A stretch of DNA of 64,000 nucleotides from a virus: the IMG/VR virus record IMGVR_UViG_3300001798_000001; one strand, given 5' to 3'. This document shows positions 1-64,000 of this stretch, piece by piece (within the stretch, counting starts at the first letter, position 1; the number at the start of each line of letters is the position of its first letter). The notes beneath the pieces were generated by a model that did no database searches, was not told the origin of the DNA, and was given only the letters and a program-made list of their open reading frames with translations. The position numbers and the translations under genes were made by a program.

Positions 1-60
1 CTTCCGTTGACCAAAACATATTTTTTATTTTCGTTACACGCGTTCGACTATCTCGCGCGG

Positions 61-270
61 TTAGGTAAAAAGACGGGAATACGGGGGCCGGTACCCGTCG
101 GGATGATCCCGATAAACACCATACTGCCACCGGCACCAATTTTTGAAACTTTCATCAGGACGGATCGCGCCATGCAAAAAGGCTTCCGCATAGGCGACGT
201 GTAGCTCGCTCAACAGAATTTTTTCATCCGTGTGAGACTCGAACCATCTTTTAAATGAAAGTTTTTGCAT
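61..270 (-). CDS. Hypothetical early protein (69 aa)
   Basis: ATG-start ORF packed head-to-tail in the leftward operon. Confidence 0.6.
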   Translation of the reverse strand: MQKLSFKRWFESHTDEKILLSELHVAYAEAFLHGAIRPDESFKNWCRWQYGVYRDHPDGYRPPYSRLFT

Positions 271-507
271 TTATGCGTTATCGTGATCGATAATTTCTAC
301 CTCAATATCGGGTGTCAACTGTGATGTGCATTCTGCTACGCCGCCTCGAACCTCAATCACCACCTTTCGTGGGTGTTGCTCGCGAATCCAAGTAACGAAC
401 GCTCCCCATTGTTTTTCTACGAACGCAAGCATCTCTACAAAAGAGGCACCATCCTCCATGTGGATGCGGTGCTTGTAGTATGCGCGGACACTTTCTTCGA
501 ATGTCAT
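271..507 (-). CDS. Hypothetical early protein (78 aa)
   Basis: ATG after an A-rich stretch; abuts 61..270. Confidence 0.7.
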   Translation of the reverse strand: MTFEESVRAYYKHRIHMEDGASFVEMLAFVEKQWGAFVTWIREQHPRKVVIEVRGGVAECTSQLTPDIEVEIIDHDNA

Positions 508-627
508 TTTTTTTTTAGTTAAGGGTTAATAAGAGGGTATGAATCAGGGCTTACGACCTTTGCCCTTATGTGACTCCCGCCCCCTATGTTTGCCCTTATA
601 TTGAGGCCGCACTTTTTATTTTCCAAT

Positions 628-668
628 AAAAAAACCGGCTCGCGCGTGCGTAACTGCCGGTTTCTTTT
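628..668 (-). terminator. Intrinsic terminator, possibly bidirectional
   Basis: AAACCGGC-N16-GCCGGTTT stem with A7 on one side and TTTCTTTT on the other; lies after ORF 702..974. Confidence 0.7.
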
Positions 669-701
669 CCCCGTCTGATTTTATTGCGGGGTTTCTTAAC
701 C

Positions 702-974
702 TTAATCTAGCCACTTCCGGCCACCTTCGGGCCGGTACAATTTGTCCTTTTCTCTGCGGAACTGCTTGACAATCTTCCCGTCAATCCATAGCGTCCACTG
801 ATCTATTTTCCAATTTCCGCGCGCGTCCGGCGATAGTTTTTCATGCGTGATTTTTACGTCCGCAATCTGCCTATTATCCATAGCGTCGCCCACGATCGCC
901 CTAAACTGAAGATTACTATTCGCGCCCTGCGTTTTCTGCGTGCGCTCACTCGTGATGTAAGAGTATATCCGCAT
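702..974 (-). CDS. Hypothetical early protein (90 aa)
   Basis: Operon-packed ATG ORF. Confidence 0.7.
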   Translation of the reverse strand: MRIYSYITSERTQKTQGANSNLQFRAIVGDAMDNRQIADVKITHEKLSPDARGNWKIDQWTLWIDGKIVKQFRREKDKLYRPEGGRKWLD

Positions 975-979
975 ACGAT

Positions 980-1696
980 TTATTTTCCGTCTGCATTAAT
1001 ACAACCACACCGGCCATCTTCGTCCTGATCTTTGAAACACACTCCGCAAAATTTGCGATTCAGTGCGTCCGCGATCTCTTCTTTTATGGCCTCTTCAGCA
1101 CTTGCGAGGATACCGCCCTCTAGGGCCTCCGTCGCTTGTATTTGTATAATGCGCTCGTATTCTTCTACTCCCTCCCACAGTCCGCGATCGCCTGAAGAGT
1201 ACTCGGACAATTCATCTATACACTGCATGGCCTCAATTAAAGCCGATGTATTGTTATAAATGAAATGGCCGTCCGCGTACTCCCATGCCCGATTAACGAT
1301 ATCGTCGCTTTGGTATAGCTCGTCGTAAATTTCTTTTACCGCGTCGCTATCCGCGTCGTACTCGTCGCCCTCTTTTAGGGCCTCTCGCACCCCGTCCTCG
1401 TTGTTTTCGCGGTATTGTTTCACACCCACCGCGATCTCATCGGACAAGTCGCCGGCGATATCTTTTCCCATACCTTCGGCTTGCGCTCGCCAATCCATAG
1501 GCTCCTTATGTTCGGACGTATTGAACAAGTGACGCATGGCGCTGTAGCCCTGCTCTATCTCGTTTTTACACGCTTCAATGAACTGATCGCTTGCGCGCTC
1601 TTCGGCTTGTAGCCGTGCCTCTCCTAGGCTCTCGGCTTCAATCTCAAACGTGCGCGCGTACTCCACTACAACTTTATAAGTAGCTTTTTTCTGCAT
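980..1696 (-). CDS. ocr: Ocr-like (T7 gp0.3) acidic DNA-mimic anti-restriction protein with N-terminal extension and C-terminal Cys cluster
   Basis: Very D/E-rich. The segment SDDIVNRAWEYADG...GDRGLWEG...RIIQIQATEAL...AEEAI parallels T7 Ocr TDDLHDAIHMAADN...EDSGLMPD...RILQARIYEQL...AEDLL (aligned from memory). Confidence 0.7.
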   Translation of the reverse strand: MQKKATYKVVVEYARTFEIEAESLGEARLQAEERASDQFIEACKNEIEQGYSAMRHLFNTSEHKEPMDWRAQAEGMGKDIAGDLSDEIAVGVKQYRENNEDGVREALKEGDEYDADSDAVKEIYDELYQSDDIVNRAWEYADGHFIYNNTSALIEAMQCIDELSEYSSGDRGLWEGVEEYERIIQIQATEALEGGILASAEEAIKEEIADALNRKFCGVCFKDQDEDGRCGCINADGK

Positions 1697-1750
1697 ATTC
1701 TTTTGTCAATGAACGCACGCGCACGCTCGCGCGTCGGGAGTAACGTACCC

Positions 1751-1788
1751 CCGCTATACCGGCTTAAACGTTTAAGCCGGTATAGCGG
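1751..1788. repeat. Perfect 38-bp palindrome with no spacer
   Basis: CCGCTATACCGGCTTAAAC|GTTTAAGCCGGTATAGCGG. Confidence 0.97.
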
Positions 1789-1795
1789 ACGCGCG

Positions 1796-1885
1796 TTACC
1801 ACGCACCGCCGAACAATGCCACCACCAACAGAAACCCTATCAGCGCTCCCAAATGATGAAGATTCTTTTTTAGTTTAGGATTCAT
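1796..1885 (-). CDS. Small membrane peptide (29 aa, MNPKLKKNLHHLGALIGFLLVVALFGGAW)
   Basis: Below the ORF-track cutoff; ATG follows the stop of 1887..2150; basic N-terminus plus one hydrophobic helix. Confidence 0.6.
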   Translation of the reverse strand: MNPKLKKNLHHLGALIGFLLVVALFGGAW

Positions 1886-1886
1886 G

Positions 1887-2150
1887 TTATTTGTAATTTA
1901 ATACTTTCTCATCTTCACATACGAGCCACCGTAACCCGTCGTATACCCATAGCGTAAACACCCAATTTTCTAAACAGTCGGCGATTGTCCACCCCTTCAG
2001 CGTTGTATCCTCGTACCCGTCCATGTCGGCCCATTCGCGAAACTGATTTTTTAACTCCTCTTCACCCTCAAAAATACGACCGGCGCCGAACCTTGCACCT
2101 TGCCCGTCCTCAATCGTGAAGTATTTTTTATCCTCGTGTAGTACGATCAT
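1887..2150 (-). CDS. Hypothetical early protein (87 aa)
   Basis: Operon-packed ATG ORF. Confidence 0.7.
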   Translation of the reverse strand: MIVLHEDKKYFTIEDGQGARFGAGRIFEGEEELKNQFREWADMDGYEDTTLKGWTIADCLENWVFTLWVYDGLRWLVCEDEKVLNYK

Positions 2151-2155
2151 ATATT

Positions 2156-3151
2156 TTAATCAATCCAAAACGTCCCACACACCCCGCATTTATTCCCGCA
2201 TGGAAACTCATTGCGATATGGCGTATCGGCGTGCCTGTTAATGTTCATGTCTCCGAACGTGCATATTTTCGTTTGCTCCCATTTCCGCGTTAACCTTTCC
2301 TCACGCTTCGCGCTCTCGCTCACTTCGGGTATCACAATAGCAACATCGTCCGCGAGGGTACCGGCCTTGGCGCGCGATATTTCCGCGTCATCAAAGCTCA
2401 CCTGTCCGGCTATTTCATTCCATGAGTAACCGTTACCCTTCGCGCGATCTAAGCGCACACACTCAAGAAATGCGCTTCGTGGGATTGCGATCTTAAATAT
2501 CGCATTGTCCCCTAACCAGTTACTACCTTGCCCGCGATCCACGGTACCAAAATAGGCCCCGTCAATAATGATCACATCCTCAATTTCCCGATCCTTACCG
2601 TGTAAAACTTCCACGGCCGTTTCCGGATCAAGATAAAAATAAAACTGCGCCGGCGCGCTATAAAAGCTCTCATTTATAACGCTTACGATCTCCTTTTTCT
2701 GCGCCTCCGTGCGCGCGTACTTCTTAGTCAACACTTCCAAACTCTCCTTATCGTTCACCTCCGCATAGTCCGGCGTTTCAACATAGAACAGCTTTCTGCC
2801 CGTATTTTTCAGCATTGCGCGGGCCGGATCGCTCGTATTGCTAGAATACAGAAAATCCCGCATTTTTTCCTCTACCTCATCACTCAATTCGTCGGCTTCA
2901 ACTTCACGACGATATTTTTCTGTTATGTTATGCACCTCGTCGGACTCGGCGTCTCCAAACCATTCCATTTCACTCTCACGATAACCTTCGGCTAGGTATT
3001 TCTGTAGTGCCTCTAAATTTTCATCAAAGCTATCCCGATAATCTATATATACAAGATCAACCCCATTAGGGTACTCGTCGCGCAACCAATTAAGCGCATG
3101 GATCACATCATCTTGTATTTTCACTGCTTTTGTGCGTTTTTCCGTTTTCAT
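2156..3151 (-). CDS. Acidic hypothetical protein (331 aa) with C-terminal Cys/His cluster
   Basis: Long ORF; D/E-rich N-terminal half; C-terminal CTFG...H...CGNKCGVCG. Confidence 0.75.
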   Translation of the reverse strand: MKTEKRTKAVKIQDDVIHALNWLRDEYPNGVDLVYIDYRDSFDENLEALQKYLAEGYRESEMEWFGDAESDEVHNITEKYRREVEADELSDEVEEKMRDFLYSSNTSDPARAMLKNTGRKLFYVETPDYAEVNDKESLEVLTKKYARTEAQKKEIVSVINESFYSAPAQFYFYLDPETAVEVLHGKDREIEDVIIIDGAYFGTVDRGQGSNWLGDNAIFKIAIPRSAFLECVRLDRAKGNGYSWNEIAGQVSFDDAEISRAKAGTLADDVAIVIPEVSESAKREERLTRKWEQTKICTFGDMNINRHADTPYRNEFPCGNKCGVCGTFWID

Positions 3152-3155
3152 ATTT

Positions 3156-3308
3156 CTATACTACGCTTTTAATATGCGCGATCTTTAAAACGGCCGTGAT
3201 CGCTTCACTGAACGTTTTCCCGTGCGCTATATAGCCTCCCGTGCCTCCGCGATACTTAGGCGCGCGCATGAGCGCGACATATGAACCTGCAACTTTTTGA
3301 ACGATCAT
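3156..3308 (-). CDS. Hypothetical protein (50 aa, MIVQKVAGSYVALMRAPKYRGG...)
   Basis: Fills the gap between 3151 and 3313 on the operon strand. Confidence 0.55.
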   Translation of the reverse strand: MIVQKVAGSYVALMRAPKYRGGTGGYIAHGKTFSEAITAVLKIAHIKSVV

Positions 3309-3312
3309 ATTG

Positions 3313-3561
3313 CTATTTACAAGTTATGTGTTCTGGATAATTGATACAGTATTCACCCGTAACGCTCTGCAATGCGATCATTGCAAGCGGTACTAAGGCG
3401 AGCATTGCAATGGCGAGCGAGACACCCGCCACGATCTGAAGGCCCTTGAAAATGACCCTAGCCCGAACGCGGGCCACAGTATTACTCTCTTCTAGTGCGA
3501 GGATGACGGCCGTTTTCACTCCCGAAAACTGTACCACGTTCTCACTTTTTATATTTGTCAT
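3313..3561 (-). CDS. Small membrane protein (82 aa), first gene of the leftward early operon
   Basis: Hydrophobic segment LQIVAGVSLAIAMLALVPLAMIAL; lies downstream of the promoter at 3642..3670. Confidence 0.65.
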   Translation of the reverse strand: MTNIKSENVVQFSGVKTAVILALEESNTVARVRARVIFKGLQIVAGVSLAIAMLALVPLAMIALQSVTGEYCINYPEHITCK

Positions 3562-3641
3562 TGTGCGTTTTTAGTTTTATAATGCTGAAATAATGGCGTT
3601 TTTCGGTAAGACAATATATGTATCACCGTACGCTCTCTGGT

Positions 3642-3670
3642 AGTATAGGCGTACTTGCATAGTAAGTCAA
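3642..3670 (-). promoter_or_regulatory. Sigma70-like leftward early promoter
   Basis: Minus strand TTGACT-17 nt-TATACT; a DnaA-like box (TTATCCACT on minus) lies at 3698..3706. Confidence 0.8.
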
Positions 3671-4245
3671 GCGTATATACAGAAAGAGTACCAAAATAGT
3701 GGATAAAAACACCAATACAATACATATTTTAAACAATGTCAATAGTATACGGCTCAACAAAGCCATATTTTAACACTCAAACGGCCGACATTTGACGCAT
3801 AGGATAGGCCATATAAAAAAAATAAATCTTTTTTTCTTACTAATTTAAATACAATATCCCATTTTTGAAGCTAGCTCACTTTTAGTAATCAGAAAAGAAA
3901 AAAAATATATATGTCTTTATAGGCCCCTCTCCCCCTTTTGGCGTTTTTTACCCTGTTTGACAAGATCGCCCGAAACGCGGAAAGCACCCCCAAAACACAC
4001 TAAACGGCTATATTGAGCCATATAATACTTCATACAATGTTATATTGTACGCACTAGCCCTATAATAGCCATAATATAAGCCATTATCAGACCCCACCGA
4101 TACCCCCGACACCGCCCACCCACGGAAGGAAAAAATACCGTTTGGGAGGTCACATCAGATCGCGGGTCGTTTTCGGTACCCCGGCACCCAAGGGAGGGGG
4201 TGGGTACCTTGTACGGGAGAATCCACAAAAATTTTTCCAGAAAAT

Positions 4246-4274
4246 TTGACAGGGTTCACTACATCGTATATTAT
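4246..4274 (+). promoter_or_regulatory. Sigma70-like promoter of the recombinase (leaderless)
   Basis: TTGACA (4246-4251)-17 nt-TATTAT (4269-4274); the ATG at 4282 is 7 nt downstream, at the expected TSS. Confidence 0.8.
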
Positions 4275-4281
4275 ACGAAGT

Positions 4282-5097
4282 ATGGATACAGAACGAACGG
4301 TGAGCGACTTTTTGTCGCAACTTCAAAAGGAGGGGTACTCTCCACACACGATTAAAAATTATCAGCGCGGCCTCGATACCTTCCTGAAAAAATTTAAGGG
4401 AGACGTCACACTAAAAAATATCGAAGCGGCCCTCCTCCCCACTCGCTCAAACGGCAGTCTCTCCCACAAGTCCAAGAACATCGTCATCATCCCCGTGCGT
4501 CGATGGGTCGCGTTTCTCAATGAGAAGCACGGCACGGCCATTCCCGTCGAGCAGATCAAGACCGAGCGCAATCGAAATGGTCGCAAGAAACTCGACCTCC
4601 CCGAAAAGGAAGAGGTGCGCGCCTACTTAAGTTTCAGAGACACTCCACTGTCTGACGTTGTGGTAAATCTCCTCTTCGATACCGGGCTTCGACTGTCTGA
4701 ATTGATGGCACTCAAAGTTGGAGATGTGCGCGAGCGATTCTCTATGGTCGGGAAAGGAAATAAGCAGCGCCCGGTCTACTGCACCGCGAAAGTTGTTGCT
4801 CTGGTCAACGTGTATGTGAAGACTAATAAGCTCGAACAGGGACAGCCGTTATTCCCGTACTCAAATCGGTGGATACAGCAGTTGCTCGAAGAGCGACAGG
4901 TACGGTCTGGGGTTCGCAAAAATATCACCGCACACACCCTGCGCCACCTCTATGCCGTGAACATGTTGCAGAATGGTGCCTCACTGCGCGCCATCCAAGA
5001 ACTCCTTGGCCATTCGTCGATATTGACCACGCAGATTTATACGACCGTGACCGATCAGCACCTTGACCAAACATATAAACAGTTCCACAAAAGGTAG
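4282..5097 (+). CDS. XerC/XerD-like tyrosine recombinase (271 aa)
   Basis: N-terminal SAM-like domain (YSPHTIKNY); catalytic motifs TGLRLSEL, GKGNKQR, HTLRH, LLGHSSILTTQIYT. The ORF-track TTG start at 4246 is the -35 box. Confidence 0.93.
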   Translation: MDTERTVSDFLSQLQKEGYSPHTIKNYQRGLDTFLKKFKGDVTLKNIEAALLPTRSNGSLSHKSKNIVIIPVRRWVAFLNEKHGTAIPVEQIKTERNRNGRKKLDLPEKEEVRAYLSFRDTPLSDVVVNLLFDTGLRLSELMALKVGDVRERFSMVGKGNKQRPVYCTAKVVALVNVYVKTNKLEQGQPLFPYSNRWIQQLLEERQVRSGVRKNITAHTLRHLYAVNMLQNGASLRAIQELLGHSSILTTQIYTTVTDQHLDQTYKQFHKR

Positions 5098-5123
5098 ATG
5101 ACCGTTTGGTGTACACTAGGTGT

Positions 5124-5801
5124 ATGGGAAGACCACGAAAAAAACCCGCCGTTTCCGAAGAATCAAATGTAATTGATTCCGGCATTTCGATTGTGGGTCA
5201 AATCCCGGTAGAAGAGGTTCCCCGCCCCCTTTCTCTTGAGGCCCCGGTAGGGCAGGCGCTCCCCTCCCCTACCGAGCGGGAGGGTGCCGATTTTGACTCC
5301 GAGGACGATATTTTGGAGCGGGAGGGGGCGCTCTTGGAAAAGCAGGTGGCGGAATTTTTTCAGCCGGAAGCGCTGCGTAAGATTAAGCGTGTGTGCTACT
5401 ACATTTCGAAAGTGGGACTTGATTTTAACGAGGCGTGCATGATTTCAAGGGTCGCAGAAAGTGAGTATCGGCAGTGGATGGTGATGAGTCCGGCGCTCAC
5501 CGAGTTGATGTCAATCAAGGAGTTGGAATACAAGGCGGCATTGATGATGACACTTGGTGCCAAGGCGCGCATGACTGGTGGCGACAAGATCGCACAGTGG
5601 CTGTTGCAGGCGAAAGGGTATGGGCCGAAGAAGGGGACGGGCGGCGATGGCGACGGCGATGATCTCATCGCAGCGGGTATTGAGTTTGTGCGCAAAAATG
5701 GGGATTCGAATTCGTTGGTTTCCGAAACGTCGGGTCGGGCGTTTGTGGTAAGGAAGACCAAGGAGACGACGACGGATATGCTGCGCGGTCTGTTAGCATA
5801 G
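5124..5801 (+). CDS. terS: Probable terminase small subunit
   Basis: Lies upstream of terL; HTH-like core (VGLDFNEACMISRVAESEYRQWM); probable start is ATG 5124. Confidence 0.6.
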   Translation: MGRPRKKPAVSEESNVIDSGISIVGQIPVEEVPRPLSLEAPVGQALPSPTEREGADFDSEDDILEREGALLEKQVAEFFQPEALRKIKRVCYYISKVGLDFNEACMISRVAESEYRQWMVMSPALTELMSIKELEYKAALMMTLGAKARMTGGDKIAQWLLQAKGYGPKKGTGGDGDGDDLIAAGIEFVRKNGDSNSLVSETSGRAFVVRKTKETTTDMLRGLLA

Positions 5802-5805
5802 AAAC

Positions 5806-5976
5806 ATGACAACGGGAGTGATGTGTCTGTGTATTGGGCCTCGTAAAAGAAACCACGGCTTATGCGTAAAGTGCGAATTGATGGTGATGAACATGTTCGA
5901 TCAGTCCGGCGGGAAAACATTCGTCGGAACCAATCGAAGATGGTCGTTCGCGGACGATCTATTCTCACGATTTTGA
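5806..5976 (+). CDS. Cys-rich microprotein (56 aa, MTTGVMCLCIGPRKRNHGLCVKCEL...)
   Basis: Fills the terS-terL gap; CxC...H..CxxC pattern. Confidence 0.55.
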   Translation: MTTGVMCLCIGPRKRNHGLCVKCELMVMNMFDQSGGKTFVGTNRRWSFADDLFSRF

Positions 5977-5985
5977 GAATCAAAT

Positions 5986-7542
5986 ATGCAAAACGAAACG
6001 GAAGTAAAAAAAGTTGAGGAAGTGGCGGCCGCAGAGGATTTCAATGTCACACCTGAAGAGTTTCGGGAAAAATTGCGCGACCGAAAGTGGCGGTTAAACA
6101 ATTTATATTTCATTAAGGATGAGAAGGGAAATAAGATTCTTTTCCAAATGAATCCTGTGCAGGAATATCTGCACGACAACCTTTGGTTTTTTAATATCAT
6201 CCCGAAAGCACGTCAGTTGGGTATTACCACGTTCTTTGCGATCCTCTATCTCGATCAGGTTCTCTGGTCGGACAACAAAACGGCCGGTATCATTGCCCAC
6301 CGCCTTGAGGACATGAAAAAAATCTTCAAGCATAAGATTAAGTACGCGTGGGACAACCTACATCCATGGCTTCGTGCGAAAATCGGCGAGCCTAATACTG
6401 ACTCCGCGTACGAAATGTCATTTCCGAACGGATCCAACATCTTCGTGTCGATGTCGACACGTTCCGGCACTGTGCAGTTTTTGCACATTTCAGAGTTTGG
6501 CCCTATCTGTCAGAAATTTCCCGATAAGGCGGAGGAAATTGTGACTGGTGCCATCAACTCCGTTCACGCGGGTCAGATGGTCTCGATTGAATCAACCGCG
6601 GCGGGACGCGACGGATATTTCTATGATTTTTGTATGGACGCAGAGAAGGCACGCAAGGAGGGGCGTGAATTGACGCCGCTCGACTTCAAGATTTTCTTTT
6701 TTCCATGGTGGATCGACAAACGTTATTCACTCGACAATTTTGACTTCGCTCTCACGGCGGAGGAACAGCAGTATTTTGAGACACTAAAGACGCGTTACAA
6801 CATTGAACTCACCGACGGACAGAAGCGTTGGTACGCAAAGAAGAAAAAATACAATCAGGCAAAAATTTTCGAAGAGTATCCCTCAACCCTCGATGAGGCG
6901 TTCCTTGCGAATGTCGAGGGCGCGTACTACACGCGCGAGATGAACAAGGTGTATCTGTCGCGACGCATCAGGCTAGTCCCGATTGATACGTTGGTGCCGG
7001 TCGATACATGGTGGGACTTGGGTATGAATGACGACAACGTAATTCTCTTCACGCAGACGATTGGTGGTGCAATTCACTTCGTCGATCTGTATGTGAATTC
7101 TGGAGAGAATCTCGCCCACTACGTTAAAGTATTGCAGGACAAAGGGTATCGATACGGCCACCACATTCTGCCGCATGACGTTGAGGTGCGTGATATAACC
7201 ATCGGGAAGACGCGAAAGACCGTCCTCTACGAACTTGGACTCACCAGTGTGCGTGTCGCGCCGAAGATGAATTTGCAGGATGGTATCGAGCGTGTGCGCA
7301 ACCTCTTCCCACGATTTTATTTTGATGAAGAACATTGTCAGCCGCTCACTGACTCTCTTTCGGCGTATCGGAAGGAATGGGACGCAAAACTCGGTGTCTT
7401 TAAAGATAAACCCAAGCACGATAAAAATTCGCACATCGCAGATGCCGTGCGAACAGGTTGTTTGCTCTGGCATGAGGAAATGAAAACGACAGATGATGAT
7501 GGTTATCCCCTGAAGGAGATGGAGCAGTCGTTTTTCAGTTGA
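5986..7542 (+). CDS. terL: Terminase large subunit
   Basis: PKARQLGITT Walker A, LHISEF Walker B, ESTAAG coupling motif; RNase H-like nuclease WDLG...D and HIADAVR. Confidence 0.95.
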   Translation: MQNETEVKKVEEVAAAEDFNVTPEEFREKLRDRKWRLNNLYFIKDEKGNKILFQMNPVQEYLHDNLWFFNIIPKARQLGITTFFAILYLDQVLWSDNKTAGIIAHRLEDMKKIFKHKIKYAWDNLHPWLRAKIGEPNTDSAYEMSFPNGSNIFVSMSTRSGTVQFLHISEFGPICQKFPDKAEEIVTGAINSVHAGQMVSIESTAAGRDGYFYDFCMDAEKARKEGRELTPLDFKIFFFPWWIDKRYSLDNFDFALTAEEQQYFETLKTRYNIELTDGQKRWYAKKKKYNQAKIFEEYPSTLDEAFLANVEGAYYTREMNKVYLSRRIRLVPIDTLVPVDTWWDLGMNDDNVILFTQTIGGAIHFVDLYVNSGENLAHYVKVLQDKGYRYGHHILPHDVEVRDITIGKTRKTVLYELGLTSVRVAPKMNLQDGIERVRNLFPRFYFDEEHCQPLTDSLSAYRKEWDAKLGVFKDKPKHDKNSHIADAVRTGCLLWHEEMKTTDDDGYPLKEMEQSFFS

Positions 7543-7543
7543 T

Positions 7544-7684
7544 ATGGGAGAGGGACTCCAATCGGCGACGGTGGAGCATGAACATCAGTTCGGAGAACGG
7601 AGGATGTGCTACGTCTGCTTTGGTCGGTTCCGTCGGGTTTGCGACTGTGGACAATCGTATTGTGAAAATTGTAATAACGGGTAG
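7544..7684 (+). CDS. Zinc-finger microprotein (46 aa, ...HEHQFGERRMCYVCFGRFRRVCDCGQSYCENCNNG)
   Basis: Starts 1 nt after the terL stop; HxH, CxxC, CxC and CxxC motifs. Confidence 0.7.
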   Translation: MGEGLQSATVEHEHQFGERRMCYVCFGRFRRVCDCGQSYCENCNNG

Positions 7685-7693
7685 GCTCTCAGG

Positions 7694-7764
7694 AGCGGTT
7701 TAGAGGAACGGCACCTCGCCTCGCTCATAACGAGGAGCATCCGGTTCGACTCCGGAAACCGCAA
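7694..7764 (+). tRNA. tRNA with CAT anticodon, initiator (fMet)-like; no encoded CCA
   Basis: Cloverleaf: AGCGGTT/AACCGCA acceptor with A1:A72 mismatch; D-stem GAGG/CCTC with A11:U24; anticodon stem CCTCG-CTCATAA-CGAGG; T-arm TCCGG-TTCGACT-CCGGA; discriminator A. Confidence 0.92.
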
Positions 7765-7768
7765 CACG

Positions 7769-7894
7769 TTAACCTTGTCCATTCGGACAGCCCGGATGGT
7801 GGCCCTTGCCACTTCCGCAGATGCCACAGCCACCAGATCCGCGTGTTTCAACGGTTTCGCGAGTGTCGGGAATTTTTGGTTCTCCCTCGTGCAT
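7769..7894 (-). CDS. Antisense zinc-finger microprotein (41 aa, MHEGEPKIPDTRETVETRGSGGCGICGSGKGHHPGCPNGQG)
   Basis: CxxC-x5-HxxxC motif; a TAAAAT -10-like hexamer lies 6 nt before the ATG. Confidence 0.6.
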   Translation of the reverse strand: MHEGEPKIPDTRETVETRGSGGCGICGSGKGHHPGCPNGQG

Positions 7895-7966
7895 CTCTGA
7901 ATTTTACTCCCGAAATCCACATGTCCACTGTTGTGCTGTGGACGATTGTGTTCTAGTGGCAGTACA

Positions 7967-10039
7967 ATGGCGGTAATGGATCCCTTAAACAGCGGAGCTT
8001 CGAACCCCTTGGACGAGAAGAAGAAGTACGAGGGAGCGGCAACACCGGAGAATGAGAAAAAGCCGGGGGATGTCGAGCAAATTTATACCGAGGACGATCG
8101 GAAATATATTTCGTTTCTTCAGAGGCGTTTGGAGGATGCGAAGACTGTTCGTAATAATCCGTTGGAAGACCTTGGTGGTAAGACGTATATTCAAATCTAC
8201 GAGGAGAACGAAAAAATTGCGAACACAAATCTCCCCGCAAAGAAAAATGAGGATGATGTAATTGTCTCCGCCGGTACGATCGAGGCAAAGCTCGATGCTC
8301 TACTTTCACACATTTCCAATCTCGACCTGTCACCCGAAGTCCATGCGTTCGATCGTGAGAATAATAAATTGCAGGAGATCGGTGTTGCTCTGCAGGATGT
8401 GATTTACATGACAGAGGAAAAAGACGGCGCCGATGAGGGAGGGGATGAAGAGAAAAAACTATTACGGCAGCGTGAGCTTTTGAAACAGGGAACCGTGTTC
8501 GTACAAGAGGAGTGGTTACGACTCTGGGAGACGAAGAAAAAATTGAAAAAAGATTTCGACGGCAAGTTTAAACAGGACGCTGAATTTTATAGTGAAGCAC
8601 TCGAACTTGTTTTTGATGGGCCGTCACGCACGGTGCTACACGGGCCGAATGTGTATCTTGGAAACATTACCGAGTTTTATATGGAGAAGCAGCCGTACGT
8701 CTTTGCGGTGATCCACATGTCTCACGATGTGGCGAAAGCTAAGTACGGACGTTTTGAAAATTTCGATAAATATGTGAAGGCGGGTAATTACGTCGACAAA
8801 ACCGAAGGCACCTCAACCGTCGCAGGAAAAACTATCTTCGACAATAAGTGGCGCCTCACCGAAGTGAAGAAAGATAACGTAGAGGTCATCATCTATCAAG
8901 ACAAGCCTCGCGACGAATTCCAAATTCTCATCAATGGAGTCCTCATGCTTCCTATTGGCTTTCCCCTTTCGGCGGTCACTCCGGGCGGCAACTATAATAT
9001 CGCGAAGCAGGTGTTCCGAGTTATTAACTCACACTTTGCCTACGGTAAATCATTCGTGTCATCGGGTGCGGTGAAGGAGGTTTCAGCACTCATCGATGAA
9101 ATGCTCAAACTATTTGTACTGAAGACACGGAAGAGTTATGCTCCACCGTATATCAATACGTCCGGTAAGGTTATTTCGAAACGCGTTCTTTCCGCAGGTC
9201 GTATCTCCATGGGTATTCCACCCGATGCGTTGGTACCAATCGGCCAAGAAGGTCAGGGAGTTACCGCAAACGAGTACTCTATCTTGAAAGAGCTTTCCGA
9301 TCGTGTCGACAAGTCGACTATTTCTGCACAGTTCCAAGGGCAGTCAGGAAAGTCAGGTCAGACCGCGACCGAAACGGTTGAACTGCAGCGTCAAGCAAAA
9401 CTGACGCTCGGTCTAGCGATCGCTGCGTGTTCATTCTTGGAGAAAAAACTCGGTTATCTTCGCTTGTGGAATATCCTTGAAAATTGGTTTGAACCTATTG
9501 ATACGAAACTTGTTCTCATCGACAACGAGCGTCGTGAAATGAATCGTTACAGGAACTCATTCCGTGAGACAAATATCGAAGGTGAGGGATTTGGCGCGCG
9601 ACAGGTTATCACGGTCGACGGTATGGTTCCTGCTCCTGAAACGATTCGAGAACTTGAACGACGTGAGAGTGAAAAATATGGCTTCCCGATCCGCAAGGTA
9701 TATCTTTCTTATAATGGTCTTAAAAGCGCCCGGCTGAAATGGTACATCACGGTGACGCCACGCGAGAAAGAAACGTCAGCATTGAATAAACTCACATTCC
9801 GTGAAGACTTGAATGATGTGCTTGCGTTGATGCAGATGGGTTCTATACCGAACGTCGGAGGATTGGAGGAAGAGTTCGCGACTTCACGCGGCAAGAAACG
9901 TCAAAAGTATTTTGCGACAGCAACAGCTATGGGGCCATCCAATCTTGCGGGTGTTTCACCATCTTCAATTAGAGGGCAACTCAACGGCTCCGGAGGCGGT
10001 TCGAGTTTATCAGTAAACACGACGGTACCCTCGTCGTAA
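7967..10039 (+). CDS. Portal protein (start at ATG 7967 or leaderless ATG 7976)
   Basis: ~690 aa directly after terL; QGQSGKSGQTATETVELQRQA resembles the P22-type portal TATE motif. Confidence 0.82.
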   Translation: MAVMDPLNSGASNPLDEKKKYEGAATPENEKKPGDVEQIYTEDDRKYISFLQRRLEDAKTVRNNPLEDLGGKTYIQIYEENEKIANTNLPAKKNEDDVIVSAGTIEAKLDALLSHISNLDLSPEVHAFDRENNKLQEIGVALQDVIYMTEEKDGADEGGDEEKKLLRQRELLKQGTVFVQEEWLRLWETKKKLKKDFDGKFKQDAEFYSEALELVFDGPSRTVLHGPNVYLGNITEFYMEKQPYVFAVIHMSHDVAKAKYGRFENFDKYVKAGNYVDKTEGTSTVAGKTIFDNKWRLTEVKKDNVEVIIYQDKPRDEFQILINGVLMLPIGFPLSAVTPGGNYNIAKQVFRVINSHFAYGKSFVSSGAVKEVSALIDEMLKLFVLKTRKSYAPPYINTSGKVISKRVLSAGRISMGIPPDALVPIGQEGQGVTANEYSILKELSDRVDKSTISAQFQGQSGKSGQTATETVELQRQAKLTLGLAIAACSFLEKKLGYLRLWNILENWFEPIDTKLVLIDNERREMNRYRNSFRETNIEGEGFGARQVITVDGMVPAPETIRELERRESEKYGFPIRKVYLSYNGLKSARLKWYITVTPREKETSALNKLTFREDLNDVLALMQMGSIPNVGGLEEEFATSRGKKRQKYFATATAMGPSNLAGVSPSSIRGQLNGSGGGSSLSVNTTVPSS

Positions 10040-10056
10040 TCTTATAAAACGGTGAT

Positions 10057-10566
10057 ATGAAACGGTATTTTTTGTTCGGCCCCGATGTGGTGGAGAAATC
10101 CACAGTTGATGATGAGTTGGTTAAATTGCGTGCTACTGTAAAGGATAGGGACGCACGCATTCTCGGTCTTCGGACTGAAAATGCGGCGCTTAAACTCCGT
10201 AAGCAAGCGGAACGTCCGGTCATTGACCCACTGTTGGGCGACCCGACTCCGAAGGATACGACAGAGCGCAAGATGTACGTCGCGGGCGTCGCGGGTTTCT
10301 ACCACGATTACTTCGAACGTAAGTTGATGTCGATGCTTGGCGAGGTGCGAATGCAACTCGAAAAGTTTGACAGCACTCTTTCCTCTGACGGAACCCGTAT
10401 CCACGGATATACGCCGCAAGAATTCGATTTGATTCTGAAAGGCACGGCCAATGCGCTATGGCTTCTCCACGATTGGGGAGAACAGATGCGGAACGAACAC
10501 GTCGCATACGTCAACCCGAGTATTAACGGTGAAGAGCGCGAATTATTAAACGAAATAGCATCATAA
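10057..10566 (+). CDS. Hypothetical head-module protein (169 aa)
   Basis: Operon-packed ORF. Confidence 0.7.
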   Translation: MKRYFLFGPDVVEKSTVDDELVKLRATVKDRDARILGLRTENAALKLRKQAERPVIDPLLGDPTPKDTTERKMYVAGVAGFYHDYFERKLMSMLGEVRMQLEKFDSTLSSDGTRIHGYTPQEFDLILKGTANALWLLHDWGEQMRNEHVAYVNPSINGEERELLNEIAS

Positions 10567-10570
10567 AATC

Positions 10571-11230
10571 ATGGGAAAGTACTTCGATAAGGATGGTAAT
10601 GAGGTAGAGGCGTTCTCTAAGGACGAACTCGAAACTGAAAAGAAAACCGCACTCGATGCGTATCTTAAAGACCATCCCGATCAGTCAAACGAATTGGCAG
10701 AGGCAACGAAAAAGGTTGAGGATCTCACTAAACAGATTGAGGAGAACGGCGGCACCATGACCGATGGTCAGAAGAAGCGCCTCCTTGAAGATAAAAAGGC
10801 TGCAGAGGATCTTGTTAAAACCGTCACTGAAAAATTTACCAAGGAAATGGGCGAGTTCAAAGAGAGCGTCTTCGGCGGCTTTAGGAATAAAGCGTTGAAT
10901 ACACTTTCTGGCGGCGATAAAGAAAAGGCAGAGAAGATCCAAGCTCGTTACGATTCTCTAATGAAAACCGGAGACTACAAGTTGGACGAAGAAGGAATTG
11001 CGAAAGCGATGTCCGAGGCTGCGACGTTGGTCAATGGTGCAGCGCCGAAGCCGGGTTGGATGGATAACATGACAAGTTCCGGGGCGGGTGGTGCGGGCCA
11101 AGTCCACAAGGGTGCCGCGGGTGCGGATAGTCCGAACGCTGTTGCAATCGGAAACATGCTTGGTGTTACTGATGCTGATCGCGCAAAGTATCCGACACAA
11201 GGTGACAGTCAGGAGGTAAAAAATAATTAA
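10571..11230 (+). CDS. Probable capsid scaffolding protein
   Basis: K/E-rich coiled coil with a G/A-rich C-terminus, located between portal and capsid genes. Confidence 0.65.
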   Translation: MGKYFDKDGNEVEAFSKDELETEKKTALDAYLKDHPDQSNELAEATKKVEDLTKQIEENGGTMTDGQKKRLLEDKKAAEDLVKTVTEKFTKEMGEFKESVFGGFRNKALNTLSGGDKEKAEKIQARYDSLMKTGDYKLDEEGIAKAMSEAATLVNGAAPKPGWMDNMTSSGAGGAGQVHKGAAGADSPNAVAIGNMLGVTDADRAKYPTQGDSQEVKNN

Positions 11231-11238
11231 CAAATACT

Positions 11239-11829
11239 ATGGAAAATAATCAAGGCGCACAAGTAGGAGAGGGAAATGTTTCGGTAAGTGACCCGAAAGT
11301 TCTTCAGACGACACCACCTGTAAGTCAGACTCCGCGCTCGACGCCGCCTAAATCAGAAACACCGCAAACTCCTCCGTCGGTGGGCGACGAAGGGGAAATG
11401 GTAAGCATCCCTAAAACCGTTCTTGAGAACGTCCTCAATCGCCTTGAAAAGGTCGAGGGCGAGGCAGAACTGCTTCGTGGCGCCGCAGATCAGAACAAAC
11501 TAATTGCGATTCAGAATATGCGGAACGCCGGGAAACTGGTGAAATCCGCACAGGTTTCGACCTACAGTGGAAAGGTAGTTATCGGGTGGAAGATAGTGAA
11601 AGATGATGTTCACTTTGAGGGTGAAAAATTGGTTGAAGAGCAGATCGTGAAAGTCTTCTTCGAAGACAAGACCGATCAGGAAATGTCGTTGCGTCTCTTT
11701 AACTCAAACCTCGGCAAGAGGAAGGGAGAAATCATCGAAGAGTCGAAAGATAAAGATGGTGTCGTTCGATTCAAGGTGCAGTTCAACGATGGCAAAGAGG
11801 TAGTTATCGGTGGTGCGTACATCAACTAA
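11239..11829 (+). CDS. Hypothetical protein (P/T-rich N-terminus, beta-rich C-terminus)
   Basis: Operon-packed ORF. Confidence 0.7.
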   Translation: MENNQGAQVGEGNVSVSDPKVLQTTPPVSQTPRSTPPKSETPQTPPSVGDEGEMVSIPKTVLENVLNRLEKVEGEAELLRGAADQNKLIAIQNMRNAGKLVKSAQVSTYSGKVVIGWKIVKDDVHFEGEKLVEEQIVKVFFEDKTDQEMSLRLFNSNLGKRKGEIIEESKDKDGVVRFKVQFNDGKEVVIGGAYIN

Positions 11830-11830
11830 T

Positions 11831-12283
11831 ATGTCGGACGAAAAAAAATACGTCGGGAAATTTTTCGGGCCGCGTAAAATTGAATCTCTGAAAGAGATTG
11901 CAGGCTATAAAACCGCCGGTGGTGTCCGCGCGTTTACCGTGACGTACGATGGTGGCTTCATTGAAACGCTCACCGAGCTTTCTCTCGCAGCTGCTACTAC
12001 TGACGAAGCGAAGGATTTCAACTTCATACAGGATAGACGATTCGAAGGCATGGTACCAAAGGTGCTTTCCATCATGAACGATTACGATCTTCCTGCGTAC
12101 CAGTTGAACGCATTCTTCCAGAAGTGCCTCGGATCCCTTCAGGCGAATTTCGATCGCGCGTTGCAGTACAAGTGGACTGGTGATGATTCTCGCTATGTTC
12201 CCGGCTCGAACCCGACTGACGACGTAACGCTTGTTGAGACCGATATCGTGTTGAAGAAAATTGCCGATGAAAAAAGAGGTTGA
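11831..12283 (+). CDS. Hypothetical protein (150 aa)
   Basis: ATG 11831 directly follows the previous stop. Confidence 0.7.
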   Translation: MSDEKKYVGKFFGPRKIESLKEIAGYKTAGGVRAFTVTYDGGFIETLTELSLAAATTDEAKDFNFIQDRRFEGMVPKVLSIMNDYDLPAYQLNAFFQKCLGSLQANFDRALQYKWTGDDSRYVPGSNPTDDVTLVETDIVLKKIADEKRG

Positions 12284-12467
12284 AATCACCGAAAAGGATA
12301 TTCTTCCGTTGCACCAGAATGAAATTGATCTTCTCTGGTTTCTTCGGAATCGGTACCGTTTTGGTGAAGTTACCCTTCTTATGCGCGATGGTTTACCACA
12401 GGACTTGATAAAGACTGTGGAACGCAGGAGAATGGGTACAGGTGAATATCCACAGTCTGAAGGTTGA
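12267..12467 (+). CDS. Small DUF2292-like protein (66 aa)
   Basis: RFGEVTLLMRDGLPQDLIKTVE resembles the GEV-hhh-DG-P pattern. Confidence 0.55.
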   Translation: MKKEVEITEKDILPLHQNEIDLLWFLRNRYRFGEVTLLMRDGLPQDLIKTVERRRMGTGEYPQSEG

Positions 12468-12545
12468 TGCCATTGTGGGTCAATCGTATGCAGGATATAC
12501 TCTGATTGCAGTACCTTTACAGAACGAATAGCGTCCCACCGAAAC

Positions 12546-12716
12546 AAGGCGGACATGTGAGACCACTCCTTTGGGAGTCAAGTCTCTGTGTTCGCCTTTT
12601 TTCGTGGTTGGACACAGCGAGCCGTCACCGTTCGGCTCGCGGTGTCCGTCTGCGAGACGGAAATCGGGGAGAAAACCCTAGTTAAAAACCTTGCTATGGA
12701 ATCTACAGTGGATTCC
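12546..12716 (+). ncRNA. Structured leader or sRNA upstream of the capsid operon
   Basis: Hairpins at 12546-12598 (followed by T6), 12610-12647, 12646-12660 and 12698-12716; G-U pairs favour the + strand; candidate promoter TTGTGG-17-TATACT at 12473-12501. Confidence 0.65.
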
Positions 12717-12783
12717 TGCGGAGACGAAACTCTAGTCAACAAACGAGCAACTTATTAAGACTGGTCTAAAGATTAAAAACTTT

Positions 12784-13197
12784 ATGGCATTCGTTCACAA
12801 AAAGGGAAAGACTCGTCTTGAGTGGCTCCCTGTTACTACGTCAACTGCGCTCGCAATCGATACGATTGTTGAGTGGACTTCCGGTTTAATCGCCGGTGCA
12901 GATGACAACGATACATACGTCGCGGGCGTTCTTGCGAAGACAATCGCATCTACGGACGATGACTATGCTACGTCTCGTAAAGTCCCCGTTCGTATTCCTG
13001 TTGAACGTCATGTTCTTTGGGAGGCAGATACTGCTGACACTTTCGTGCAGGCAACTCACGGCGGCGTTGAATGCGGTATCGTCGACTCTGCAAACCTTGA
13101 CCTCGACGACACTACGAACGACGTGTTCCTTCCGATAGGCCCCGGCAGCACATCACTGAAGGTGATTGGCTACTTGAAGGTCAACGGTGCTTATTAA
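12784..13197 (+). CDS. Capsid decoration/cement protein
   Basis: 137-aa beta-rich protein immediately before the major capsid gene, the lambda gpD-like position. Confidence 0.65.
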   Translation: MAFVHKKGKTRLEWLPVTTSTALAIDTIVEWTSGLIAGADDNDTYVAGVLAKTIASTDDDYATSRKVPVRIPVERHVLWEADTADTFVQATHGGVECGIVDSANLDLDDTTNDVFLPIGPGSTSLKVIGYLKVNGAY

Positions 13198-13215
13198 GCA
13201 ATTAGTTATTGATTT

Positions 13216-14232
13216 ATGCCTGAATTAAACACACAAGTTCTCGCGGATTTCGTGCGTAATGCGGAAATCCTCTGGCACAAGGGTGCTGATTCAATTCCGC
13301 AGGTTCTCCGGAACTCTGGTCTCGTGAAAGAGATACCAGTCCCCCAGATGACTGGCAACGTTCGAGAATTCTCGGAAGTTGAATTGGAGCAGTACGCTCG
13401 TAAGAAGAACGAAGGCGACGACGCAATTCGTGCGCGCGTTCAGCAAGGCTATACCAAGACCGCGACCTTGAAGCGGTATGGTATGGACATCTCGATTACT
13501 TACGAGATGCGTACGCAGGGTAAGTATTTCGAGATGAAGCAGAAGCTGACTAACCTCGGCCAACTCTGTCCCAATCGTCTCGACCTCGATCTCTCGCACC
13601 GCCTCGGCTTCGGATCGGCTACGGCCTACACCGACATGGACGGTGAAAGCGTCGACGTAACTGTCGGCGACACGCTCGCGCTGTACTCTACGGTACACAC
13701 GTTGCGTGGTTCTTCTACGACCTTCCGCAACCGTCTCGCAAACTCGCCGCAGCTTTCTTACGGCGCTTTAGAGGCAATGGAGAAGATGCGTAAGGAGAAC
13801 ACCTACAATCAGTTCGGCCAGAAGATGACCATCCCTGATGACATTCTTTGGACGACTGATGATCCGAACACGGTTAACACGGCAAAGAAATTGCTCGGTT
13901 CGACGGCATCGCCGGATCAGGCAAACTCCAACGTGACGAATCCGTATTCGGGTAAGTACCGCCACCTCTCGCTTCCTCGCCTCGCGACGGATGCGAATGG
14001 CGCTCCTGACACGACCAAGGCAAAGTATTGGGGAGTTGCATCTACGATGAACTCAACGTTCTTCCTCGGCGTTCATGAGGAACCTCGGTTGAAGTCCCCT
14101 ATGTCTACTGGCGGTGTAAACCCCGAAGACATGTCGAACGACAACTGGCAGTTCGGTACTCGCGCCGGATACTTCCTCTGCATCGTCTCTGCCTCTTGGG
14201 TCGGCGTATCGTACGGTGATGGTACAGCCTAG
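13216..14232 (+). CDS. Major capsid protein (HK97 fold)
   Basis: 338 aa; position, and patterns such as YGMDISITYEM and the C-terminal WQFGTRAGY strand. Confidence 0.85.
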   Translation: MPELNTQVLADFVRNAEILWHKGADSIPQVLRNSGLVKEIPVPQMTGNVREFSEVELEQYARKKNEGDDAIRARVQQGYTKTATLKRYGMDISITYEMRTQGKYFEMKQKLTNLGQLCPNRLDLDLSHRLGFGSATAYTDMDGESVDVTVGDTLALYSTVHTLRGSSTTFRNRLANSPQLSYGALEAMEKMRKENTYNQFGQKMTIPDDILWTTDDPNTVNTAKKLLGSTASPDQANSNVTNPYSGKYRHLSLPRLATDANGAPDTTKAKYWGVASTMNSTFFLGVHEEPRLKSPMSTGGVNPEDMSNDNWQFGTRAGYFLCIVSASWVGVSYGDGTA

Positions 14233-14241
14233 TTACTAAAC

Positions 14242-14275
14242 GTGGTTGGGGCGGCATTTAGCCGCCCTTCTCCAC
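14242..14275 (+). terminator. Stem-loop after the major capsid gene
   Basis: GGGCGGC-ATTTA-GCCGCCC with an outer GTGG/CCAC stem; weak U tract. Confidence 0.5.
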
Positions 14276-14318
14276 ATAAGAACCTTCGGTAAGTGGCGAA
14301 GTAAAAAACCACAAACTC

Positions 14319-15260
14319 ATGTCTGATAATCAACTTTCTAGGTACGGTGCGATATCAAAGGTTCTTCCTTTGATGAATCCGGGAGCGAAGGTGTTCTTCG
14401 TCGGCCCGTCTGCTGCTGCATGGTACGGAGACTTCATCAACGTCTTTGGGCCTGATTCAGAGGGCGGAAACCGTGTGTTCAACGATCTCGATACTGCGAT
14501 CAGCGACTCAAACGTCGTTGCGTCTCGCGGTGACGTGATTCTTGTTCTCCCCGGCTATTCAGAGACAATTACTGGCACCGACATCGTTGTCGATAAGGCC
14601 GGTTTGTCTATCATCGGAATTGGCCAAGGCTCTCTGATGCCGACCATTTCTCACAACAACGCAGTCGCGGAGGTTTCGATCGCCGCAGACAATGTGTTGT
14701 GGAAAGGGTTCCGTCACCGTGCGGACGTCACATCTGTGGCAATCGGTATCGAGATTGAAGACGGTGTTGACTACACCGCAATTAAGGATTGTCTGTTTGA
14801 TGTAGTGGCGACTGGAACTGATGAGTTCACTGCGTCGATCCACATGGTCAACGACAATACCGGAACCGTGATTGAAGGAAATACCTTCCACATGGGCCTT
14901 GCGGCTGCGGTTGCGGCAATCCACATGGATGCTGACACTGCAGACACGGTAATTCGAAAGAATTATGCTGATGGCGATTATTCGACGGCGGTTATCGTCG
15001 GCGATACTACGCTTTCAACCGGTCTTTTGATCGAGGATAACCTTCTCATCAACGGCCTCGCAAGCAACATCGGAACTGAACCGGGAATCGAACTGCTCAC
15101 AGGTACGACTGGTATCATCCGTCGGAATGACATCGTGTGTAACCTCGCAACGAAGGCAGCATCTATCGTCGCTGATACCTGCTTCCTCTTCGAGAACCAC
15201 TACAACGAAGACATTACTGGCACTGGTGGTCTCATTGGTACTGCATCCGCAGACGACTAA
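14319..15260 (+). CDS. Pectin-lyase-like right-handed beta-helix virion protein
   Basis: RGDVILVLPGYSE...DKAGLSIIG N-cap and repeated TVIEGNTF / TVIRKNY / LLIEDN / IIRRN rungs. Confidence 0.75.
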   Translation: MSDNQLSRYGAISKVLPLMNPGAKVFFVGPSAAAWYGDFINVFGPDSEGGNRVFNDLDTAISDSNVVASRGDVILVLPGYSETITGTDIVVDKAGLSIIGIGQGSLMPTISHNNAVAEVSIAADNVLWKGFRHRADVTSVAIGIEIEDGVDYTAIKDCLFDVVATGTDEFTASIHMVNDNTGTVIEGNTFHMGLAAAVAAIHMDADTADTVIRKNYADGDYSTAVIVGDTTLSTGLLIEDNLLINGLASNIGTEPGIELLTGTTGIIRRNDIVCNLATKAASIVADTCFLFENHYNEDITGTGGLIGTASADD

Positions 15261-15262
15261 CC

Positions 15263-15310
15263 CTCGTGGTCTCGCTCTGTCCCCTTTCTGGGGACAGCGA
15301 CGAGGCCGAG
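15263..15310 (+). other. Intergenic long hairpin (processing or stability element)
   Basis: CTGTCCCC-TTTCT-GGGGACAG extended by GGTCTCG/CGAGGCC and CTCG/CGAG. Confidence 0.55.
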
Positions 15311-15334
15311 AGATTAACAAGGTAAAATGAACTT

Positions 15335-15976
15335 ATGAGAGATTTCAAAGAATACGTCATCTTCGATAGTGTGACTCCGCAGACGCTTACGTCTTCGACG
15401 AACGCCTCTCCTACAGTCATCACAAAAACCTCGCATGGACTCTCAACAGGAGACCGTGTGTTGATCTTCGGTCATACCACAAACACGAATGCAAACGGTA
15501 TTTGGGATGTTGTACGCGTTGATGCAAACACATTTAAGATAAAAGACATCCATACTGGTGTTGAAGTCAACGCTAACGGTATCGGAGCAGACGGATTTGT
15601 TATGACCGCACCTAAAGTTCTTCTCGTCAGCGACTTTAGGCACATGACGCTTCATGTGAACACAGCATCGTCTGGGAACATGACATTCAAATTTGCCGGT
15701 TCGCTTGGAAAAAATCGTGCTGACGCGACTCCGATTTCTGGTGACTGTCCGAACTTCGGTGCGACACAATCAGATACAAATCCGTATAGTTTTATCGCAA
15801 CTTACAATCTTGAAGACGCATCACTCGTTGAGGGTGACACTGGTCTTGCGCCATCAGGCACCGACATCATTCGCGCGTTAACAGTGAATACTGATGGTTT
15901 GAAATACTTCACCGTTCTTCCAACAACGTGGACTGCGGGTGCATTAACTGTGAAGGCGCAGTTGTTCACTCAATAA
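15335..15976 (+). CDS. Virion protein with an E1 FCCH-like beta domain
   Basis: ITKTSHGLSTGDRVLIFG...NANGIWDVVRVDANTFKI matches the HGL-xGD-V FCCH-like pattern common in phage structural proteins. Confidence 0.7.
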   Translation: MRDFKEYVIFDSVTPQTLTSSTNASPTVITKTSHGLSTGDRVLIFGHTTNTNANGIWDVVRVDANTFKIKDIHTGVEVNANGIGADGFVMTAPKVLLVSDFRHMTLHVNTASSGNMTFKFAGSLGKNRADATPISGDCPNFGATQSDTNPYSFIATYNLEDASLVEGDTGLAPSGTDIIRALTVNTDGLKYFTVLPTTWTAGALTVKAQLFTQ

Positions 15977-15979
15977 TTT

Positions 15980-16789
15980 ATGGGATTCACACCAAACAAT
16001 TCGGGAGTAGGAACTTCGGTCTCGATTGGTGAAATCGAAGCGGCTGTTGTCGTTACTGCTGCTGAAGGAATCTCCGGCAACAACAATGACACAACTCTCC
16101 CTACTTCTGCGGCAGTAAAGGCATACGCGGATACGAAGGGCGACGCATCCACGAATACTTCGTCATCGGTCGACAGTGAAATTGCTGTTTTTTCTGGTAC
16201 GGGCGGTAAGACGCTAAAAAGAGCGACTGGTACCGGAGTTGTTCGCGTTGATTCTGGTGTGATGTCTGTAGACTCTGATATCACCGATCTTGTTTCGGCA
16301 GCTGACCTTACGACCGCCGGAAAAATCGAGGTTGCAACGGCGGCAGAAACTACCACGGGAACCGATGCAACTCGCGCGGTTTCTCCGGATAGTCTTGCCG
16401 GATCTGACTTCGGGAAACGCGTGGTTGGTATTCAAGTTTTTGACGCAGGCACTGACACTGCGACAGGTGATGGGAAGGCGTTCTTCCGTATTCCTTCAAC
16501 GCTGAATGGTTACAACCTCGTCGGTGTTGCGATGAATGTATATACCGCAGGCACTACCAATACCACTGATGTGCAGATTCGTAACGTCACACAGGCGGCT
16601 GACATGCTTACCACAAAACTTACGATTGATTCTACTGAAACGGATACATCGACGGCAGCAACCGCCGCTGTGATTGACACAGGGAATGACGACGTTGCGA
16701 CCGGAGACAAAATCGCGATTGACGTTGATGCGGTGCATACAACGGCAGCGAAAGGTCTCTATGTCGAATTAACGTTCCAACTCCCGTAA
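15980..16789 (+). CDS. Tail-fibre-like protein
   Basis: AGKIEVATAAETTTGTDATRAVSP tail-fibre repeat motif; T/A-rich. Confidence 0.7.
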   Translation: MGFTPNNSGVGTSVSIGEIEAAVVVTAAEGISGNNNDTTLPTSAAVKAYADTKGDASTNTSSSVDSEIAVFSGTGGKTLKRATGTGVVRVDSGVMSVDSDITDLVSAADLTTAGKIEVATAAETTTGTDATRAVSPDSLAGSDFGKRVVGIQVFDAGTDTATGDGKAFFRIPSTLNGYNLVGVAMNVYTAGTTNTTDVQIRNVTQAADMLTTKLTIDSTETDTSTAATAAVIDTGNDDVATGDKIAIDVDAVHTTAAKGLYVELTFQLP

Positions 16790-16790
16790 T

Positions 16791-17672
16791 ATGGCAACCG
16801 GAAATCTATGGGTACTTACAGTGGGTGGTGGAGGGGCAGGAAGTGACGGCAACACTAGCTCGCAAGCAGGCGGTGGTGGCGGTGGTGGTGCTGTTGTCGA
16901 AGATACTACTGTAGAAATCACCGCGGCATCATACTCGGTCACTGTCGCTGCCGGTGGCACTACCGGCAACCCCGGAGGTGACGGAGGTACATCGTCATTC
17001 GGTGCGCTTCAAAGTGCGGGCGGCGGTGGTGGTGGTGCCACTGCTGCAAACGGACGCAACGGTGCGGGCGGCGGCGGAGGAGCCGGTTCTGCTTCAGGAT
17101 CCGCCTATACAGGAGGAACGGGAACGCTTACTGGTGAGGGAGGAAATACCCATACATCACGAAATCCTGCTGCGGGCGGCGGCGGAGGTGGTTCATCAGG
17201 AACGAACGGTTCAAACGCGAACGACTGTAACTTCTGTCAAGGTGGTGGAAATGGAGGTAGTGGTACGGCTTCCTCAATCACTGGTTCTTCCGTTACATAC
17301 GGCGGCGGTGGCGGTGGCGGCGGAACAACCTCGTACAACAACACTGGTGGCAATGGCGGCTCTGGCGGCGGCGGACACGGCGGCGACGGTTCTAACCAAG
17401 GTTCAAACCCCGGAGCCGCAGGTACCGCAAATACTGGCGGCGGAGGTGGCGGCGGTTCATCGGGCGGCAGTTACACCGCAGGAAAAGCAGGAGGTACCGG
17501 TGTTGTTATCGTCGCGTACAAGACTGACGGTTCCGACGGTATCAGCACCGCGTCGACTGGTGGGTCTCAATCTAGTTCTGGTTTGTATACCATTCACACC
17601 TTCACTACTAGTGGCACATTCACACCTGCATACGCGAGTGGTTTTGTCCCTAAAGTGATGGTGATAATGTAA
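16791..17672 (+). CDS. Glycine-rich virion/receptor-binding protein
   Basis: Multiple GGGGG runs; VGGGGAG N-terminus; GGTGVVIVAY and YTIHTFTTSGTF are typical of phage Gly-rich domains. Confidence 0.75.
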   Translation: MATGNLWVLTVGGGGAGSDGNTSSQAGGGGGGGAVVEDTTVEITAASYSVTVAAGGTTGNPGGDGGTSSFGALQSAGGGGGGATAANGRNGAGGGGGAGSASGSAYTGGTGTLTGEGGNTHTSRNPAAGGGGGGSSGTNGSNANDCNFCQGGGNGGSGTASSITGSSVTYGGGGGGGGTTSYNNTGGNGGSGGGGHGGDGSNQGSNPGAAGTANTGGGGGGGSSGGSYTAGKAGGTGVVIVAYKTDGSDGISTASTGGSQSSSGLYTIHTFTTSGTFTPAYASGFVPKVMVIM

Positions 17673-17676
17673 ATGT

Positions 17677-18849
17677 ATGGCTTTCATCTACACACGAGCG
17701 AATCTGAAGACAAGAATGAACGCGGGTATTCAGGGCCGTGTGGGTATGTTGATTTCTTCAGAGGATACGATGAACGAAGCGGTGCGCGACGTTCTCAAAG
17801 ATCACGACCTGCGTTCAAATAAAAGGCGCGCGAATCTTTCACCAAATCTCTTCAATGGTATTTTTGACTACGCCTGCCCGTCTGACCTTAAGGCTGATGC
17901 CATTATTGATCTTCCCGGACAAGCGAAACGCGCTGACGGAGAACTTGAATTTATTCCTGCCCGCGAGTTTGAAATTCGTCGTCCGCAGAGTGCGATTGCA
18001 GTCGACGACTATAACGGTACGCGTGTTCTGAAAGTAAATTCAATAGTTGACAGCAATTCAATCACTGTGGCAGAACTTGATTCGCTCACGTCAGGTTCTC
18101 TGAATGGGACTGCGTGGACGGCATTCGGTGATGTTGATTCGATTGCGGTTGACGATGCCGATTTTATAAAGGGCGCCGGGAGTTTGAAATGGAACATTAC
18201 GGCGGCGGGCGGTACAACGGCGGGTCTGCAAAATGCCGACATAAACCCCATCGATATTACCGATTATCTTGATGGTACGAGCGCGTTCTTTTTGTGGCAC
18301 AAAATAAATTCAGCGACCGACATCACTAATTATATTCTTCGGTTTGGTACCGATGATTCGAATTACTATTCAAAAACAATCACCACACAGGCTGACGGTA
18401 CGGCGTTTGCCGCGGGATGGAATCTTCTAAAGTTTGATCTTTCTTCCTACTCGACAACCGGGACACCAACGAATACGAATATCAAATACTTCGTGCCGTA
18501 CATGACGAAGGCGACCGGAAAGATTTCAGAATCAGACTATAAATTCGACTGGCTCGTTCTAAAAAAGGGAGTAGTAACATACGTTAAATACTACTCAAAA
18601 TACGGATGGCAATCTTCTGCAGGTGCGTATAAAGAGAATTCAACGGATGATTCTGACCTCCTTGTCGCCGATACTGATGAATTTAATCTTTTTGTGAGCC
18701 GCGCGCGCGCTGTTGCCAAAAAAGAACTTGCCATTTCGCAACAGGACATTGACAGTGCGGAGGCGGCATACCAGCGCGACCTTGCACAGTACAGGCTGAA
18801 GCATCCAAGCGAGGCGCTGATTTTGACTAGCGAATCGTATGCCTTCTGA
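17677..18849 (+). CDS. Head-tail adaptor (tail tubular A-like) with an inserted beta domain
   Basis: N-terminal MNEAVRDV...YACPSDLK adaptor-like pattern; lies before the nozzle-like gene. Confidence 0.55.
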   Translation: MAFIYTRANLKTRMNAGIQGRVGMLISSEDTMNEAVRDVLKDHDLRSNKRRANLSPNLFNGIFDYACPSDLKADAIIDLPGQAKRADGELEFIPAREFEIRRPQSAIAVDDYNGTRVLKVNSIVDSNSITVAELDSLTSGSLNGTAWTAFGDVDSIAVDDADFIKGAGSLKWNITAAGGTTAGLQNADINPIDITDYLDGTSAFFLWHKINSATDITNYILRFGTDDSNYYSKTITTQADGTAFAAGWNLLKFDLSSYSTTGTPTNTNIKYFVPYMTKATGKISESDYKFDWLVLKKGVVTYVKYYSKYGWQSSAGAYKENSTDDSDLLVADTDEFNLFVSRARAVAKKELAISQQDIDSAEAAYQRDLAQYRLKHPSEALILTSESYAF

Positions 18850-18854
18850 AATAT

Positions 18855-20930
18855 ATGAAAGACGTATTCATCGATCTCGAAAACTTCAAGAAGCAGGGAT
18901 TTTACGCACTTGAAGATACCACGAAGGCTCCCTTCGGTTCTTTGCGTATTATGCGTAACGCGCAGGTCACTGATCGTGGGGGTCTTTCACCGCGAGAAGG
19001 GACTGAACTTCTTGGTACCTATAATGAAACCGCGGCTCCGATTCGCGGTATGTATACGTTTAAAAAATCGTTCGGGTCAGATGAGCTTCTTTTAAAATAC
19101 TACGATGACGAGTTGGAATTTCTTTCGAAAAATTATCTTTCGACTGGTTGGAATCGACTGAAGAATGCTTTTCAGGCTCATGCGGCCGCAACGCCGACCG
19201 AAATGGGTTTTGTCACATCGCTTGTTAACAATGACAATGAGGATTATACGATTTTCTGTAATCGGTATCAGAACTATATGCGGTGGCCGGGAGCAACCGC
19301 AGTTCTTGATGGCGCTCTCGCGGGAGGAGAAACGACCGTTACCGTCGACGATACATTACACCCCGACGTATATGAGAGCAAAACAGCAACTACAAGTACC
19401 GCCACGGTTTTAACTGTTGCCTCTGCGACGTGGGCCACTGATCAGTGGATAGGATTCTACGTTCATATTCTTGCGGGAGCAGAGACAGGGAAGGTTCGAC
19501 TCATTACTGACAGCGATGGAACTACTATTACCTTCGATACTCTCGGCGCGGATCCCGGTGATGTCGCTTTTGAAATTCGGAAATTAAAATTCCCTGCGTC
19601 GGGTACATTGGTAATCAATGGCTCTACCACAGCATATTCTGCGGTTCCTACATCGACAACGTTAACCGTGACTTCTGCCCCCGCCGCAGCAGATGGTGCT
19701 GTAGTGACTGTCGTCCCAACAGAATACTCCGGCAATCCTCGTGGTGATCGTCTTACCAATTATCTTGCGCGTATCGTTGTCGGGAATGTTCGATCTGCGC
19801 TTACCCGTGACTCCGGAGGAGCACTCCGCGGATATTCTGCTGCGGGAAGCTATTTCGTTTCGAAGCTAAACAATCCCGTAGACTTTACGTTTTCTGCGAC
19901 ACGCGTTGCCGGTGAAGGTGACATTATATCGACGCCCTACGGTGGTGGCGATATCACCGACGTGCAGCACCAAGAAGATGCAGCATATGTTTTTAAGGGT
20001 GCATATATCGAATCGGTTAAATATACACAGGATGCGAACGATCTCGCTGCTCGTGAACCTTTAAAGGCAGGAATCGGCAGTGTTGGTAAGACAGTGAAGG
20101 GAGCAGATGATATCTATTTCATTACGCCGGACAAAATGGTCACATCGATCGGTCGTGTGCGACTGAAAGATATCAAACCTTCGACGTTAGACATTGGCAC
20201 AAAAATAAAACGATTCCTTTCGAATTGCGTCGTTGACGATATCGGTCGCGGGAAAGAAATCGGAGGGAAGGTGTATTTCCCAGTGAAATCTTCGACAGAG
20301 CAGGCGTACAACGACGTTCTTCTTATCTGGAATAAAGACAATAATTCATGGGAAGGAATCTGGGATATCGGCGCATACGCACTTGAAGAGTTCAATGGAG
20401 ATTTTGTATACGGAGAATCGAACGGCCCGAACGTCTACAAACTTTTCAAAGCGCACGCAGATGTTGTTGGGACGACACGTCATGCGATATATTCGCAGGT
20501 GGCGACTCATTTCGCGAACCTTTCGGCATCAAAAGCAGACACACAAGCAATGTCGGCGCTTTTCGTTGAGGGGTATATTCGCGGCGGTACAGAAATCAAC
20601 TTCAACGCATGGCGCGATATGGCCGAAGATCCATTCCTCGCATTTACCTTTGCGACCGACGAGACCGGCCTTCTGGACGGTGAGGAGTCGCAAGCCTACC
20701 TCGGCGGCGCGCCCCTTGCCATTGACCCTCTTGCGGCGACATTTTCTGACCCTGACGCTGACGGCCGCAGGCACTTTTCGTTCCGGGTGTATTTCCCGTA
20801 TCAATATGGGAATTATTTTTCGGTCGGGCATTGGTCAAACGGGGCCGATTTTGACTATGAAATCACCCGGTACGGCCTTGGCATGAAGGAAGATCCGGCT
20901 GTGAATACTAACCGCATTAAAAGTATTTAA
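18855..20930 (+). CDS. Tail tubular B / nozzle-like (P22 gp10-like) protein
   Basis: 691 aa, beta-rich; NAQVTDRGGLSPREG N-terminal pattern; podovirus gene order. Confidence 0.65.
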   Translation: MKDVFIDLENFKKQGFYALEDTTKAPFGSLRIMRNAQVTDRGGLSPREGTELLGTYNETAAPIRGMYTFKKSFGSDELLLKYYDDELEFLSKNYLSTGWNRLKNAFQAHAAATPTEMGFVTSLVNNDNEDYTIFCNRYQNYMRWPGATAVLDGALAGGETTVTVDDTLHPDVYESKTATTSTATVLTVASATWATDQWIGFYVHILAGAETGKVRLITDSDGTTITFDTLGADPGDVAFEIRKLKFPASGTLVINGSTTAYSAVPTSTTLTVTSAPAAADGAVVTVVPTEYSGNPRGDRLTNYLARIVVGNVRSALTRDSGGALRGYSAAGSYFVSKLNNPVDFTFSATRVAGEGDIISTPYGGGDITDVQHQEDAAYVFKGAYIESVKYTQDANDLAAREPLKAGIGSVGKTVKGADDIYFITPDKMVTSIGRVRLKDIKPSTLDIGTKIKRFLSNCVVDDIGRGKEIGGKVYFPVKSSTEQAYNDVLLIWNKDNNSWEGIWDIGAYALEEFNGDFVYGESNGPNVYKLFKAHADVVGTTRHAIYSQVATHFANLSASKADTQAMSALFVEGYIRGGTEINFNAWRDMAEDPFLAFTFATDETGLLDGEESQAYLGGAPLAIDPLAATFSDPDADGRRHFSFRVYFPYQYGNYFSVGHWSNGADFDYEITRYGLGMKEDPAVNTNRIKSI

Positions 20931-20953
20931 CGTGTCATACTAATAGAAGTACT

Positions 20954-22957
20954 ATGGCAACCATTCGACCAACAACTGTTCCATCAAAACGACTCTCCGA
21001 GTCTATTACCGCTGCTTCATCTTCGTTCAAGGTGAACAATATCGAGGGGTGGGATGGGGTAGATTTGACCTCTGCGAGCTTTGGGACTGTCGCGTATGCG
21101 GTTTTCCGTAATTCTGCAGGTACACAGCTAGAAATTATAGAAATTGATCCGACGACGGTAACGTCTGCCTCTGCAGCGATTACTATGAGTCGTCGTGGTC
21201 TGAAATTTGATGGCGACCTCACCACTGAAGTGTCAGCCAATAAACTTGCGTGGGTTAAAGGAGATACGATTGTTGAATTCGGAACACACGTCCCGCAACT
21301 TTTGCGCCACGCAGTTACTGTTGTTGAAGACCAGACAGTCGCCGGAGTGAAAACATTTTCTTCCGTTCCCAAAACAACCGGTGGTGATGCCACCACTTCG
21401 ACAGAACTTGTCCGTAAGGCACAGCTTGATGCTGCGGTTCTTGGAAGCGCGACATTGACTCCCGTTATCGTTCCGGGAAATGGCGGAGAAACTTTGGCGA
21501 TAGATCAGCTTGTGTATCAAAAAGCAAGCGATCAAGAATGGTATAAGTGTGACGCTGACACTGCAGCTACGGTCGATAACGTTACGCTCGGAATTACTCG
21601 CGGCGCAGGTAGCGATGGTGTTGCAATTACGAGCGGCGTGCATGTTCTTGGACGCCATACCGCATCTTCTGCAGTCTTCACACAAGGCAAGGTGTTTGCA
21701 TCAAATACCGCAGGAGGTTTTTCAGCTTCTGCAGGAACTGTCGAGGTTTCCCTCGGATTGGCGGTGAGTACGACTGTTATTGATTTCTTCCCACGCTACG
21801 ATCAGGTTCTTACCGAGAATCAGCAGGATTTAATTACTGCCATCGAAGGGGGTACTGACTTTTACGCGGCTTCGGCAGTCGGAACTGATTCATACGCGAT
21901 AACGATTGCTCCGCCAATCACTGCATACGTTACTGGTATGCGATTCAGATTCAAAGCAGACGTCGCTAATACTGGTGCTGCGACCCTTGCGGTTTCTGGT
22001 CTTTCTGCTCTTGCAATCAAAAAGAAAAATGACCAAGACGTTGCGACTGGTGATATTGAAGCGGGTCAAATAGTCGAGGTGGTTTATGACGGAACCGATT
22101 TCCAAATGCAGAGTCAGGTCGCAACAAGTGCAGGTGTTGATATACAGGAATTTACTGCGGACGGCACATGGACGAAGCCCGCAGGCGCAAAAACAGTCGA
22201 CGTTTATCTCTTTGGTGCGGGAGGCGGCGGTGGTTCAGGAAACTCTGCAGACAACAACGGAAACGGCGGTGGCGGCGGTGGTGGTGGTGGATTCGTATAT
22301 AAACGATTTCGTGCTGACGCACTTAGTGCTACAGAGGCAGTCGTTGTCGGTGTAGGTGGTACCGGCGGTGCGTCTGTGTCAAGCGGTACTAACCCCGGTT
22401 TGAATGGTACAGCAGGTGAAGCAAGCTCATTCGGTACAAACCTGCTCGTAGCTAACGGCGGTAGCTTAGGTGTTGGTGGCGCATCGGGTGATCCAGGCGA
22501 TGCGGGAGCAGGGGGTACACAAACACTCGGTGAAGCGACTGCAGCGGGCGGAGCCGGTGGAGCCGGTGGAGGAGCGGGTAGCGGTGGCTCTGCTGCTTCA
22601 GACCTGACTACCGGTGTTCCATCTCCTCGCGGTGGTGGCGGTGGTGGCGGTTGTAACGGTGCAAACACGTCTGGTGGCGCGGGTGGCGGGTTCTCCGGTA
22701 GTTATGTGAAGGCGGGCGGTGCAGCGGCTACTGCGGGTGCTGCAACCGACAGCGACCTTCTCATCGGTGGCGTAGGCGGTGGTGGCGGCGGCGGTAAATT
22801 TTCAGCAGGCACCGCAGATTCAGGCGGTGCAGGCGGCTTCCCCGGCGGTGGCGGTGGCGGTGGCGGATCGAAAGATACGACACCAGACGCAGGCGCATCT
22901 GGCGCAGGTGGAAACGGCGCAGACGGACTCGTGGTAGTCATCTCATACTTGACGTAA
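20954..22957 (+). CDS. Tail fibre with a C-terminal glycine-rich domain
   Basis: VAGVKTFSS fibre motif, GMRFRFKADVANTGAATL domain, FTADGTWTKPAGAKTVDVYLFGAGGGGG Gly-rich C-terminus. Confidence 0.8.
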   Translation: MATIRPTTVPSKRLSESITAASSSFKVNNIEGWDGVDLTSASFGTVAYAVFRNSAGTQLEIIEIDPTTVTSASAAITMSRRGLKFDGDLTTEVSANKLAWVKGDTIVEFGTHVPQLLRHAVTVVEDQTVAGVKTFSSVPKTTGGDATTSTELVRKAQLDAAVLGSATLTPVIVPGNGGETLAIDQLVYQKASDQEWYKCDADTAATVDNVTLGITRGAGSDGVAITSGVHVLGRHTASSAVFTQGKVFASNTAGGFSASAGTVEVSLGLAVSTTVIDFFPRYDQVLTENQQDLITAIEGGTDFYAASAVGTDSYAITIAPPITAYVTGMRFRFKADVANTGAATLAVSGLSALAIKKKNDQDVATGDIEAGQIVEVVYDGTDFQMQSQVATSAGVDIQEFTADGTWTKPAGAKTVDVYLFGAGGGGGSGNSADNNGNGGGGGGGGGFVYKRFRADALSATEAVVVGVGGTGGASVSSGTNPGLNGTAGEASSFGTNLLVANGGSLGVGGASGDPGDAGAGGTQTLGEATAAGGAGGAGGGAGSGGSAASDLTTGVPSPRGGGGGGGCNGANTSGGAGGGFSGSYVKAGGAAATAGAATDSDLLIGGVGGGGGGGKFSAGTADSGGAGGFPGGGGGGGGSKDTTPDAGASGAGGNGADGLVVVISYLT

Positions 22958-22963
22958 AAATCT

Positions 22964-24667
22964 ATGGCCGAACAACCATTCAATGAAAAGGGATACACGG
23001 TGGATGGCCCCGGAGGTACGGCACTTGGCGCGTACAATACGCCACCTTCATCAGCCCCGGTTGTAGCCGCCCCCATTTCTTCAACCCCGGTTACTTCAGG
23101 CGTAACACAGCCCTATACGTCAGCATTTACTGATCCTAATCTTGGTGAACAAAATAATACTGGTCTCACTGCAAAATCAGTATCGTACGCGGGTACATCG
23201 CCCGGAATAAATTTACAGGATGCTACCTATGAACAGGTGACGGGTGTTTTTGGGCCGTCAGGAATCGACTACTATGGCATTCAGCGAAAAGCAAACGGAC
23301 GGTTCGTAATCACTGACGCGAACCTGAAGGCGCTTTCTGAAAATGTAAACAAGAATGCGATTGCGTCTTCGTCTGACAGTGTGGTTGCGGGGGAACAATC
23401 TGTTACGAACGCGGTGCAGGGTTTGAACGCACCAACGACCGGTGAGACTGATGCACAAACTGCATCGGCAAAATACATTTCATTACTTGACGAGCAGATG
23501 GCGTCGCTCGAAGCGCGTCGAAAATCTGAAACTGATGCAATCAATGCGGGATTCGACGTTGCCAAAACACGACTTGAAGGTCAGCAAAAAGATGAGACCG
23601 GATCGACCGCGGCGACACTCGCGCGCATCGGTGGCTATCTTGGCCCGTCAGCGTCGGCGACTGGCGCCCTTTTGAAACTGGCGCAGGAGCATAAATATCA
23701 GATGCTCGACCTTGAAGCAAAAAGGTCATCGGCAATAAACGAAGCAAATAATGCGATAACGGACAAGCAGTTTACACTCGCACGCGCAAAACTGCAGGAG
23801 GTAAAAGACATCGAAGCTGAAGTCTATAATCGCAAGCAGGACTTTTTCAATAACACTATCAAAGTGCAGCAGGAGGCGCGTCAACAGGACGAAGCTGTGC
23901 GCACTCAAATTAAGGACGACCTTGAAAAATTGTCGCTCCTTGAACCGTCGCAGGTGCCGTCTGATAAGAAGGCTGAAATCGATCAGTTCTACGGCGTTGC
24001 AGGATTCACAGATAAGTATCTTTCGGTTGCCTCTTCTGCAGCAAAAGCAAAATCGCAAAAGGACGTCCTTGAAACACAGCAAAAAATGCTTGACCTCCTT
24101 CAGGATATCCCTCAAGGACAGGAGGTTCGTTTTCCCGATGGCACAAGTTATACCGGTATCGGAAAGGTATCGGACATCACTACATATCTTCAGACTGATG
24201 CCGATGGTATCTCACACCTCGTCACATACAATAAGGGCAATAAGAACGTTTCTGTGCAGTCACTTGGCGCAATCGGTAAGCCGTCAGGGGGTAGTGGAGG
24301 AAGTGCGGCGGGTGGCGTCTCTGGTGTCGACCCAACGACCGTAGACAATGTGGTTTCGACGTTCCAGATCACCATGGAGCAGAATAAGGATGCGACGAGC
24401 CGCTACTATGACCCAGATATCTATATCGGAGTACGCGAAGAATTGAAGAAGTCGTATCCGCAGCTTTTACGCTACACCGACAATCTTTTCTTGAATGAAT
24501 CGAATGGATTCTTTTCTAAGGAAGGTATTTCACGATTAAGACAAAAGGGTATCTTTTACGATGCGAGCGCTACTGCTGCAACCTTCGGACAGCCGGTGCA
24601 GGTTGTCGAGAGCGGCAGTGAAACACAGTCTGAACAGAATGTCTCCGGAGAAGATGATAAACCCTAA
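22964..24667 (+). CDS. Internal virion / DNA-ejection protein (coiled coil)
   Basis: 567 aa, Q/A/E-rich helical; follows the tail genes. Confidence 0.6.
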   Translation: MAEQPFNEKGYTVDGPGGTALGAYNTPPSSAPVVAAPISSTPVTSGVTQPYTSAFTDPNLGEQNNTGLTAKSVSYAGTSPGINLQDATYEQVTGVFGPSGIDYYGIQRKANGRFVITDANLKALSENVNKNAIASSSDSVVAGEQSVTNAVQGLNAPTTGETDAQTASAKYISLLDEQMASLEARRKSETDAINAGFDVAKTRLEGQQKDETGSTAATLARIGGYLGPSASATGALLKLAQEHKYQMLDLEAKRSSAINEANNAITDKQFTLARAKLQEVKDIEAEVYNRKQDFFNNTIKVQQEARQQDEAVRTQIKDDLEKLSLLEPSQVPSDKKAEIDQFYGVAGFTDKYLSVASSAAKAKSQKDVLETQQKMLDLLQDIPQGQEVRFPDGTSYTGIGKVSDITTYLQTDADGISHLVTYNKGNKNVSVQSLGAIGKPSGGSGGSAAGGVSGVDPTTVDNVVSTFQITMEQNKDATSRYYDPDIYIGVREELKKSYPQLLRYTDNLFLNESNGFFSKEGISRLRQKGIFYDASATAATFGQPVQVVESGSETQSEQNVSGEDDKP

Positions 24668-24670
24668 CGT

Positions 24671-27600
24671 ATGGCAAAAAAAGATGTTGCAAAAGAAAAT
24701 AAGTTCGAAGGAATCTTTGCTGATGTAGCGCCAACGGCGCCCACATCTCCTTTTGCCGGTATCTTTAATGGTGTCGAGACTGGATCTCGTGTCGGAGCAT
24801 CGTTTGGTACTTTTCAGCCCACTAACTTCAAAAAAATACAAGGTGCCGCCGCGTCTGCAGAAGAGGCAAGCGCACAGGCAGAAAAAGACGCATCGTTCGG
24901 GACTCTCGCGCGTCGCACAATAACCGGCGCGCCCGCAGCGGTTTTTAGCGTTGCAAAACAGGTTGCGGAGGATCCAAAGCAGGCGGCATATCAAGCTGCG
25001 CTTGGTCTAGCGAACGGCATCACTCTCGGCGCGACAGACTACCTGCAGCGTAGGGCATTCATCGATGAATCAAAGAAAAACGGCATGGATGAGCTTGAGG
25101 CTGAACAGATGGCAGAGCGCATCCTCATGCCAGATGATCCTGAATTAGCAGGAATCCGCAGCGGGTTTGATCTTGCGGGAATGGCGGTTCCTTTCATTGG
25201 TACTGAAAAACTTTTTATTGCCGGAGCAAAATATGCAGCACCCGCATGGACTGCGAAGTATGGACGAGCAGCTAAAACTCTCGTCGATATTGGTGCATGG
25301 AATACCGTCGGTCAGATTCAGGAGTCGTTTACTCCGGCGGAGAAACGTGATCGTCTTGGTCGCATTCTTACTGACACATCACTCGCGATCGGCATGAACC
25401 TTGGAGGTATGGCATTCAATCGAATCCGCGGTACCACATTCAAAAACCCGTTTGTCGTAGCCCCCGTCTCACCCGGAGCGACTGGTCAGCGTGGAGCGCC
25501 AGAGGTCAGTAAAATGCTCGATAGTTCTGAATCATTTGATGTGCAGGGTTCAATAAAGAGTGGCAGTATTCCCAGAGAGACGGTGTATCTCGACGGAAAC
25601 ACTGTGCGTCCTGACTTTGCGCGTGGACGCATCGACGATATGGCACAGAAACTTGATCTCTATCATAAGGGCCTTGGAGAAGTATTCCGTTCTCGCGTGA
25701 AACCTGATGGCGTGACCATGAATGGAAACGTACCCGAAACACTCCTTGCGGAGGCAAAAAAAGTGTTGACCGAAGCTCAAGCCGCGGCGTCAGGAGAGGC
25801 AACCTCTCTTCCTCCCAAACTCGCGCAGGCACTTTTTAAATCTCCTAATCCCGAGGCAACAGTTGCTGTGACCGCACGGCTTGGTAAGGTTGTCGCCGAG
25901 GGCGCAAGGGGTGAGGGTGAAAAAATCACTGTCGCCACGAACAACCTTGATTCGCTCCGCAACTACATCAAGGGTTCGGGTGAAATTGATTACAAGATCG
26001 TCAAAACACTTGGCGCAGATGCACGCGGCAACTCTATTCAGGCCCGTCACGAATTCAATCCGAAGACTGGCGTCCACACGATCTATGCAACAAATGAGAC
26101 TACCGCAAATCAACTGGCCCACGAACTCGGCCACTTCTTCGACACATCTCTAACTAAAACCTCTGCCGGTCTCTCTCGTCTTCTTCCGGCGTTCGAGAGA
26201 AATCCGGAGGCGGTGCAGGATTTGCTTGGCTCATTCTCTGTGGCTCGTCTCGGTGGTCAGGCAAGTAGTAAACAGGTGTCGGCCGATATCAAAGCAGTTG
26301 TAAATAATTTGATGAAAGAAACCGAGGCGCTTTCAACGGCGCGTCGAGGGGCTGCTGCATCGTCGCCGTCAGAACGCTTTGCTGATGCCGTTGGAGAGAT
26401 ATTGTCTGGGACGGCAAAGAAGGAGCAGGCGCCTACGTTGGCAGCACTCCTTGAACACTCGAAGAGATTTGATGATATGAAGCTCTTCGGGAAAGAAGTA
26501 GCGGAACAGAGTGTAAAAGCTGAAAAGGAAGTATCCGCATTGAAAGCGGCTGAAAGTATTGATGAAACTGGTGCGCGTCCGGGTGATTGGAAACTTTCTC
26601 GTGCAGAATACATAAAGAAGTATCCTAATGTTTTGAAGAAGAAACCTGAAGAGATGACGTGGATTGAACAAGAAAAAATCTATGTTCAGGGTAAGCTTGC
26701 ACAATCGAAAGAATTTTCTGAAGCTAAAACGGCGTATGAAGCAACTGAATTCGGTACGCAAGAGGCACGAATCGCGGGACGTAAAGTTCAGGAAATCGAT
26801 AAGGCGGCAGACCTTGAAATAACCAATCTCGTTGCTGATCTTAAAAAATCACCAGAGGTGGCAAAAAGAGCGTCTGAACAATTAGCTGAATATCGTGGAA
26901 AGGTTTCTGCGCCGCGTGCGGTTAAAGGTGAAAAAATCAAAGAACTTCCCCGCACACAAACCGGTAAAAAACCAGAAACTGAACCATTCAAGTCAGAACT
27001 CATCACCACCGACGACGACCTTGAGATATTTATCAATAAGACCATTCTCCCGAAGGTGACTGGCAAGGAACGCATTGGTAAATCGAATGAGGACATCATT
27101 AAGGGCGCTTTCGAATCAAATCTCACAGAGGCGAGCTTCGACAAATTCCTCACGCAACGGTTTGGCAATCTTTCGGAAGACGTGCTGAAAATGAAGCGTC
27201 TTATGAGCGACAAAGCAGTCAGCCTTTCTGACACACTCATCGGCAAGGACTTGGCAGAACTCTCTGGCGCGGAACTGAAGGATGCGATGACGCAGTACAA
27301 TCAACTCGTCGAAATGTTCGAAGTCTTCGCGGGCGTGCGTACTGAACTTTCCAACTCTTTCCGTACACTTGGTATCGCGGTCAACGCCGGTGAAAACGAC
27401 GTGTTGATGAATGCGTTGCAGACCATTCAGAAGGCGATTGGTGCAGAAAAGGATCCATTCAAGATCATGCAGAAGGCTGCGGAGACGCGCTCGATGTCAA
27501 TCGTCGAGAAGTACTTCACCGTTTGGTACCCCGCACTCCTCTCTGGTTGGAAAACACAGGTACGCAACATTACTGGTAACGCCTCTAACCTCGCACTACA

Positions 27601-29233
27601 GACGACCTCAACCCTCTTCTCGAAGCCGGGTGAGTTTTTCCCTCGCATTTCTGCCATCATCAATGCAAATAAGGAGGGCTTAAACCTCGCATCGAAGGTA
27701 TTCAAGGGTGAGAAAACAATTCTTTCAAAATACTATGAGCCTGCCGTACCAAAGGATCCTGCATTCTCGGGGCCGTTTGAATTTTTGAACAAAGTGGAAT
27801 ACGTTGGCAGATTCTTGAATGCACAAGACGCCTACTTCTCAAACGCATTCCGTGAGAGCGAAATCGCAGGACTCCGTGCCGGTAAATTCACCTACGGCCT
27901 TGACAATGAAGTAACCGCCAAGGCAATGGATGAAGCGATTGCAGCATTCGCCGGTCAGCAGGGTACATTCCGCAATGCCTTCGAACACACATTCGTCGGG
28001 GAAATCGCAAAATCGGTGGCACAACTTAAATCGTCGCAGGTCGAAGGAGTTGCTGCCTTTGGGAACTTTATTTTTCCATTCGTTAAAACCATCGCCAATA
28101 TCACCGATAGGCGTCTTGACTATGTACCATTTTTGAACCTCTGGCGCACATTTGCGGGCCGAGGTCTCTACGAACAACGTGCCAATAGAATTCTGAAAGA
28201 CGCGAATCTTGTTGCCATGCTTCGTGAGGATTTGGTTGGTCAGGGGAAAACACTCTCGCAGGCATCATCGCTTGCTGAATCAGAGGCCCGCCGCGTGAAA
28301 GAAATTGTCATCGATCGTCTACGCAATCAGCAGTTGGGGCGCTTCTATATGGGTATGACCGTTCTCGCTGCCGGCGTACCGTACGCGATGACCGGTGGCA
28401 TCACTGGATCCGGCCCGAAAGGTAAGAACGAGCGAGCGGTTTTGATGAAGAGCGGATGGCGCCCGAACTCAATCTTCGTTCCGGGTGTTGGCTACTTACC
28501 GTATCAGAACACCCTCCTCCCCATTGCCTCTATTCTTTCGGCGCTTGGAAACATTTCCGATGCCTATAAGTACGGTGCAGAGGACATGACTATCACTGAT
28601 GGTGCATTTGATGGCTTGAAGGGTTTCCTTCGGTCGGAACTCGATCAATCATTCTTGACCGGTATTTCAAATATCTATGATTTCGTCTACGGTTATACCA
28701 CCGGCGGACAATTTGTCTCAAAAATGGTAGCGAATGCTATTCCAATTCCTGCTGCGTGGACGCAGTTGAAAGACGTGATAGCTCCGCAACGATATGAAGC
28801 GCGCACCTTGTCAGAACAAATCTCGGCAAAGCTCGGCTCTCCGGTCGACATCTTCTCCGGCCAGAACCTTGAGCCGAAGCTCGATGCGTTCGGTGATCAG
28901 GTGAAGGCCGACATCATCTATGGTCTCCTGCCGCCATGGGGAACATCGGTCGAGAACGATCCGGTACTTGAATTCTTCAAAGCTGAAGGCGTTTCCATTG
29001 GAAAACCGCAGATTTCGACGAAGGTAGATACTGAAGACGGAGGGAAACGAGAACTTACTCCACAGGAATACACAACGTACGTCTCGGAGAGCGGTAAATT
29101 GATTTATGATGAGCTTGAAGATCGCGTGAAATCAGGCGACTTCAAAGGACTCACCAAGGATGAAATTAAATCTGAAATATCCAAGGTCGTTCGCCGACAC
29201 CGGAGCGAGGTTAAGGAACAGTTCGCTCCATAA
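24671..29233 (+). CDS. Large internal virion / ejection protein (1520 aa) with a zincin-like HELGH motif
   Basis: LAHELGH followed by SERFADAV; C-terminal SGWRPNSI...DAFG region resembles large polyvalent-protein tails. Confidence 0.7.
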   Translation: MAKKDVAKENKFEGIFADVAPTAPTSPFAGIFNGVETGSRVGASFGTFQPTNFKKIQGAAASAEEASAQAEKDASFGTLARRTITGAPAAVFSVAKQVAEDPKQAAYQAALGLANGITLGATDYLQRRAFIDESKKNGMDELEAEQMAERILMPDDPELAGIRSGFDLAGMAVPFIGTEKLFIAGAKYAAPAWTAKYGRAAKTLVDIGAWNTVGQIQESFTPAEKRDRLGRILTDTSLAIGMNLGGMAFNRIRGTTFKNPFVVAPVSPGATGQRGAPEVSKMLDSSESFDVQGSIKSGSIPRETVYLDGNTVRPDFARGRIDDMAQKLDLYHKGLGEVFRSRVKPDGVTMNGNVPETLLAEAKKVLTEAQAAASGEATSLPPKLAQALFKSPNPEATVAVTARLGKVVAEGARGEGEKITVATNNLDSLRNYIKGSGEIDYKIVKTLGADARGNSIQARHEFNPKTGVHTIYATNETTANQLAHELGHFFDTSLTKTSAGLSRLLPAFERNPEAVQDLLGSFSVARLGGQASSKQVSADIKAVVNNLMKETEALSTARRGAAASSPSERFADAVGEILSGTAKKEQAPTLAALLEHSKRFDDMKLFGKEVAEQSVKAEKEVSALKAAESIDETGARPGDWKLSRAEYIKKYPNVLKKKPEEMTWIEQEKIYVQGKLAQSKEFSEAKTAYEATEFGTQEARIAGRKVQEIDKAADLEITNLVADLKKSPEVAKRASEQLAEYRGKVSAPRAVKGEKIKELPRTQTGKKPETEPFKSELITTDDDLEIFINKTILPKVTGKERIGKSNEDIIKGAFESNLTEASFDKFLTQRFGNLSEDVLKMKRLMSDKAVSLSDTLIGKDLAELSGAELKDAMTQYNQLVEMFEVFAGVRTELSNSFRTLGIAVNAGENDVLMNALQTIQKAIGAEKDPFKIMQKAAETRSMSIVEKYFTVWYPALLSGWKTQVRNITGNASNLALQTTSTLFSKPGEFFPRISAIINANKEGLNLASKVFKGEKTILSKYYEPAVPKDPAFSGPFEFLNKVEYVGRFLNAQDAYFSNAFRESEIAGLRAGKFTYGLDNEVTAKAMDEAIAAFAGQQGTFRNAFEHTFVGEIAKSVAQLKSSQVEGVAAFGNFIFPFVKTIANITDRRLDYVPFLNLWRTFAGRGLYEQRANRILKDANLVAMLREDLVGQGKTLSQASSLAESEARRVKEIVIDRLRNQQLGRFYMGMTVLAAGVPYAMTGGITGSGPKGKNERAVLMKSGWRPNSIFVPGVGYLPYQNTLLPIASILSALGNISDAYKYGAEDMTITDGAFDGLKGFLRSELDQSFLTGISNIYDFVYGYTTGGQFVSKMVANAIPIPAAWTQLKDVIAPQRYEARTLSEQISAKLGSPVDIFSGQNLEPKLDAFGDQVKADIIYGLLPPWGTSVENDPVLEFFKAEGVSIGKPQISTKVDTEDGGKRELTPQEYTTYVSESGKLIYDELEDRVKSGDFKGLTKDEIKSEISKVVRRHRSEVKEQFAP

Positions 29234-29238
29234 GGCTT

Positions 29239-29697
29239 ATGAAAGACCACATTATTAACGATTTCATGAACTACGCCACCTCGTCTCTCGCAGCGGTGTG
29301 TAGCAACTTTTATCTGAAATGCGGTGCTGCATTTGTGTACACCTTCTACGCCTTCCATTTTGATACGCTCCAAACCGCGGCTTTGCAGGCCATTTTAATG
29401 CTTGTTGTCCTCGATATGATTACCGGCATTTTTGCCGCCTACAAAACGGGTGAATCAATCCGTTCACGAAAATTCTTTGCATCAGCAGTCAAACTTTCTC
29501 TCTATTTAATCATGATCTCTGCGGCACACTTTGTTGAAGTTGCAGTACCCGAACTTTCCGGCTTCACTGATGAAGCTATGATAGCCTTCGTTGCGCTCAC
29601 TGAAATTATTTCGGTGATAGAAAACATCTCGAAGGCGGGGTATGCAACACCACAGCGAATCCTTGAGACATTAAAAAAATTAAAGGAAGCAAAATAA
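29239..29697 (+). CDS. Holin (phage_holin_4-like)
   Basis: LVVLDMITGIFAAYK...IRSRK...EIISVIENISKAG family pattern; TM helices. Confidence 0.85.
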   Translation: MKDHIINDFMNYATSSLAAVCSNFYLKCGAAFVYTFYAFHFDTLQTAALQAILMLVVLDMITGIFAAYKTGESIRSRKFFASAVKLSLYLIMISAAHFVEVAVPELSGFTDEAMIAFVALTEIISVIENISKAGYATPQRILETLKKLKEAK

Positions 29698-29698
29698 T

Positions 29699-30826
29699 AT
29701 GCCACCAGAACAAGGAAAAAATACCGGCGTTCTCATCCGTCCTCCAAAATCTTCCGCGTGGATTGCGGGAGGTGAATCAGGTATTGTCCCCGCAGTACTA
29801 GAAGAGTCAGGACAGTTCGACGTCTATCTGCCCGACGAAGAGGCGCAAGCGCAATTCACTCCTTTTGTTTTTGATACCCGTGCGTGTGTGACGTTCTCCG
29901 GTCTCAACGACATCGAGACCCTCCTGAACCGTCTTCGTGCTAAAACTCTCCTTCCGGCGACCCACGACAAATTCCTCCTCGACAGTGGCATCGTGAATAA
30001 ACAGAGTGGCAAGGTCAACCTCTCTGATCGCTTTACGGCAAAGATGTCAGGAACGACCTTTGATGGCAACTATCTTGAGGCGGTCGGTGATTCAATCCGT
30101 CACGATGGTGTCGTTTCCGAACTCGACTACCCGTTCCCAACGTTTACGCCTGAAGAGAATATGGACGGGGCGAAGAAATGGGCGCGATACTACCAAGAGA
30201 TCCCGACGGACATCAAAGACAAAGCACGAAAATTCCTCGATTATTTCCAAGTAAATTACGAGTGGGTTGCGCTTGGTACGTCGAATCCCGCAAAACTACG
30301 AGAGGAATTGAAGAAGGGGCCAATCCAGATTGCGGCCGCAATTTGTTCGCCATGGAACTCGAATGACGGGATGCCCCCAATCGCTGCGTGTGGCTGTGGC
30401 ACTGAACACGCAACAATGATCTACGGGTACCGTACAGATGACCTCGCTTTCAAAGATTTTGACCATTACAAGAGCTTCCGGAAGCTCCTCGCAGCCGACT
30501 ACTGCATCCAATGGGGTATGCGATATGTCCTCACTGTGAAGGATCTGACGCAGCCGGCACCGTTCAAGTACACCTTCAAAATCAACCTTCGCTTCGGCGC
30601 CGGGGCTACGGCAGAGGTAAAGAACCTTCAACGCGCCCTACAGACGCTCAAACGAGCCGATGGCACGCCCTATATGAAAATAGGGGTGTTCGGCCCATTC
30701 GGGCCACAGACGAAGACTGCCCTTGGCCTCTTCCAGACTGACAATGGTATTACTGACCCGGATGGTCAGGGAACGAATTTCGGCCCGCAGACCCGTGCGA
30801 AAATGAACGCCAAATTGAATGCTTAA
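29699..30826 (+). CDS. Putative endolysin: papain-like (C1) Cys peptidase plus C-terminal peptidoglycan-binding domain
   Basis: RACVTFSG (Cys), HATMIYGY (His), DHY; C-terminal VKNLQRAL...FGPQTKTALGLFQ...FGPQT PGBD-like. Confidence 0.75.
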   Translation: MPPEQGKNTGVLIRPPKSSAWIAGGESGIVPAVLEESGQFDVYLPDEEAQAQFTPFVFDTRACVTFSGLNDIETLLNRLRAKTLLPATHDKFLLDSGIVNKQSGKVNLSDRFTAKMSGTTFDGNYLEAVGDSIRHDGVVSELDYPFPTFTPEENMDGAKKWARYYQEIPTDIKDKARKFLDYFQVNYEWVALGTSNPAKLREELKKGPIQIAAAICSPWNSNDGMPPIAACGCGTEHATMIYGYRTDDLAFKDFDHYKSFRKLLAADYCIQWGMRYVLTVKDLTQPAPFKYTFKINLRFGAGATAEVKNLQRALQTLKRADGTPYMKIGVFGPFGPQTKTALGLFQTDNGITDPDGQGTNFGPQTRAKMNAKLNA

Positions 30827-30849
30827 TAGCGTACAGTGGACGTACGCGA

Positions 30850-30875
30850 AAATACCCCTCTACAGAGGGGTATTT
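30850..30875. terminator. Terminator-like hairpin after the C1 peptidase gene
   Basis: AAATACCCCTC-TACA-GAGGGGTATTT. Confidence 0.7.
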
Positions 30876-31025
30876 GCCTAGAGGTTCGCCACCGTTATGT
30901 GGTATACCGGCCCTAGAGGGGGATTACTATAACACAGTTTTATGAATCGTCGATGAACTGTGCATAAGGGTGAGGACACCGGGGATAACGCGTTACCATA
31001 TATATAGCCCACAACGGGCAACACT

Positions 31026-31256
31026 ATGATAGAAGTAGGAATCATCGTCGCAGTAATTATTGGCCTCATTCAAGCGATCAAGGCTATTGGCCTTCCGTCG
31101 CAGTTTGCACCGATCATATCGATAATGCTTGGCGTCATTGCCTCGTATTTCGTAGGTGAGCCGGGCGCAATCGGAGTGGTGGTCTTTAATGGCGTCATGT
31201 ACGGATTGATGGCCTCCGGCCTCTATTCCGGCGTGAAAGCGACAGTCTCGCAGTAA
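31026..31256 (+). CDS. Second small holin-like membrane protein (76 aa)
   Basis: GLIQAIKAIGLPSQFAPIISIMLG...GLMASGLYSGVK small-holin pattern. Confidence 0.8.
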   Translation: MIEVGIIVAVIIGLIQAIKAIGLPSQFAPIISIMLGVIASYFVGEPGAIGVVVFNGVMYGLMASGLYSGVKATVSQ

Positions 31257-31353
31257 GGCAATCCGACCTCCCCACCTCGTCGTTGGGAAGGCGTTTCACA
31301 CGAAACACCCATTGGTCGGTGAGATATTCGGTACCCATGATCAGTAATCGCTT

Positions 31354-31797
31354 ATAAAACGTGCTACATTCATCGTTGCTTCCGTAATAGCCCTCCTTGC
31401 CTTCTTGGTTCCCGTAGCGGTTGCGACCGCACCGGCACCGGAGGCGGCCGTTCCACATGAAACCGGCAAGATTCTTGCTACCTCGACCGACCAGACCGGG
31501 TTCGTCCGCGAGTACCTGACTGATCGCCTCGGTAAAGGACACCCCCTGCTCGCAGTCGCCTCTTGTGAGGGGAAATGGCGTCAGTGGGAAGAGGACGGTA
31601 CACCACTCAAAGGAGATATCAATCCGCTCGATACCGGGGTTTTCCAAGTAAACCTGAAGTACCACGGTGAGCGCGCTAAAGAGCTTGGTATCGATCTGGG
31701 GTCACTCCAAGGCAATACCGACTACGCCCTCCTCTTATATAAGGAGCAGGGGCTGACCCCATGGAACTGGTCAAAGCATTGTTGGGATCCTCAATAA
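31354..31797 (+). CDS. Secreted lysozyme-fold/lytic transglycosylase endolysin; probable ATA start
   Basis: CEGKWRQ (catalytic E), DTGVFQVN, GLTPW motifs. The frame extends upstream to ATA-AAA-CGT, giving the signal peptide (M)KRATFIVASVIALLAFLVP; an in-frame TAA precedes it. Confidence 0.75.
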   Translation: MKRATFIVASVIALLAFLVPVAVATAPAPEAAVPHETGKILATSTDQTGFVREYLTDRLGKGHPLLAVASCEGKWRQWEEDGTPLKGDINPLDTGVFQVNLKYHGERAKELGIDLGSLQGNTDYALLLYKEQGLTPWNWSKHCWDPQ

Positions 31798-32162
31798 TTT
31801 TTATGTCCACAGGCGCTGCAATAGCGCCTTTCTTCGTTACCTTTGGCTGAATTATCACCGGCGGTGAGGATTTGGATATTGGTAAGAGAATAGTGGCCGA
31901 GCCGATCGATACGGTCGACTGACGGGGCGAGTTTATGCGGGAAGCCTGACTTCTCCCATTCGTCGAACATTAAAATAAATTCGGTATCGTGAAGAAATTC
32001 TATAAATTCTTCTCTTGAAAATGTGAGTTGCACCTGTTCGTACCCGCGTTTGTCTCCGGTTGTACGCCGCTTCATGCTTTCATACATCAAAAGTGCATAC
32101 CCATCGGGAGTGTGTCTCTTGCGCCACCGTTTTTTATCTCTGATGTGGCGTGGCGTTCGCAT
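31791..32162 (-). CDS. HNH-like endonuclease
   Basis: APSVDRIDRLGHYSLTNIQILTAGDNSAKG. Confidence 0.75.
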   Translation of the reverse strand: MRTPRHIRDKKRWRKRHTPDGYALLMYESMKRRTTGDKRGYEQVQLTFSREEFIEFLHDTEFILMFDEWEKSGFPHKLAPSVDRIDRLGHYSLTNIQILTAGDNSAKGNEERRYCSACGHKNY

Positions 32163-32189
32163 TAGATCGGTTACATAAAAAAACTCCCA

Positions 32190-32423
32190 CTAAAGGGAGT
32201 CAGCGAGTGTCTTAATTATCTCTGCGTATTCTTTGACGCACTTCTTGTGAAACTGCGTGCCACCGACACCATATTTGTCTCTGATTTTCTTCGGTGCAGA
32301 ATCCTGCGCACAATCATCAAGATGGGAAATAAGCGAGTCCCATGCGAGCCGGATGCTCTTGATGACTTTCTTTTCGCGTGTGTATGTTTTTTTTGCCATA
32401 CCGAGTACCACCGTTTCTGGCAC
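32190..32423 (-). CDS. Hypothetical protein
   Basis: Operon-packed ORF. Confidence 0.55.
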   Translation of the reverse strand: MPETVVLGMAKKTYTREKKVIKSIRLAWDSLISHLDDCAQDSAPKKIRDKYGVGGTQFHKKCVKEYAEIIKTLADSL

Positions 32424-32473
32424 TGGTCAGCGAATGAAGGTAAATTTGCCTACCCATTAAGTATAGCGCATGG

Positions 32474-32782
32474 TCAATAGCGCGACAGCACCTTTGTGAA
32501 TTCCTCCGGGTCGAGATCCCTGAACTTCAAGAAGGCGATCCTACGGAGGAACCTTTTACGCTCCTCTGCGTGTTTGAGAGGCATGTACGGAGACCAATGC
32601 TTATTATCAACCGTCAAATCGTAATGGACGTCAATGACTTTTGCCCCGATAACGTGTGCGTGGAATCTTCCGCGCAGTCCTTCGGGCCGGATAAAGTCGT
32701 CTTTATCCTTTCGGTACTGGTACCCCGCTATCCGGAGCGCCCGCTTCGGTGTTATGCGGTAATTGTTGAGGATGATTTTCAT
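32474..32782 (-). CDS. Hypothetical protein (102 aa)
   Basis: ATG ORF; RFHAH motif. Confidence 0.6.
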   Translation of the reverse strand: MKIILNNYRITPKRALRIAGYQYRKDKDDFIRPEGLRGRFHAHVIGAKVIDVHYDLTVDNKHWSPYMPLKHAEERKRFLRRIAFLKFRDLDPEEFTKVLSRY

Positions 32783-33329
32783 TTGCGGAGACGATTTTGT
32801 CTACTTCCGCAAAGAGGACATCGAGCCTTCCGTCGGGAACAGAAATGACGTGATCAACAGGAATCTCATCCTGCTCTGTCTCCGAACGGTGCTGCGATAC
32901 CTGCTCCTTGCCTTCGCGTATTACGCGAATGATTTTCCCGTCGTAGAGACGTACGGCCTGCGCCTCATTGATGAATCGGCAGTCATCCACCACAATGCGC
33001 ATCTTGCCTTGATGGAGGAAGTCGAGGACGGCGGCCTTCCACTTCACAATCCAGTAATTCATATCGTCGCGGCGCCTGACTTCGGTTCCATAGTTTTGCA
33101 TCAGGAAGCGAACCGGATCGGGCTTCACTTGAAACAATTCATCAATCGAGAGATTGAACTCCTTGCTGAAATGTTTCAAAAGATCAGGGAAGTTCTGTTG
33201 CACCTCGAAGATGAGCGCATCCTTGAAGTTGCGGCGGATGAATCCGTATTTTGATTCAAGATACCGGGCTGCGGTTGTTTTTCCCGCGCCGATTTTCCCG
33301 ACGAATGATATGACTACTGGTTTGTTCAT
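32703..33329 (-). CDS. Deoxynucleoside monophosphate kinase
   Basis: GKIGAGKTT P-loop, MQNYGTEVRR, VVDDCRFINEA, HRSE. Confidence 0.9.
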   Translation of the reverse strand: MNKPVVISFVGKIGAGKTTAARYLESKYGFIRRNFKDALIFEVQQNFPDLLKHFSKEFNLSIDELFQVKPDPVRFLMQNYGTEVRRRDDMNYWIVKWKAAVLDFLHQGKMRIVVDDCRFINEAQAVRLYDGKIIRVIREGKEQVSQHRSETEQDEIPVDHVISVPDGRLDVLFAEVDKIVSANENHPQQLPHNTEAGAPDSGVPVPKG

Positions 33330-33514
33330 TATTCTTGGATCTCACTTACCTCTATTTTCACTACCGTGAGATTGGTTCCGGCAGTGTGTGCTTCTGCAGA
33401 TGCTCGCGTCACAAAGACTGGCATGAGTCCGGCGTCCTTATCACCGTCCAACTCATCGACTTTGATGCAATCGCATTCTGGTTTTTTGAGGGCGTATAAC
33501 TGTTTGAGTCCCAT
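33329..33514 (-). CDS. Hypothetical protein (61 aa)
   Basis: Operon-packed ORF. Confidence 0.55.
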   Translation of the reverse strand: MGLKQLYALKKPECDCIKVDELDGDKDAGLMPVFVTRASAEAHTAGTNLTVVKIEVSEIQE

Positions 33515-33515
33515 A

Positions 33516-33764
33516 CTATTTTATTGGTTTACGGACATAATACCCTGCAAGTTTAGGAAGGTTCTCAAGAACGAGATAAATGTCACCCTTCGCAATTTGA
33601 CTCATCCCATCCATCGCCGAGAGAAGTGTGACAATGGCTTTGTCGGTTAATCCCGCCGTTTTGATTTGTTTGAACGCGTTCGAGATAGAGACAATGGACG
33701 ACGCTAACAGTTCTGGTGTTTCAGGATTTTCGTCGTCCTTAATTATCTTAATGTTGCGTGCCAT
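33516..33764 (-). CDS. Hypothetical protein (MARNIKIIKDDENPE...)
   Basis: ATG at 33764 is the more plausible start. Confidence 0.6.
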   Translation of the reverse strand: MARNIKIIKDDENPETPELLASSIVSISNAFKQIKTAGLTDKAIVTLLSAMDGMSQIAKGDIYLVLENLPKLAGYYVRKPIK

Positions 33765-33765
33765 A

Positions 33766-34086
33766 CTATTTCTTCGCGCGATATTCAATATACGGGTCTC
33801 CCGCAACCTCCGTCGCAATACCCTTCTGGCGTTCGGTCTCTTTCATTTTCTCGACCCTTTCTTCTTGCTTTTCAACCGCTTCCGAATACTCCCACTTCGT
33901 CTTTCCGGCCTTAAGGGAGAGAGCGCCTTGGTCGAGTTGGATGTCGTGACCGGCATCGGCGAGGTAGCCGAGAATGGTCGGTTTCAACATGTCCATCTCC
34001 GCCTTGGTCTGTTTTTCGATCTGCTTCAGTTCCTCGTAGCGGCGAGACGCCATGAGAACCGGTTCTGGAATTTTTATTCCGTCCAT
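33766..34086 (-). CDS. Hypothetical coiled-coil protein (106 aa)
   Basis: Operon-packed ORF. Confidence 0.65.
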   Translation of the reverse strand: MDGIKIPEPVLMASRRYEELKQIEKQTKAEMDMLKPTILGYLADAGHDIQLDQGALSLKAGKTKWEYSEAVEKQEERVEKMKETERQKGIATEVAGDPYIEYRAKK

Positions 34087-34259
34087 AGGTGGTAGAAATT
34101 AGTTTTTAATGGTTTTCCTTTCTTCCACCAGATTTCTGCAACCAGAGTCAGTTTGAAGAAAGAGAGCGCGATGATACGGTACCCGTCGCTGTGGTGGTAC
34201 GCGATGAATGACTCACCGACGTAGCTTCCGCGTTCCTGAATGACAGAGAATAATTTCAT
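34074..34259 (-). CDS. Hypothetical protein (61 aa)
   Basis: ATGA overlap with the upstream nuclease gene. Confidence 0.55.
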   Translation of the reverse strand: MKLFSVIQERGSYVGESFIAYHHSDGYRIIALSFFKLTLVAEIWWKKGKPLKTNFYHLWTE

Positions 34260-35284
34260 TTTACGTCTTGGTACTGGATTCCTGATTTAATCGGTTTCGC
34301 GAGTTCGGAACTGCCGATGTACACCTTGGGCCGAGGGTTCATCTTCTGGATCTTCTCTTTCCCATCTGACATCCAGTCCCACACTTTTGCGATGTGCGTG
34401 TATGCCTTGAACGCGGCTGTTCGGTCGACGACCCGCACGACCTCGTACTGCTTGCGGTCTTTATCGAGGCGGACGATGAGGATTTCTTCGGTTTTGAGAC
34501 CGGTGAGTTCCTTCAGACATTTATCGTACGTCGATCCTTGAATCGCATAGTCAGGCTTATCGACGGAATTCGCTGTCTTCCAGTCGATGAGTGCGAAAAC
34601 GCGCATCACCTCCCGTCCACAGTGTCCGCACATGAGATGACGAGGATTCCGCATACTCATCGCGTAATACAGATGAACGCACTCTTTACCATCGAATAGA
34701 TCAGGTGGTTTCGTTCCTTCTTTGATGACCTTTGAGACCATCATAAGGGCGTCGAGGGTGCCACCGGCCTTATGCCTGACGCTGAATACCAACTGCTCCG
34801 ATACGATAGGCTCTGCTTCGAAGTCGTTGATGAACTGTTCTGCGGAGCGCGCAATCGCCCAGAGTCGTGCGTCATCACCATCGATGTATGCGGTAATGTC
34901 GCGCGGCTTCTCGCCTTTTGCTATCCAGTCAAGGAGATATTTCTCGATGACCTTGTGTCCTGCGGTACCGACCGCGCCCGCCTCGTAGAACTGATCGCGA
35001 TGGACGAGGACGGCCGCTTTAAAGATGAGAGAGCGTTGTTCAACGCTCGCATCTTTCAGTACCTCCCAATTCTTGTCGATGTGTTCGGTTGCGAGTTTTG
35101 CGGCCCAGACTTTTAAGTGTGGAACATCGATGATACCGCTTTTGGTTGTAATCGATGCCGCGACGATGCCGGACGGTGTGTGTTCGTAGTAGTGGGCCTC
35201 GTCCGTGTGGCGCGGCACAATGAGGCCCGCAGGGATCTTGGTTGCCACTATCTCACGAATCTCCTGCACCGTCAGTTTCGCCAT
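34256..35284 (-). CDS. PD-(D/E)XK exonuclease (YqaJ/Cas4-like) with a Cys-rich insertion
   Basis: GTAGH, GGTLDAL, LIDWKT, QGSTY motifs; CVH...CGHC inserted between the catalytic D and DxK. Confidence 0.8.
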   Translation of the reverse strand: MAKLTVQEIREIVATKIPAGLIVPRHTDEAHYYEHTPSGIVAASITTKSGIIDVPHLKVWAAKLATEHIDKNWEVLKDASVEQRSLIFKAAVLVHRDQFYEAGAVGTAGHKVIEKYLLDWIAKGEKPRDITAYIDGDDARLWAIARSAEQFINDFEAEPIVSEQLVFSVRHKAGGTLDALMMVSKVIKEGTKPPDLFDGKECVHLYYAMSMRNPRHLMCGHCGREVMRVFALIDWKTANSVDKPDYAIQGSTYDKCLKELTGLKTEEILIVRLDKDRKQYEVVRVVDRTAAFKAYTHIAKVWDWMSDGKEKIQKMNPRPKVYIGSSELAKPIKSGIQYQDVK

Positions 35285-35285
35285 A

Positions 35286-35654
35286 CTAACCGAAGTCTTC
35301 GTCGTCAGCGACCGGCTTCATAACATCGATGCCGAGTGCTTTGAGATTATCTTCAGAGCCGAGCGCATGACCGACCGAGAAGTGCTTAAGCGTATTACCG
35401 CCGCCAGTCTTGGTTTCCTTGGTGTACTCGATGCGAACGATCGAGCCGGTAGGAATATCACGGAGCTTCTTCTGAAGTAATTGTGGGGCGAAGAACGGAA
35501 CGATGCCGTCCTTGGTGCGAATTTCGTAGACGTGGCCGATACCGTTTGCGGTGTTGCGCTTCTCATGATTTACAAGAAGACCTTCAACAACTGTGCCAAT
35601 CTCTTTCCACTTAACGAGTTCGCCTGACTCTACGCTTGTATAGTCGATAGACAT
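35286..35654 (-). CDS. Single-stranded DNA-binding protein (OB-fold-like)
   Basis: GTVVEG...GSIVRIEY strands and an acidic DDEDFG tail; adjacent to the exonuclease. Confidence 0.65.
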   Translation of the reverse strand: MSIDYTSVESGELVKWKEIGTVVEGLLVNHEKRNTANGIGHVYEIRTKDGIVPFFAPQLLQKKLRDIPTGSIVRIEYTKETKTGGGNTLKHFSVGHALGSEDNLKALGIDVMKPVADDEDFG

Positions 35655-35683
35655 AATTTTATTATTAACTAATAACTAATAAT

Positions 35684-35950
35684 CAATTTGTGTGCGCACT
35701 CCCCAGACCAATGGCGGTCTCATCCTTGCGGACTATCTGGAAAGAAGTACTCTCTTGGTGTCAACCGCGCCCCTTTCATTCGTAAGATGATACTTACGCG
35801 GCAACCTTCCAATACCCTAACTTCTATTTTTTCACTGACGAAAGTGGCTACTGATGACCACCGTATGTCGCGCCAGCGTCCTCCCTTTGTATATGCCCCG
35901 CATTTCTGCGTGACAAACCATTGCCGTCGGGAGAGTACGCACACAAATTG
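35684..35950 (-). ncRNA. Candidate large structured RNA (~267 nt) upstream of ssb
   Basis: 21-bp closing stem that is fully paired only on the minus strand (two G-U pairs); GAAA and GCAA tetraloop hairpins; several internal stems. Confidence 0.65.
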
Positions 35951-35980
35951 TCAAAGAACATTCAGACTCGCATACGAAGT

Positions 35981-36019
35981 CTGAAAAAATTGCGCACCGT
36001 TACTGTGCAATTTTTTCAG
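35981..36019. terminator. Bidirectional terminator-like hairpin
   Basis: CTGAAAAAATTGC...GCAATTTTTTCAG 13-bp inverted repeat; an adjacent hairpin TTCAGACT/AGTCTGAA lies at 35961-35985. Confidence 0.65.
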
Positions 36020-36188
36020 GTTTCGGCCGCCAACCCGAAGGCATCTTCTGTACGGTACGGTTAACCCATGAGCGTTCGAGTTTCATGATCCACGCGATGT
36101 CTCCTCCGGAGTACCCTTCGCAGGACAACTGCCAAATCACTTCGTTCCGTTTCCGGTACAAGTACTGTTTTGATGTTCCAATTTGCAT
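36000..36188 (-). CDS. Small HTH DNA-binding protein (62 aa)
   Basis: RNEVIWQLSCEGYSGGDIAWIMKLERSWVNRTV HTH pattern. Confidence 0.75.
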   Translation of the reverse strand: MQIGTSKQYLYRKRNEVIWQLSCEGYSGGDIAWIMKLERSWVNRTVQKMPSGWRPKPEKIAQ

Positions 36189-36209
36189 AATTTTGATTTT
36201 GACGGGGAT

Positions 36210-36283
36210 TTGTCCACAGGTCGACCCTTACAAAACAGTATAGTGGAGTTATGATGAAATAAGCAACAAAACGGTGTGGATAA
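36210..36283. promoter_or_regulatory. Overlapping divergent promoters, each with a DnaA-like box
   Basis: Minus: TTATCCACA-8-TTGCTT-18-TATACT. Plus: TTGTCCACA-8-CTTACA-17-TATGAT. Confidence 0.7.
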
Positions 36284-36349
36284 AAACTCCCCGAAGTTGC
36301 TTGGTCGAAACCCGTTAGTTCATTACTCATCAGTATAACGTACGAATCT

Positions 36350-36514
36350 ATGGACGATCAGAATACAGCACAACCAGTTGAGGAAACCGCTACCGCACCC
36401 GCAACGCCAGTCGTTGAGGAAGCAGTACCGGAGACCGCAGCGGGCGGTGAAGGTCAACCGCCAGAGGGCGGTGCAGCGGGTGAGACCGCAACTTCGGCAG
36501 CAGGAGCAGAATAG
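36350..36514 (+). CDS. Acidic low-complexity peptide (54 aa, MDDQNTAQPVEETATAPA...)
   Basis: ATG ORF, A/E/G/T-rich; followed by the hairpin GAGTCCGTAC/GTGCGGACTC. Confidence 0.55.
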   Translation: MDDQNTAQPVEETATAPATPVVEEAVPETAAGGEGQPPEGGAAGETATSAAGAE

Positions 36515-36555
36515 CTCCTATATAGAGTCCGTACGTTCCGGGTGCGGACTCCATT

Positions 36556-37620
36556 ATGGGAACTAAAACAACGCAATTTCCACCATACGTTTTGGACTGG
36601 CTGCACGCGCGCGGCATTTCTGATGACGTGTTGGATGAAGCGCGCATCTCATGGCGCGAAAGAAACGGCAGTGGCCAGATCGTCATTCCTGTTTTCGATT
36701 CACGCGGGCGAGAAGTATATTCAAAGTATCGTCGCGACCCAAACTCAACCGAAGGCCCGAAATATAAGTACGACCAGTTTGCAAAGGCGCTTCTCTACAA
36801 TCTTCACCGTGTCAAAGACGACGGTTCTCCTATCTATGTTGTCGAAGGAGAATTCGATGCTTTACTTTTGAACTCGATCGGTCTCAATGCGGTGTCCTCG
36901 ACCGGTGGATCACAAACATTTCCTGCGGCGTGGGCGGGGTATTTTGCTAATCGCAGTGTCTATATCTGCTATGACGCAGACGGTGCAGGTGTGTGCGGAG
37001 CATTCAAAGTACAGGAAGTCCTTCCACAGGCAGGCATCGTTTTTTTGAATCCGAATGAATTTTCAGGGAAGGATGTTACCGACTATATACAGGAACGCGG
37101 TTACGCTGATTTCCAAAGCGCGGTCATGAATGCGCGGAAATATGTAATACCGAAACGCTTCGCTGAAATTCCGCTCGAAAAAAAAGAGTTGAGTGATGCC
37201 TCACATAAAATTCGCAACCTTCAACAAGAAATTATTTTTGAGAGACGCGACCTGATGGGGAAACGCAACGCGTGGTTTGGCCCTATCGATGACTATAGCG
37301 AGATACTTGCCAAACGTCTTGAAGAAGTCGAGCGTATGAAAGTGTCATTCGACCGGGGCGCCGTTGAGGGGGACAGCCGTGTCGACAAAGCGAAGGCTGT
37401 CCCTATTACAAGCCTCGTCAAATTCAATCATCAATGGTATGCGCCATGCCTATGGCATTCAGAGAAAACGCCATCGATGAAATATAATAAGCCGGACAGC
37501 GCGTGGCCGAATACGGTTAAGTGTTTCGGATGCGGACAGATGGGTGATGCCATTGATGTTGTGATGAAGATGCACAACCTGTCTTTTAAAGAGGCAATCA
37601 GTTTCCTATTACACACATGA
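36556..37620 (+). CDS. DNA primase (TOPRIM) with a C-terminal CHC2 zinc finger
   Basis: VEGEFDAL and CYDAD-G TOPRIM motifs, KDVTD; C-terminal CLWHSEKTPS...CFGCGQMGDAI. Confidence 0.88.
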   Translation: MGTKTTQFPPYVLDWLHARGISDDVLDEARISWRERNGSGQIVIPVFDSRGREVYSKYRRDPNSTEGPKYKYDQFAKALLYNLHRVKDDGSPIYVVEGEFDALLLNSIGLNAVSSTGGSQTFPAAWAGYFANRSVYICYDADGAGVCGAFKVQEVLPQAGIVFLNPNEFSGKDVTDYIQERGYADFQSAVMNARKYVIPKRFAEIPLEKKELSDASHKIRNLQQEIIFERRDLMGKRNAWFGPIDDYSEILAKRLEEVERMKVSFDRGAVEGDSRVDKAKAVPITSLVKFNHQWYAPCLWHSEKTPSMKYNKPDSAWPNTVKCFGCGQMGDAIDVVMKMHNLSFKEAISFLLHT

Positions 37621-38078
37621 AACACACCGTACGAGTCATCACCAAAGACACCCGCGAGGTCATTACGGCCGGTGTGCCGCACTGCGTCTTATCCCAGAAC
37701 GGATCTATTTTTCTTCTTAACGCCACCGGTGATTATGCAAACGTCACCGACCGTGTATGGGTCGACTATTCAATAGGGCAACAGGATATCCACGGAAAAG
37801 AGGTGTACGAAAACGATATCGTCATCGCAACCGTTGCCATCAGGATGCTACAGGAATGGGAATCACACGTTGAGACCCACGGTATCATCACCTATAACCC
37901 AGAGTTCGCTGCCTACGACCTGAATATCATCGGCAGAAAGGTACCGGAAATCGGTACCGTCGGCCGATGGAAGGTGTCGCAGGTCGTCGGCAACGCACAT
38001 CAACATCTGCAATTAGTCCACCGCATTCAGGTCGAAAGCGGACAGATTAAAGAGGACACAAACATCACATCAACATGA
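37617..38078 (+). CDS. YopX-family protein
   Basis: IGQQDIHGKEVYENDIV and VVGNAHQ motifs. Confidence 0.8.
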   Translation: MKHTVRVITKDTREVITAGVPHCVLSQNGSIFLLNATGDYANVTDRVWVDYSIGQQDIHGKEVYENDIVIATVAIRMLQEWESHVETHGIITYNPEFAAYDLNIIGRKVPEIGTVGRWKVSQVVGNAHQHLQLVHRIQVESGQIKEDTNITST

Positions 38079-38245
38079 AAACAGACATCGAACGATTGAC
38101 AAAACAGTTCTACAAACTCGTCGCCGAAATAAAGGCGACGCCGCAGGATAATGTGTACCGTTTCACCCTCCTCAAGAAGAAGATGGAGAGGTGCGCGGCA
38201 AAACTGCGCCCTCTTCTTGAGGCAAAAGAAAAACATGACAAATAA
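38075..38245 (+). CDS. Hypothetical protein (56 aa, MKTDIERLTKQFYKLV...)
   Basis: ATGA overlap with YopX. Confidence 0.6.
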   Translation: MKTDIERLTKQFYKLVAEIKATPQDNVYRFTLLKKKMERCAAKLRPLLEAKEKHDK

Positions 38246-38330
38246 TTCATTACTCCGAACGCCCTTCGATATTTTTTGCTGCCCCTTGCGTTGTGGGCGG
38301 CACTCTTCGAGGGGCGTTCAGAGTAATGAA
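38246..38330 (+). other. 85-nt extended RNA hairpin before the helicase gene
   Basis: TTCATTACTC/GAGTAATGAA, GAACGCCCTTCGA/TCGAGGGGCGTTC and TGCTGCCC/GGGCGGCA stems. Confidence 0.7.
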
Positions 38331-38347
38331 TCTGCTCTATAAAAACG

Positions 38348-39694
38348 GTGATGGAAAAAGACTACACAACAATTCAGCGATTCGAAGACCTCCAAGGTGT
38401 CTTTGACGAACACCTGCTTTGGGCTGACCGGCAGGTTATTCGTCTCGTGACTGCGGCGGTCATCGGGAATCAGCTTGATGCTGACCCTGTGTGGATCCTT
38501 GTGGTCGCGGCATCCTCCGGTGGAAAGACCGAAATTATTTCTTCACTGAACGACATAAAAATCGGCGGCAATCAAACCATCTGGCCTATTTCAGACCTCA
38601 CGCGGAACGCATTTGTCTCCGGTATGCGCGGTTCCGGCGGAAAGGAGACGTCGCTTCTTTTCCAAATTCCGTACGGAGGCATCATGACATTCAAAGACTT
38701 TACGTCCATCCTCTCGAAGAATCGTGACGATCAGCAGGAAATCATGGGCCAGTTACGCGAAATTTACGACGGCGAATACGAGAAGCGTGTCGGTACCGGA
38801 GATGAGTTGAAGTGGAAAGGGAAGATCGGCGCCATCGCAGGCTCCACCGGTGTCATCTACGAACACCTTGAGCGTATGAGCGCCATGGGTGACAGATTCA
38901 TGATGTACAACATGAAACAGCCTCCGCGTAAGGATGTTGCTCGTTTGATTTTTGCAAACCAAGATGCGGGCATTTCAAAGACGACGATGCGCGACAAGAA
39001 CAAGGCAGCGATGTCTGCGTACGTCAACTACATTGTAAAAAATATGAAAGAGGAACACGTCAAACTTTCACCGGTGATGCGTGAAGAGATTTTGATGGTT
39101 GCCGACTTCTGCACCGCAGTCCGCTCCGGTGTCATCACCGACGAGCGTAAGGGCCACATTAAGTTCGTTCCTGAACAGGAGATGCCGATGCGCATGATGG
39201 AGCAGTTGCTCTCACTCTCAAACGCATTCATCGCGATGGACGCGACCGAACCGCAGGGTAATAAAAATGCAGAGAAGGGTATTATCAAACCAGACGATCT
39301 AAAACTCCTCTATAAGGTCGCTTTCGACTCAATCCCCATCAAGCGCCGTATGGCCCTACAACTCCTCACCCGACACAAGGGAGGTATCACTACCGCGGGC
39401 CTTGCGACCGCTGTAGGCTACCAGACCCCTGTGGTTGGTCAATGGCTCGCCGAGTTGAACGCCCTCGGAGTCTGCGACCGTGAGAAGAGCGCCGGCCCAC
39501 AGGGAGACCTCTGGATTCTCAAGGATCAGGCACGGGCGGTTATGACTCGCTTCCACGACATTAAGGTGGAGGATGATCAGCTTCGCGACGATAAGGCAGA
39601 CTCGGAGGCGAAGGACGATGAGGAGTCGTGGCTTTCGGGTGCGATGCACGAGATGGATGGAATTGATAGTGAAGCGGCCGACTCATTCGGATAA
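38348..39694 (+). CDS. AAA+ (MCM-like) replicative helicase with a C-terminal HTH
   Basis: Walker A AASSGGKT, Walker B-like IMTFKDF, LREIYDG, GDRFM Arg-finger region; next to the primase. Confidence 0.7.
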   Translation: MMEKDYTTIQRFEDLQGVFDEHLLWADRQVIRLVTAAVIGNQLDADPVWILVVAASSGGKTEIISSLNDIKIGGNQTIWPISDLTRNAFVSGMRGSGGKETSLLFQIPYGGIMTFKDFTSILSKNRDDQQEIMGQLREIYDGEYEKRVGTGDELKWKGKIGAIAGSTGVIYEHLERMSAMGDRFMMYNMKQPPRKDVARLIFANQDAGISKTTMRDKNKAAMSAYVNYIVKNMKEEHVKLSPVMREEILMVADFCTAVRSGVITDERKGHIKFVPEQEMPMRMMEQLLSLSNAFIAMDATEPQGNKNAEKGIIKPDDLKLLYKVAFDSIPIKRRMALQLLTRHKGGITTAGLATAVGYQTPVVGQWLAELNALGVCDREKSAGPQGDLWILKDQARAVMTRFHDIKVEDDQLRDDKADSEAKDDEESWLSGAMHEMDGIDSEAADSFG

Positions 39695-39695
39695 T

Positions 39696-40043
39696 ATGCA
39701 GGCGCTTTGGGTTCCAATACAGGAGTTTGAAGAGTACTACCACATCAGTGATGGTGGTGATATAAAGAGTTTTAAGAAAAAGGAACCACGCGTTCTCAAG
39801 AAAGAAAATCATTATCGAGGGTACCAACGCATCATGCTTTGTAAGGGCGGGAAGCGGTACAAACTCTTTGTGCATCGCATCGTTGCCTCTGCATTCATCC
39901 CGAATCCTGCCGCACACCCGATTGTGAATCACAAAGACGGAGACAAAATGAATAACAAACTGGAAAATCTTGAGTGGGTCGACGCCAAAGAAAACTCGGC
40001 CCACTACCAAAAATACCTGAAAAAACAAAATGACGACTTCTAA
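39696..40043 (+). CDS. NUMOD4/HNH homing endonuclease
   Basis: WVPIQEFEEYYHISDGGDIKS; VHRIVASAFIPNP...VNHKDGDKMNNKLENLEW. Confidence 0.92.
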   Translation: MQALWVPIQEFEEYYHISDGGDIKSFKKKEPRVLKKENHYRGYQRIMLCKGGKRYKLFVHRIVASAFIPNPAAHPIVNHKDGDKMNNKLENLEWVDAKENSAHYQKYLKKQNDDF

Positions 40044-40451
40044 CGTACACTACAGCAGTAAAACCCCCGAATGGGCGACCCCACAGTCGGTGTTTGACTC
40101 TTTGAATAAAGAATTTAAGTTCACACTCGATCCGGCAGCCACAAAACAGAATGCAAAATGCAAAAAATTCTTCACAGTAAAGGAGGATGGATTGAAACAA
40201 TCGTGGCTCGGTGAGCGAGTATTTTGCAATCCGCCTTACGGCCGTGTCATTGGTGATTGGGTCAAAAAATGTGCGGGGGGGGTGCTGCGCTTACGGTTGC
40301 TTTACTTCCTGCTCGTACCGATACACGTTGGTTTCACGAATTCATTTACAACAAATCAGAAATTCGCTTTATTCGCGGACGAATCAAATTTGGCGACGCA
40401 AAGAATTCTGCTCCGTTCCCTAGTATGATCGTAATTTGGAATAAAAAATGA
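40030..40451 (+). pseudogene. Phage Dam-like N6-adenine methyltransferase, frameshifted at a G8 tract (40275-40282)
   Basis: N-terminal half EWATPQ...FTLDPAA...VFCNPPY in one frame; C-terminal half ALLPARTDTRWFH...RFIRGRIKF...APFPSMIVIW in the -1 frame. Confidence 0.88.
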
Positions 40452-40924
40452 AAAAGAAAATTCTCGACGTGTGTTGCGGCGGCCGGATGTTCTGGTTCAA
40501 TAAAAAGCATCCAAACGCACTCTATATCGATAACCGCAAAGTGCGGCCGCAAAAATTAGCAAATCGCCAAAATTTTTCCGTGCAACCTGATGAAATGGGT
40601 GACTTCAGAAAACTACGTTTTCGTACCGGAACTTTTTCGCTCGTTGTCTTTGACCCGCCGCACATTAAAAGAAACGGGAAGACCGGTTGGATGGCAAAAA
40701 AATACGGCAAGTTGAACAAAAAAACATGGAAAAGCGATATAAAGAAGGGATTTTCAGAGTGTTTTAGGGTATTGAAGCCTGACGGTGTACTCATCTTTAA
40801 GTGGAGCGAACACGAAATTCCTTTGAAAGAGGTACTCTCGCTTACTGTTCGGCAGCCCCTATTCGGTCATACGAGTGGCGGTCGTGGTGGCAAGACTCAT
40901 TGGATCGCATTTATGAAACTATGA
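40448..40924 (+). CDS. Second amino-methyltransferase (class I SAM-dependent, DPPH)
   Basis: ILDVCCGGRMFW, VVFDPPH, ECFRVLKPDGVLIFKW. Confidence 0.88.
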   Translation: MKKKILDVCCGGRMFWFNKKHPNALYIDNRKVRPQKLANRQNFSVQPDEMGDFRKLRFRTGTFSLVVFDPPHIKRNGKTGWMAKKYGKLNKKTWKSDIKKGFSECFRVLKPDGVLIFKWSEHEIPLKEVLSLTVRQPLFGHTSGGRGGKTHWIAFMKL

Positions 40925-42186
40925 AGCCATACACACATCAGCAAAAGTTGTGGGACGAAAAACCAAAAAAGACACTTCTCTGTTGGGATACGGGAACCGG
41001 AAAGACGGTCGGCGCCCTCGGCCTTGTCAACATACACTGCAACACCGCAATGGTGGTATGTCCGAAGGCACTGAAAGAAAAATGGAAGCGCGACACCATC
41101 GCATTTCTTGGAGAAAAAGGATACCCCCGCGTCATTTTTGTAACCAAGGAAGAGTTTCGCCGTGACTGGAATAAACTCCCCGCGGTCGACGGTCTCATCG
41201 TTGACGAGGCCCACTACTTTGCCGGTATGAAAAGCCAGATGCACAAAAGTCTCGTCAAATATATCAGTAAACACAACCCGGAGGTCATCATTCTTGCGAC
41301 CGCAACCCCCTACATGTCGACACCGTGGAATATCTATGCGCTCGCAAAAATTCTCGGTAAGGTATGGTCGTACATCAAATTCAAACACGCCTTTTTTGAT
41401 GAGGCGTTCATCTATAACCGCACCGTCCCCGTCGTTAAAAAGGGTATTGAAAAGGAGATTGCCGCCCTCGTCGACAAACTCGGCTCCACCGTTCACATCA
41501 ATGAATGTGCCGACATCCCCGATCAGATTTTTGAGACCGAGAAATTCGAACCGACTAAGGAGCAGGAAAAGAGAAAGGAGACCGCCGCTTTAGAGGATCC
41601 TAACCCTGTCGTCCGCTTCACCAAGTACCACCAGATAGAGAACGGTACTCTTAAGGGCGATGAATTCGTTCCGCACGAATTTTTCGACAATCCGAAGGAA
41701 GAGTACATTCTCACGATGGCGGAGGGGAACGCGAAGATTGCCGTTTTCTGCCGCTACAACCTACAGATCGACCGCCTCAAGGAGAGGTTGAAAGAGGAGA
41801 AAAAGAAGGTTTACGTCATTCGCGGGGACACAAAAAACCGCGATCAGGTGGTGCAGGATGCTGAAGCGTCCGACAACTGCGTCGTTCTCATCAACGCCGC
41901 CTGCTCCGAGGGCTACGAACTTCCTTCTTTCGGCGTCATTCTCTTCGCTTCGTTATCCTTCTCGTATAAGGATTACAAGCAGGGGTGCGGACGGTTTCTC
42001 CGGCTCAACCGGCTCAAGAAGAATGTCTATATCCACCTCGTCTCCGGAGAGATCGACGAGGCGGTCTTCGGCGCCATCATGCGCAAACAGGACTTCAGTA
42101 TGGAGATCTATTCCCGTGATAAGATAGGGGGAACGGTGGAACTCTCTGATGAAGAAACGAGAGGCAACTTTTCAATCGAAGTTTAA
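40921..42186 (+). CDS. SNF2-like SF2 helicase
   Basis: WDTGTGKT, IVDEAH, LATATP, SEGYEL, QGCGRFLRL. Confidence 0.9.
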   Translation: MKPYTHQQKLWDEKPKKTLLCWDTGTGKTVGALGLVNIHCNTAMVVCPKALKEKWKRDTIAFLGEKGYPRVIFVTKEEFRRDWNKLPAVDGLIVDEAHYFAGMKSQMHKSLVKYISKHNPEVIILATATPYMSTPWNIYALAKILGKVWSYIKFKHAFFDEAFIYNRTVPVVKKGIEKEIAALVDKLGSTVHINECADIPDQIFETEKFEPTKEQEKRKETAALEDPNPVVRFTKYHQIENGTLKGDEFVPHEFFDNPKEEYILTMAEGNAKIAVFCRYNLQIDRLKERLKEEKKKVYVIRGDTKNRDQVVQDAEASDNCVVLINAACSEGYELPSFGVILFASLSFSYKDYKQGCGRFLRLNRLKKNVYIHLVSGEIDEAVFGAIMRKQDFSMEIYSRDKIGGTVELSDEETRGNFSIEV

Positions 42187-42571
42187 TCGCTTTCTCAAGC
42201 ATAAATTCCTCAAAGAGAACGGTGGAAGGTCTTTTGTATTTGAATTGAAACACGCCAACGGCGCACCGCTCCCCTATTCCGCAGTCCTCCCGCATCAACG
42301 GGACGCACTCAAAGCCGCCAAGAATGGCGGTCTCGTCTATAAAATCCCCGATGATTCGCGCGGATACAAACCATTCGATTGCTTCGCACTGTCATCGATC
42401 GAAGCATACGTCGTCATCCTGTACCGACACACCTTTTATATGATCGACATCGATCGGTTCCTTGTGAAAGAAATGCTGTCAAAACAGAAGTCGCTCTCCG
42501 AAGAGGACGCTAAAAATTCTGCCGTATATGAATTTACTTTTGCACACCGCTCTTCAGCGAAAAAATCTTAA
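42149..42571 (+). CDS. RecU/VRR-NUC-like PD-(D/E)XK nuclease (resolvase candidate)
   Basis: REATFQ...FELKH...HQ...YKIPD...PFD pattern. Confidence 0.7.
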   Translation: MKKREATFQSKFNRFLKHKFLKENGGRSFVFELKHANGAPLPYSAVLPHQRDALKAAKNGGLVYKIPDDSRGYKPFDCFALSSIEAYVVILYRHTFYMIDIDRFLVKEMLSKQKSLSEEDAKNSAVYEFTFAHRSSAKKS

Positions 42572-42815
42572 ACTGTTTGATGCACTCTTTGCAGACCTTG
42601 CCCTTGTGCTTTTTTTTGTCGTATTCCTCCGGTTCAAATTTCCTGCTTTTGCTTATTCCCCACGGCGTTTTACTCTCCTGATCACAAAAGGTATCCAAAT
42701 AAAAATCTTGCAGCTTGTCGACAGATGATCCCCACCGCTTATTAAAAATGATGCAGTAGGAATCTTCCTTCTGGTACCATTGACGCGTGTTGATTATTTG
42801 AGGTTTAGCCATCAC
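42534..42815 (-). CDS. Hypothetical protein with Cys motifs
   Basis: FCDQE...VCKECI; last gene of the leftward operon. Confidence 0.5.
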   Translation of the reverse strand: MMAKPQIINTRQWYQKEDSYCIIFNKRWGSSVDKLQDFYLDTFCDQESKTPWGISKSRKFEPEEYDKKKHKGKVCKECIKQFKIFSLKSGVQK

Positions 42816-43495
42816 CGTTTGAGATAGTAATTGAGCCAGTGTTCGACCGTATACGCAAGATCCTCTCCCATGGCGACGTTATCTTTGACCCATTGCAGAT
42901 AGTCCGGGGGCGCGATTCCGAAGGGTTGTTCCTTGTATTTTCCGAACGGCCATTTCTTCATCATAATCGGGGTTGCAGAAATTTTTATCATTTCTTCGAC
43001 TGAAATCTCCTGTGTTTTCTGGTAGTGATTGAAAAGTGCCTCAAGAACGAGGACGTCGCCCCATGCGTCGTGCGGGGTTCCTTCCACTTCGAGTTCGTAG
43101 TGGTAGCGCAAGTACTGCAGATTCTGCTTCGGCAGCGCGCCCACAGTGTCGAAGTGGTGTGTAAGTCGGTAGGTGCAGATGACGTTCGAGAGCGCGATTC
43201 CTTCGCGCGCGAAATAGCCGACGTCGAATATCGCGTTGTGCGCGACGTGAATGAGGTCGGGATCCTCCATCACCTCCTTCACGAGTGCGTAATCGTCGCT
43301 CTCCTTGAAGGCGGGTTTCGTTGCAACCATCTTCGGAGTAATGTGACAGACCGCCTGCGCCTCTATAGATATAGGAAGTGGTGGTTTGAAAAGCTCATTA
43401 AACTCGTGAGTCTTCGACCTGAAAGCCACCTGCACAAGGCGGTCTTCAGGGCCGATGCCGGTCGTTTCCAAATCGAAGAATACGAAGTCTTTCAT
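42812..43495 (-). CDS. DEDDh 3'-5' exonuclease (ExoX-like) with a C-terminal DUF3820-like domain
   Basis: FFDLETTG, AHNAIFD, HDAWGDV; WPFGKYK...PDYLQWV. Confidence 0.9.
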   Translation of the reverse strand: MKDFVFFDLETTGIGPEDRLVQVAFRSKTHEFNELFKPPLPISIEAQAVCHITPKMVATKPAFKESDDYALVKEVMEDPDLIHVAHNAIFDVGYFAREGIALSNVICTYRLTHHFDTVGALPKQNLQYLRYHYELEVEGTPHDAWGDVLVLEALFNHYQKTQEISVEEMIKISATPIMMKKWPFGKYKEQPFGIAPPDYLQWVKDNVAMGEDLAYTVEHWLNYYLKR

Positions 43496-43731
43496 ACGGC
43501 GAATTTATTTTGCTCTTCTAATATAGGCTGTCCGCAGTCGGGAAACGTACAGTAAAAAACCTCTTTCAGTAGCGCATTCAGCTTCGGATTCTTAATGTCG
43601 AAACGAACCATCTCATCCGAAAGGCGGCGCTTGCACGAACCACAGGTGTAGGATTTAGTAATCATATCATACGTCGTACCGTTGACGAACGTATAATACT
43701 TTCCTGTCTGCATGTAGTGAATCTGGCTCAT
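43492..43731 (-). CDS. Zinc-ribbon protein (79 aa)
   Basis: CGSC...CTFPDCG. Confidence 0.65.
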   Translation of the reverse strand: MSQIHYMQTGKYYTFVNGTTYDMITKSYTCGSCKRRLSDEMVRFDIKNPKLNALLKEVFYCTFPDCGQPILEEQNKFAV

Positions 43732-43732
43732 A

Positions 43733-43936
43733 CTATTTGTATCGACTCGTGAAATCGCCGGTCAGCGCACCATCTGACATACGCGGGTGTCCAATAAGGT
43801 GCCACACAAACATCGGTACAAATCTCTTCCACCGTCGATCGCGGAATTTATGGCTTTGAGAAAAAAGGGGCGCACCATCACCGTAAGTTTTTTTCATATT
43901 GGAAACGTGCGAAGAAACACATTGTCTTGGTCGCAC
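43733..43936 (-). CDS. Hypothetical protein (67 aa)
   Basis: Operon-packed ORF. Confidence 0.5.
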   Translation of the reverse strand: MRPRQCVSSHVSNMKKTYGDGAPLFSQSHKFRDRRWKRFVPMFVWHLIGHPRMSDGALTGDFTSRYK

Positions 43937-44050
43937 TCAAATTTAGTGTGAGCGAGAGCGTCAACCATATTATCCAATCGTTTCAACGAAGGGTTTTCAG
44001 GTACCTGTTGTGTCACACCACAGTTAGCACATTCAAGTTTAACGGCCATA

Positions 44051-44392
44051 CTATTTCATCTTCACGATTAGATTCATCTTCGCCAACTCACACGCGTGAA
44101 CGTCGTCGAAGCAGATGTCGACCTCTTCTTCACACGCGGTCTTGTCATAGCATCGGTCGACATACCGCTCAAGGCCATACCGACGCACGGTCTGCTCGGC
44201 CCAATCCTTACCTCCCCCGCTCCACACAATGATGCGGGTATTCTTCATCTTTTTTGAAAGAATTTGCATCAGCAAAATCACTTCGAGATTCACCGACGAT
44301 GGAGGACGCAGGTGTGTGGGCGTCAGTGGTGGTATACCCTCGTTATTGAGGATGGTACCGTCGACGTCGAATGCGATGACAATTTCTTTCAT
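44051..44392 (-). CDS. HAD-superfamily phosphatase-like protein
   Basis: IAFDVDGTI, VWSGGG, CFDD motifs. Confidence 0.82.
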   Translation of the reverse strand: MKEIVIAFDVDGTILNNEGIPPLTPTHLRPPSSVNLEVILLMQILSKKMKNTRIIVWSGGGKDWAEQTVRRYGLERYVDRCYDKTACEEEVDICFDDVHACELAKMNLIVKMK

Positions 44393-44509
44393 ATATTTAG
44401 CAGGCGCCCCCGCCACCTCCTCTTAAATCTTTAAATGGATGAGATGGCGGACACCCGTCTCCATGGGGACAGAACCGGAAGAGCCAACCGAAAAAATGGT
44501 AGATTTTTT

Positions 44510-44707
44510 TCATAGAGTTTCCTTTTTAGGTTTGTAGGGAACACGAACCTTGAATATCTCATCTCCTTCCGCAGAGTCTCTACTCTCATAGAGAATGACG
44601 TATGGCACCTTACCAGAATAGTAATTCACACCAAGGTAAAATTCCTTTTCAGTTTCCGCACCTTCCAATATCAATTCTTTTTCGTTATTTGTGTTTGAAT
44701 CAATCAT
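44510..44707 (-). CDS. Hypothetical protein (65 aa)
   Basis: Operon-packed ORF. Confidence 0.55.
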   Translation of the reverse strand: MIDSNTNNEKELILEGAETEKEFYLGVNYYSGKVPYVILYESRDSAEGDEIFKVRVPYKPKKETL

Positions 44708-44708
44708 A

Positions 44709-45155
44709 TTATTTTTTAGACCACTTTTTACAGAGCTTCATGTGTCCCGCGTACGCATCAGTTGCGGTGTTGTAACCCTCCATGTCTAATTCGCCACTCG
44801 TCATTTTCCACGGACAGCATTTGTATTTTGCGTCTGCCGTCTTTTCTTTCACCGCCCTAAACACCATCGTCTCGTAAGTGCGCGACATGCCAAGTTCAGT
44901 AAAGCCAAACTTTTTATGATATGCCGCGTCGAAATAGTCTCCCTTCAAGTGAAGGTTCGCTTGGTACCACTTCTTGTCGTGAATCTCTGCGTGAATGCGG
45001 CGCACTGCCTGATCGGGCCAGTACTCACCAACCGTCGACACAATATATTTACCGACACGCGTGTTGAGGTGAAAACGACAGTCGTTGCCGACAATGAGAT
45101 GCCCCGCATGTGGCATCCAGACCCATTTCTCCTTTGGCACCGTTTTTTTATTCAT
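44709..45155 (-). CDS. Hypothetical protein (148 aa)
   Basis: Operon-packed; YIVSTVG...YETMVF...H is a recurrent phage pattern. Confidence 0.7.
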   Translation of the reverse strand: MNKKTVPKEKWVWMPHAGHLIVGNDCRFHLNTRVGKYIVSTVGEYWPDQAVRRIHAEIHDKKWYQANLHLKGDYFDAAYHKKFGFTELGMSRTYETMVFRAVKEKTADAKYKCCPWKMTSGELDMEGYNTATDAYAGHMKLCKKWSKK

Positions 45156-45669
45156 ATTTGAACCACTTGTAGTATTCCATCTGCTCGTCGCCCGCGTGAA
45201 TTACGAGGAGCGGAAGGCCGTTTTTAATACGCCACCAATTCATAAAGATGCGACCTGTACGTCCGTTGCCATCTTCAAATGGATGAATTCTCTCATACTG
45301 AACGTGTAAGTTTTTCGATCGCTCTTCGAGGATTTCAGGACTCATGTTTTCGAACGTCATGTTCATTGCTTCGATCCAGTCTTCGATCGCGTATCCAACT
45401 GAAGCGGAATTCAACGCTTTGTTTCCTCCAATATAGACATCAACATTTCGAAGCATCCCTCGACCGCCCATGCCAACAATCCTGTGATCATCCCATGCCT
45501 CCGGCGGTTCCATCAGGAATGCGTGGGTACGAAGCACGTCGTTGAGGGAAAGTGAGGAACGGCCGTTTATATAATTCCACGCCTCGATCGAAGCGTTGAG
45601 ACAAACCTCACCGAATTTTCCTTCAATCCGGTTCGACTCATCTAAGAAAATTATTTCGTCTCGTTCCAT
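45148..45669 (-). CDS. Fic-domain AMP transferase, class II (internal inhibitory helix)
   Basis: Canonical HPFEDGNGRTGR; N-terminal ESNRIEG matches (S/T)xxxE(G/N). Confidence 0.92.
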   Translation of the reverse strand: MERDEIIFLDESNRIEGKFGEVCLNASIEAWNYINGRSSLSLNDVLRTHAFLMEPPEAWDDHRIVGMGGRGMLRNVDVYIGGNKALNSASVGYAIEDWIEAMNMTFENMSPEILEERSKNLHVQYERIHPFEDGNGRTGRIFMNWWRIKNGLPLLVIHAGDEQMEYYKWFKYE

Positions 45670-45670
45670 A

Positions 45671-45802
45671 TTATTCTGGTTCGTCTGCTTCTATTACACA
45701 CCCACACGAACATCGGGAGTGTTCGAATTTACAACCACCATCAATGCGGCACGAGCAATCACACCCGCAATCCGCACAGGCATCGTCGGCTTCTCGTTCC
45801 AT
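45671..45802 (-). CDS. Metallothionein-like microprotein (43 aa, 9 Cys)
   Basis: MEREADDACADCGCDCSCRIDGGCKFEHSRCSCGCVIEADEPE; its stop lies 1 nt before the Fic ATG. Confidence 0.7.
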   Translation of the reverse strand: MEREADDACADCGCDCSCRIDGGCKFEHSRCSCGCVIEADEPE

Positions 45803-45810
45803 TATTTCGT

Positions 45811-46368
45811 CTAAGCCCATATACCGTTTTTAGACAACAAAGAACCCGTGAGGGTTCCGTGTCGCACAGCTTTTCGCTGATTTCCCATACCTATACTAGC
45901 AAGAACAGACGCCATTCCAAATGCCTGTTTTCTCTCATTCTGCTTCGTCCACTCCCACACTTTTTCCAACCAACTGACACGGTATTTCTGACCCTTCTTT
46001 TGGCGACCGTCGCGCTCTTCCATATATCCAAGGATTTCAAGGGTACGAAAACATCCTTCAATCTCACGTCCTACACCATGCAATTTAACAGTAAAGAAAA
46101 GCCACCCCCGAATCATTGTCAGCCAGAAAAGCAACTCTGCAAATTCTGTCGCGACTAAAAGTACCGGGCTGTCAAACCACACACGCGCCGTAAGAGAGAG
46201 GAGAAACGTGATGACGGCACAGGTTTCAAGGAAGCGGGAACGTGAAGAGAGGGCCAACTGGCGATCTCCCTCAACAAACAGCGCGTCAATATACTTACTT
46301 AACTCACTCACCTTGAACTCGGCTTCCTGCCGACGCATTGACTGCTCCTCTTGCGTCATTTCCTTCAT
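45811..46368 (-). CDS. Membrane protein (two TM helices)
   Basis: Two hydrophobic segments. Confidence 0.65.
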   Translation of the reverse strand: MKEMTQEEQSMRRQEAEFKVSELSKYIDALFVEGDRQLALSSRSRFLETCAVITFLLSLTARVWFDSPVLLVATEFAELLFWLTMIRGWLFFTVKLHGVGREIEGCFRTLEILGYMEERDGRQKKGQKYRVSWLEKVWEWTKQNERKQAFGMASVLASIGMGNQRKAVRHGTLTGSLLSKNGIWA

Positions 46369-46370
46369 AT

Positions 46371-46652
46371 TTATTCGTCGGTTTTCAAACTGTCTGCAGT
46401 TGATTTTGCGAACTCCGCTGCCTTTCTGGTCGGATATACATCAAGAATTTCCTGCTTCATACTCGGCATTGGTTTGCCCTCTTCAAAATGATACGCATCG
46501 CTGCCGTATCCGAGCCGCCCCATCGACCGGGCGGTCGACGATACTATCTTCGCAAAGAATTCTGAAGCCTCGTGCAACTTGTCGAAATAGAAATCGGCGC
46601 TGCCTATCTCTACAACGAAGAATGTTTTTTTGACTTTATCAATTCCATCCAT
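46371..46652 (-). CDS. Hypothetical protein (93 aa)
   Basis: Operon-packed ORF. Confidence 0.65.
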   Translation of the reverse strand: MDGIDKVKKTFFVVEIGSADFYFDKLHEASEFFAKIVSSTARSMGRLGYGSDAYHFEEGKPMPSMKQEILDVYPTRKAAEFAKSTADSLKTDE

Positions 46653-46673
46653 ACACCGTTTATTATTTATCTG

Positions 46674-46856
46674 TTAAATCCAACCAAGTATTCTAAGGGC
46701 AAGCGGCACAACTAGCAACGCGCCGATCAAAGAATAAATCCACGTCTTATATGAGTAAGGATCCCTCTCTGTCCCGAAAACGAGCGGCATGAATAAAATG
46801 TCGATCACTTTCAAACCAAGAACAAACACAGCGAGGATAGTAAGAAGGGTATCCAT
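46674..46856 (-). CDS. Small two-TM membrane protein (60 aa)
   Basis: Two hydrophobic helices. Confidence 0.65.
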   Translation of the reverse strand: MDTLLTILAVFVLGLKVIDILFMPLVFGTERDPYSYKTWIYSLIGALLVVPLALRILGWI

Positions 46857-46857
46857 A

Positions 46858-47304
46858 TTATTTTTTCTTCTTCGGTTCTGGATTCACGTTACCGAGCTTG
46901 ACGAAGCGATCTTCTGAACCTGTCGCGTCAATAAAATCGCAATCAGGTGCCGCATTTTTTCTGTACCATCGTAAACTCCTACACTGTTCGAGACGAACCA
47001 AGTCTCGCGGTGAAGGCTTAAAGTTCTTTCCATCTCTACTAACACTCATTGAAACAGAAAAACCGGAACCATTGACTCCTTTTACAGAATAAGGCCTCTC
47101 TCCTTCTATACTTCTCACAAGTGCATAGCGTTCCTGATATACAGGAACCGAAACCATCAACTCTGACATAACGGGAACTCCCGTCTCAAACTCTACACGA
47201 ACCCCAATACTACTTCTCTCGATTCCGCGAACACGGATGTCGACACCCCCAATCTCACGATTGAGATGATTGATGCAGTTAGTGGCCCACTTCTTGAAAC
47301 TCAT
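46858..47304 (-). CDS. Hypothetical protein (148 aa)
   Basis: Operon-packed ORF. Confidence 0.6.
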   Translation of the reverse strand: MSFKKWATNCINHLNREIGGVDIRVRGIERSSIGVRVEFETGVPVMSELMVSVPVYQERYALVRSIEGERPYSVKGVNGSGFSVSMSVSRDGKNFKPSPRDLVRLEQCRSLRWYRKNAAPDCDFIDATGSEDRFVKLGNVNPEPKKKK

Positions 47305-47307
47305 ACT

Positions 47308-47760
47308 TTAATAGGTTAATTCCTCCACCTTATAATCAGTGCCACCATCCTTGCGAAGTTTTTCAACGTCTTCGCGGTTCGGATAATACTGGTTTCGAAT
47401 CAGGGCGTCACTCATTTGAGAGAGTGGCACTTCCTGTTTCAGCGCGCGCTTCTTGTGGAAGTTATAGAAGACGCACACCTGCTTCCCTCCGTCGCGTTCG
47501 ACAACACGACCACCGAGAGCATTGCAAATCTGAATTCCGATACCGGAGCCAGACTCCTCACTATCATCTGCCTTCGACGATTTTTTAATCGTATAGGCAG
47601 GAAACACTCGTGCATGGAGTTCACGGATGCCCGTAAACACCACCGACGAATCGCTTTCGTACCCACGCGCCTCGCGTATTTCAGTGATCATCTCACTGAT
47701 ACGTTCCGGGGGGCGTACAGTCAGCGTCTTTGTGCGTTTTCTGGTACCGCTTTTAGCCAT
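47308..47760 (-). CDS. Ribbon-helix-helix-like regulator
   Basis: KTLTVRPPERISEMITEIREARGYESDSSVVFTGIREL RHH pattern. Confidence 0.65.
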   Translation of the reverse strand: MAKSGTRKRTKTLTVRPPERISEMITEIREARGYESDSSVVFTGIRELHARVFPAYTIKKSSKADDSEESGSGIGIQICNALGGRVVERDGGKQVCVFYNFHKKRALKQEVPLSQMSDALIRNQYYPNREDVEKLRKDGGTDYKVEELTY

Positions 47761-47768
47761 ACAGATTG

Positions 47769-47813
47769 AGTATATTAGATGTTAATGAATAAGCAACGAA
47801 ATGGTGTGGATAA
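47769..47813 (-). promoter_or_regulatory. Promoter of the leftward accessory operon with a DnaA box
   Basis: TTATCCACA-8-TTGCTT-16-TATACT-8-ATG; nearly identical to the 36258-36285 motif. Confidence 0.75.
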
Positions 47814-47844
47814 AACGGGCGCAAAGTGCGTCCGTTAGCACCGC

Positions 47845-47985
47845 CTAGTCATTTCCCCTTATTTTGCGCCAAACTACTGTGACAATCAGGAACAGTACCA
47901 CGCCGATTGACGCGCCAATTCCTCCATAGATGGCGTAGCCCACGAGTCCGAAGACCAACCATCCGATCCATTCGAATCGTTCCAT
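47845..47985 (-). CDS. Small membrane peptide (46 aa, MERFEWIGWLVFGLVGYAIYGG...)
   Basis: Hydrophobic core with a basic tail (WRKIRG). Confidence 0.65.
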   Translation of the reverse strand: MERFEWIGWLVFGLVGYAIYGGIGASIGVVLFLIVTVVWRKIRGND

Positions 47986-48056
47986 AAATTACTATGTAAT
48001 TAAGTTTTCCCTTATTTTAAGTTTGATAAATCTATCACGCCGAGAGGGACGGCCGC

Positions 48057-48200
48057 TTAACTAACGTACGGCACCGTCGGCTTTTTGAAGGATGTTTCGT
48101 ATATAAATGCAGCGAGACGCTTTGTATCAAGCTCTCCGGCATCATTAGTGATGTGTTTCACTATACGTTTTATTTCTTCTTCTTCCGTTGACCAAAACAT
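48057..48200 (-). CDS. Hypothetical protein (47 aa, MFWSTEEEEIKR...) spanning the unit junction
   Basis: Reads uninterrupted across 48181/48182. Confidence 0.6.
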   Translation of the reverse strand: MFWSTEEEEIKRIVKHITNDAGELDTKRLAAFIYETSFKKPTVPYVS

Positions 48201-49160
48201 ATTTTTTATTTTCGTTACACGCGTTCGACTATCTCGCGCGGTTAGGTAAAAAGACGGGAATACGGGGGCCGGTACCCGTCGGGATGATCCCGATAAACAC
48301 CATACTGCCACCGGCACCAATTTTTGAAACTTTCATCAGGACGGATCGCGCCATGCAAAAAGGCTTCCGCATAGGCGACGTGTAGCTCGCTCAACAGAAT
48401 TTTTTCATCCGTGTGAGACTCGAACCATCTTTTAAATGAAAGTTTTTGCATTTATGCGTTATCGTGATCGATAATTTCTACCTCAATATCGGGTGTCAAC
48501 TGTGATGTGCATTCTGCTACGCCGCCTCGAACCTCAATCACCACCTTTCGTGGGTGTTGCTCGCGAATCCAAGTAACGAACGCTCCCCATTGTTTTTCTA
48601 CGAACGCAAGCATCTCTACAAAAGAGGCACCATCCTCCATGTGGATGCGGTGCTTGTAGTATGCGCGGACACTTTCTTCGAATGTCATTTTTTTTTTAGT
48701 TAAGGGTTAATAAGAGGGTATGAATCAGGGCTTACGACCTTTGCCCTTATGTGACTCCCGCCCCCTATGTTTGCCCTTATATTGAGGCCGCACTTTTTAT
48801 TTTCCAATAAAAAAACCGGCTCGCGCGTGCGTAACTGCCGGTTTCTTTTCCCCGTCTGATTTTATTGCGGGGTTTCTTAACCTTAATCTAGCCACTTCCG
48901 GCCACCTTCGGGCCGGTACAATTTGTCCTTTTCTCTGCGGAACTGCTTGACAATCTTCCCGTCAATCCATAGCGTCCACTGATCTATTTTCCAATTTCCG
49001 CGCGCGTCCGGCGATAGTTTTTCATGCGTGATTTTTACGTCCGCAATCTGCCTATTATCCATAGCGTCGCCCACGATCGCCCTAAACTGAAGATTACTAT
49101 TCGCGCCCTGCGTTTTCTGCGTGCGCTCACTCGTGATGTAAGAGTATATCCGCATACGAT

Positions 49161-49877
49161 TTATTTTCCGTCTGCATTAATACAACCACACCGGCCATCT
49201 TCGTCCTGATCTTTGAAACACACTCCGCAAAATTTGCGATTCAGTGCGTCCGCGATCTCTTCTTTTATGGCCTCTTCAGCACTTGCGAGGATACCGCCCT
49301 CTAGGGCCTCCGTCGCTTGTATTTGTATAATGCGCTCGTATTCTTCTACTCCCTCCCACAGTCCGCGATCGCCTGAAGAGTACTCGGACAATTCATCTAT
49401 ACACTGCATGGCCTCAATTAAAGCCGATGTATTGTTATAAATGAAATGGCCGTCCGCGTACTCCCATGCCCGATTAACGATATCGTCGCTTTGGTATAGC
49501 TCGTCGTAAATTTCTTTTACCGCGTCGCTATCCGCGTCGTACTCGTCGCCCTCTTTTAGGGCCTCTCGCACCCCGTCCTCGTTGTTTTCGCGGTATTGTT
49601 TCACACCCACCGCGATCTCATCGGACAAGTCGCCGGCGATATCTTTTCCCATACCTTCGGCTTGCGCTCGCCAATCCATAGGCTCCTTATGTTCGGACGT
49701 ATTGAACAAGTGACGCATGGCGCTGTAGCCCTGCTCTATCTCGTTTTTACACGCTTCAATGAACTGATCGCTTGCGCGCTCTTCGGCTTGTAGCCGTGCC
49801 TCTCCTAGGCTCTCGGCTTCAATCTCAAACGTGCGCGCGTACTCCACTACAACTTTATAAGTAGCTTTTTTCTGCAT
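49161..49877 (-). CDS. ocr: Ocr-like protein (second copy)
   Basis: Identical to 980..1696. Confidence 0.7.
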   Translation of the reverse strand: MQKKATYKVVVEYARTFEIEAESLGEARLQAEERASDQFIEACKNEIEQGYSAMRHLFNTSEHKEPMDWRAQAEGMGKDIAGDLSDEIAVGVKQYRENNEDGVREALKEGDEYDADSDAVKEIYDELYQSDDIVNRAWEYADGHFIYNNTSALIEAMQCIDELSEYSSGDRGLWEGVEEYERIIQIQATEALEGGILASAEEAIKEEIADALNRKFCGVCFKDQDEDGRCGCINADGK

Positions 49878-49931
49878 ATTCTTTTGTCAATGAACGCACG
49901 CGCACGCTCGCGCGTCGGGAGTAACGTACCC

Positions 49932-49969
49932 CCGCTATACCGGCTTAAACGTTTAAGCCGGTATAGCGG
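49932..49969. repeat. Perfect 38-bp palindrome (second copy)
   Basis: Identical to 1751..1788. Confidence 0.97.
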
Positions 49970-50336
49970 ACGCGCGTTACCACGCACCGCCGAACAATGC
50001 CACCACCAACAGAAACCCTATCAGCGCTCCCAAATGATGAAGATTCTTTTTTAGTTTAGGATTCATGTTATTTGTAATTTAATACTTTCTCATCTTCACA
50101 TACGAGCCACCGTAACCCGTCGTATACCCATAGCGTAAACACCCAATTTTCTAAACAGTCGGCGATTGTCCACCCCTTCAGCGTTGTATCCTCGTACCCG
50201 TCCATGTCGGCCCATTCGCGAAACTGATTTTTTAACTCCTCTTCACCCTCAAAAATACGACCGGCGCCGAACCTTGCACCTTGCCCGTCCTCAATCGTGA
50301 AGTATTTTTTATCCTCGTGTAGTACGATCATATATT

Positions 50337-51332
50337 TTAATCAATCCAAAACGTCCCACACACCCCGCATTTATTCCCGCATGGAAACTCATTGCGATAT
50401 GGCGTATCGGCGTGCCTGTTAATGTTCATGTCTCCGAACGTGCATATTTTCGTTTGCTCCCATTTCCGCGTTAACCTTTCCTCACGCTTCGCGCTCTCGC
50501 TCACTTCGGGTATCACAATAGCAACATCGTCCGCGAGGGTACCGGCCTTGGCGCGCGATATTTCCGCGTCATCAAAGCTCACCTGTCCGGCTATTTCATT
50601 CCATGAGTAACCGTTACCCTTCGCGCGATCTAAGCGCACACACTCAAGAAATGCGCTTCGTGGGATTGCGATCTTAAATATCGCATTGTCCCCTAACCAG
50701 TTACTACCTTGCCCGCGATCCACGGTACCAAAATAGGCCCCGTCAATAATGATCACATCCTCAATTTCCCGATCCTTACCGTGTAAAACTTCCACGGCCG
50801 TTTCCGGATCAAGATAAAAATAAAACTGCGCCGGCGCGCTATAAAAGCTCTCATTTATAACGCTTACGATCTCCTTTTTCTGCGCCTCCGTGCGCGCGTA
50901 CTTCTTAGTCAACACTTCCAAACTCTCCTTATCGTTCACCTCCGCATAGTCCGGCGTTTCAACATAGAACAGCTTTCTGCCCGTATTTTTCAGCATTGCG
51001 CGGGCCGGATCGCTCGTATTGCTAGAATACAGAAAATCCCGCATTTTTTCCTCTACCTCATCACTCAATTCGTCGGCTTCAACTTCACGACGATATTTTT
51101 CTGTTATGTTATGCACCTCGTCGGACTCGGCGTCTCCAAACCATTCCATTTCACTCTCACGATAACCTTCGGCTAGGTATTTCTGTAGTGCCTCTAAATT
51201 TTCATCAAAGCTATCCCGATAATCTATATATACAAGATCAACCCCATTAGGGTACTCGTCGCGCAACCAATTAAGCGCATGGATCACATCATCTTGTATT
51301 TTCACTGCTTTTGTGCGTTTTTCCGTTTTCAT
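50337..51332 (-). CDS. Acidic hypothetical protein (second copy)
   Basis: Identical to 2156..3151. Confidence 0.75.
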   Translation of the reverse strand: MKTEKRTKAVKIQDDVIHALNWLRDEYPNGVDLVYIDYRDSFDENLEALQKYLAEGYRESEMEWFGDAESDEVHNITEKYRREVEADELSDEVEEKMRDFLYSSNTSDPARAMLKNTGRKLFYVETPDYAEVNDKESLEVLTKKYARTEAQKKEIVSVINESFYSAPAQFYFYLDPETAVEVLHGKDREIEDVIIIDGAYFGTVDRGQGSNWLGDNAIFKIAIPRSAFLECVRLDRAKGNGYSWNEIAGQVSFDDAEISRAKAGTLADDVAIVIPEVSESAKREERLTRKWEQTKICTFGDMNINRHADTPYRNEFPCGNKCGVCGTFWID

Positions 51333-52462
51333 ATTTCTATACTACGCTTTTAATATGCGCGATCTTTAAAACGGCCGTGATCGCTTCACTGAACGTTTTC
51401 CCGTGCGCTATATAGCCTCCCGTGCCTCCGCGATACTTAGGCGCGCGCATGAGCGCGACATATGAACCTGCAACTTTTTGAACGATCATATTGCTATTTA
51501 CAAGTTATGTGTTCTGGATAATTGATACAGTATTCACCCGTAACGCTCTGCAATGCGATCATTGCAAGCGGTACTAAGGCGAGCATTGCAATGGCGAGCG
51601 AGACACCCGCCACGATCTGAAGGCCCTTGAAAATGACCCTAGCCCGAACGCGGGCCACAGTATTACTCTCTTCTAGTGCGAGGATGACGGCCGTTTTCAC
51701 TCCCGAAAACTGTACCACGTTCTCACTTTTTATATTTGTCATTGTGCGTTTTTAGTTTTATAATGCTGAAATAATGGCGTTTTTCGGTAAGACAATATAT
51801 GTATCACCGTACGCTCTCTGGTAGTATAGGCGTACTTGCATAGTAAGTCAAGCGTATATACAGAAAGAGTACCAAAATAGTGGATAAAAACACCAATACA
51901 ATACATATTTTAAACAATGTCAATAGTATACGGCTCAACAAAGCCATATTTTAACACTCAAACGGCCGACATTTGACGCATAGGATAGGCCATATAAAAA
52001 AAATAAATCTTTTTTTCTTACTAATTTAAATACAATATCCCATTTTTGAAGCTAGCTCACTTTTAGTAATCAGAAAAGAAAAAAAATATATATGTCTTTA
52101 TAGGCCCCTCTCCCCCTTTTGGCGTTTTTTACCCTGTTTGACAAGATCGCCCGAAACGCGGAAAGCACCCCCAAAACACACTAAACGGCTATATTGAGCC
52201 ATATAATACTTCATACAATGTTATATTGTACGCACTAGCCCTATAATAGCCATAATATAAGCCATTATCAGACCCCACCGATACCCCCGACACCGCCCAC
52301 CCACGGAAGGAAAAAATACCGTTTGGGAGGTCACATCAGATCGCGGGTCGTTTTCGGTACCCCGGCACCCAAGGGAGGGGGTGGGTACCTTGTACGGGAG
52401 AATCCACAAAAATTTTTCCAGAAAATTTGACAGGGTTCACTACATCGTATATTATACGAAGT

Positions 52463-53278
52463 ATGGATACAGAACGAACGGTGAGCGACTTTTTGTCGCA
52501 ACTTCAAAAGGAGGGGTACTCTCCACACACGATTAAAAATTATCAGCGCGGCCTCGATACCTTCCTGAAAAAATTTAAGGGAGACGTCACACTAAAAAAT
52601 ATCGAAGCGGCCCTCCTCCCCACTCGCTCAAACGGCAGTCTCTCCCACAAGTCCAAGAACATCGTCATCATCCCCGTGCGTCGATGGGTCGCGTTTCTCA
52701 ATGAGAAGCACGGCACGGCCATTCCCGTCGAGCAGATCAAGACCGAGCGCAATCGAAATGGTCGCAAGAAACTCGACCTCCCCGAAAAGGAAGAGGTGCG
52801 CGCCTACTTAAGTTTCAGAGACACTCCACTGTCTGACGTTGTGGTAAATCTCCTCTTCGATACCGGGCTTCGACTGTCTGAATTGATGGCACTCAAAGTT
52901 GGAGATGTGCGCGAGCGATTCTCTATGGTCGGGAAAGGAAATAAGCAGCGCCCGGTCTACTGCACCGCGAAAGTTGTTGCTCTGGTCAACGTGTATGTGA
53001 AGACTAATAAGCTCGAACAGGGACAGCCGTTATTCCCGTACTCAAATCGGTGGATACAGCAGTTGCTCGAAGAGCGACAGGTACGGTCTGGGGTTCGCAA
53101 AAATATCACCGCACACACCCTGCGCCACCTCTATGCCGTGAACATGTTGCAGAATGGTGCCTCACTGCGCGCCATCCAAGAACTCCTTGGCCATTCGTCG
53201 ATATTGACCACGCAGATTTATACGACCGTGACCGATCAGCACCTTGACCAAACATATAAACAGTTCCACAAAAGGTAG
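52463..53278 (+). CDS. Xer-like tyrosine recombinase (second copy)
   Basis: Identical to 4282..5097. Confidence 0.93.
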   Translation: MDTERTVSDFLSQLQKEGYSPHTIKNYQRGLDTFLKKFKGDVTLKNIEAALLPTRSNGSLSHKSKNIVIIPVRRWVAFLNEKHGTAIPVEQIKTERNRNGRKKLDLPEKEEVRAYLSFRDTPLSDVVVNLLFDTGLRLSELMALKVGDVRERFSMVGKGNKQRPVYCTAKVVALVNVYVKTNKLEQGQPLFPYSNRWIQQLLEERQVRSGVRKNITAHTLRHLYAVNMLQNGASLRAIQELLGHSSILTTQIYTTVTDQHLDQTYKQFHKR

Positions 53279-53304
53279 ATGACCGTTTGGTGTACACTAG
53301 GTGT

Positions 53305-53982
53305 ATGGGAAGACCACGAAAAAAACCCGCCGTTTCCGAAGAATCAAATGTAATTGATTCCGGCATTTCGATTGTGGGTCAAATCCCGGTAGAAGAGGTT
53401 CCCCGCCCCCTTTCTCTTGAGGCCCCGGTAGGGCAGGCGCTCCCCTCCCCTACCGAGCGGGAGGGTGCCGATTTTGACTCCGAGGACGATATTTTGGAGC
53501 GGGAGGGGGCGCTCTTGGAAAAGCAGGTGGCGGAATTTTTTCAGCCGGAAGCGCTGCGTAAGATTAAGCGTGTGTGCTACTACATTTCGAAAGTGGGACT
53601 TGATTTTAACGAGGCGTGCATGATTTCAAGGGTCGCAGAAAGTGAGTATCGGCAGTGGATGGTGATGAGTCCGGCGCTCACCGAGTTGATGTCAATCAAG
53701 GAGTTGGAATACAAGGCGGCATTGATGATGACACTTGGTGCCAAGGCGCGCATGACTGGTGGCGACAAGATCGCACAGTGGCTGTTGCAGGCGAAAGGGT
53801 ATGGGCCGAAGAAGGGGACGGGCGGCGATGGCGACGGCGATGATCTCATCGCAGCGGGTATTGAGTTTGTGCGCAAAAATGGGGATTCGAATTCGTTGGT
53901 TTCCGAAACGTCGGGTCGGGCGTTTGTGGTAAGGAAGACCAAGGAGACGACGACGGATATGCTGCGCGGTCTGTTAGCATAG
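53305..53982 (+). CDS. terS: Probable terminase small subunit (second copy)
   Basis: Identical to 5124..5801. Confidence 0.6.
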   Translation: MGRPRKKPAVSEESNVIDSGISIVGQIPVEEVPRPLSLEAPVGQALPSPTEREGADFDSEDDILEREGALLEKQVAEFFQPEALRKIKRVCYYISKVGLDFNEACMISRVAESEYRQWMVMSPALTELMSIKELEYKAALMMTLGAKARMTGGDKIAQWLLQAKGYGPKKGTGGDGDGDDLIAAGIEFVRKNGDSNSLVSETSGRAFVVRKTKETTTDMLRGLLA

Positions 53983-54166
53983 AAACATGACAACGGGAGT
54001 GATGTGTCTGTGTATTGGGCCTCGTAAAAGAAACCACGGCTTATGCGTAAAGTGCGAATTGATGGTGATGAACATGTTCGATCAGTCCGGCGGGAAAACA
54101 TTCGTCGGAACCAATCGAAGATGGTCGTTCGCGGACGATCTATTCTCACGATTTTGAGAATCAAAT

Positions 54167-55723
54167 ATGCAAAACGAAACGGAAGTAAAAAAAGTTGAGG
54201 AAGTGGCGGCCGCAGAGGATTTCAATGTCACACCTGAAGAGTTTCGGGAAAAATTGCGCGACCGAAAGTGGCGGTTAAACAATTTATATTTCATTAAGGA
54301 TGAGAAGGGAAATAAGATTCTTTTCCAAATGAATCCTGTGCAGGAATATCTGCACGACAACCTTTGGTTTTTTAATATCATCCCGAAAGCACGTCAGTTG
54401 GGTATTACCACGTTCTTTGCGATCCTCTATCTCGATCAGGTTCTCTGGTCGGACAACAAAACGGCCGGTATCATTGCCCACCGCCTTGAGGACATGAAAA
54501 AAATCTTCAAGCATAAGATTAAGTACGCGTGGGACAACCTACATCCATGGCTTCGTGCGAAAATCGGCGAGCCTAATACTGACTCCGCGTACGAAATGTC
54601 ATTTCCGAACGGATCCAACATCTTCGTGTCGATGTCGACACGTTCCGGCACTGTGCAGTTTTTGCACATTTCAGAGTTTGGCCCTATCTGTCAGAAATTT
54701 CCCGATAAGGCGGAGGAAATTGTGACTGGTGCCATCAACTCCGTTCACGCGGGTCAGATGGTCTCGATTGAATCAACCGCGGCGGGACGCGACGGATATT
54801 TCTATGATTTTTGTATGGACGCAGAGAAGGCACGCAAGGAGGGGCGTGAATTGACGCCGCTCGACTTCAAGATTTTCTTTTTTCCATGGTGGATCGACAA
54901 ACGTTATTCACTCGACAATTTTGACTTCGCTCTCACGGCGGAGGAACAGCAGTATTTTGAGACACTAAAGACGCGTTACAACATTGAACTCACCGACGGA
55001 CAGAAGCGTTGGTACGCAAAGAAGAAAAAATACAATCAGGCAAAAATTTTCGAAGAGTATCCCTCAACCCTCGATGAGGCGTTCCTTGCGAATGTCGAGG
55101 GCGCGTACTACACGCGCGAGATGAACAAGGTGTATCTGTCGCGACGCATCAGGCTAGTCCCGATTGATACGTTGGTGCCGGTCGATACATGGTGGGACTT
55201 GGGTATGAATGACGACAACGTAATTCTCTTCACGCAGACGATTGGTGGTGCAATTCACTTCGTCGATCTGTATGTGAATTCTGGAGAGAATCTCGCCCAC
55301 TACGTTAAAGTATTGCAGGACAAAGGGTATCGATACGGCCACCACATTCTGCCGCATGACGTTGAGGTGCGTGATATAACCATCGGGAAGACGCGAAAGA
55401 CCGTCCTCTACGAACTTGGACTCACCAGTGTGCGTGTCGCGCCGAAGATGAATTTGCAGGATGGTATCGAGCGTGTGCGCAACCTCTTCCCACGATTTTA
55501 TTTTGATGAAGAACATTGTCAGCCGCTCACTGACTCTCTTTCGGCGTATCGGAAGGAATGGGACGCAAAACTCGGTGTCTTTAAAGATAAACCCAAGCAC
55601 GATAAAAATTCGCACATCGCAGATGCCGTGCGAACAGGTTGTTTGCTCTGGCATGAGGAAATGAAAACGACAGATGATGATGGTTATCCCCTGAAGGAGA
55701 TGGAGCAGTCGTTTTTCAGTTGA
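54167..55723 (+). CDS. terL: Terminase large subunit (second copy)
   Basis: Identical to 5986..7542. Confidence 0.95.
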   Translation: MQNETEVKKVEEVAAAEDFNVTPEEFREKLRDRKWRLNNLYFIKDEKGNKILFQMNPVQEYLHDNLWFFNIIPKARQLGITTFFAILYLDQVLWSDNKTAGIIAHRLEDMKKIFKHKIKYAWDNLHPWLRAKIGEPNTDSAYEMSFPNGSNIFVSMSTRSGTVQFLHISEFGPICQKFPDKAEEIVTGAINSVHAGQMVSIESTAAGRDGYFYDFCMDAEKARKEGRELTPLDFKIFFFPWWIDKRYSLDNFDFALTAEEQQYFETLKTRYNIELTDGQKRWYAKKKKYNQAKIFEEYPSTLDEAFLANVEGAYYTREMNKVYLSRRIRLVPIDTLVPVDTWWDLGMNDDNVILFTQTIGGAIHFVDLYVNSGENLAHYVKVLQDKGYRYGHHILPHDVEVRDITIGKTRKTVLYELGLTSVRVAPKMNLQDGIERVRNLFPRFYFDEEHCQPLTDSLSAYRKEWDAKLGVFKDKPKHDKNSHIADAVRTGCLLWHEEMKTTDDDGYPLKEMEQSFFS

Positions 55724-55874
55724 TATGGGAGAGGGACTCCAATCGGCGACGGTGGAGCATGAACATCAGTTCGGAGAACGGAGGATGTGCTACGTCTGCT
55801 TTGGTCGGTTCCGTCGGGTTTGCGACTGTGGACAATCGTATTGTGAAAATTGTAATAACGGGTAGGCTCTCAGG

Positions 55875-55945
55875 AGCGGTTTAGAGGAACGGCACCTCGC
55901 CTCGCTCATAACGAGGAGCATCCGGTTCGACTCCGGAAACCGCAA
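55875..55945 (+). tRNA. tRNA-CAT, fMet-like (second copy)
   Basis: Identical to 7694..7764. Confidence 0.92.
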
Positions 55946-56147
55946 CACGTTAACCTTGTCCATTCGGACAGCCCGGATGGTGGCCCTTGCCACTTCCGCA
56001 GATGCCACAGCCACCAGATCCGCGTGTTTCAACGGTTTCGCGAGTGTCGGGAATTTTTGGTTCTCCCTCGTGCATCTCTGAATTTTACTCCCGAAATCCA
56101 CATGTCCACTGTTGTGCTGTGGACGATTGTGTTCTAGTGGCAGTACA

Positions 56148-58220
56148 ATGGCGGTAATGGATCCCTTAAACAGCGGAGCTTCGAACCCCTTGGACGAGAA
56201 GAAGAAGTACGAGGGAGCGGCAACACCGGAGAATGAGAAAAAGCCGGGGGATGTCGAGCAAATTTATACCGAGGACGATCGGAAATATATTTCGTTTCTT
56301 CAGAGGCGTTTGGAGGATGCGAAGACTGTTCGTAATAATCCGTTGGAAGACCTTGGTGGTAAGACGTATATTCAAATCTACGAGGAGAACGAAAAAATTG
56401 CGAACACAAATCTCCCCGCAAAGAAAAATGAGGATGATGTAATTGTCTCCGCCGGTACGATCGAGGCAAAGCTCGATGCTCTACTTTCACACATTTCCAA
56501 TCTCGACCTGTCACCCGAAGTCCATGCGTTCGATCGTGAGAATAATAAATTGCAGGAGATCGGTGTTGCTCTGCAGGATGTGATTTACATGACAGAGGAA
56601 AAAGACGGCGCCGATGAGGGAGGGGATGAAGAGAAAAAACTATTACGGCAGCGTGAGCTTTTGAAACAGGGAACCGTGTTCGTACAAGAGGAGTGGTTAC
56701 GACTCTGGGAGACGAAGAAAAAATTGAAAAAAGATTTCGACGGCAAGTTTAAACAGGACGCTGAATTTTATAGTGAAGCACTCGAACTTGTTTTTGATGG
56801 GCCGTCACGCACGGTGCTACACGGGCCGAATGTGTATCTTGGAAACATTACCGAGTTTTATATGGAGAAGCAGCCGTACGTCTTTGCGGTGATCCACATG
56901 TCTCACGATGTGGCGAAAGCTAAGTACGGACGTTTTGAAAATTTCGATAAATATGTGAAGGCGGGTAATTACGTCGACAAAACCGAAGGCACCTCAACCG
57001 TCGCAGGAAAAACTATCTTCGACAATAAGTGGCGCCTCACCGAAGTGAAGAAAGATAACGTAGAGGTCATCATCTATCAAGACAAGCCTCGCGACGAATT
57101 CCAAATTCTCATCAATGGAGTCCTCATGCTTCCTATTGGCTTTCCCCTTTCGGCGGTCACTCCGGGCGGCAACTATAATATCGCGAAGCAGGTGTTCCGA
57201 GTTATTAACTCACACTTTGCCTACGGTAAATCATTCGTGTCATCGGGTGCGGTGAAGGAGGTTTCAGCACTCATCGATGAAATGCTCAAACTATTTGTAC
57301 TGAAGACACGGAAGAGTTATGCTCCACCGTATATCAATACGTCCGGTAAGGTTATTTCGAAACGCGTTCTTTCCGCAGGTCGTATCTCCATGGGTATTCC
57401 ACCCGATGCGTTGGTACCAATCGGCCAAGAAGGTCAGGGAGTTACCGCAAACGAGTACTCTATCTTGAAAGAGCTTTCCGATCGTGTCGACAAGTCGACT
57501 ATTTCTGCACAGTTCCAAGGGCAGTCAGGAAAGTCAGGTCAGACCGCGACCGAAACGGTTGAACTGCAGCGTCAAGCAAAACTGACGCTCGGTCTAGCGA
57601 TCGCTGCGTGTTCATTCTTGGAGAAAAAACTCGGTTATCTTCGCTTGTGGAATATCCTTGAAAATTGGTTTGAACCTATTGATACGAAACTTGTTCTCAT
57701 CGACAACGAGCGTCGTGAAATGAATCGTTACAGGAACTCATTCCGTGAGACAAATATCGAAGGTGAGGGATTTGGCGCGCGACAGGTTATCACGGTCGAC
57801 GGTATGGTTCCTGCTCCTGAAACGATTCGAGAACTTGAACGACGTGAGAGTGAAAAATATGGCTTCCCGATCCGCAAGGTATATCTTTCTTATAATGGTC
57901 TTAAAAGCGCCCGGCTGAAATGGTACATCACGGTGACGCCACGCGAGAAAGAAACGTCAGCATTGAATAAACTCACATTCCGTGAAGACTTGAATGATGT
58001 GCTTGCGTTGATGCAGATGGGTTCTATACCGAACGTCGGAGGATTGGAGGAAGAGTTCGCGACTTCACGCGGCAAGAAACGTCAAAAGTATTTTGCGACA
58101 GCAACAGCTATGGGGCCATCCAATCTTGCGGGTGTTTCACCATCTTCAATTAGAGGGCAACTCAACGGCTCCGGAGGCGGTTCGAGTTTATCAGTAAACA
58201 CGACGGTACCCTCGTCGTAA
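56148..58220 (+). CDS. Portal protein (second copy)
   Basis: Identical to 7967..10039. Confidence 0.82.
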   Translation: MAVMDPLNSGASNPLDEKKKYEGAATPENEKKPGDVEQIYTEDDRKYISFLQRRLEDAKTVRNNPLEDLGGKTYIQIYEENEKIANTNLPAKKNEDDVIVSAGTIEAKLDALLSHISNLDLSPEVHAFDRENNKLQEIGVALQDVIYMTEEKDGADEGGDEEKKLLRQRELLKQGTVFVQEEWLRLWETKKKLKKDFDGKFKQDAEFYSEALELVFDGPSRTVLHGPNVYLGNITEFYMEKQPYVFAVIHMSHDVAKAKYGRFENFDKYVKAGNYVDKTEGTSTVAGKTIFDNKWRLTEVKKDNVEVIIYQDKPRDEFQILINGVLMLPIGFPLSAVTPGGNYNIAKQVFRVINSHFAYGKSFVSSGAVKEVSALIDEMLKLFVLKTRKSYAPPYINTSGKVISKRVLSAGRISMGIPPDALVPIGQEGQGVTANEYSILKELSDRVDKSTISAQFQGQSGKSGQTATETVELQRQAKLTLGLAIAACSFLEKKLGYLRLWNILENWFEPIDTKLVLIDNERREMNRYRNSFRETNIEGEGFGARQVITVDGMVPAPETIRELERRESEKYGFPIRKVYLSYNGLKSARLKWYITVTPREKETSALNKLTFREDLNDVLALMQMGSIPNVGGLEEEFATSRGKKRQKYFATATAMGPSNLAGVSPSSIRGQLNGSGGGSSLSVNTTVPSS

Positions 58221-58751
58221 TCTTATAAAACGGTGATATGAAACGGTATTTTTTGTTCGGCCCCGATGTGGTGGAGAAATCCACAGTTGATGATGAGTTG
58301 GTTAAATTGCGTGCTACTGTAAAGGATAGGGACGCACGCATTCTCGGTCTTCGGACTGAAAATGCGGCGCTTAAACTCCGTAAGCAAGCGGAACGTCCGG
58401 TCATTGACCCACTGTTGGGCGACCCGACTCCGAAGGATACGACAGAGCGCAAGATGTACGTCGCGGGCGTCGCGGGTTTCTACCACGATTACTTCGAACG
58501 TAAGTTGATGTCGATGCTTGGCGAGGTGCGAATGCAACTCGAAAAGTTTGACAGCACTCTTTCCTCTGACGGAACCCGTATCCACGGATATACGCCGCAA
58601 GAATTCGATTTGATTCTGAAAGGCACGGCCAATGCGCTATGGCTTCTCCACGATTGGGGAGAACAGATGCGGAACGAACACGTCGCATACGTCAACCCGA
58701 GTATTAACGGTGAAGAGCGCGAATTATTAAACGAAATAGCATCATAAAATC

Positions 58752-59411
58752 ATGGGAAAGTACTTCGATAAGGATGGTAATGAGGTAGAGGCGTTCTCTA
58801 AGGACGAACTCGAAACTGAAAAGAAAACCGCACTCGATGCGTATCTTAAAGACCATCCCGATCAGTCAAACGAATTGGCAGAGGCAACGAAAAAGGTTGA
58901 GGATCTCACTAAACAGATTGAGGAGAACGGCGGCACCATGACCGATGGTCAGAAGAAGCGCCTCCTTGAAGATAAAAAGGCTGCAGAGGATCTTGTTAAA
59001 ACCGTCACTGAAAAATTTACCAAGGAAATGGGCGAGTTCAAAGAGAGCGTCTTCGGCGGCTTTAGGAATAAAGCGTTGAATACACTTTCTGGCGGCGATA
59101 AAGAAAAGGCAGAGAAGATCCAAGCTCGTTACGATTCTCTAATGAAAACCGGAGACTACAAGTTGGACGAAGAAGGAATTGCGAAAGCGATGTCCGAGGC
59201 TGCGACGTTGGTCAATGGTGCAGCGCCGAAGCCGGGTTGGATGGATAACATGACAAGTTCCGGGGCGGGTGGTGCGGGCCAAGTCCACAAGGGTGCCGCG
59301 GGTGCGGATAGTCCGAACGCTGTTGCAATCGGAAACATGCTTGGTGTTACTGATGCTGATCGCGCAAAGTATCCGACACAAGGTGACAGTCAGGAGGTAA
59401 AAAATAATTAA
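58752..59411 (+). CDS. Probable scaffolding protein (second copy)
   Basis: Identical to 10571..11230. Confidence 0.65.
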   Translation: MGKYFDKDGNEVEAFSKDELETEKKTALDAYLKDHPDQSNELAEATKKVEDLTKQIEENGGTMTDGQKKRLLEDKKAAEDLVKTVTEKFTKEMGEFKESVFGGFRNKALNTLSGGDKEKAEKIQARYDSLMKTGDYKLDEEGIAKAMSEAATLVNGAAPKPGWMDNMTSSGAGGAGQVHKGAAGADSPNAVAIGNMLGVTDADRAKYPTQGDSQEVKNN

Positions 59412-60726
59412 CAAATACTATGGAAAATAATCAAGGCGCACAAGTAGGAGAGGGAAATGTTTCGGTAAGTGACCCGAAAGTTCTTCAGACGACACCACCT
59501 GTAAGTCAGACTCCGCGCTCGACGCCGCCTAAATCAGAAACACCGCAAACTCCTCCGTCGGTGGGCGACGAAGGGGAAATGGTAAGCATCCCTAAAACCG
59601 TTCTTGAGAACGTCCTCAATCGCCTTGAAAAGGTCGAGGGCGAGGCAGAACTGCTTCGTGGCGCCGCAGATCAGAACAAACTAATTGCGATTCAGAATAT
59701 GCGGAACGCCGGGAAACTGGTGAAATCCGCACAGGTTTCGACCTACAGTGGAAAGGTAGTTATCGGGTGGAAGATAGTGAAAGATGATGTTCACTTTGAG
59801 GGTGAAAAATTGGTTGAAGAGCAGATCGTGAAAGTCTTCTTCGAAGACAAGACCGATCAGGAAATGTCGTTGCGTCTCTTTAACTCAAACCTCGGCAAGA
59901 GGAAGGGAGAAATCATCGAAGAGTCGAAAGATAAAGATGGTGTCGTTCGATTCAAGGTGCAGTTCAACGATGGCAAAGAGGTAGTTATCGGTGGTGCGTA
60001 CATCAACTAATATGTCGGACGAAAAAAAATACGTCGGGAAATTTTTCGGGCCGCGTAAAATTGAATCTCTGAAAGAGATTGCAGGCTATAAAACCGCCGG
60101 TGGTGTCCGCGCGTTTACCGTGACGTACGATGGTGGCTTCATTGAAACGCTCACCGAGCTTTCTCTCGCAGCTGCTACTACTGACGAAGCGAAGGATTTC
60201 AACTTCATACAGGATAGACGATTCGAAGGCATGGTACCAAAGGTGCTTTCCATCATGAACGATTACGATCTTCCTGCGTACCAGTTGAACGCATTCTTCC
60301 AGAAGTGCCTCGGATCCCTTCAGGCGAATTTCGATCGCGCGTTGCAGTACAAGTGGACTGGTGATGATTCTCGCTATGTTCCCGGCTCGAACCCGACTGA
60401 CGACGTAACGCTTGTTGAGACCGATATCGTGTTGAAGAAAATTGCCGATGAAAAAAGAGGTTGAAATCACCGAAAAGGATATTCTTCCGTTGCACCAGAA
60501 TGAAATTGATCTTCTCTGGTTTCTTCGGAATCGGTACCGTTTTGGTGAAGTTACCCTTCTTATGCGCGATGGTTTACCACAGGACTTGATAAAGACTGTG
60601 GAACGCAGGAGAATGGGTACAGGTGAATATCCACAGTCTGAAGGTTGATGCCATTGTGGGTCAATCGTATGCAGGATATACTCTGATTGCAGTACCTTTA
60701 CAGAACGAATAGCGTCCCACCGAAAC

Positions 60727-60897
60727 AAGGCGGACATGTGAGACCACTCCTTTGGGAGTCAAGTCTCTGTGTTCGCCTTTTTTCGTGGTTGGACACAGCG
60801 AGCCGTCACCGTTCGGCTCGCGGTGTCCGTCTGCGAGACGGAAATCGGGGAGAAAACCCTAGTTAAAAACCTTGCTATGGAATCTACAGTGGATTCC
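60727..60897 (+). ncRNA. Structured capsid-operon leader (second copy)
   Basis: Identical to 12546..12716. Confidence 0.65.
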
Positions 60898-60964
60898 TGC
60901 GGAGACGAAACTCTAGTCAACAAACGAGCAACTTATTAAGACTGGTCTAAAGATTAAAAACTTT

Positions 60965-61378
60965 ATGGCATTCGTTCACAAAAAGGGAAAGACTCGTCTT
61001 GAGTGGCTCCCTGTTACTACGTCAACTGCGCTCGCAATCGATACGATTGTTGAGTGGACTTCCGGTTTAATCGCCGGTGCAGATGACAACGATACATACG
61101 TCGCGGGCGTTCTTGCGAAGACAATCGCATCTACGGACGATGACTATGCTACGTCTCGTAAAGTCCCCGTTCGTATTCCTGTTGAACGTCATGTTCTTTG
61201 GGAGGCAGATACTGCTGACACTTTCGTGCAGGCAACTCACGGCGGCGTTGAATGCGGTATCGTCGACTCTGCAAACCTTGACCTCGACGACACTACGAAC
61301 GACGTGTTCCTTCCGATAGGCCCCGGCAGCACATCACTGAAGGTGATTGGCTACTTGAAGGTCAACGGTGCTTATTAA
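60965..61378 (+). CDS. Capsid decoration protein (second copy)
   Basis: Identical to 12784..13197. Confidence 0.65.
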   Translation: MAFVHKKGKTRLEWLPVTTSTALAIDTIVEWTSGLIAGADDNDTYVAGVLAKTIASTDDDYATSRKVPVRIPVERHVLWEADTADTFVQATHGGVECGIVDSANLDLDDTTNDVFLPIGPGSTSLKVIGYLKVNGAY

Positions 61379-61396
61379 GCAATTAGTTATTGATTT

Positions 61397-62413
61397 ATGC
61401 CTGAATTAAACACACAAGTTCTCGCGGATTTCGTGCGTAATGCGGAAATCCTCTGGCACAAGGGTGCTGATTCAATTCCGCAGGTTCTCCGGAACTCTGG
61501 TCTCGTGAAAGAGATACCAGTCCCCCAGATGACTGGCAACGTTCGAGAATTCTCGGAAGTTGAATTGGAGCAGTACGCTCGTAAGAAGAACGAAGGCGAC
61601 GACGCAATTCGTGCGCGCGTTCAGCAAGGCTATACCAAGACCGCGACCTTGAAGCGGTATGGTATGGACATCTCGATTACTTACGAGATGCGTACGCAGG
61701 GTAAGTATTTCGAGATGAAGCAGAAGCTGACTAACCTCGGCCAACTCTGTCCCAATCGTCTCGACCTCGATCTCTCGCACCGCCTCGGCTTCGGATCGGC
61801 TACGGCCTACACCGACATGGACGGTGAAAGCGTCGACGTAACTGTCGGCGACACGCTCGCGCTGTACTCTACGGTACACACGTTGCGTGGTTCTTCTACG
61901 ACCTTCCGCAACCGTCTCGCAAACTCGCCGCAGCTTTCTTACGGCGCTTTAGAGGCAATGGAGAAGATGCGTAAGGAGAACACCTACAATCAGTTCGGCC
62001 AGAAGATGACCATCCCTGATGACATTCTTTGGACGACTGATGATCCGAACACGGTTAACACGGCAAAGAAATTGCTCGGTTCGACGGCATCGCCGGATCA
62101 GGCAAACTCCAACGTGACGAATCCGTATTCGGGTAAGTACCGCCACCTCTCGCTTCCTCGCCTCGCGACGGATGCGAATGGCGCTCCTGACACGACCAAG
62201 GCAAAGTATTGGGGAGTTGCATCTACGATGAACTCAACGTTCTTCCTCGGCGTTCATGAGGAACCTCGGTTGAAGTCCCCTATGTCTACTGGCGGTGTAA
62301 ACCCCGAAGACATGTCGAACGACAACTGGCAGTTCGGTACTCGCGCCGGATACTTCCTCTGCATCGTCTCTGCCTCTTGGGTCGGCGTATCGTACGGTGA
62401 TGGTACAGCCTAG
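61397..62413 (+). CDS. Major capsid protein (second copy)
   Basis: Identical to 13216..14232. Confidence 0.85.
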   Translation: MPELNTQVLADFVRNAEILWHKGADSIPQVLRNSGLVKEIPVPQMTGNVREFSEVELEQYARKKNEGDDAIRARVQQGYTKTATLKRYGMDISITYEMRTQGKYFEMKQKLTNLGQLCPNRLDLDLSHRLGFGSATAYTDMDGESVDVTVGDTLALYSTVHTLRGSSTTFRNRLANSPQLSYGALEAMEKMRKENTYNQFGQKMTIPDDILWTTDDPNTVNTAKKLLGSTASPDQANSNVTNPYSGKYRHLSLPRLATDANGAPDTTKAKYWGVASTMNSTFFLGVHEEPRLKSPMSTGGVNPEDMSNDNWQFGTRAGYFLCIVSASWVGVSYGDGTA

Positions 62414-62499
62414 TTACTAAACGTGGTTGGGGCGGCATTTAGCCGCCCTTCTCCACATAAGAACCTTCGGTAAGTGGCGAAGTAAAAAACCACAAACTC

Positions 62500-63441
62500 A
62501 TGTCTGATAATCAACTTTCTAGGTACGGTGCGATATCAAAGGTTCTTCCTTTGATGAATCCGGGAGCGAAGGTGTTCTTCGTCGGCCCGTCTGCTGCTGC
62601 ATGGTACGGAGACTTCATCAACGTCTTTGGGCCTGATTCAGAGGGCGGAAACCGTGTGTTCAACGATCTCGATACTGCGATCAGCGACTCAAACGTCGTT
62701 GCGTCTCGCGGTGACGTGATTCTTGTTCTCCCCGGCTATTCAGAGACAATTACTGGCACCGACATCGTTGTCGATAAGGCCGGTTTGTCTATCATCGGAA
62801 TTGGCCAAGGCTCTCTGATGCCGACCATTTCTCACAACAACGCAGTCGCGGAGGTTTCGATCGCCGCAGACAATGTGTTGTGGAAAGGGTTCCGTCACCG
62901 TGCGGACGTCACATCTGTGGCAATCGGTATCGAGATTGAAGACGGTGTTGACTACACCGCAATTAAGGATTGTCTGTTTGATGTAGTGGCGACTGGAACT
63001 GATGAGTTCACTGCGTCGATCCACATGGTCAACGACAATACCGGAACCGTGATTGAAGGAAATACCTTCCACATGGGCCTTGCGGCTGCGGTTGCGGCAA
63101 TCCACATGGATGCTGACACTGCAGACACGGTAATTCGAAAGAATTATGCTGATGGCGATTATTCGACGGCGGTTATCGTCGGCGATACTACGCTTTCAAC
63201 CGGTCTTTTGATCGAGGATAACCTTCTCATCAACGGCCTCGCAAGCAACATCGGAACTGAACCGGGAATCGAACTGCTCACAGGTACGACTGGTATCATC
63301 CGTCGGAATGACATCGTGTGTAACCTCGCAACGAAGGCAGCATCTATCGTCGCTGATACCTGCTTCCTCTTCGAGAACCACTACAACGAAGACATTACTG
63401 GCACTGGTGGTCTCATTGGTACTGCATCCGCAGACGACTAA
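62500..63441 (+). CDS. Beta-helix virion protein (second copy)
   Basis: Identical to 14319..15260. Confidence 0.75.
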   Translation: MSDNQLSRYGAISKVLPLMNPGAKVFFVGPSAAAWYGDFINVFGPDSEGGNRVFNDLDTAISDSNVVASRGDVILVLPGYSETITGTDIVVDKAGLSIIGIGQGSLMPTISHNNAVAEVSIAADNVLWKGFRHRADVTSVAIGIEIEDGVDYTAIKDCLFDVVATGTDEFTASIHMVNDNTGTVIEGNTFHMGLAAAVAAIHMDADTADTVIRKNYADGDYSTAVIVGDTTLSTGLLIEDNLLINGLASNIGTEPGIELLTGTTGIIRRNDIVCNLATKAASIVADTCFLFENHYNEDITGTGGLIGTASADD

Positions 63442-63515
63442 CCCTCGTGGTCTCGCTCTGTCCCCTTTCTGGGGACAGCGACGAGGCCGAGAGATTAACA
63501 AGGTAAAATGAACTT

Positions 63516-64000
63516 ATGAGAGATTTCAAAGAATACGTCATCTTCGATAGTGTGACTCCGCAGACGCTTACGTCTTCGACGAACGCCTCTCCTACAGTCA
63601 TCACAAAAACCTCGCATGGACTCTCAACAGGAGACCGTGTGTTGATCTTCGGTCATACCACAAACACGAATGCAAACGGTATTTGGGATGTTGTACGCGT
63701 TGATGCAAACACATTTAAGATAAAAGACATCCATACTGGTGTTGAAGTCAACGCTAACGGTATCGGAGCAGACGGATTTGTTATGACCGCACCTAAAGTT
63801 CTTCTCGTCAGCGACTTTAGGCACATGACGCTTCATGTGAACACAGCATCGTCTGGGAACATGACATTCAAATTTGCCGGTTCGCTTGGAAAAAATCGTG
63901 CTGACGCGACTCCGATTTCTGGTGACTGTCCGAACTTCGGTGCGACACAATCAGATACAAATCCGTATAGTTTTATCGCAACTTACAATCTTGAAGACGC
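63516..64000 (+). CDS. FCCH-like virion protein (second copy, truncated by the window end)
   Basis: Matches the start of 15335..15976. Confidence 0.7.
   Translation, partial: MRDFKEYVIFDSVTPQTLTSSTNASPTVITKTSHGLSTGDRVLIFGHTTNTNANGIWDVVRVDANTFKIKDIHTGVEVNANGIGADGFVMTAPKVLLVSDFRHMTLHVNTASSGNMTFKFAGSLGKNRADATPISGDCPNFGATQSDTNPYSFIATYNLED

Follow-up and report, generated by a model that had tools for sequence, protein, structure and literature searches.

The window, by which we mean the whole 64,000-nt stretch analysed here, comes from a temperate tailed phage of about 48.18 kb that encodes a tyrosine integrase, a capsid protein, a primase and helicases. It runs past one genome length, with repeats recurring at an offset of 48,181, and an identical contig from another run (L018) is 48,203 nt long; a close relative of this phage was not found in GenBank. 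Along the minus strand, a divergent promoter region with a TTATCCACA box is followed by a 62-aa HTH-like gene, by hairpins and by the stem-closed element that is the subject of this work, and then by a 29-nt leader, a 122-aa gene and a PD-(D/E)XK exonuclease gene (Table 1). The element sits between the primase and recombination modules of the phage, near DnaA-box-like TTATCCACA sites, and no tRNA or tmRNA gene was detected by ARAGORN in 35400-36200. A homologue search with the 62-aa HTH protein gave no matches; the syntenic small ORFs of related phages show weak matches to HTH_23/HTH_Tnp_4. The 122-aa protein, the gene of which had been called ssb in the earlier note, matches nothing in Pfam or PHROG. 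Its AlphaFold model (pLDDT 70) has a beta1-3/alpha/beta4-5 topology, and the top Foldseek matches of this model are SSB and RPA OB folds (E about 0.01). These structural matches to SSB and RPA are weak, and "ssb-like" seems a reasonable, if tentative, label for the gene.

Table 1. Positions of the element, its parts, its homologue and the neighbouring features. Coordinates refer to the window unless another contig is named.
Feature	Position	Strand	Description
Whole stem-closed element	35684..35950	minus	267 nt; RNA sense is the minus strand of the window
Outer closing helix P1, 5' strand	35930..35950	minus	pairs with 35684-35704; 21 bp, two U-G
Outer closing helix P1, 3' strand	35684..35704	minus	partner of 35930..35950
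Inner P1, 5' strand	35917..35929	minus	C GAC GG CAAUGGU; C-U mismatch and GG bulge
Inner P1, 3' strand	35705..35715	minus	GCCAUUGGUCU; UUGGUC and GGGG invariant in both copies
P2 hairpin	35895..35914	minus	GNRA tetraloop: GAAA in the window, GUAA in L047 (alignment A6)
Central domain	35833..35884	minus	helix 4 5' strand (GGAGGA), helix 5, helix 6
Second interior domain	35757..35816	minus	helices 7, 8, 9; UAGGGUAU..AGGUUG..; YCAUC/GAAUGR hairpin
Helix 4 3' strand (35739-45) and hairpin 10 (35722-33)	35722..35745	minus	GCAA loop, window only
Homologue element	L047:648-928	minus	model R1 score 303.8 bits
HTH-like regulator gene, 62 aa	36000..36188	minus	upstream of the element; tblastn match to L023, 6e-14
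Composite long hairpin	35961..36039	minus	z -5.3; straddles the stop codon of the HTH gene
A/U-rich leader between P1 and ATG	35655..35683	minus	29 nt, 93% A+T, no Shine-Dalgarno sequence
OB-fold protein gene, 122 aa	35286..35654	minus	SSB-like, weak evidence
PD-(D/E)XK exonuclease gene	34256..35284	minus	phrog_298 exonuclease, E 2e-23; relatives carry PF12705

Two terminator-like hairpins had been reported upstream of the element, and we found both of them, at 35985-35961 and 36009-35993. They fold jointly into the composite hairpin (36039-35961), the 3' sub-hairpin of which (35985-35961) is terminator-like and is followed by a U-rich tail; the UUCAG..CUGAA sub-hairpin is conserved in two related phages, L019 and L020, both of which lack the element. 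This phage group has further long intergenic hairpins that are found again and again at conserved positions, e.g., at 38245-38331 (z -9.5). These recurrent hairpins suggest that dsRNA processing is part of the gene expression of the group.

The ends of the element form an inverted repeat, recognised by a repeat finder as two 25-nt arms (35684-35708 and 35926-35950, 88% complementary) with a 217-nt spacer between them. Within the 64-kb window, the 21-nt arm occurs in two places only, and 0 chance matches are expected. The 21-bp pairing of the ends, on which the earlier note had built its case, is real and includes the two G-U pairs: at both mismatched stem positions the minus strand has U-G, where the plus strand would have C-A. 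The stem ends 29 nt before the ATG at 35654 (30 nt in the earlier note). When extended, it reaches about 27-31 bp, in the order 17-21 bp, a C-U mismatch, 3 bp, a GG bulge and 7 bp, and the same geometry is found in the homologue described below (L047). The minus strand folded as RNA yields -102 kcal/mol (z -5.6) and the plus strand -84.9 kcal/mol (z -4.8); the closing helix is still present when the full leader is folded, and a fold of the element with DNA parameters is also good (z -5.2). The interior 217 nt on their own are no more stable than shuffled sequences (z -1.2 on the minus strand, -1.4 on the plus strand). Judged from one sequence alone, nothing but the closing stem is beyond chance.

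No homologue was found when the element and its ORFs were compared by blastn and tblastn with GenBank phages and PLSDB plasmids; the sole blast match, 34 nt in a Legionella plasmid gene, was put down to chance. Exact stem-end patterns, searched in GTDB species genomes, IMG/VR and JGI metagenomes, returned nothing but one chance match (L011), which has nothing further in common with the window. When conserved interior motifs were used to scan IMG/VR, 13 loci were retrieved, and all 13 fail model R1. One specific match (P0042, E 4.8e-12) was obtained by a phmmer search with the 98-aa plus-strand ORF of the element against 1.84 billion representative proteins. The query is a spurious antisense ORF, and the homologue was discoverable only since one antisense frame had stayed open, i.e., its discovery is subject to an ascertainment bias. 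The DNA that encodes P0042 (L047, identical in L061) shares 66% nucleotide identity with the element over the full length, and this second copy has inverted ends of its own (25 nt, 84% complementary). The source samples are SRR6213120 for the phage and ERR7850080 and SRR29304061 for the bacterial locus.

RNAalifold applied to the two copies predicts 74 pairs, all of them standard in both sequences and none broken, with compensatory changes at 17 pairs and one-sided (wobble) changes at a further 12-13; given that the family consists of two independent sequences and that the sequences scored are the very two that yielded the consensus structure, these pair counts lean toward that consensus. Six of the compensatory pairs lie in the closing helix, three each in helix 5 and helix 8, and one each in helices 2, 3, 6, 7 and 9; no pair of the central domain is broken. 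When the 3' partners were slid by 1-3 columns as a control, 37-46% of the positions were paired and 0-3 compensatory pairs were counted. In a second control, alignment columns were permuted within conservation classes and the structure was re-predicted. With the whole element the resulting z was -9.7; with the interior alone it was -3.0 (1 of 200), and the interior holds 12 compensatory pairs, compared with 5.2 +/- 2.0 in the shuffles. The consensus energy is -84.4 kcal/mol in the sense and -53.4 kcal/mol in the antisense orientation, and the antisense interior reaches a column-shuffle z of just -1.8. Comparison with this distant homologue thus favours an RNA structure on the minus strand.

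In the closing helix, the outermost 4-15 nt are not the same in the two copies but covary, and one base pair has been inserted in a matched fashion, while the inner part is invariant. The outer P1 has another sequence in L047 with its pairing kept (5 compensatory and 4 one-sided changes). The 5' strand of the inner P1 (35917..35929) is the most conserved block of the element: it contains the CCCGACGGCAA run, which is identical in both copies, and the CAAYGG/CCRUUG part of this inner helix shows one compensatory change from U-A to C-G. The P2 hairpin is also present in L047's own minimum-energy fold; three positions of its stem changed on both sides, and each copy has 1-2 mismatches. Several of the interior stems that had been proposed from the phage sequence withstood the comparison, among them the GNRA hairpin CGCA-GAAA-UGCG, which has a GUAA loop in L047 and compensatory stem changes, as well as GUGG/CCAC and CCGCG/CGCGG, both of which are kept with compensatory changes. 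The stem of GUCC-GCAA-GGAU (hairpin 10) is likewise kept but its GNRA loop is not, as an 11-nt insertion makes the loop larger in L047, so that one of the two GNRA loops claimed is conserved and the other is not. CGUAAG/CUUACG has two mismatches in L047 and is not retained, and AGACC/GGUCU is less well supported than the closing-helix extension CAAYGG/CCRUUG with its compensatory change. The blocks that are unpaired and invariant in both copies are AUCAGU, which forms the loop of helix 6, AGAGAGUA and UAGGGUAU.

The element does not belong to any RNA family that we could recognise by Rfam 15 (4227 models): there were 0 matches over the whole window at the gathering threshold, and nothing relevant at E <= 10 in window positions 35300-36400 and L047 1-1500. 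A group I or group II intron was rejected because neither Intron_gpI nor a group II model matched at E <= 10 and both copies are intergenic; moreover, 267 nt is too short for a group II intron. An attC site, an IS110 bridge RNA and an IscB/TnpB omega-RNA were dismissed for want of an Rfam match and of partner genes, and so were Y RNA, 6S RNA and phi29 pRNA. No reverse transcriptase (RVT domain) was found in the neighbouring genes, in 20 large phage ORFs or beside the L047 copy.

Relatives of the phage locus were located via the 122-aa protein together with the exonuclease, and they keep the synteny of primase, HTH, OB-fold and exonuclease genes; a search of IMG/VR for related loci with single proteins had given no matches. 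About ten of them were compared (L001, L002, L014, L016, L017, L019, L020, L022, L023 and the P0010 contig). In these relatives the HTH stop and the OB-fold ATG are separated by 65-160 nt only, a comparable A/U-rich stretch precedes the ATG, and model R1 has 0 matches. Relative to L019 and L020, the window contains about 277 extra bases directly after the conserved hairpin, whereas in these two phages the shared UUCAG..CUGAA hairpin passes straight into about 30 nt of leader. The element is an insertion, not a conserved leader. Its description as the leader of an ssb/recombination operon has to be given up, since it is absent from related phages and its only homologue comes from a bacterial locus that has no relation to the phage one. 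At the same site, the closest relative (73% identity at the protein level; L012 and L013, both short contigs) carries a stem-closed insert of its own. The insert in L012 is 193 nt long, has a 17-19-bp stem (z -5.0) and ends about 30 nt before the ATG. We considered it as a diverged homologue and rejected this, with about 2 bits from R1 (filters off) and a Smith-Waterman p of 0.06-0.10, which is not significant; with its filters off, R1 matches any long hairpin, and such matches were disregarded.

The L047 copy lies in a bacterial defence island, which comprises a ThsB-like TIR protein, a patatin and a CD-NTase (CBASS), and a KAP NTPase/QatB/QueC-like/TatD set (Qat). Its near neighbours are a capP fragment, a Zn-ribbon protein and the ThsB-like TIR, patatin and CD-NTase genes. 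The next ORF on the strand of the element matches residues 143-241 only of the PADLOC capP model, and upstream in L047 we detected no capH gene and no peptidase half of capP. Probably, the L047 capP is a remnant that is missing its peptidase half, and the regulator module looks truncated where the segment containing the element sits. The bacterial copy seems to occupy the place expected of capH and the capP peptidase half, i.e., of an ssDNA-sensing switch in a CBASS/Thoeris-like/Qat island. The foreign segment in L047 reaches about 180 nt past the element; an ESM Atlas look-up of the L047 114-aa protein returned nothing informative. An intrinsic terminator is situated 18 nt 5' of the L047 element and is itself preceded by a very stable hairpin, and both copies of the element lie 10-18 nt 3' of a terminator-like hairpin; in the region 3' of the L047 element no convincing terminator was found (z -0.4). 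The genes downstream of the two copies are not homologous, and the spacing to the downstream gene is 29 nt in the phage versus about 195 nt in L047.

Could the similarity between the two copies reflect a small protein gene, either the plus-strand 98-aa ORF or the minus-strand 74-aa ORF? Both copies keep the plus-strand frame open, their amino-acid sequences are 44% identical (E 4.8e-12), and in L047 this frame was called as a gene. However, in every frame the three codon positions take practically equal shares of the substitutions (0.33/0.34/0.34), the 44% amino-acid identity of the plus-strand frame compares with 66% at the nucleotide level, and the codon-usage scores are -0.15 and -0.18, as opposed to +0.29 to +0.43 in the neighbouring genes. 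Moreover, no gene was called at the element in the identical phage contig L018, the 98-aa ORF starts with TTG and has no ribosome-binding site, the 74-aa frame contains two stops in L047, and none of the ORFs of the element matches Pfam or PHROG. Given the even changes over codon positions, along with the broken 74-aa ORF and the negative coding scores, coding is therefore not behind the conservation. The 74-aa ORF, which the earlier note had named as a competing explanation, fails on its negative coding score, its two stops and the lack of codon periodicity. The protein-coding reading is largely refuted, and we regard it as extremely improbable. A structure acting at the DNA level, such as an Frpo-type ssDNA promoter, a primosome or origin hairpin, or a cruciform near replication genes, would suit the site between the primase and recombination modules with its DnaA-box-like sites nearby, as well as the good fold under DNA parameters; G-T wobbles would serve same-strand ssDNA equally well. 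We nevertheless consider it very unlikely. There are no -35/-10 hexamers in or across the stem: no promoter-like pair was found on either strand in 35684-35950, and the 5'-edge TTGACA lacks a -10 at a usable spacing and is not conserved in L047, which counts against the Frpo-like structure suggested before. Furthermore, related phages replicate without the element, the defence island that contains the homologue is chromosomal and has no replication genes close by, and both the conserved GNRA loop and the abundance of G-U pairs are features typical of RNA.

The insertion status raises the question of a MITE-like non-autonomous transposable element, the ends of which would be TIRs for a transposase supplied in trans and the RNA fold of which would be incidental. 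MITEs do occur in phages, albeit rarely (PMC11602168). Such an element would account for the 25-nt inverted ends of both copies (88% complementary in the window, 84% in L047), for presence or absence among close relatives with insertion exactly after a hairpin, for a second copy in an unrelated genome, in a defence island and beside a truncated capP, and for the position of both copies 10-18 nt 3' of a terminator-like hairpin. It would also fit the unrelated inverted-repeat-bounded insert of the closest relative at the same site, and transposon-end arms would likewise produce compensated changes in the outer helix. This reading is weakened, however, because the element is single-copy in the 48-kb phage genome, because exact TIR scans of GTDB species genomes, IMG/VR and JGI metagenomes were empty but for a chance match, because no clear target-site duplication is seen (the flanks, ..TTTGA / ATTAT.., leave an ambiguous AT when set against the diverged empty sites of L019 and L020), because the termini have diverged around an invariant inner stem, which is the opposite of transposase-bound TIRs, and because the interior helices covary with a preference for one strand. 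The foreign segment in L047 is, in addition, about 180 nt longer than the element. Altogether, we hold a MITE-like origin to be possible but unlikely. Less likely again, and in our view quite doubtful, is a cis-regulatory leader of the ssDNA-binding protein gene, i.e., a riboswitch or attenuator, or an autogenous operator like that of T4 gene 32, in which a structured nucleation element precedes an unstructured, A/U-rich start region. Between the structure and the ATG lie 29 nt, and this start codon sits in a stretch of 93% A+T without a Shine-Dalgarno sequence, the downstream protein is modelled with an OB fold, and the next same-strand ORF in L047 is the C-terminal part of CapP, an ssDNA-sensing peptidase (bioRxiv 10.64898/2026.05.16.725639). 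A cis-regulatory role is nevertheless disfavoured because every other phage with the same gene pair lacks the element and because the downstream genes of the two contexts are not homologous; in addition, the spacing to these genes differs (29 nt versus about 195 nt), and the L047 capP has no peptidase half and is probably a remnant.

Hence, we propose, with about an even chance of being right, that a structured RNA of about 270-280 nt, not described before, entered the phage lineage by horizontal transfer and that the element is its phage copy, located in the HTH/OB-fold leader and closed by a stem that is likely cut by RNase III. Of the undescribed phage ncRNA put forward in the earlier note, the novelty and the non-coding status are retained, and the conserved-leader role and two sub-helices are not. 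Three observations suggest horizontal movement: the site is polymorphic for the insertion, the second copy has an unrelated context, and both copies lie just 3' of terminator-like hairpins. We infer that read-through from the HTH promoter produces the RNA as a minus-strand transcript. Its multi-helix body would be closed by a helix of about 27 bp, the outer part of which can apparently covary without constraint; its inner part (CCCGAC-GG-CAA / UUGGUC-Y-GGGG), which is asymmetric and does not vary, has the look of a protein-binding site. Probably, the closing helix loops the insert out, so that the A/U-rich initiation leader of the downstream gene still works. The notion of looping out fits the observation that two unrelated inserts at the same site are both stem-closed, and with the insert looped out the A/U-rich initiation region would abut the upstream hairpin, as it does in L019 and L020. 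The closing helix is also long enough for an RNase III substrate (about 20 bp or more, roughly two helical turns) and is probably such a dsRNA substrate for the host enzyme. Cleavage would free a stable RNA of about 250 nt, which might act in trans, and would give the downstream mRNA a 5' end of its own.

A bolder proposal, which we offer as a long shot, is that the two copies are the founding pair of a horizontally mobile structured-RNA family engaged in phage-defence conflict. It takes the phage copy, which lies directly ahead of the ssDNA-binding protein gene, to be expressed early. The RNA could then serve as a decoy, a regulator or a ribonucleoprotein partner for ssDNA-sensing or ssDNA-binding proteins; alternatively, it could be a new self-processing or mobile RNA aimed at sites just downstream of terminators. 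Non-coding RNAs have of late proved central in phage and defence settings, as exemplified by retrons, ToxI, cabRNA and the DRT ncRNAs. If confirmed, the element would represent a new structured RNA class common to a temperate phage and a bacterial defence island. Possibly, it also points to a general rule, by which a phage translation leader may tolerate an insertion that is looped out by a long closing helix. Handles for experimental work are offered by the inner helix, which is bulged and invariant, and by the conserved loops, and the protein search with a spurious ORF across a non-coding element is a reusable method of finding homologues.

Among known systems, the element resembles ROOL, GOLLD and HEARO in being ornate, conserved, non-coding and tied to mobile DNA; unlike these RNAs, it has no Rfam match, is much smaller and, with two members, is much rarer. 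With MITEs such as the Correia elements of Neisseria and the enterobacterial ERIC sequences it shares a short non-coding insert with inverted ends, a location in (presumably) transcribed intergenic DNA with a long RNA hairpin fold, and a patchy distribution, such elements being rare in phages (PMC11602168). It differs from them in that it is single-copy, no clear target duplication is seen, its termini are less conserved than its interior, its interior helices covary, and the two known copies share just 66% identity. As in the gene 32 operator of T4 and in the split initiation regions of its genes 38 and 25, a stable structure lies directly 5' of an unstructured, A/U-rich start, the downstream gene may likewise encode a phage ssDNA-binding protein (SSB-like here, on weak evidence), and the closing helix joins the flanks, so that the insert need not disturb initiation. 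In contrast to the T4 leaders, there is no split Shine-Dalgarno sequence and no known pseudoknot, the size of the structure is far greater, the element is missing from relatives, and autoregulation would be hypothetical.

The msr-msd RNAs of retrons, with no reverse transcriptase adjacent to either copy or among the large phage ORFs here, no Rfam match for either copy (E <= 10) and no long msd-type hairpin evident in the element, differ in these respects from the RNA described here. On the other hand, both are RNAs of about 150-280 nt found in phage-defence contexts, with paired 5' and 3' ends (a1/a2) around internal hairpins and conserved unpaired G residues beside the closing helix; this pairing of the ends is provided by a closing helix of 21-27 bp in both copies of the element. 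Known RNase III stems include, in rrn operons, the long-range helices on both sides of 16S and 23S rRNA and, in phages, the R sites of T7 early mRNA and the lambda N-leader site. Unlike these, the element is not conserved among related phages, its cleavage is predicted, and the RNA that it encloses is neither rRNA nor a known stable RNA; at the T7 and lambda sites there is a simple hairpin of about 60 nt, whereas the element closes a 220-nt body. Nevertheless, like RNase III stems, the element places a helix of at least 20 bp in a presumed polycistronic early transcript, between two cistrons and just upstream of a start codon, in a phage group that has other recurrent long intergenic hairpins; and, as in the rRNA operons, the two strands of this helix come from sequences that flank a folded RNA.

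The closest relative of the phage, L012 (OB-fold protein identity 73%), carries a stem-closed insert that is unrelated to the window element but lies in the same place and ends ~30 nt 5' of the ATG; the L012 contig begins right at the insert stem, and the 5' flank is outside the contig. In three more distant relatives (L014, L016 and L017), the OB-fold gene leader is C/A-rich and apparently unstructured, with a six-base periodicity of NNNACA / CAGNCA repeats, which could have a protein-binding or translation-enhancing role.

Upstream of the element, the stop codon of the HTH gene is the site of two overlapping, mutually exclusive hairpins. The longer hairpin has its 5' arm inside the coding sequence and overlaps the terminator-like one with its 3' arm, an arrangement by which translation of the HTH gene could choose between read-through and termination. 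The primase and HTH genes are separated by divergent promoters flanked by perfect DnaA-box-like TTATCCACA sequences; this holds for the window and for every relative whose intergenic region was examined (L001, L002, L014, L016, L017, L019 and L020). Additionally, the 448-aa gene is immediately preceded by a very stable hairpin, a candidate site for RNase III or for stability; in relatives, what seems to be the equivalent position is taken by long hairpins whose sequences differ.

Coordinates of the features discussed
Feature	Record	Position	Strand	Remarks
Stem-closed insert, 193 nt	L012	1-193		17-19-bp stem, z -5.0
C/A-rich OB-fold gene leader, ~70 nt	L014; L016; L017	~790-860; ~2400-2460; ~2330-2395
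Overlapping hairpins	window	35961-36039	-
DnaA-box-like TTATCCACA	window	36275-36283	-	perfect
Hairpin, 25-nt arms	window	38245-38331	+	-53.4 kcal/mol, z -9.5
Long hairpins	L006; L017; L016; L020	2600-2684; 975-1064; 783-843; 469-561
Tyrosine integrase and Fic/DOC-family protein genes	window	4246-5097; 45148-45669	+; -	
Defence island genes	L047; L062	110-502 and 1905-4753; 5537-10072

The window is longer than one genome length, as 1740-1799 equals 49921-49980, 3187-3516 equals 51368-51697, and other stretches recur at the same offset (48181). The phage genome unit is ~48.18 kb, present as a concatemer or in circular permutation, and an identical contig from another run (L018) spans 48,203 nt. 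The phage carries a tyrosine integrase and is therefore temperate; a Fic/DOC-family protein is also encoded.

In the bacterial loci with the sole homologue of the element (L047/L061), no capH was found in the defence island, and the capP homologue is without the N-terminal peptidase half. Besides a ThsB-like TIR gene, the island contains CBASS genes (patatin plus CD-NTase) and a group of QatABCD-like genes.
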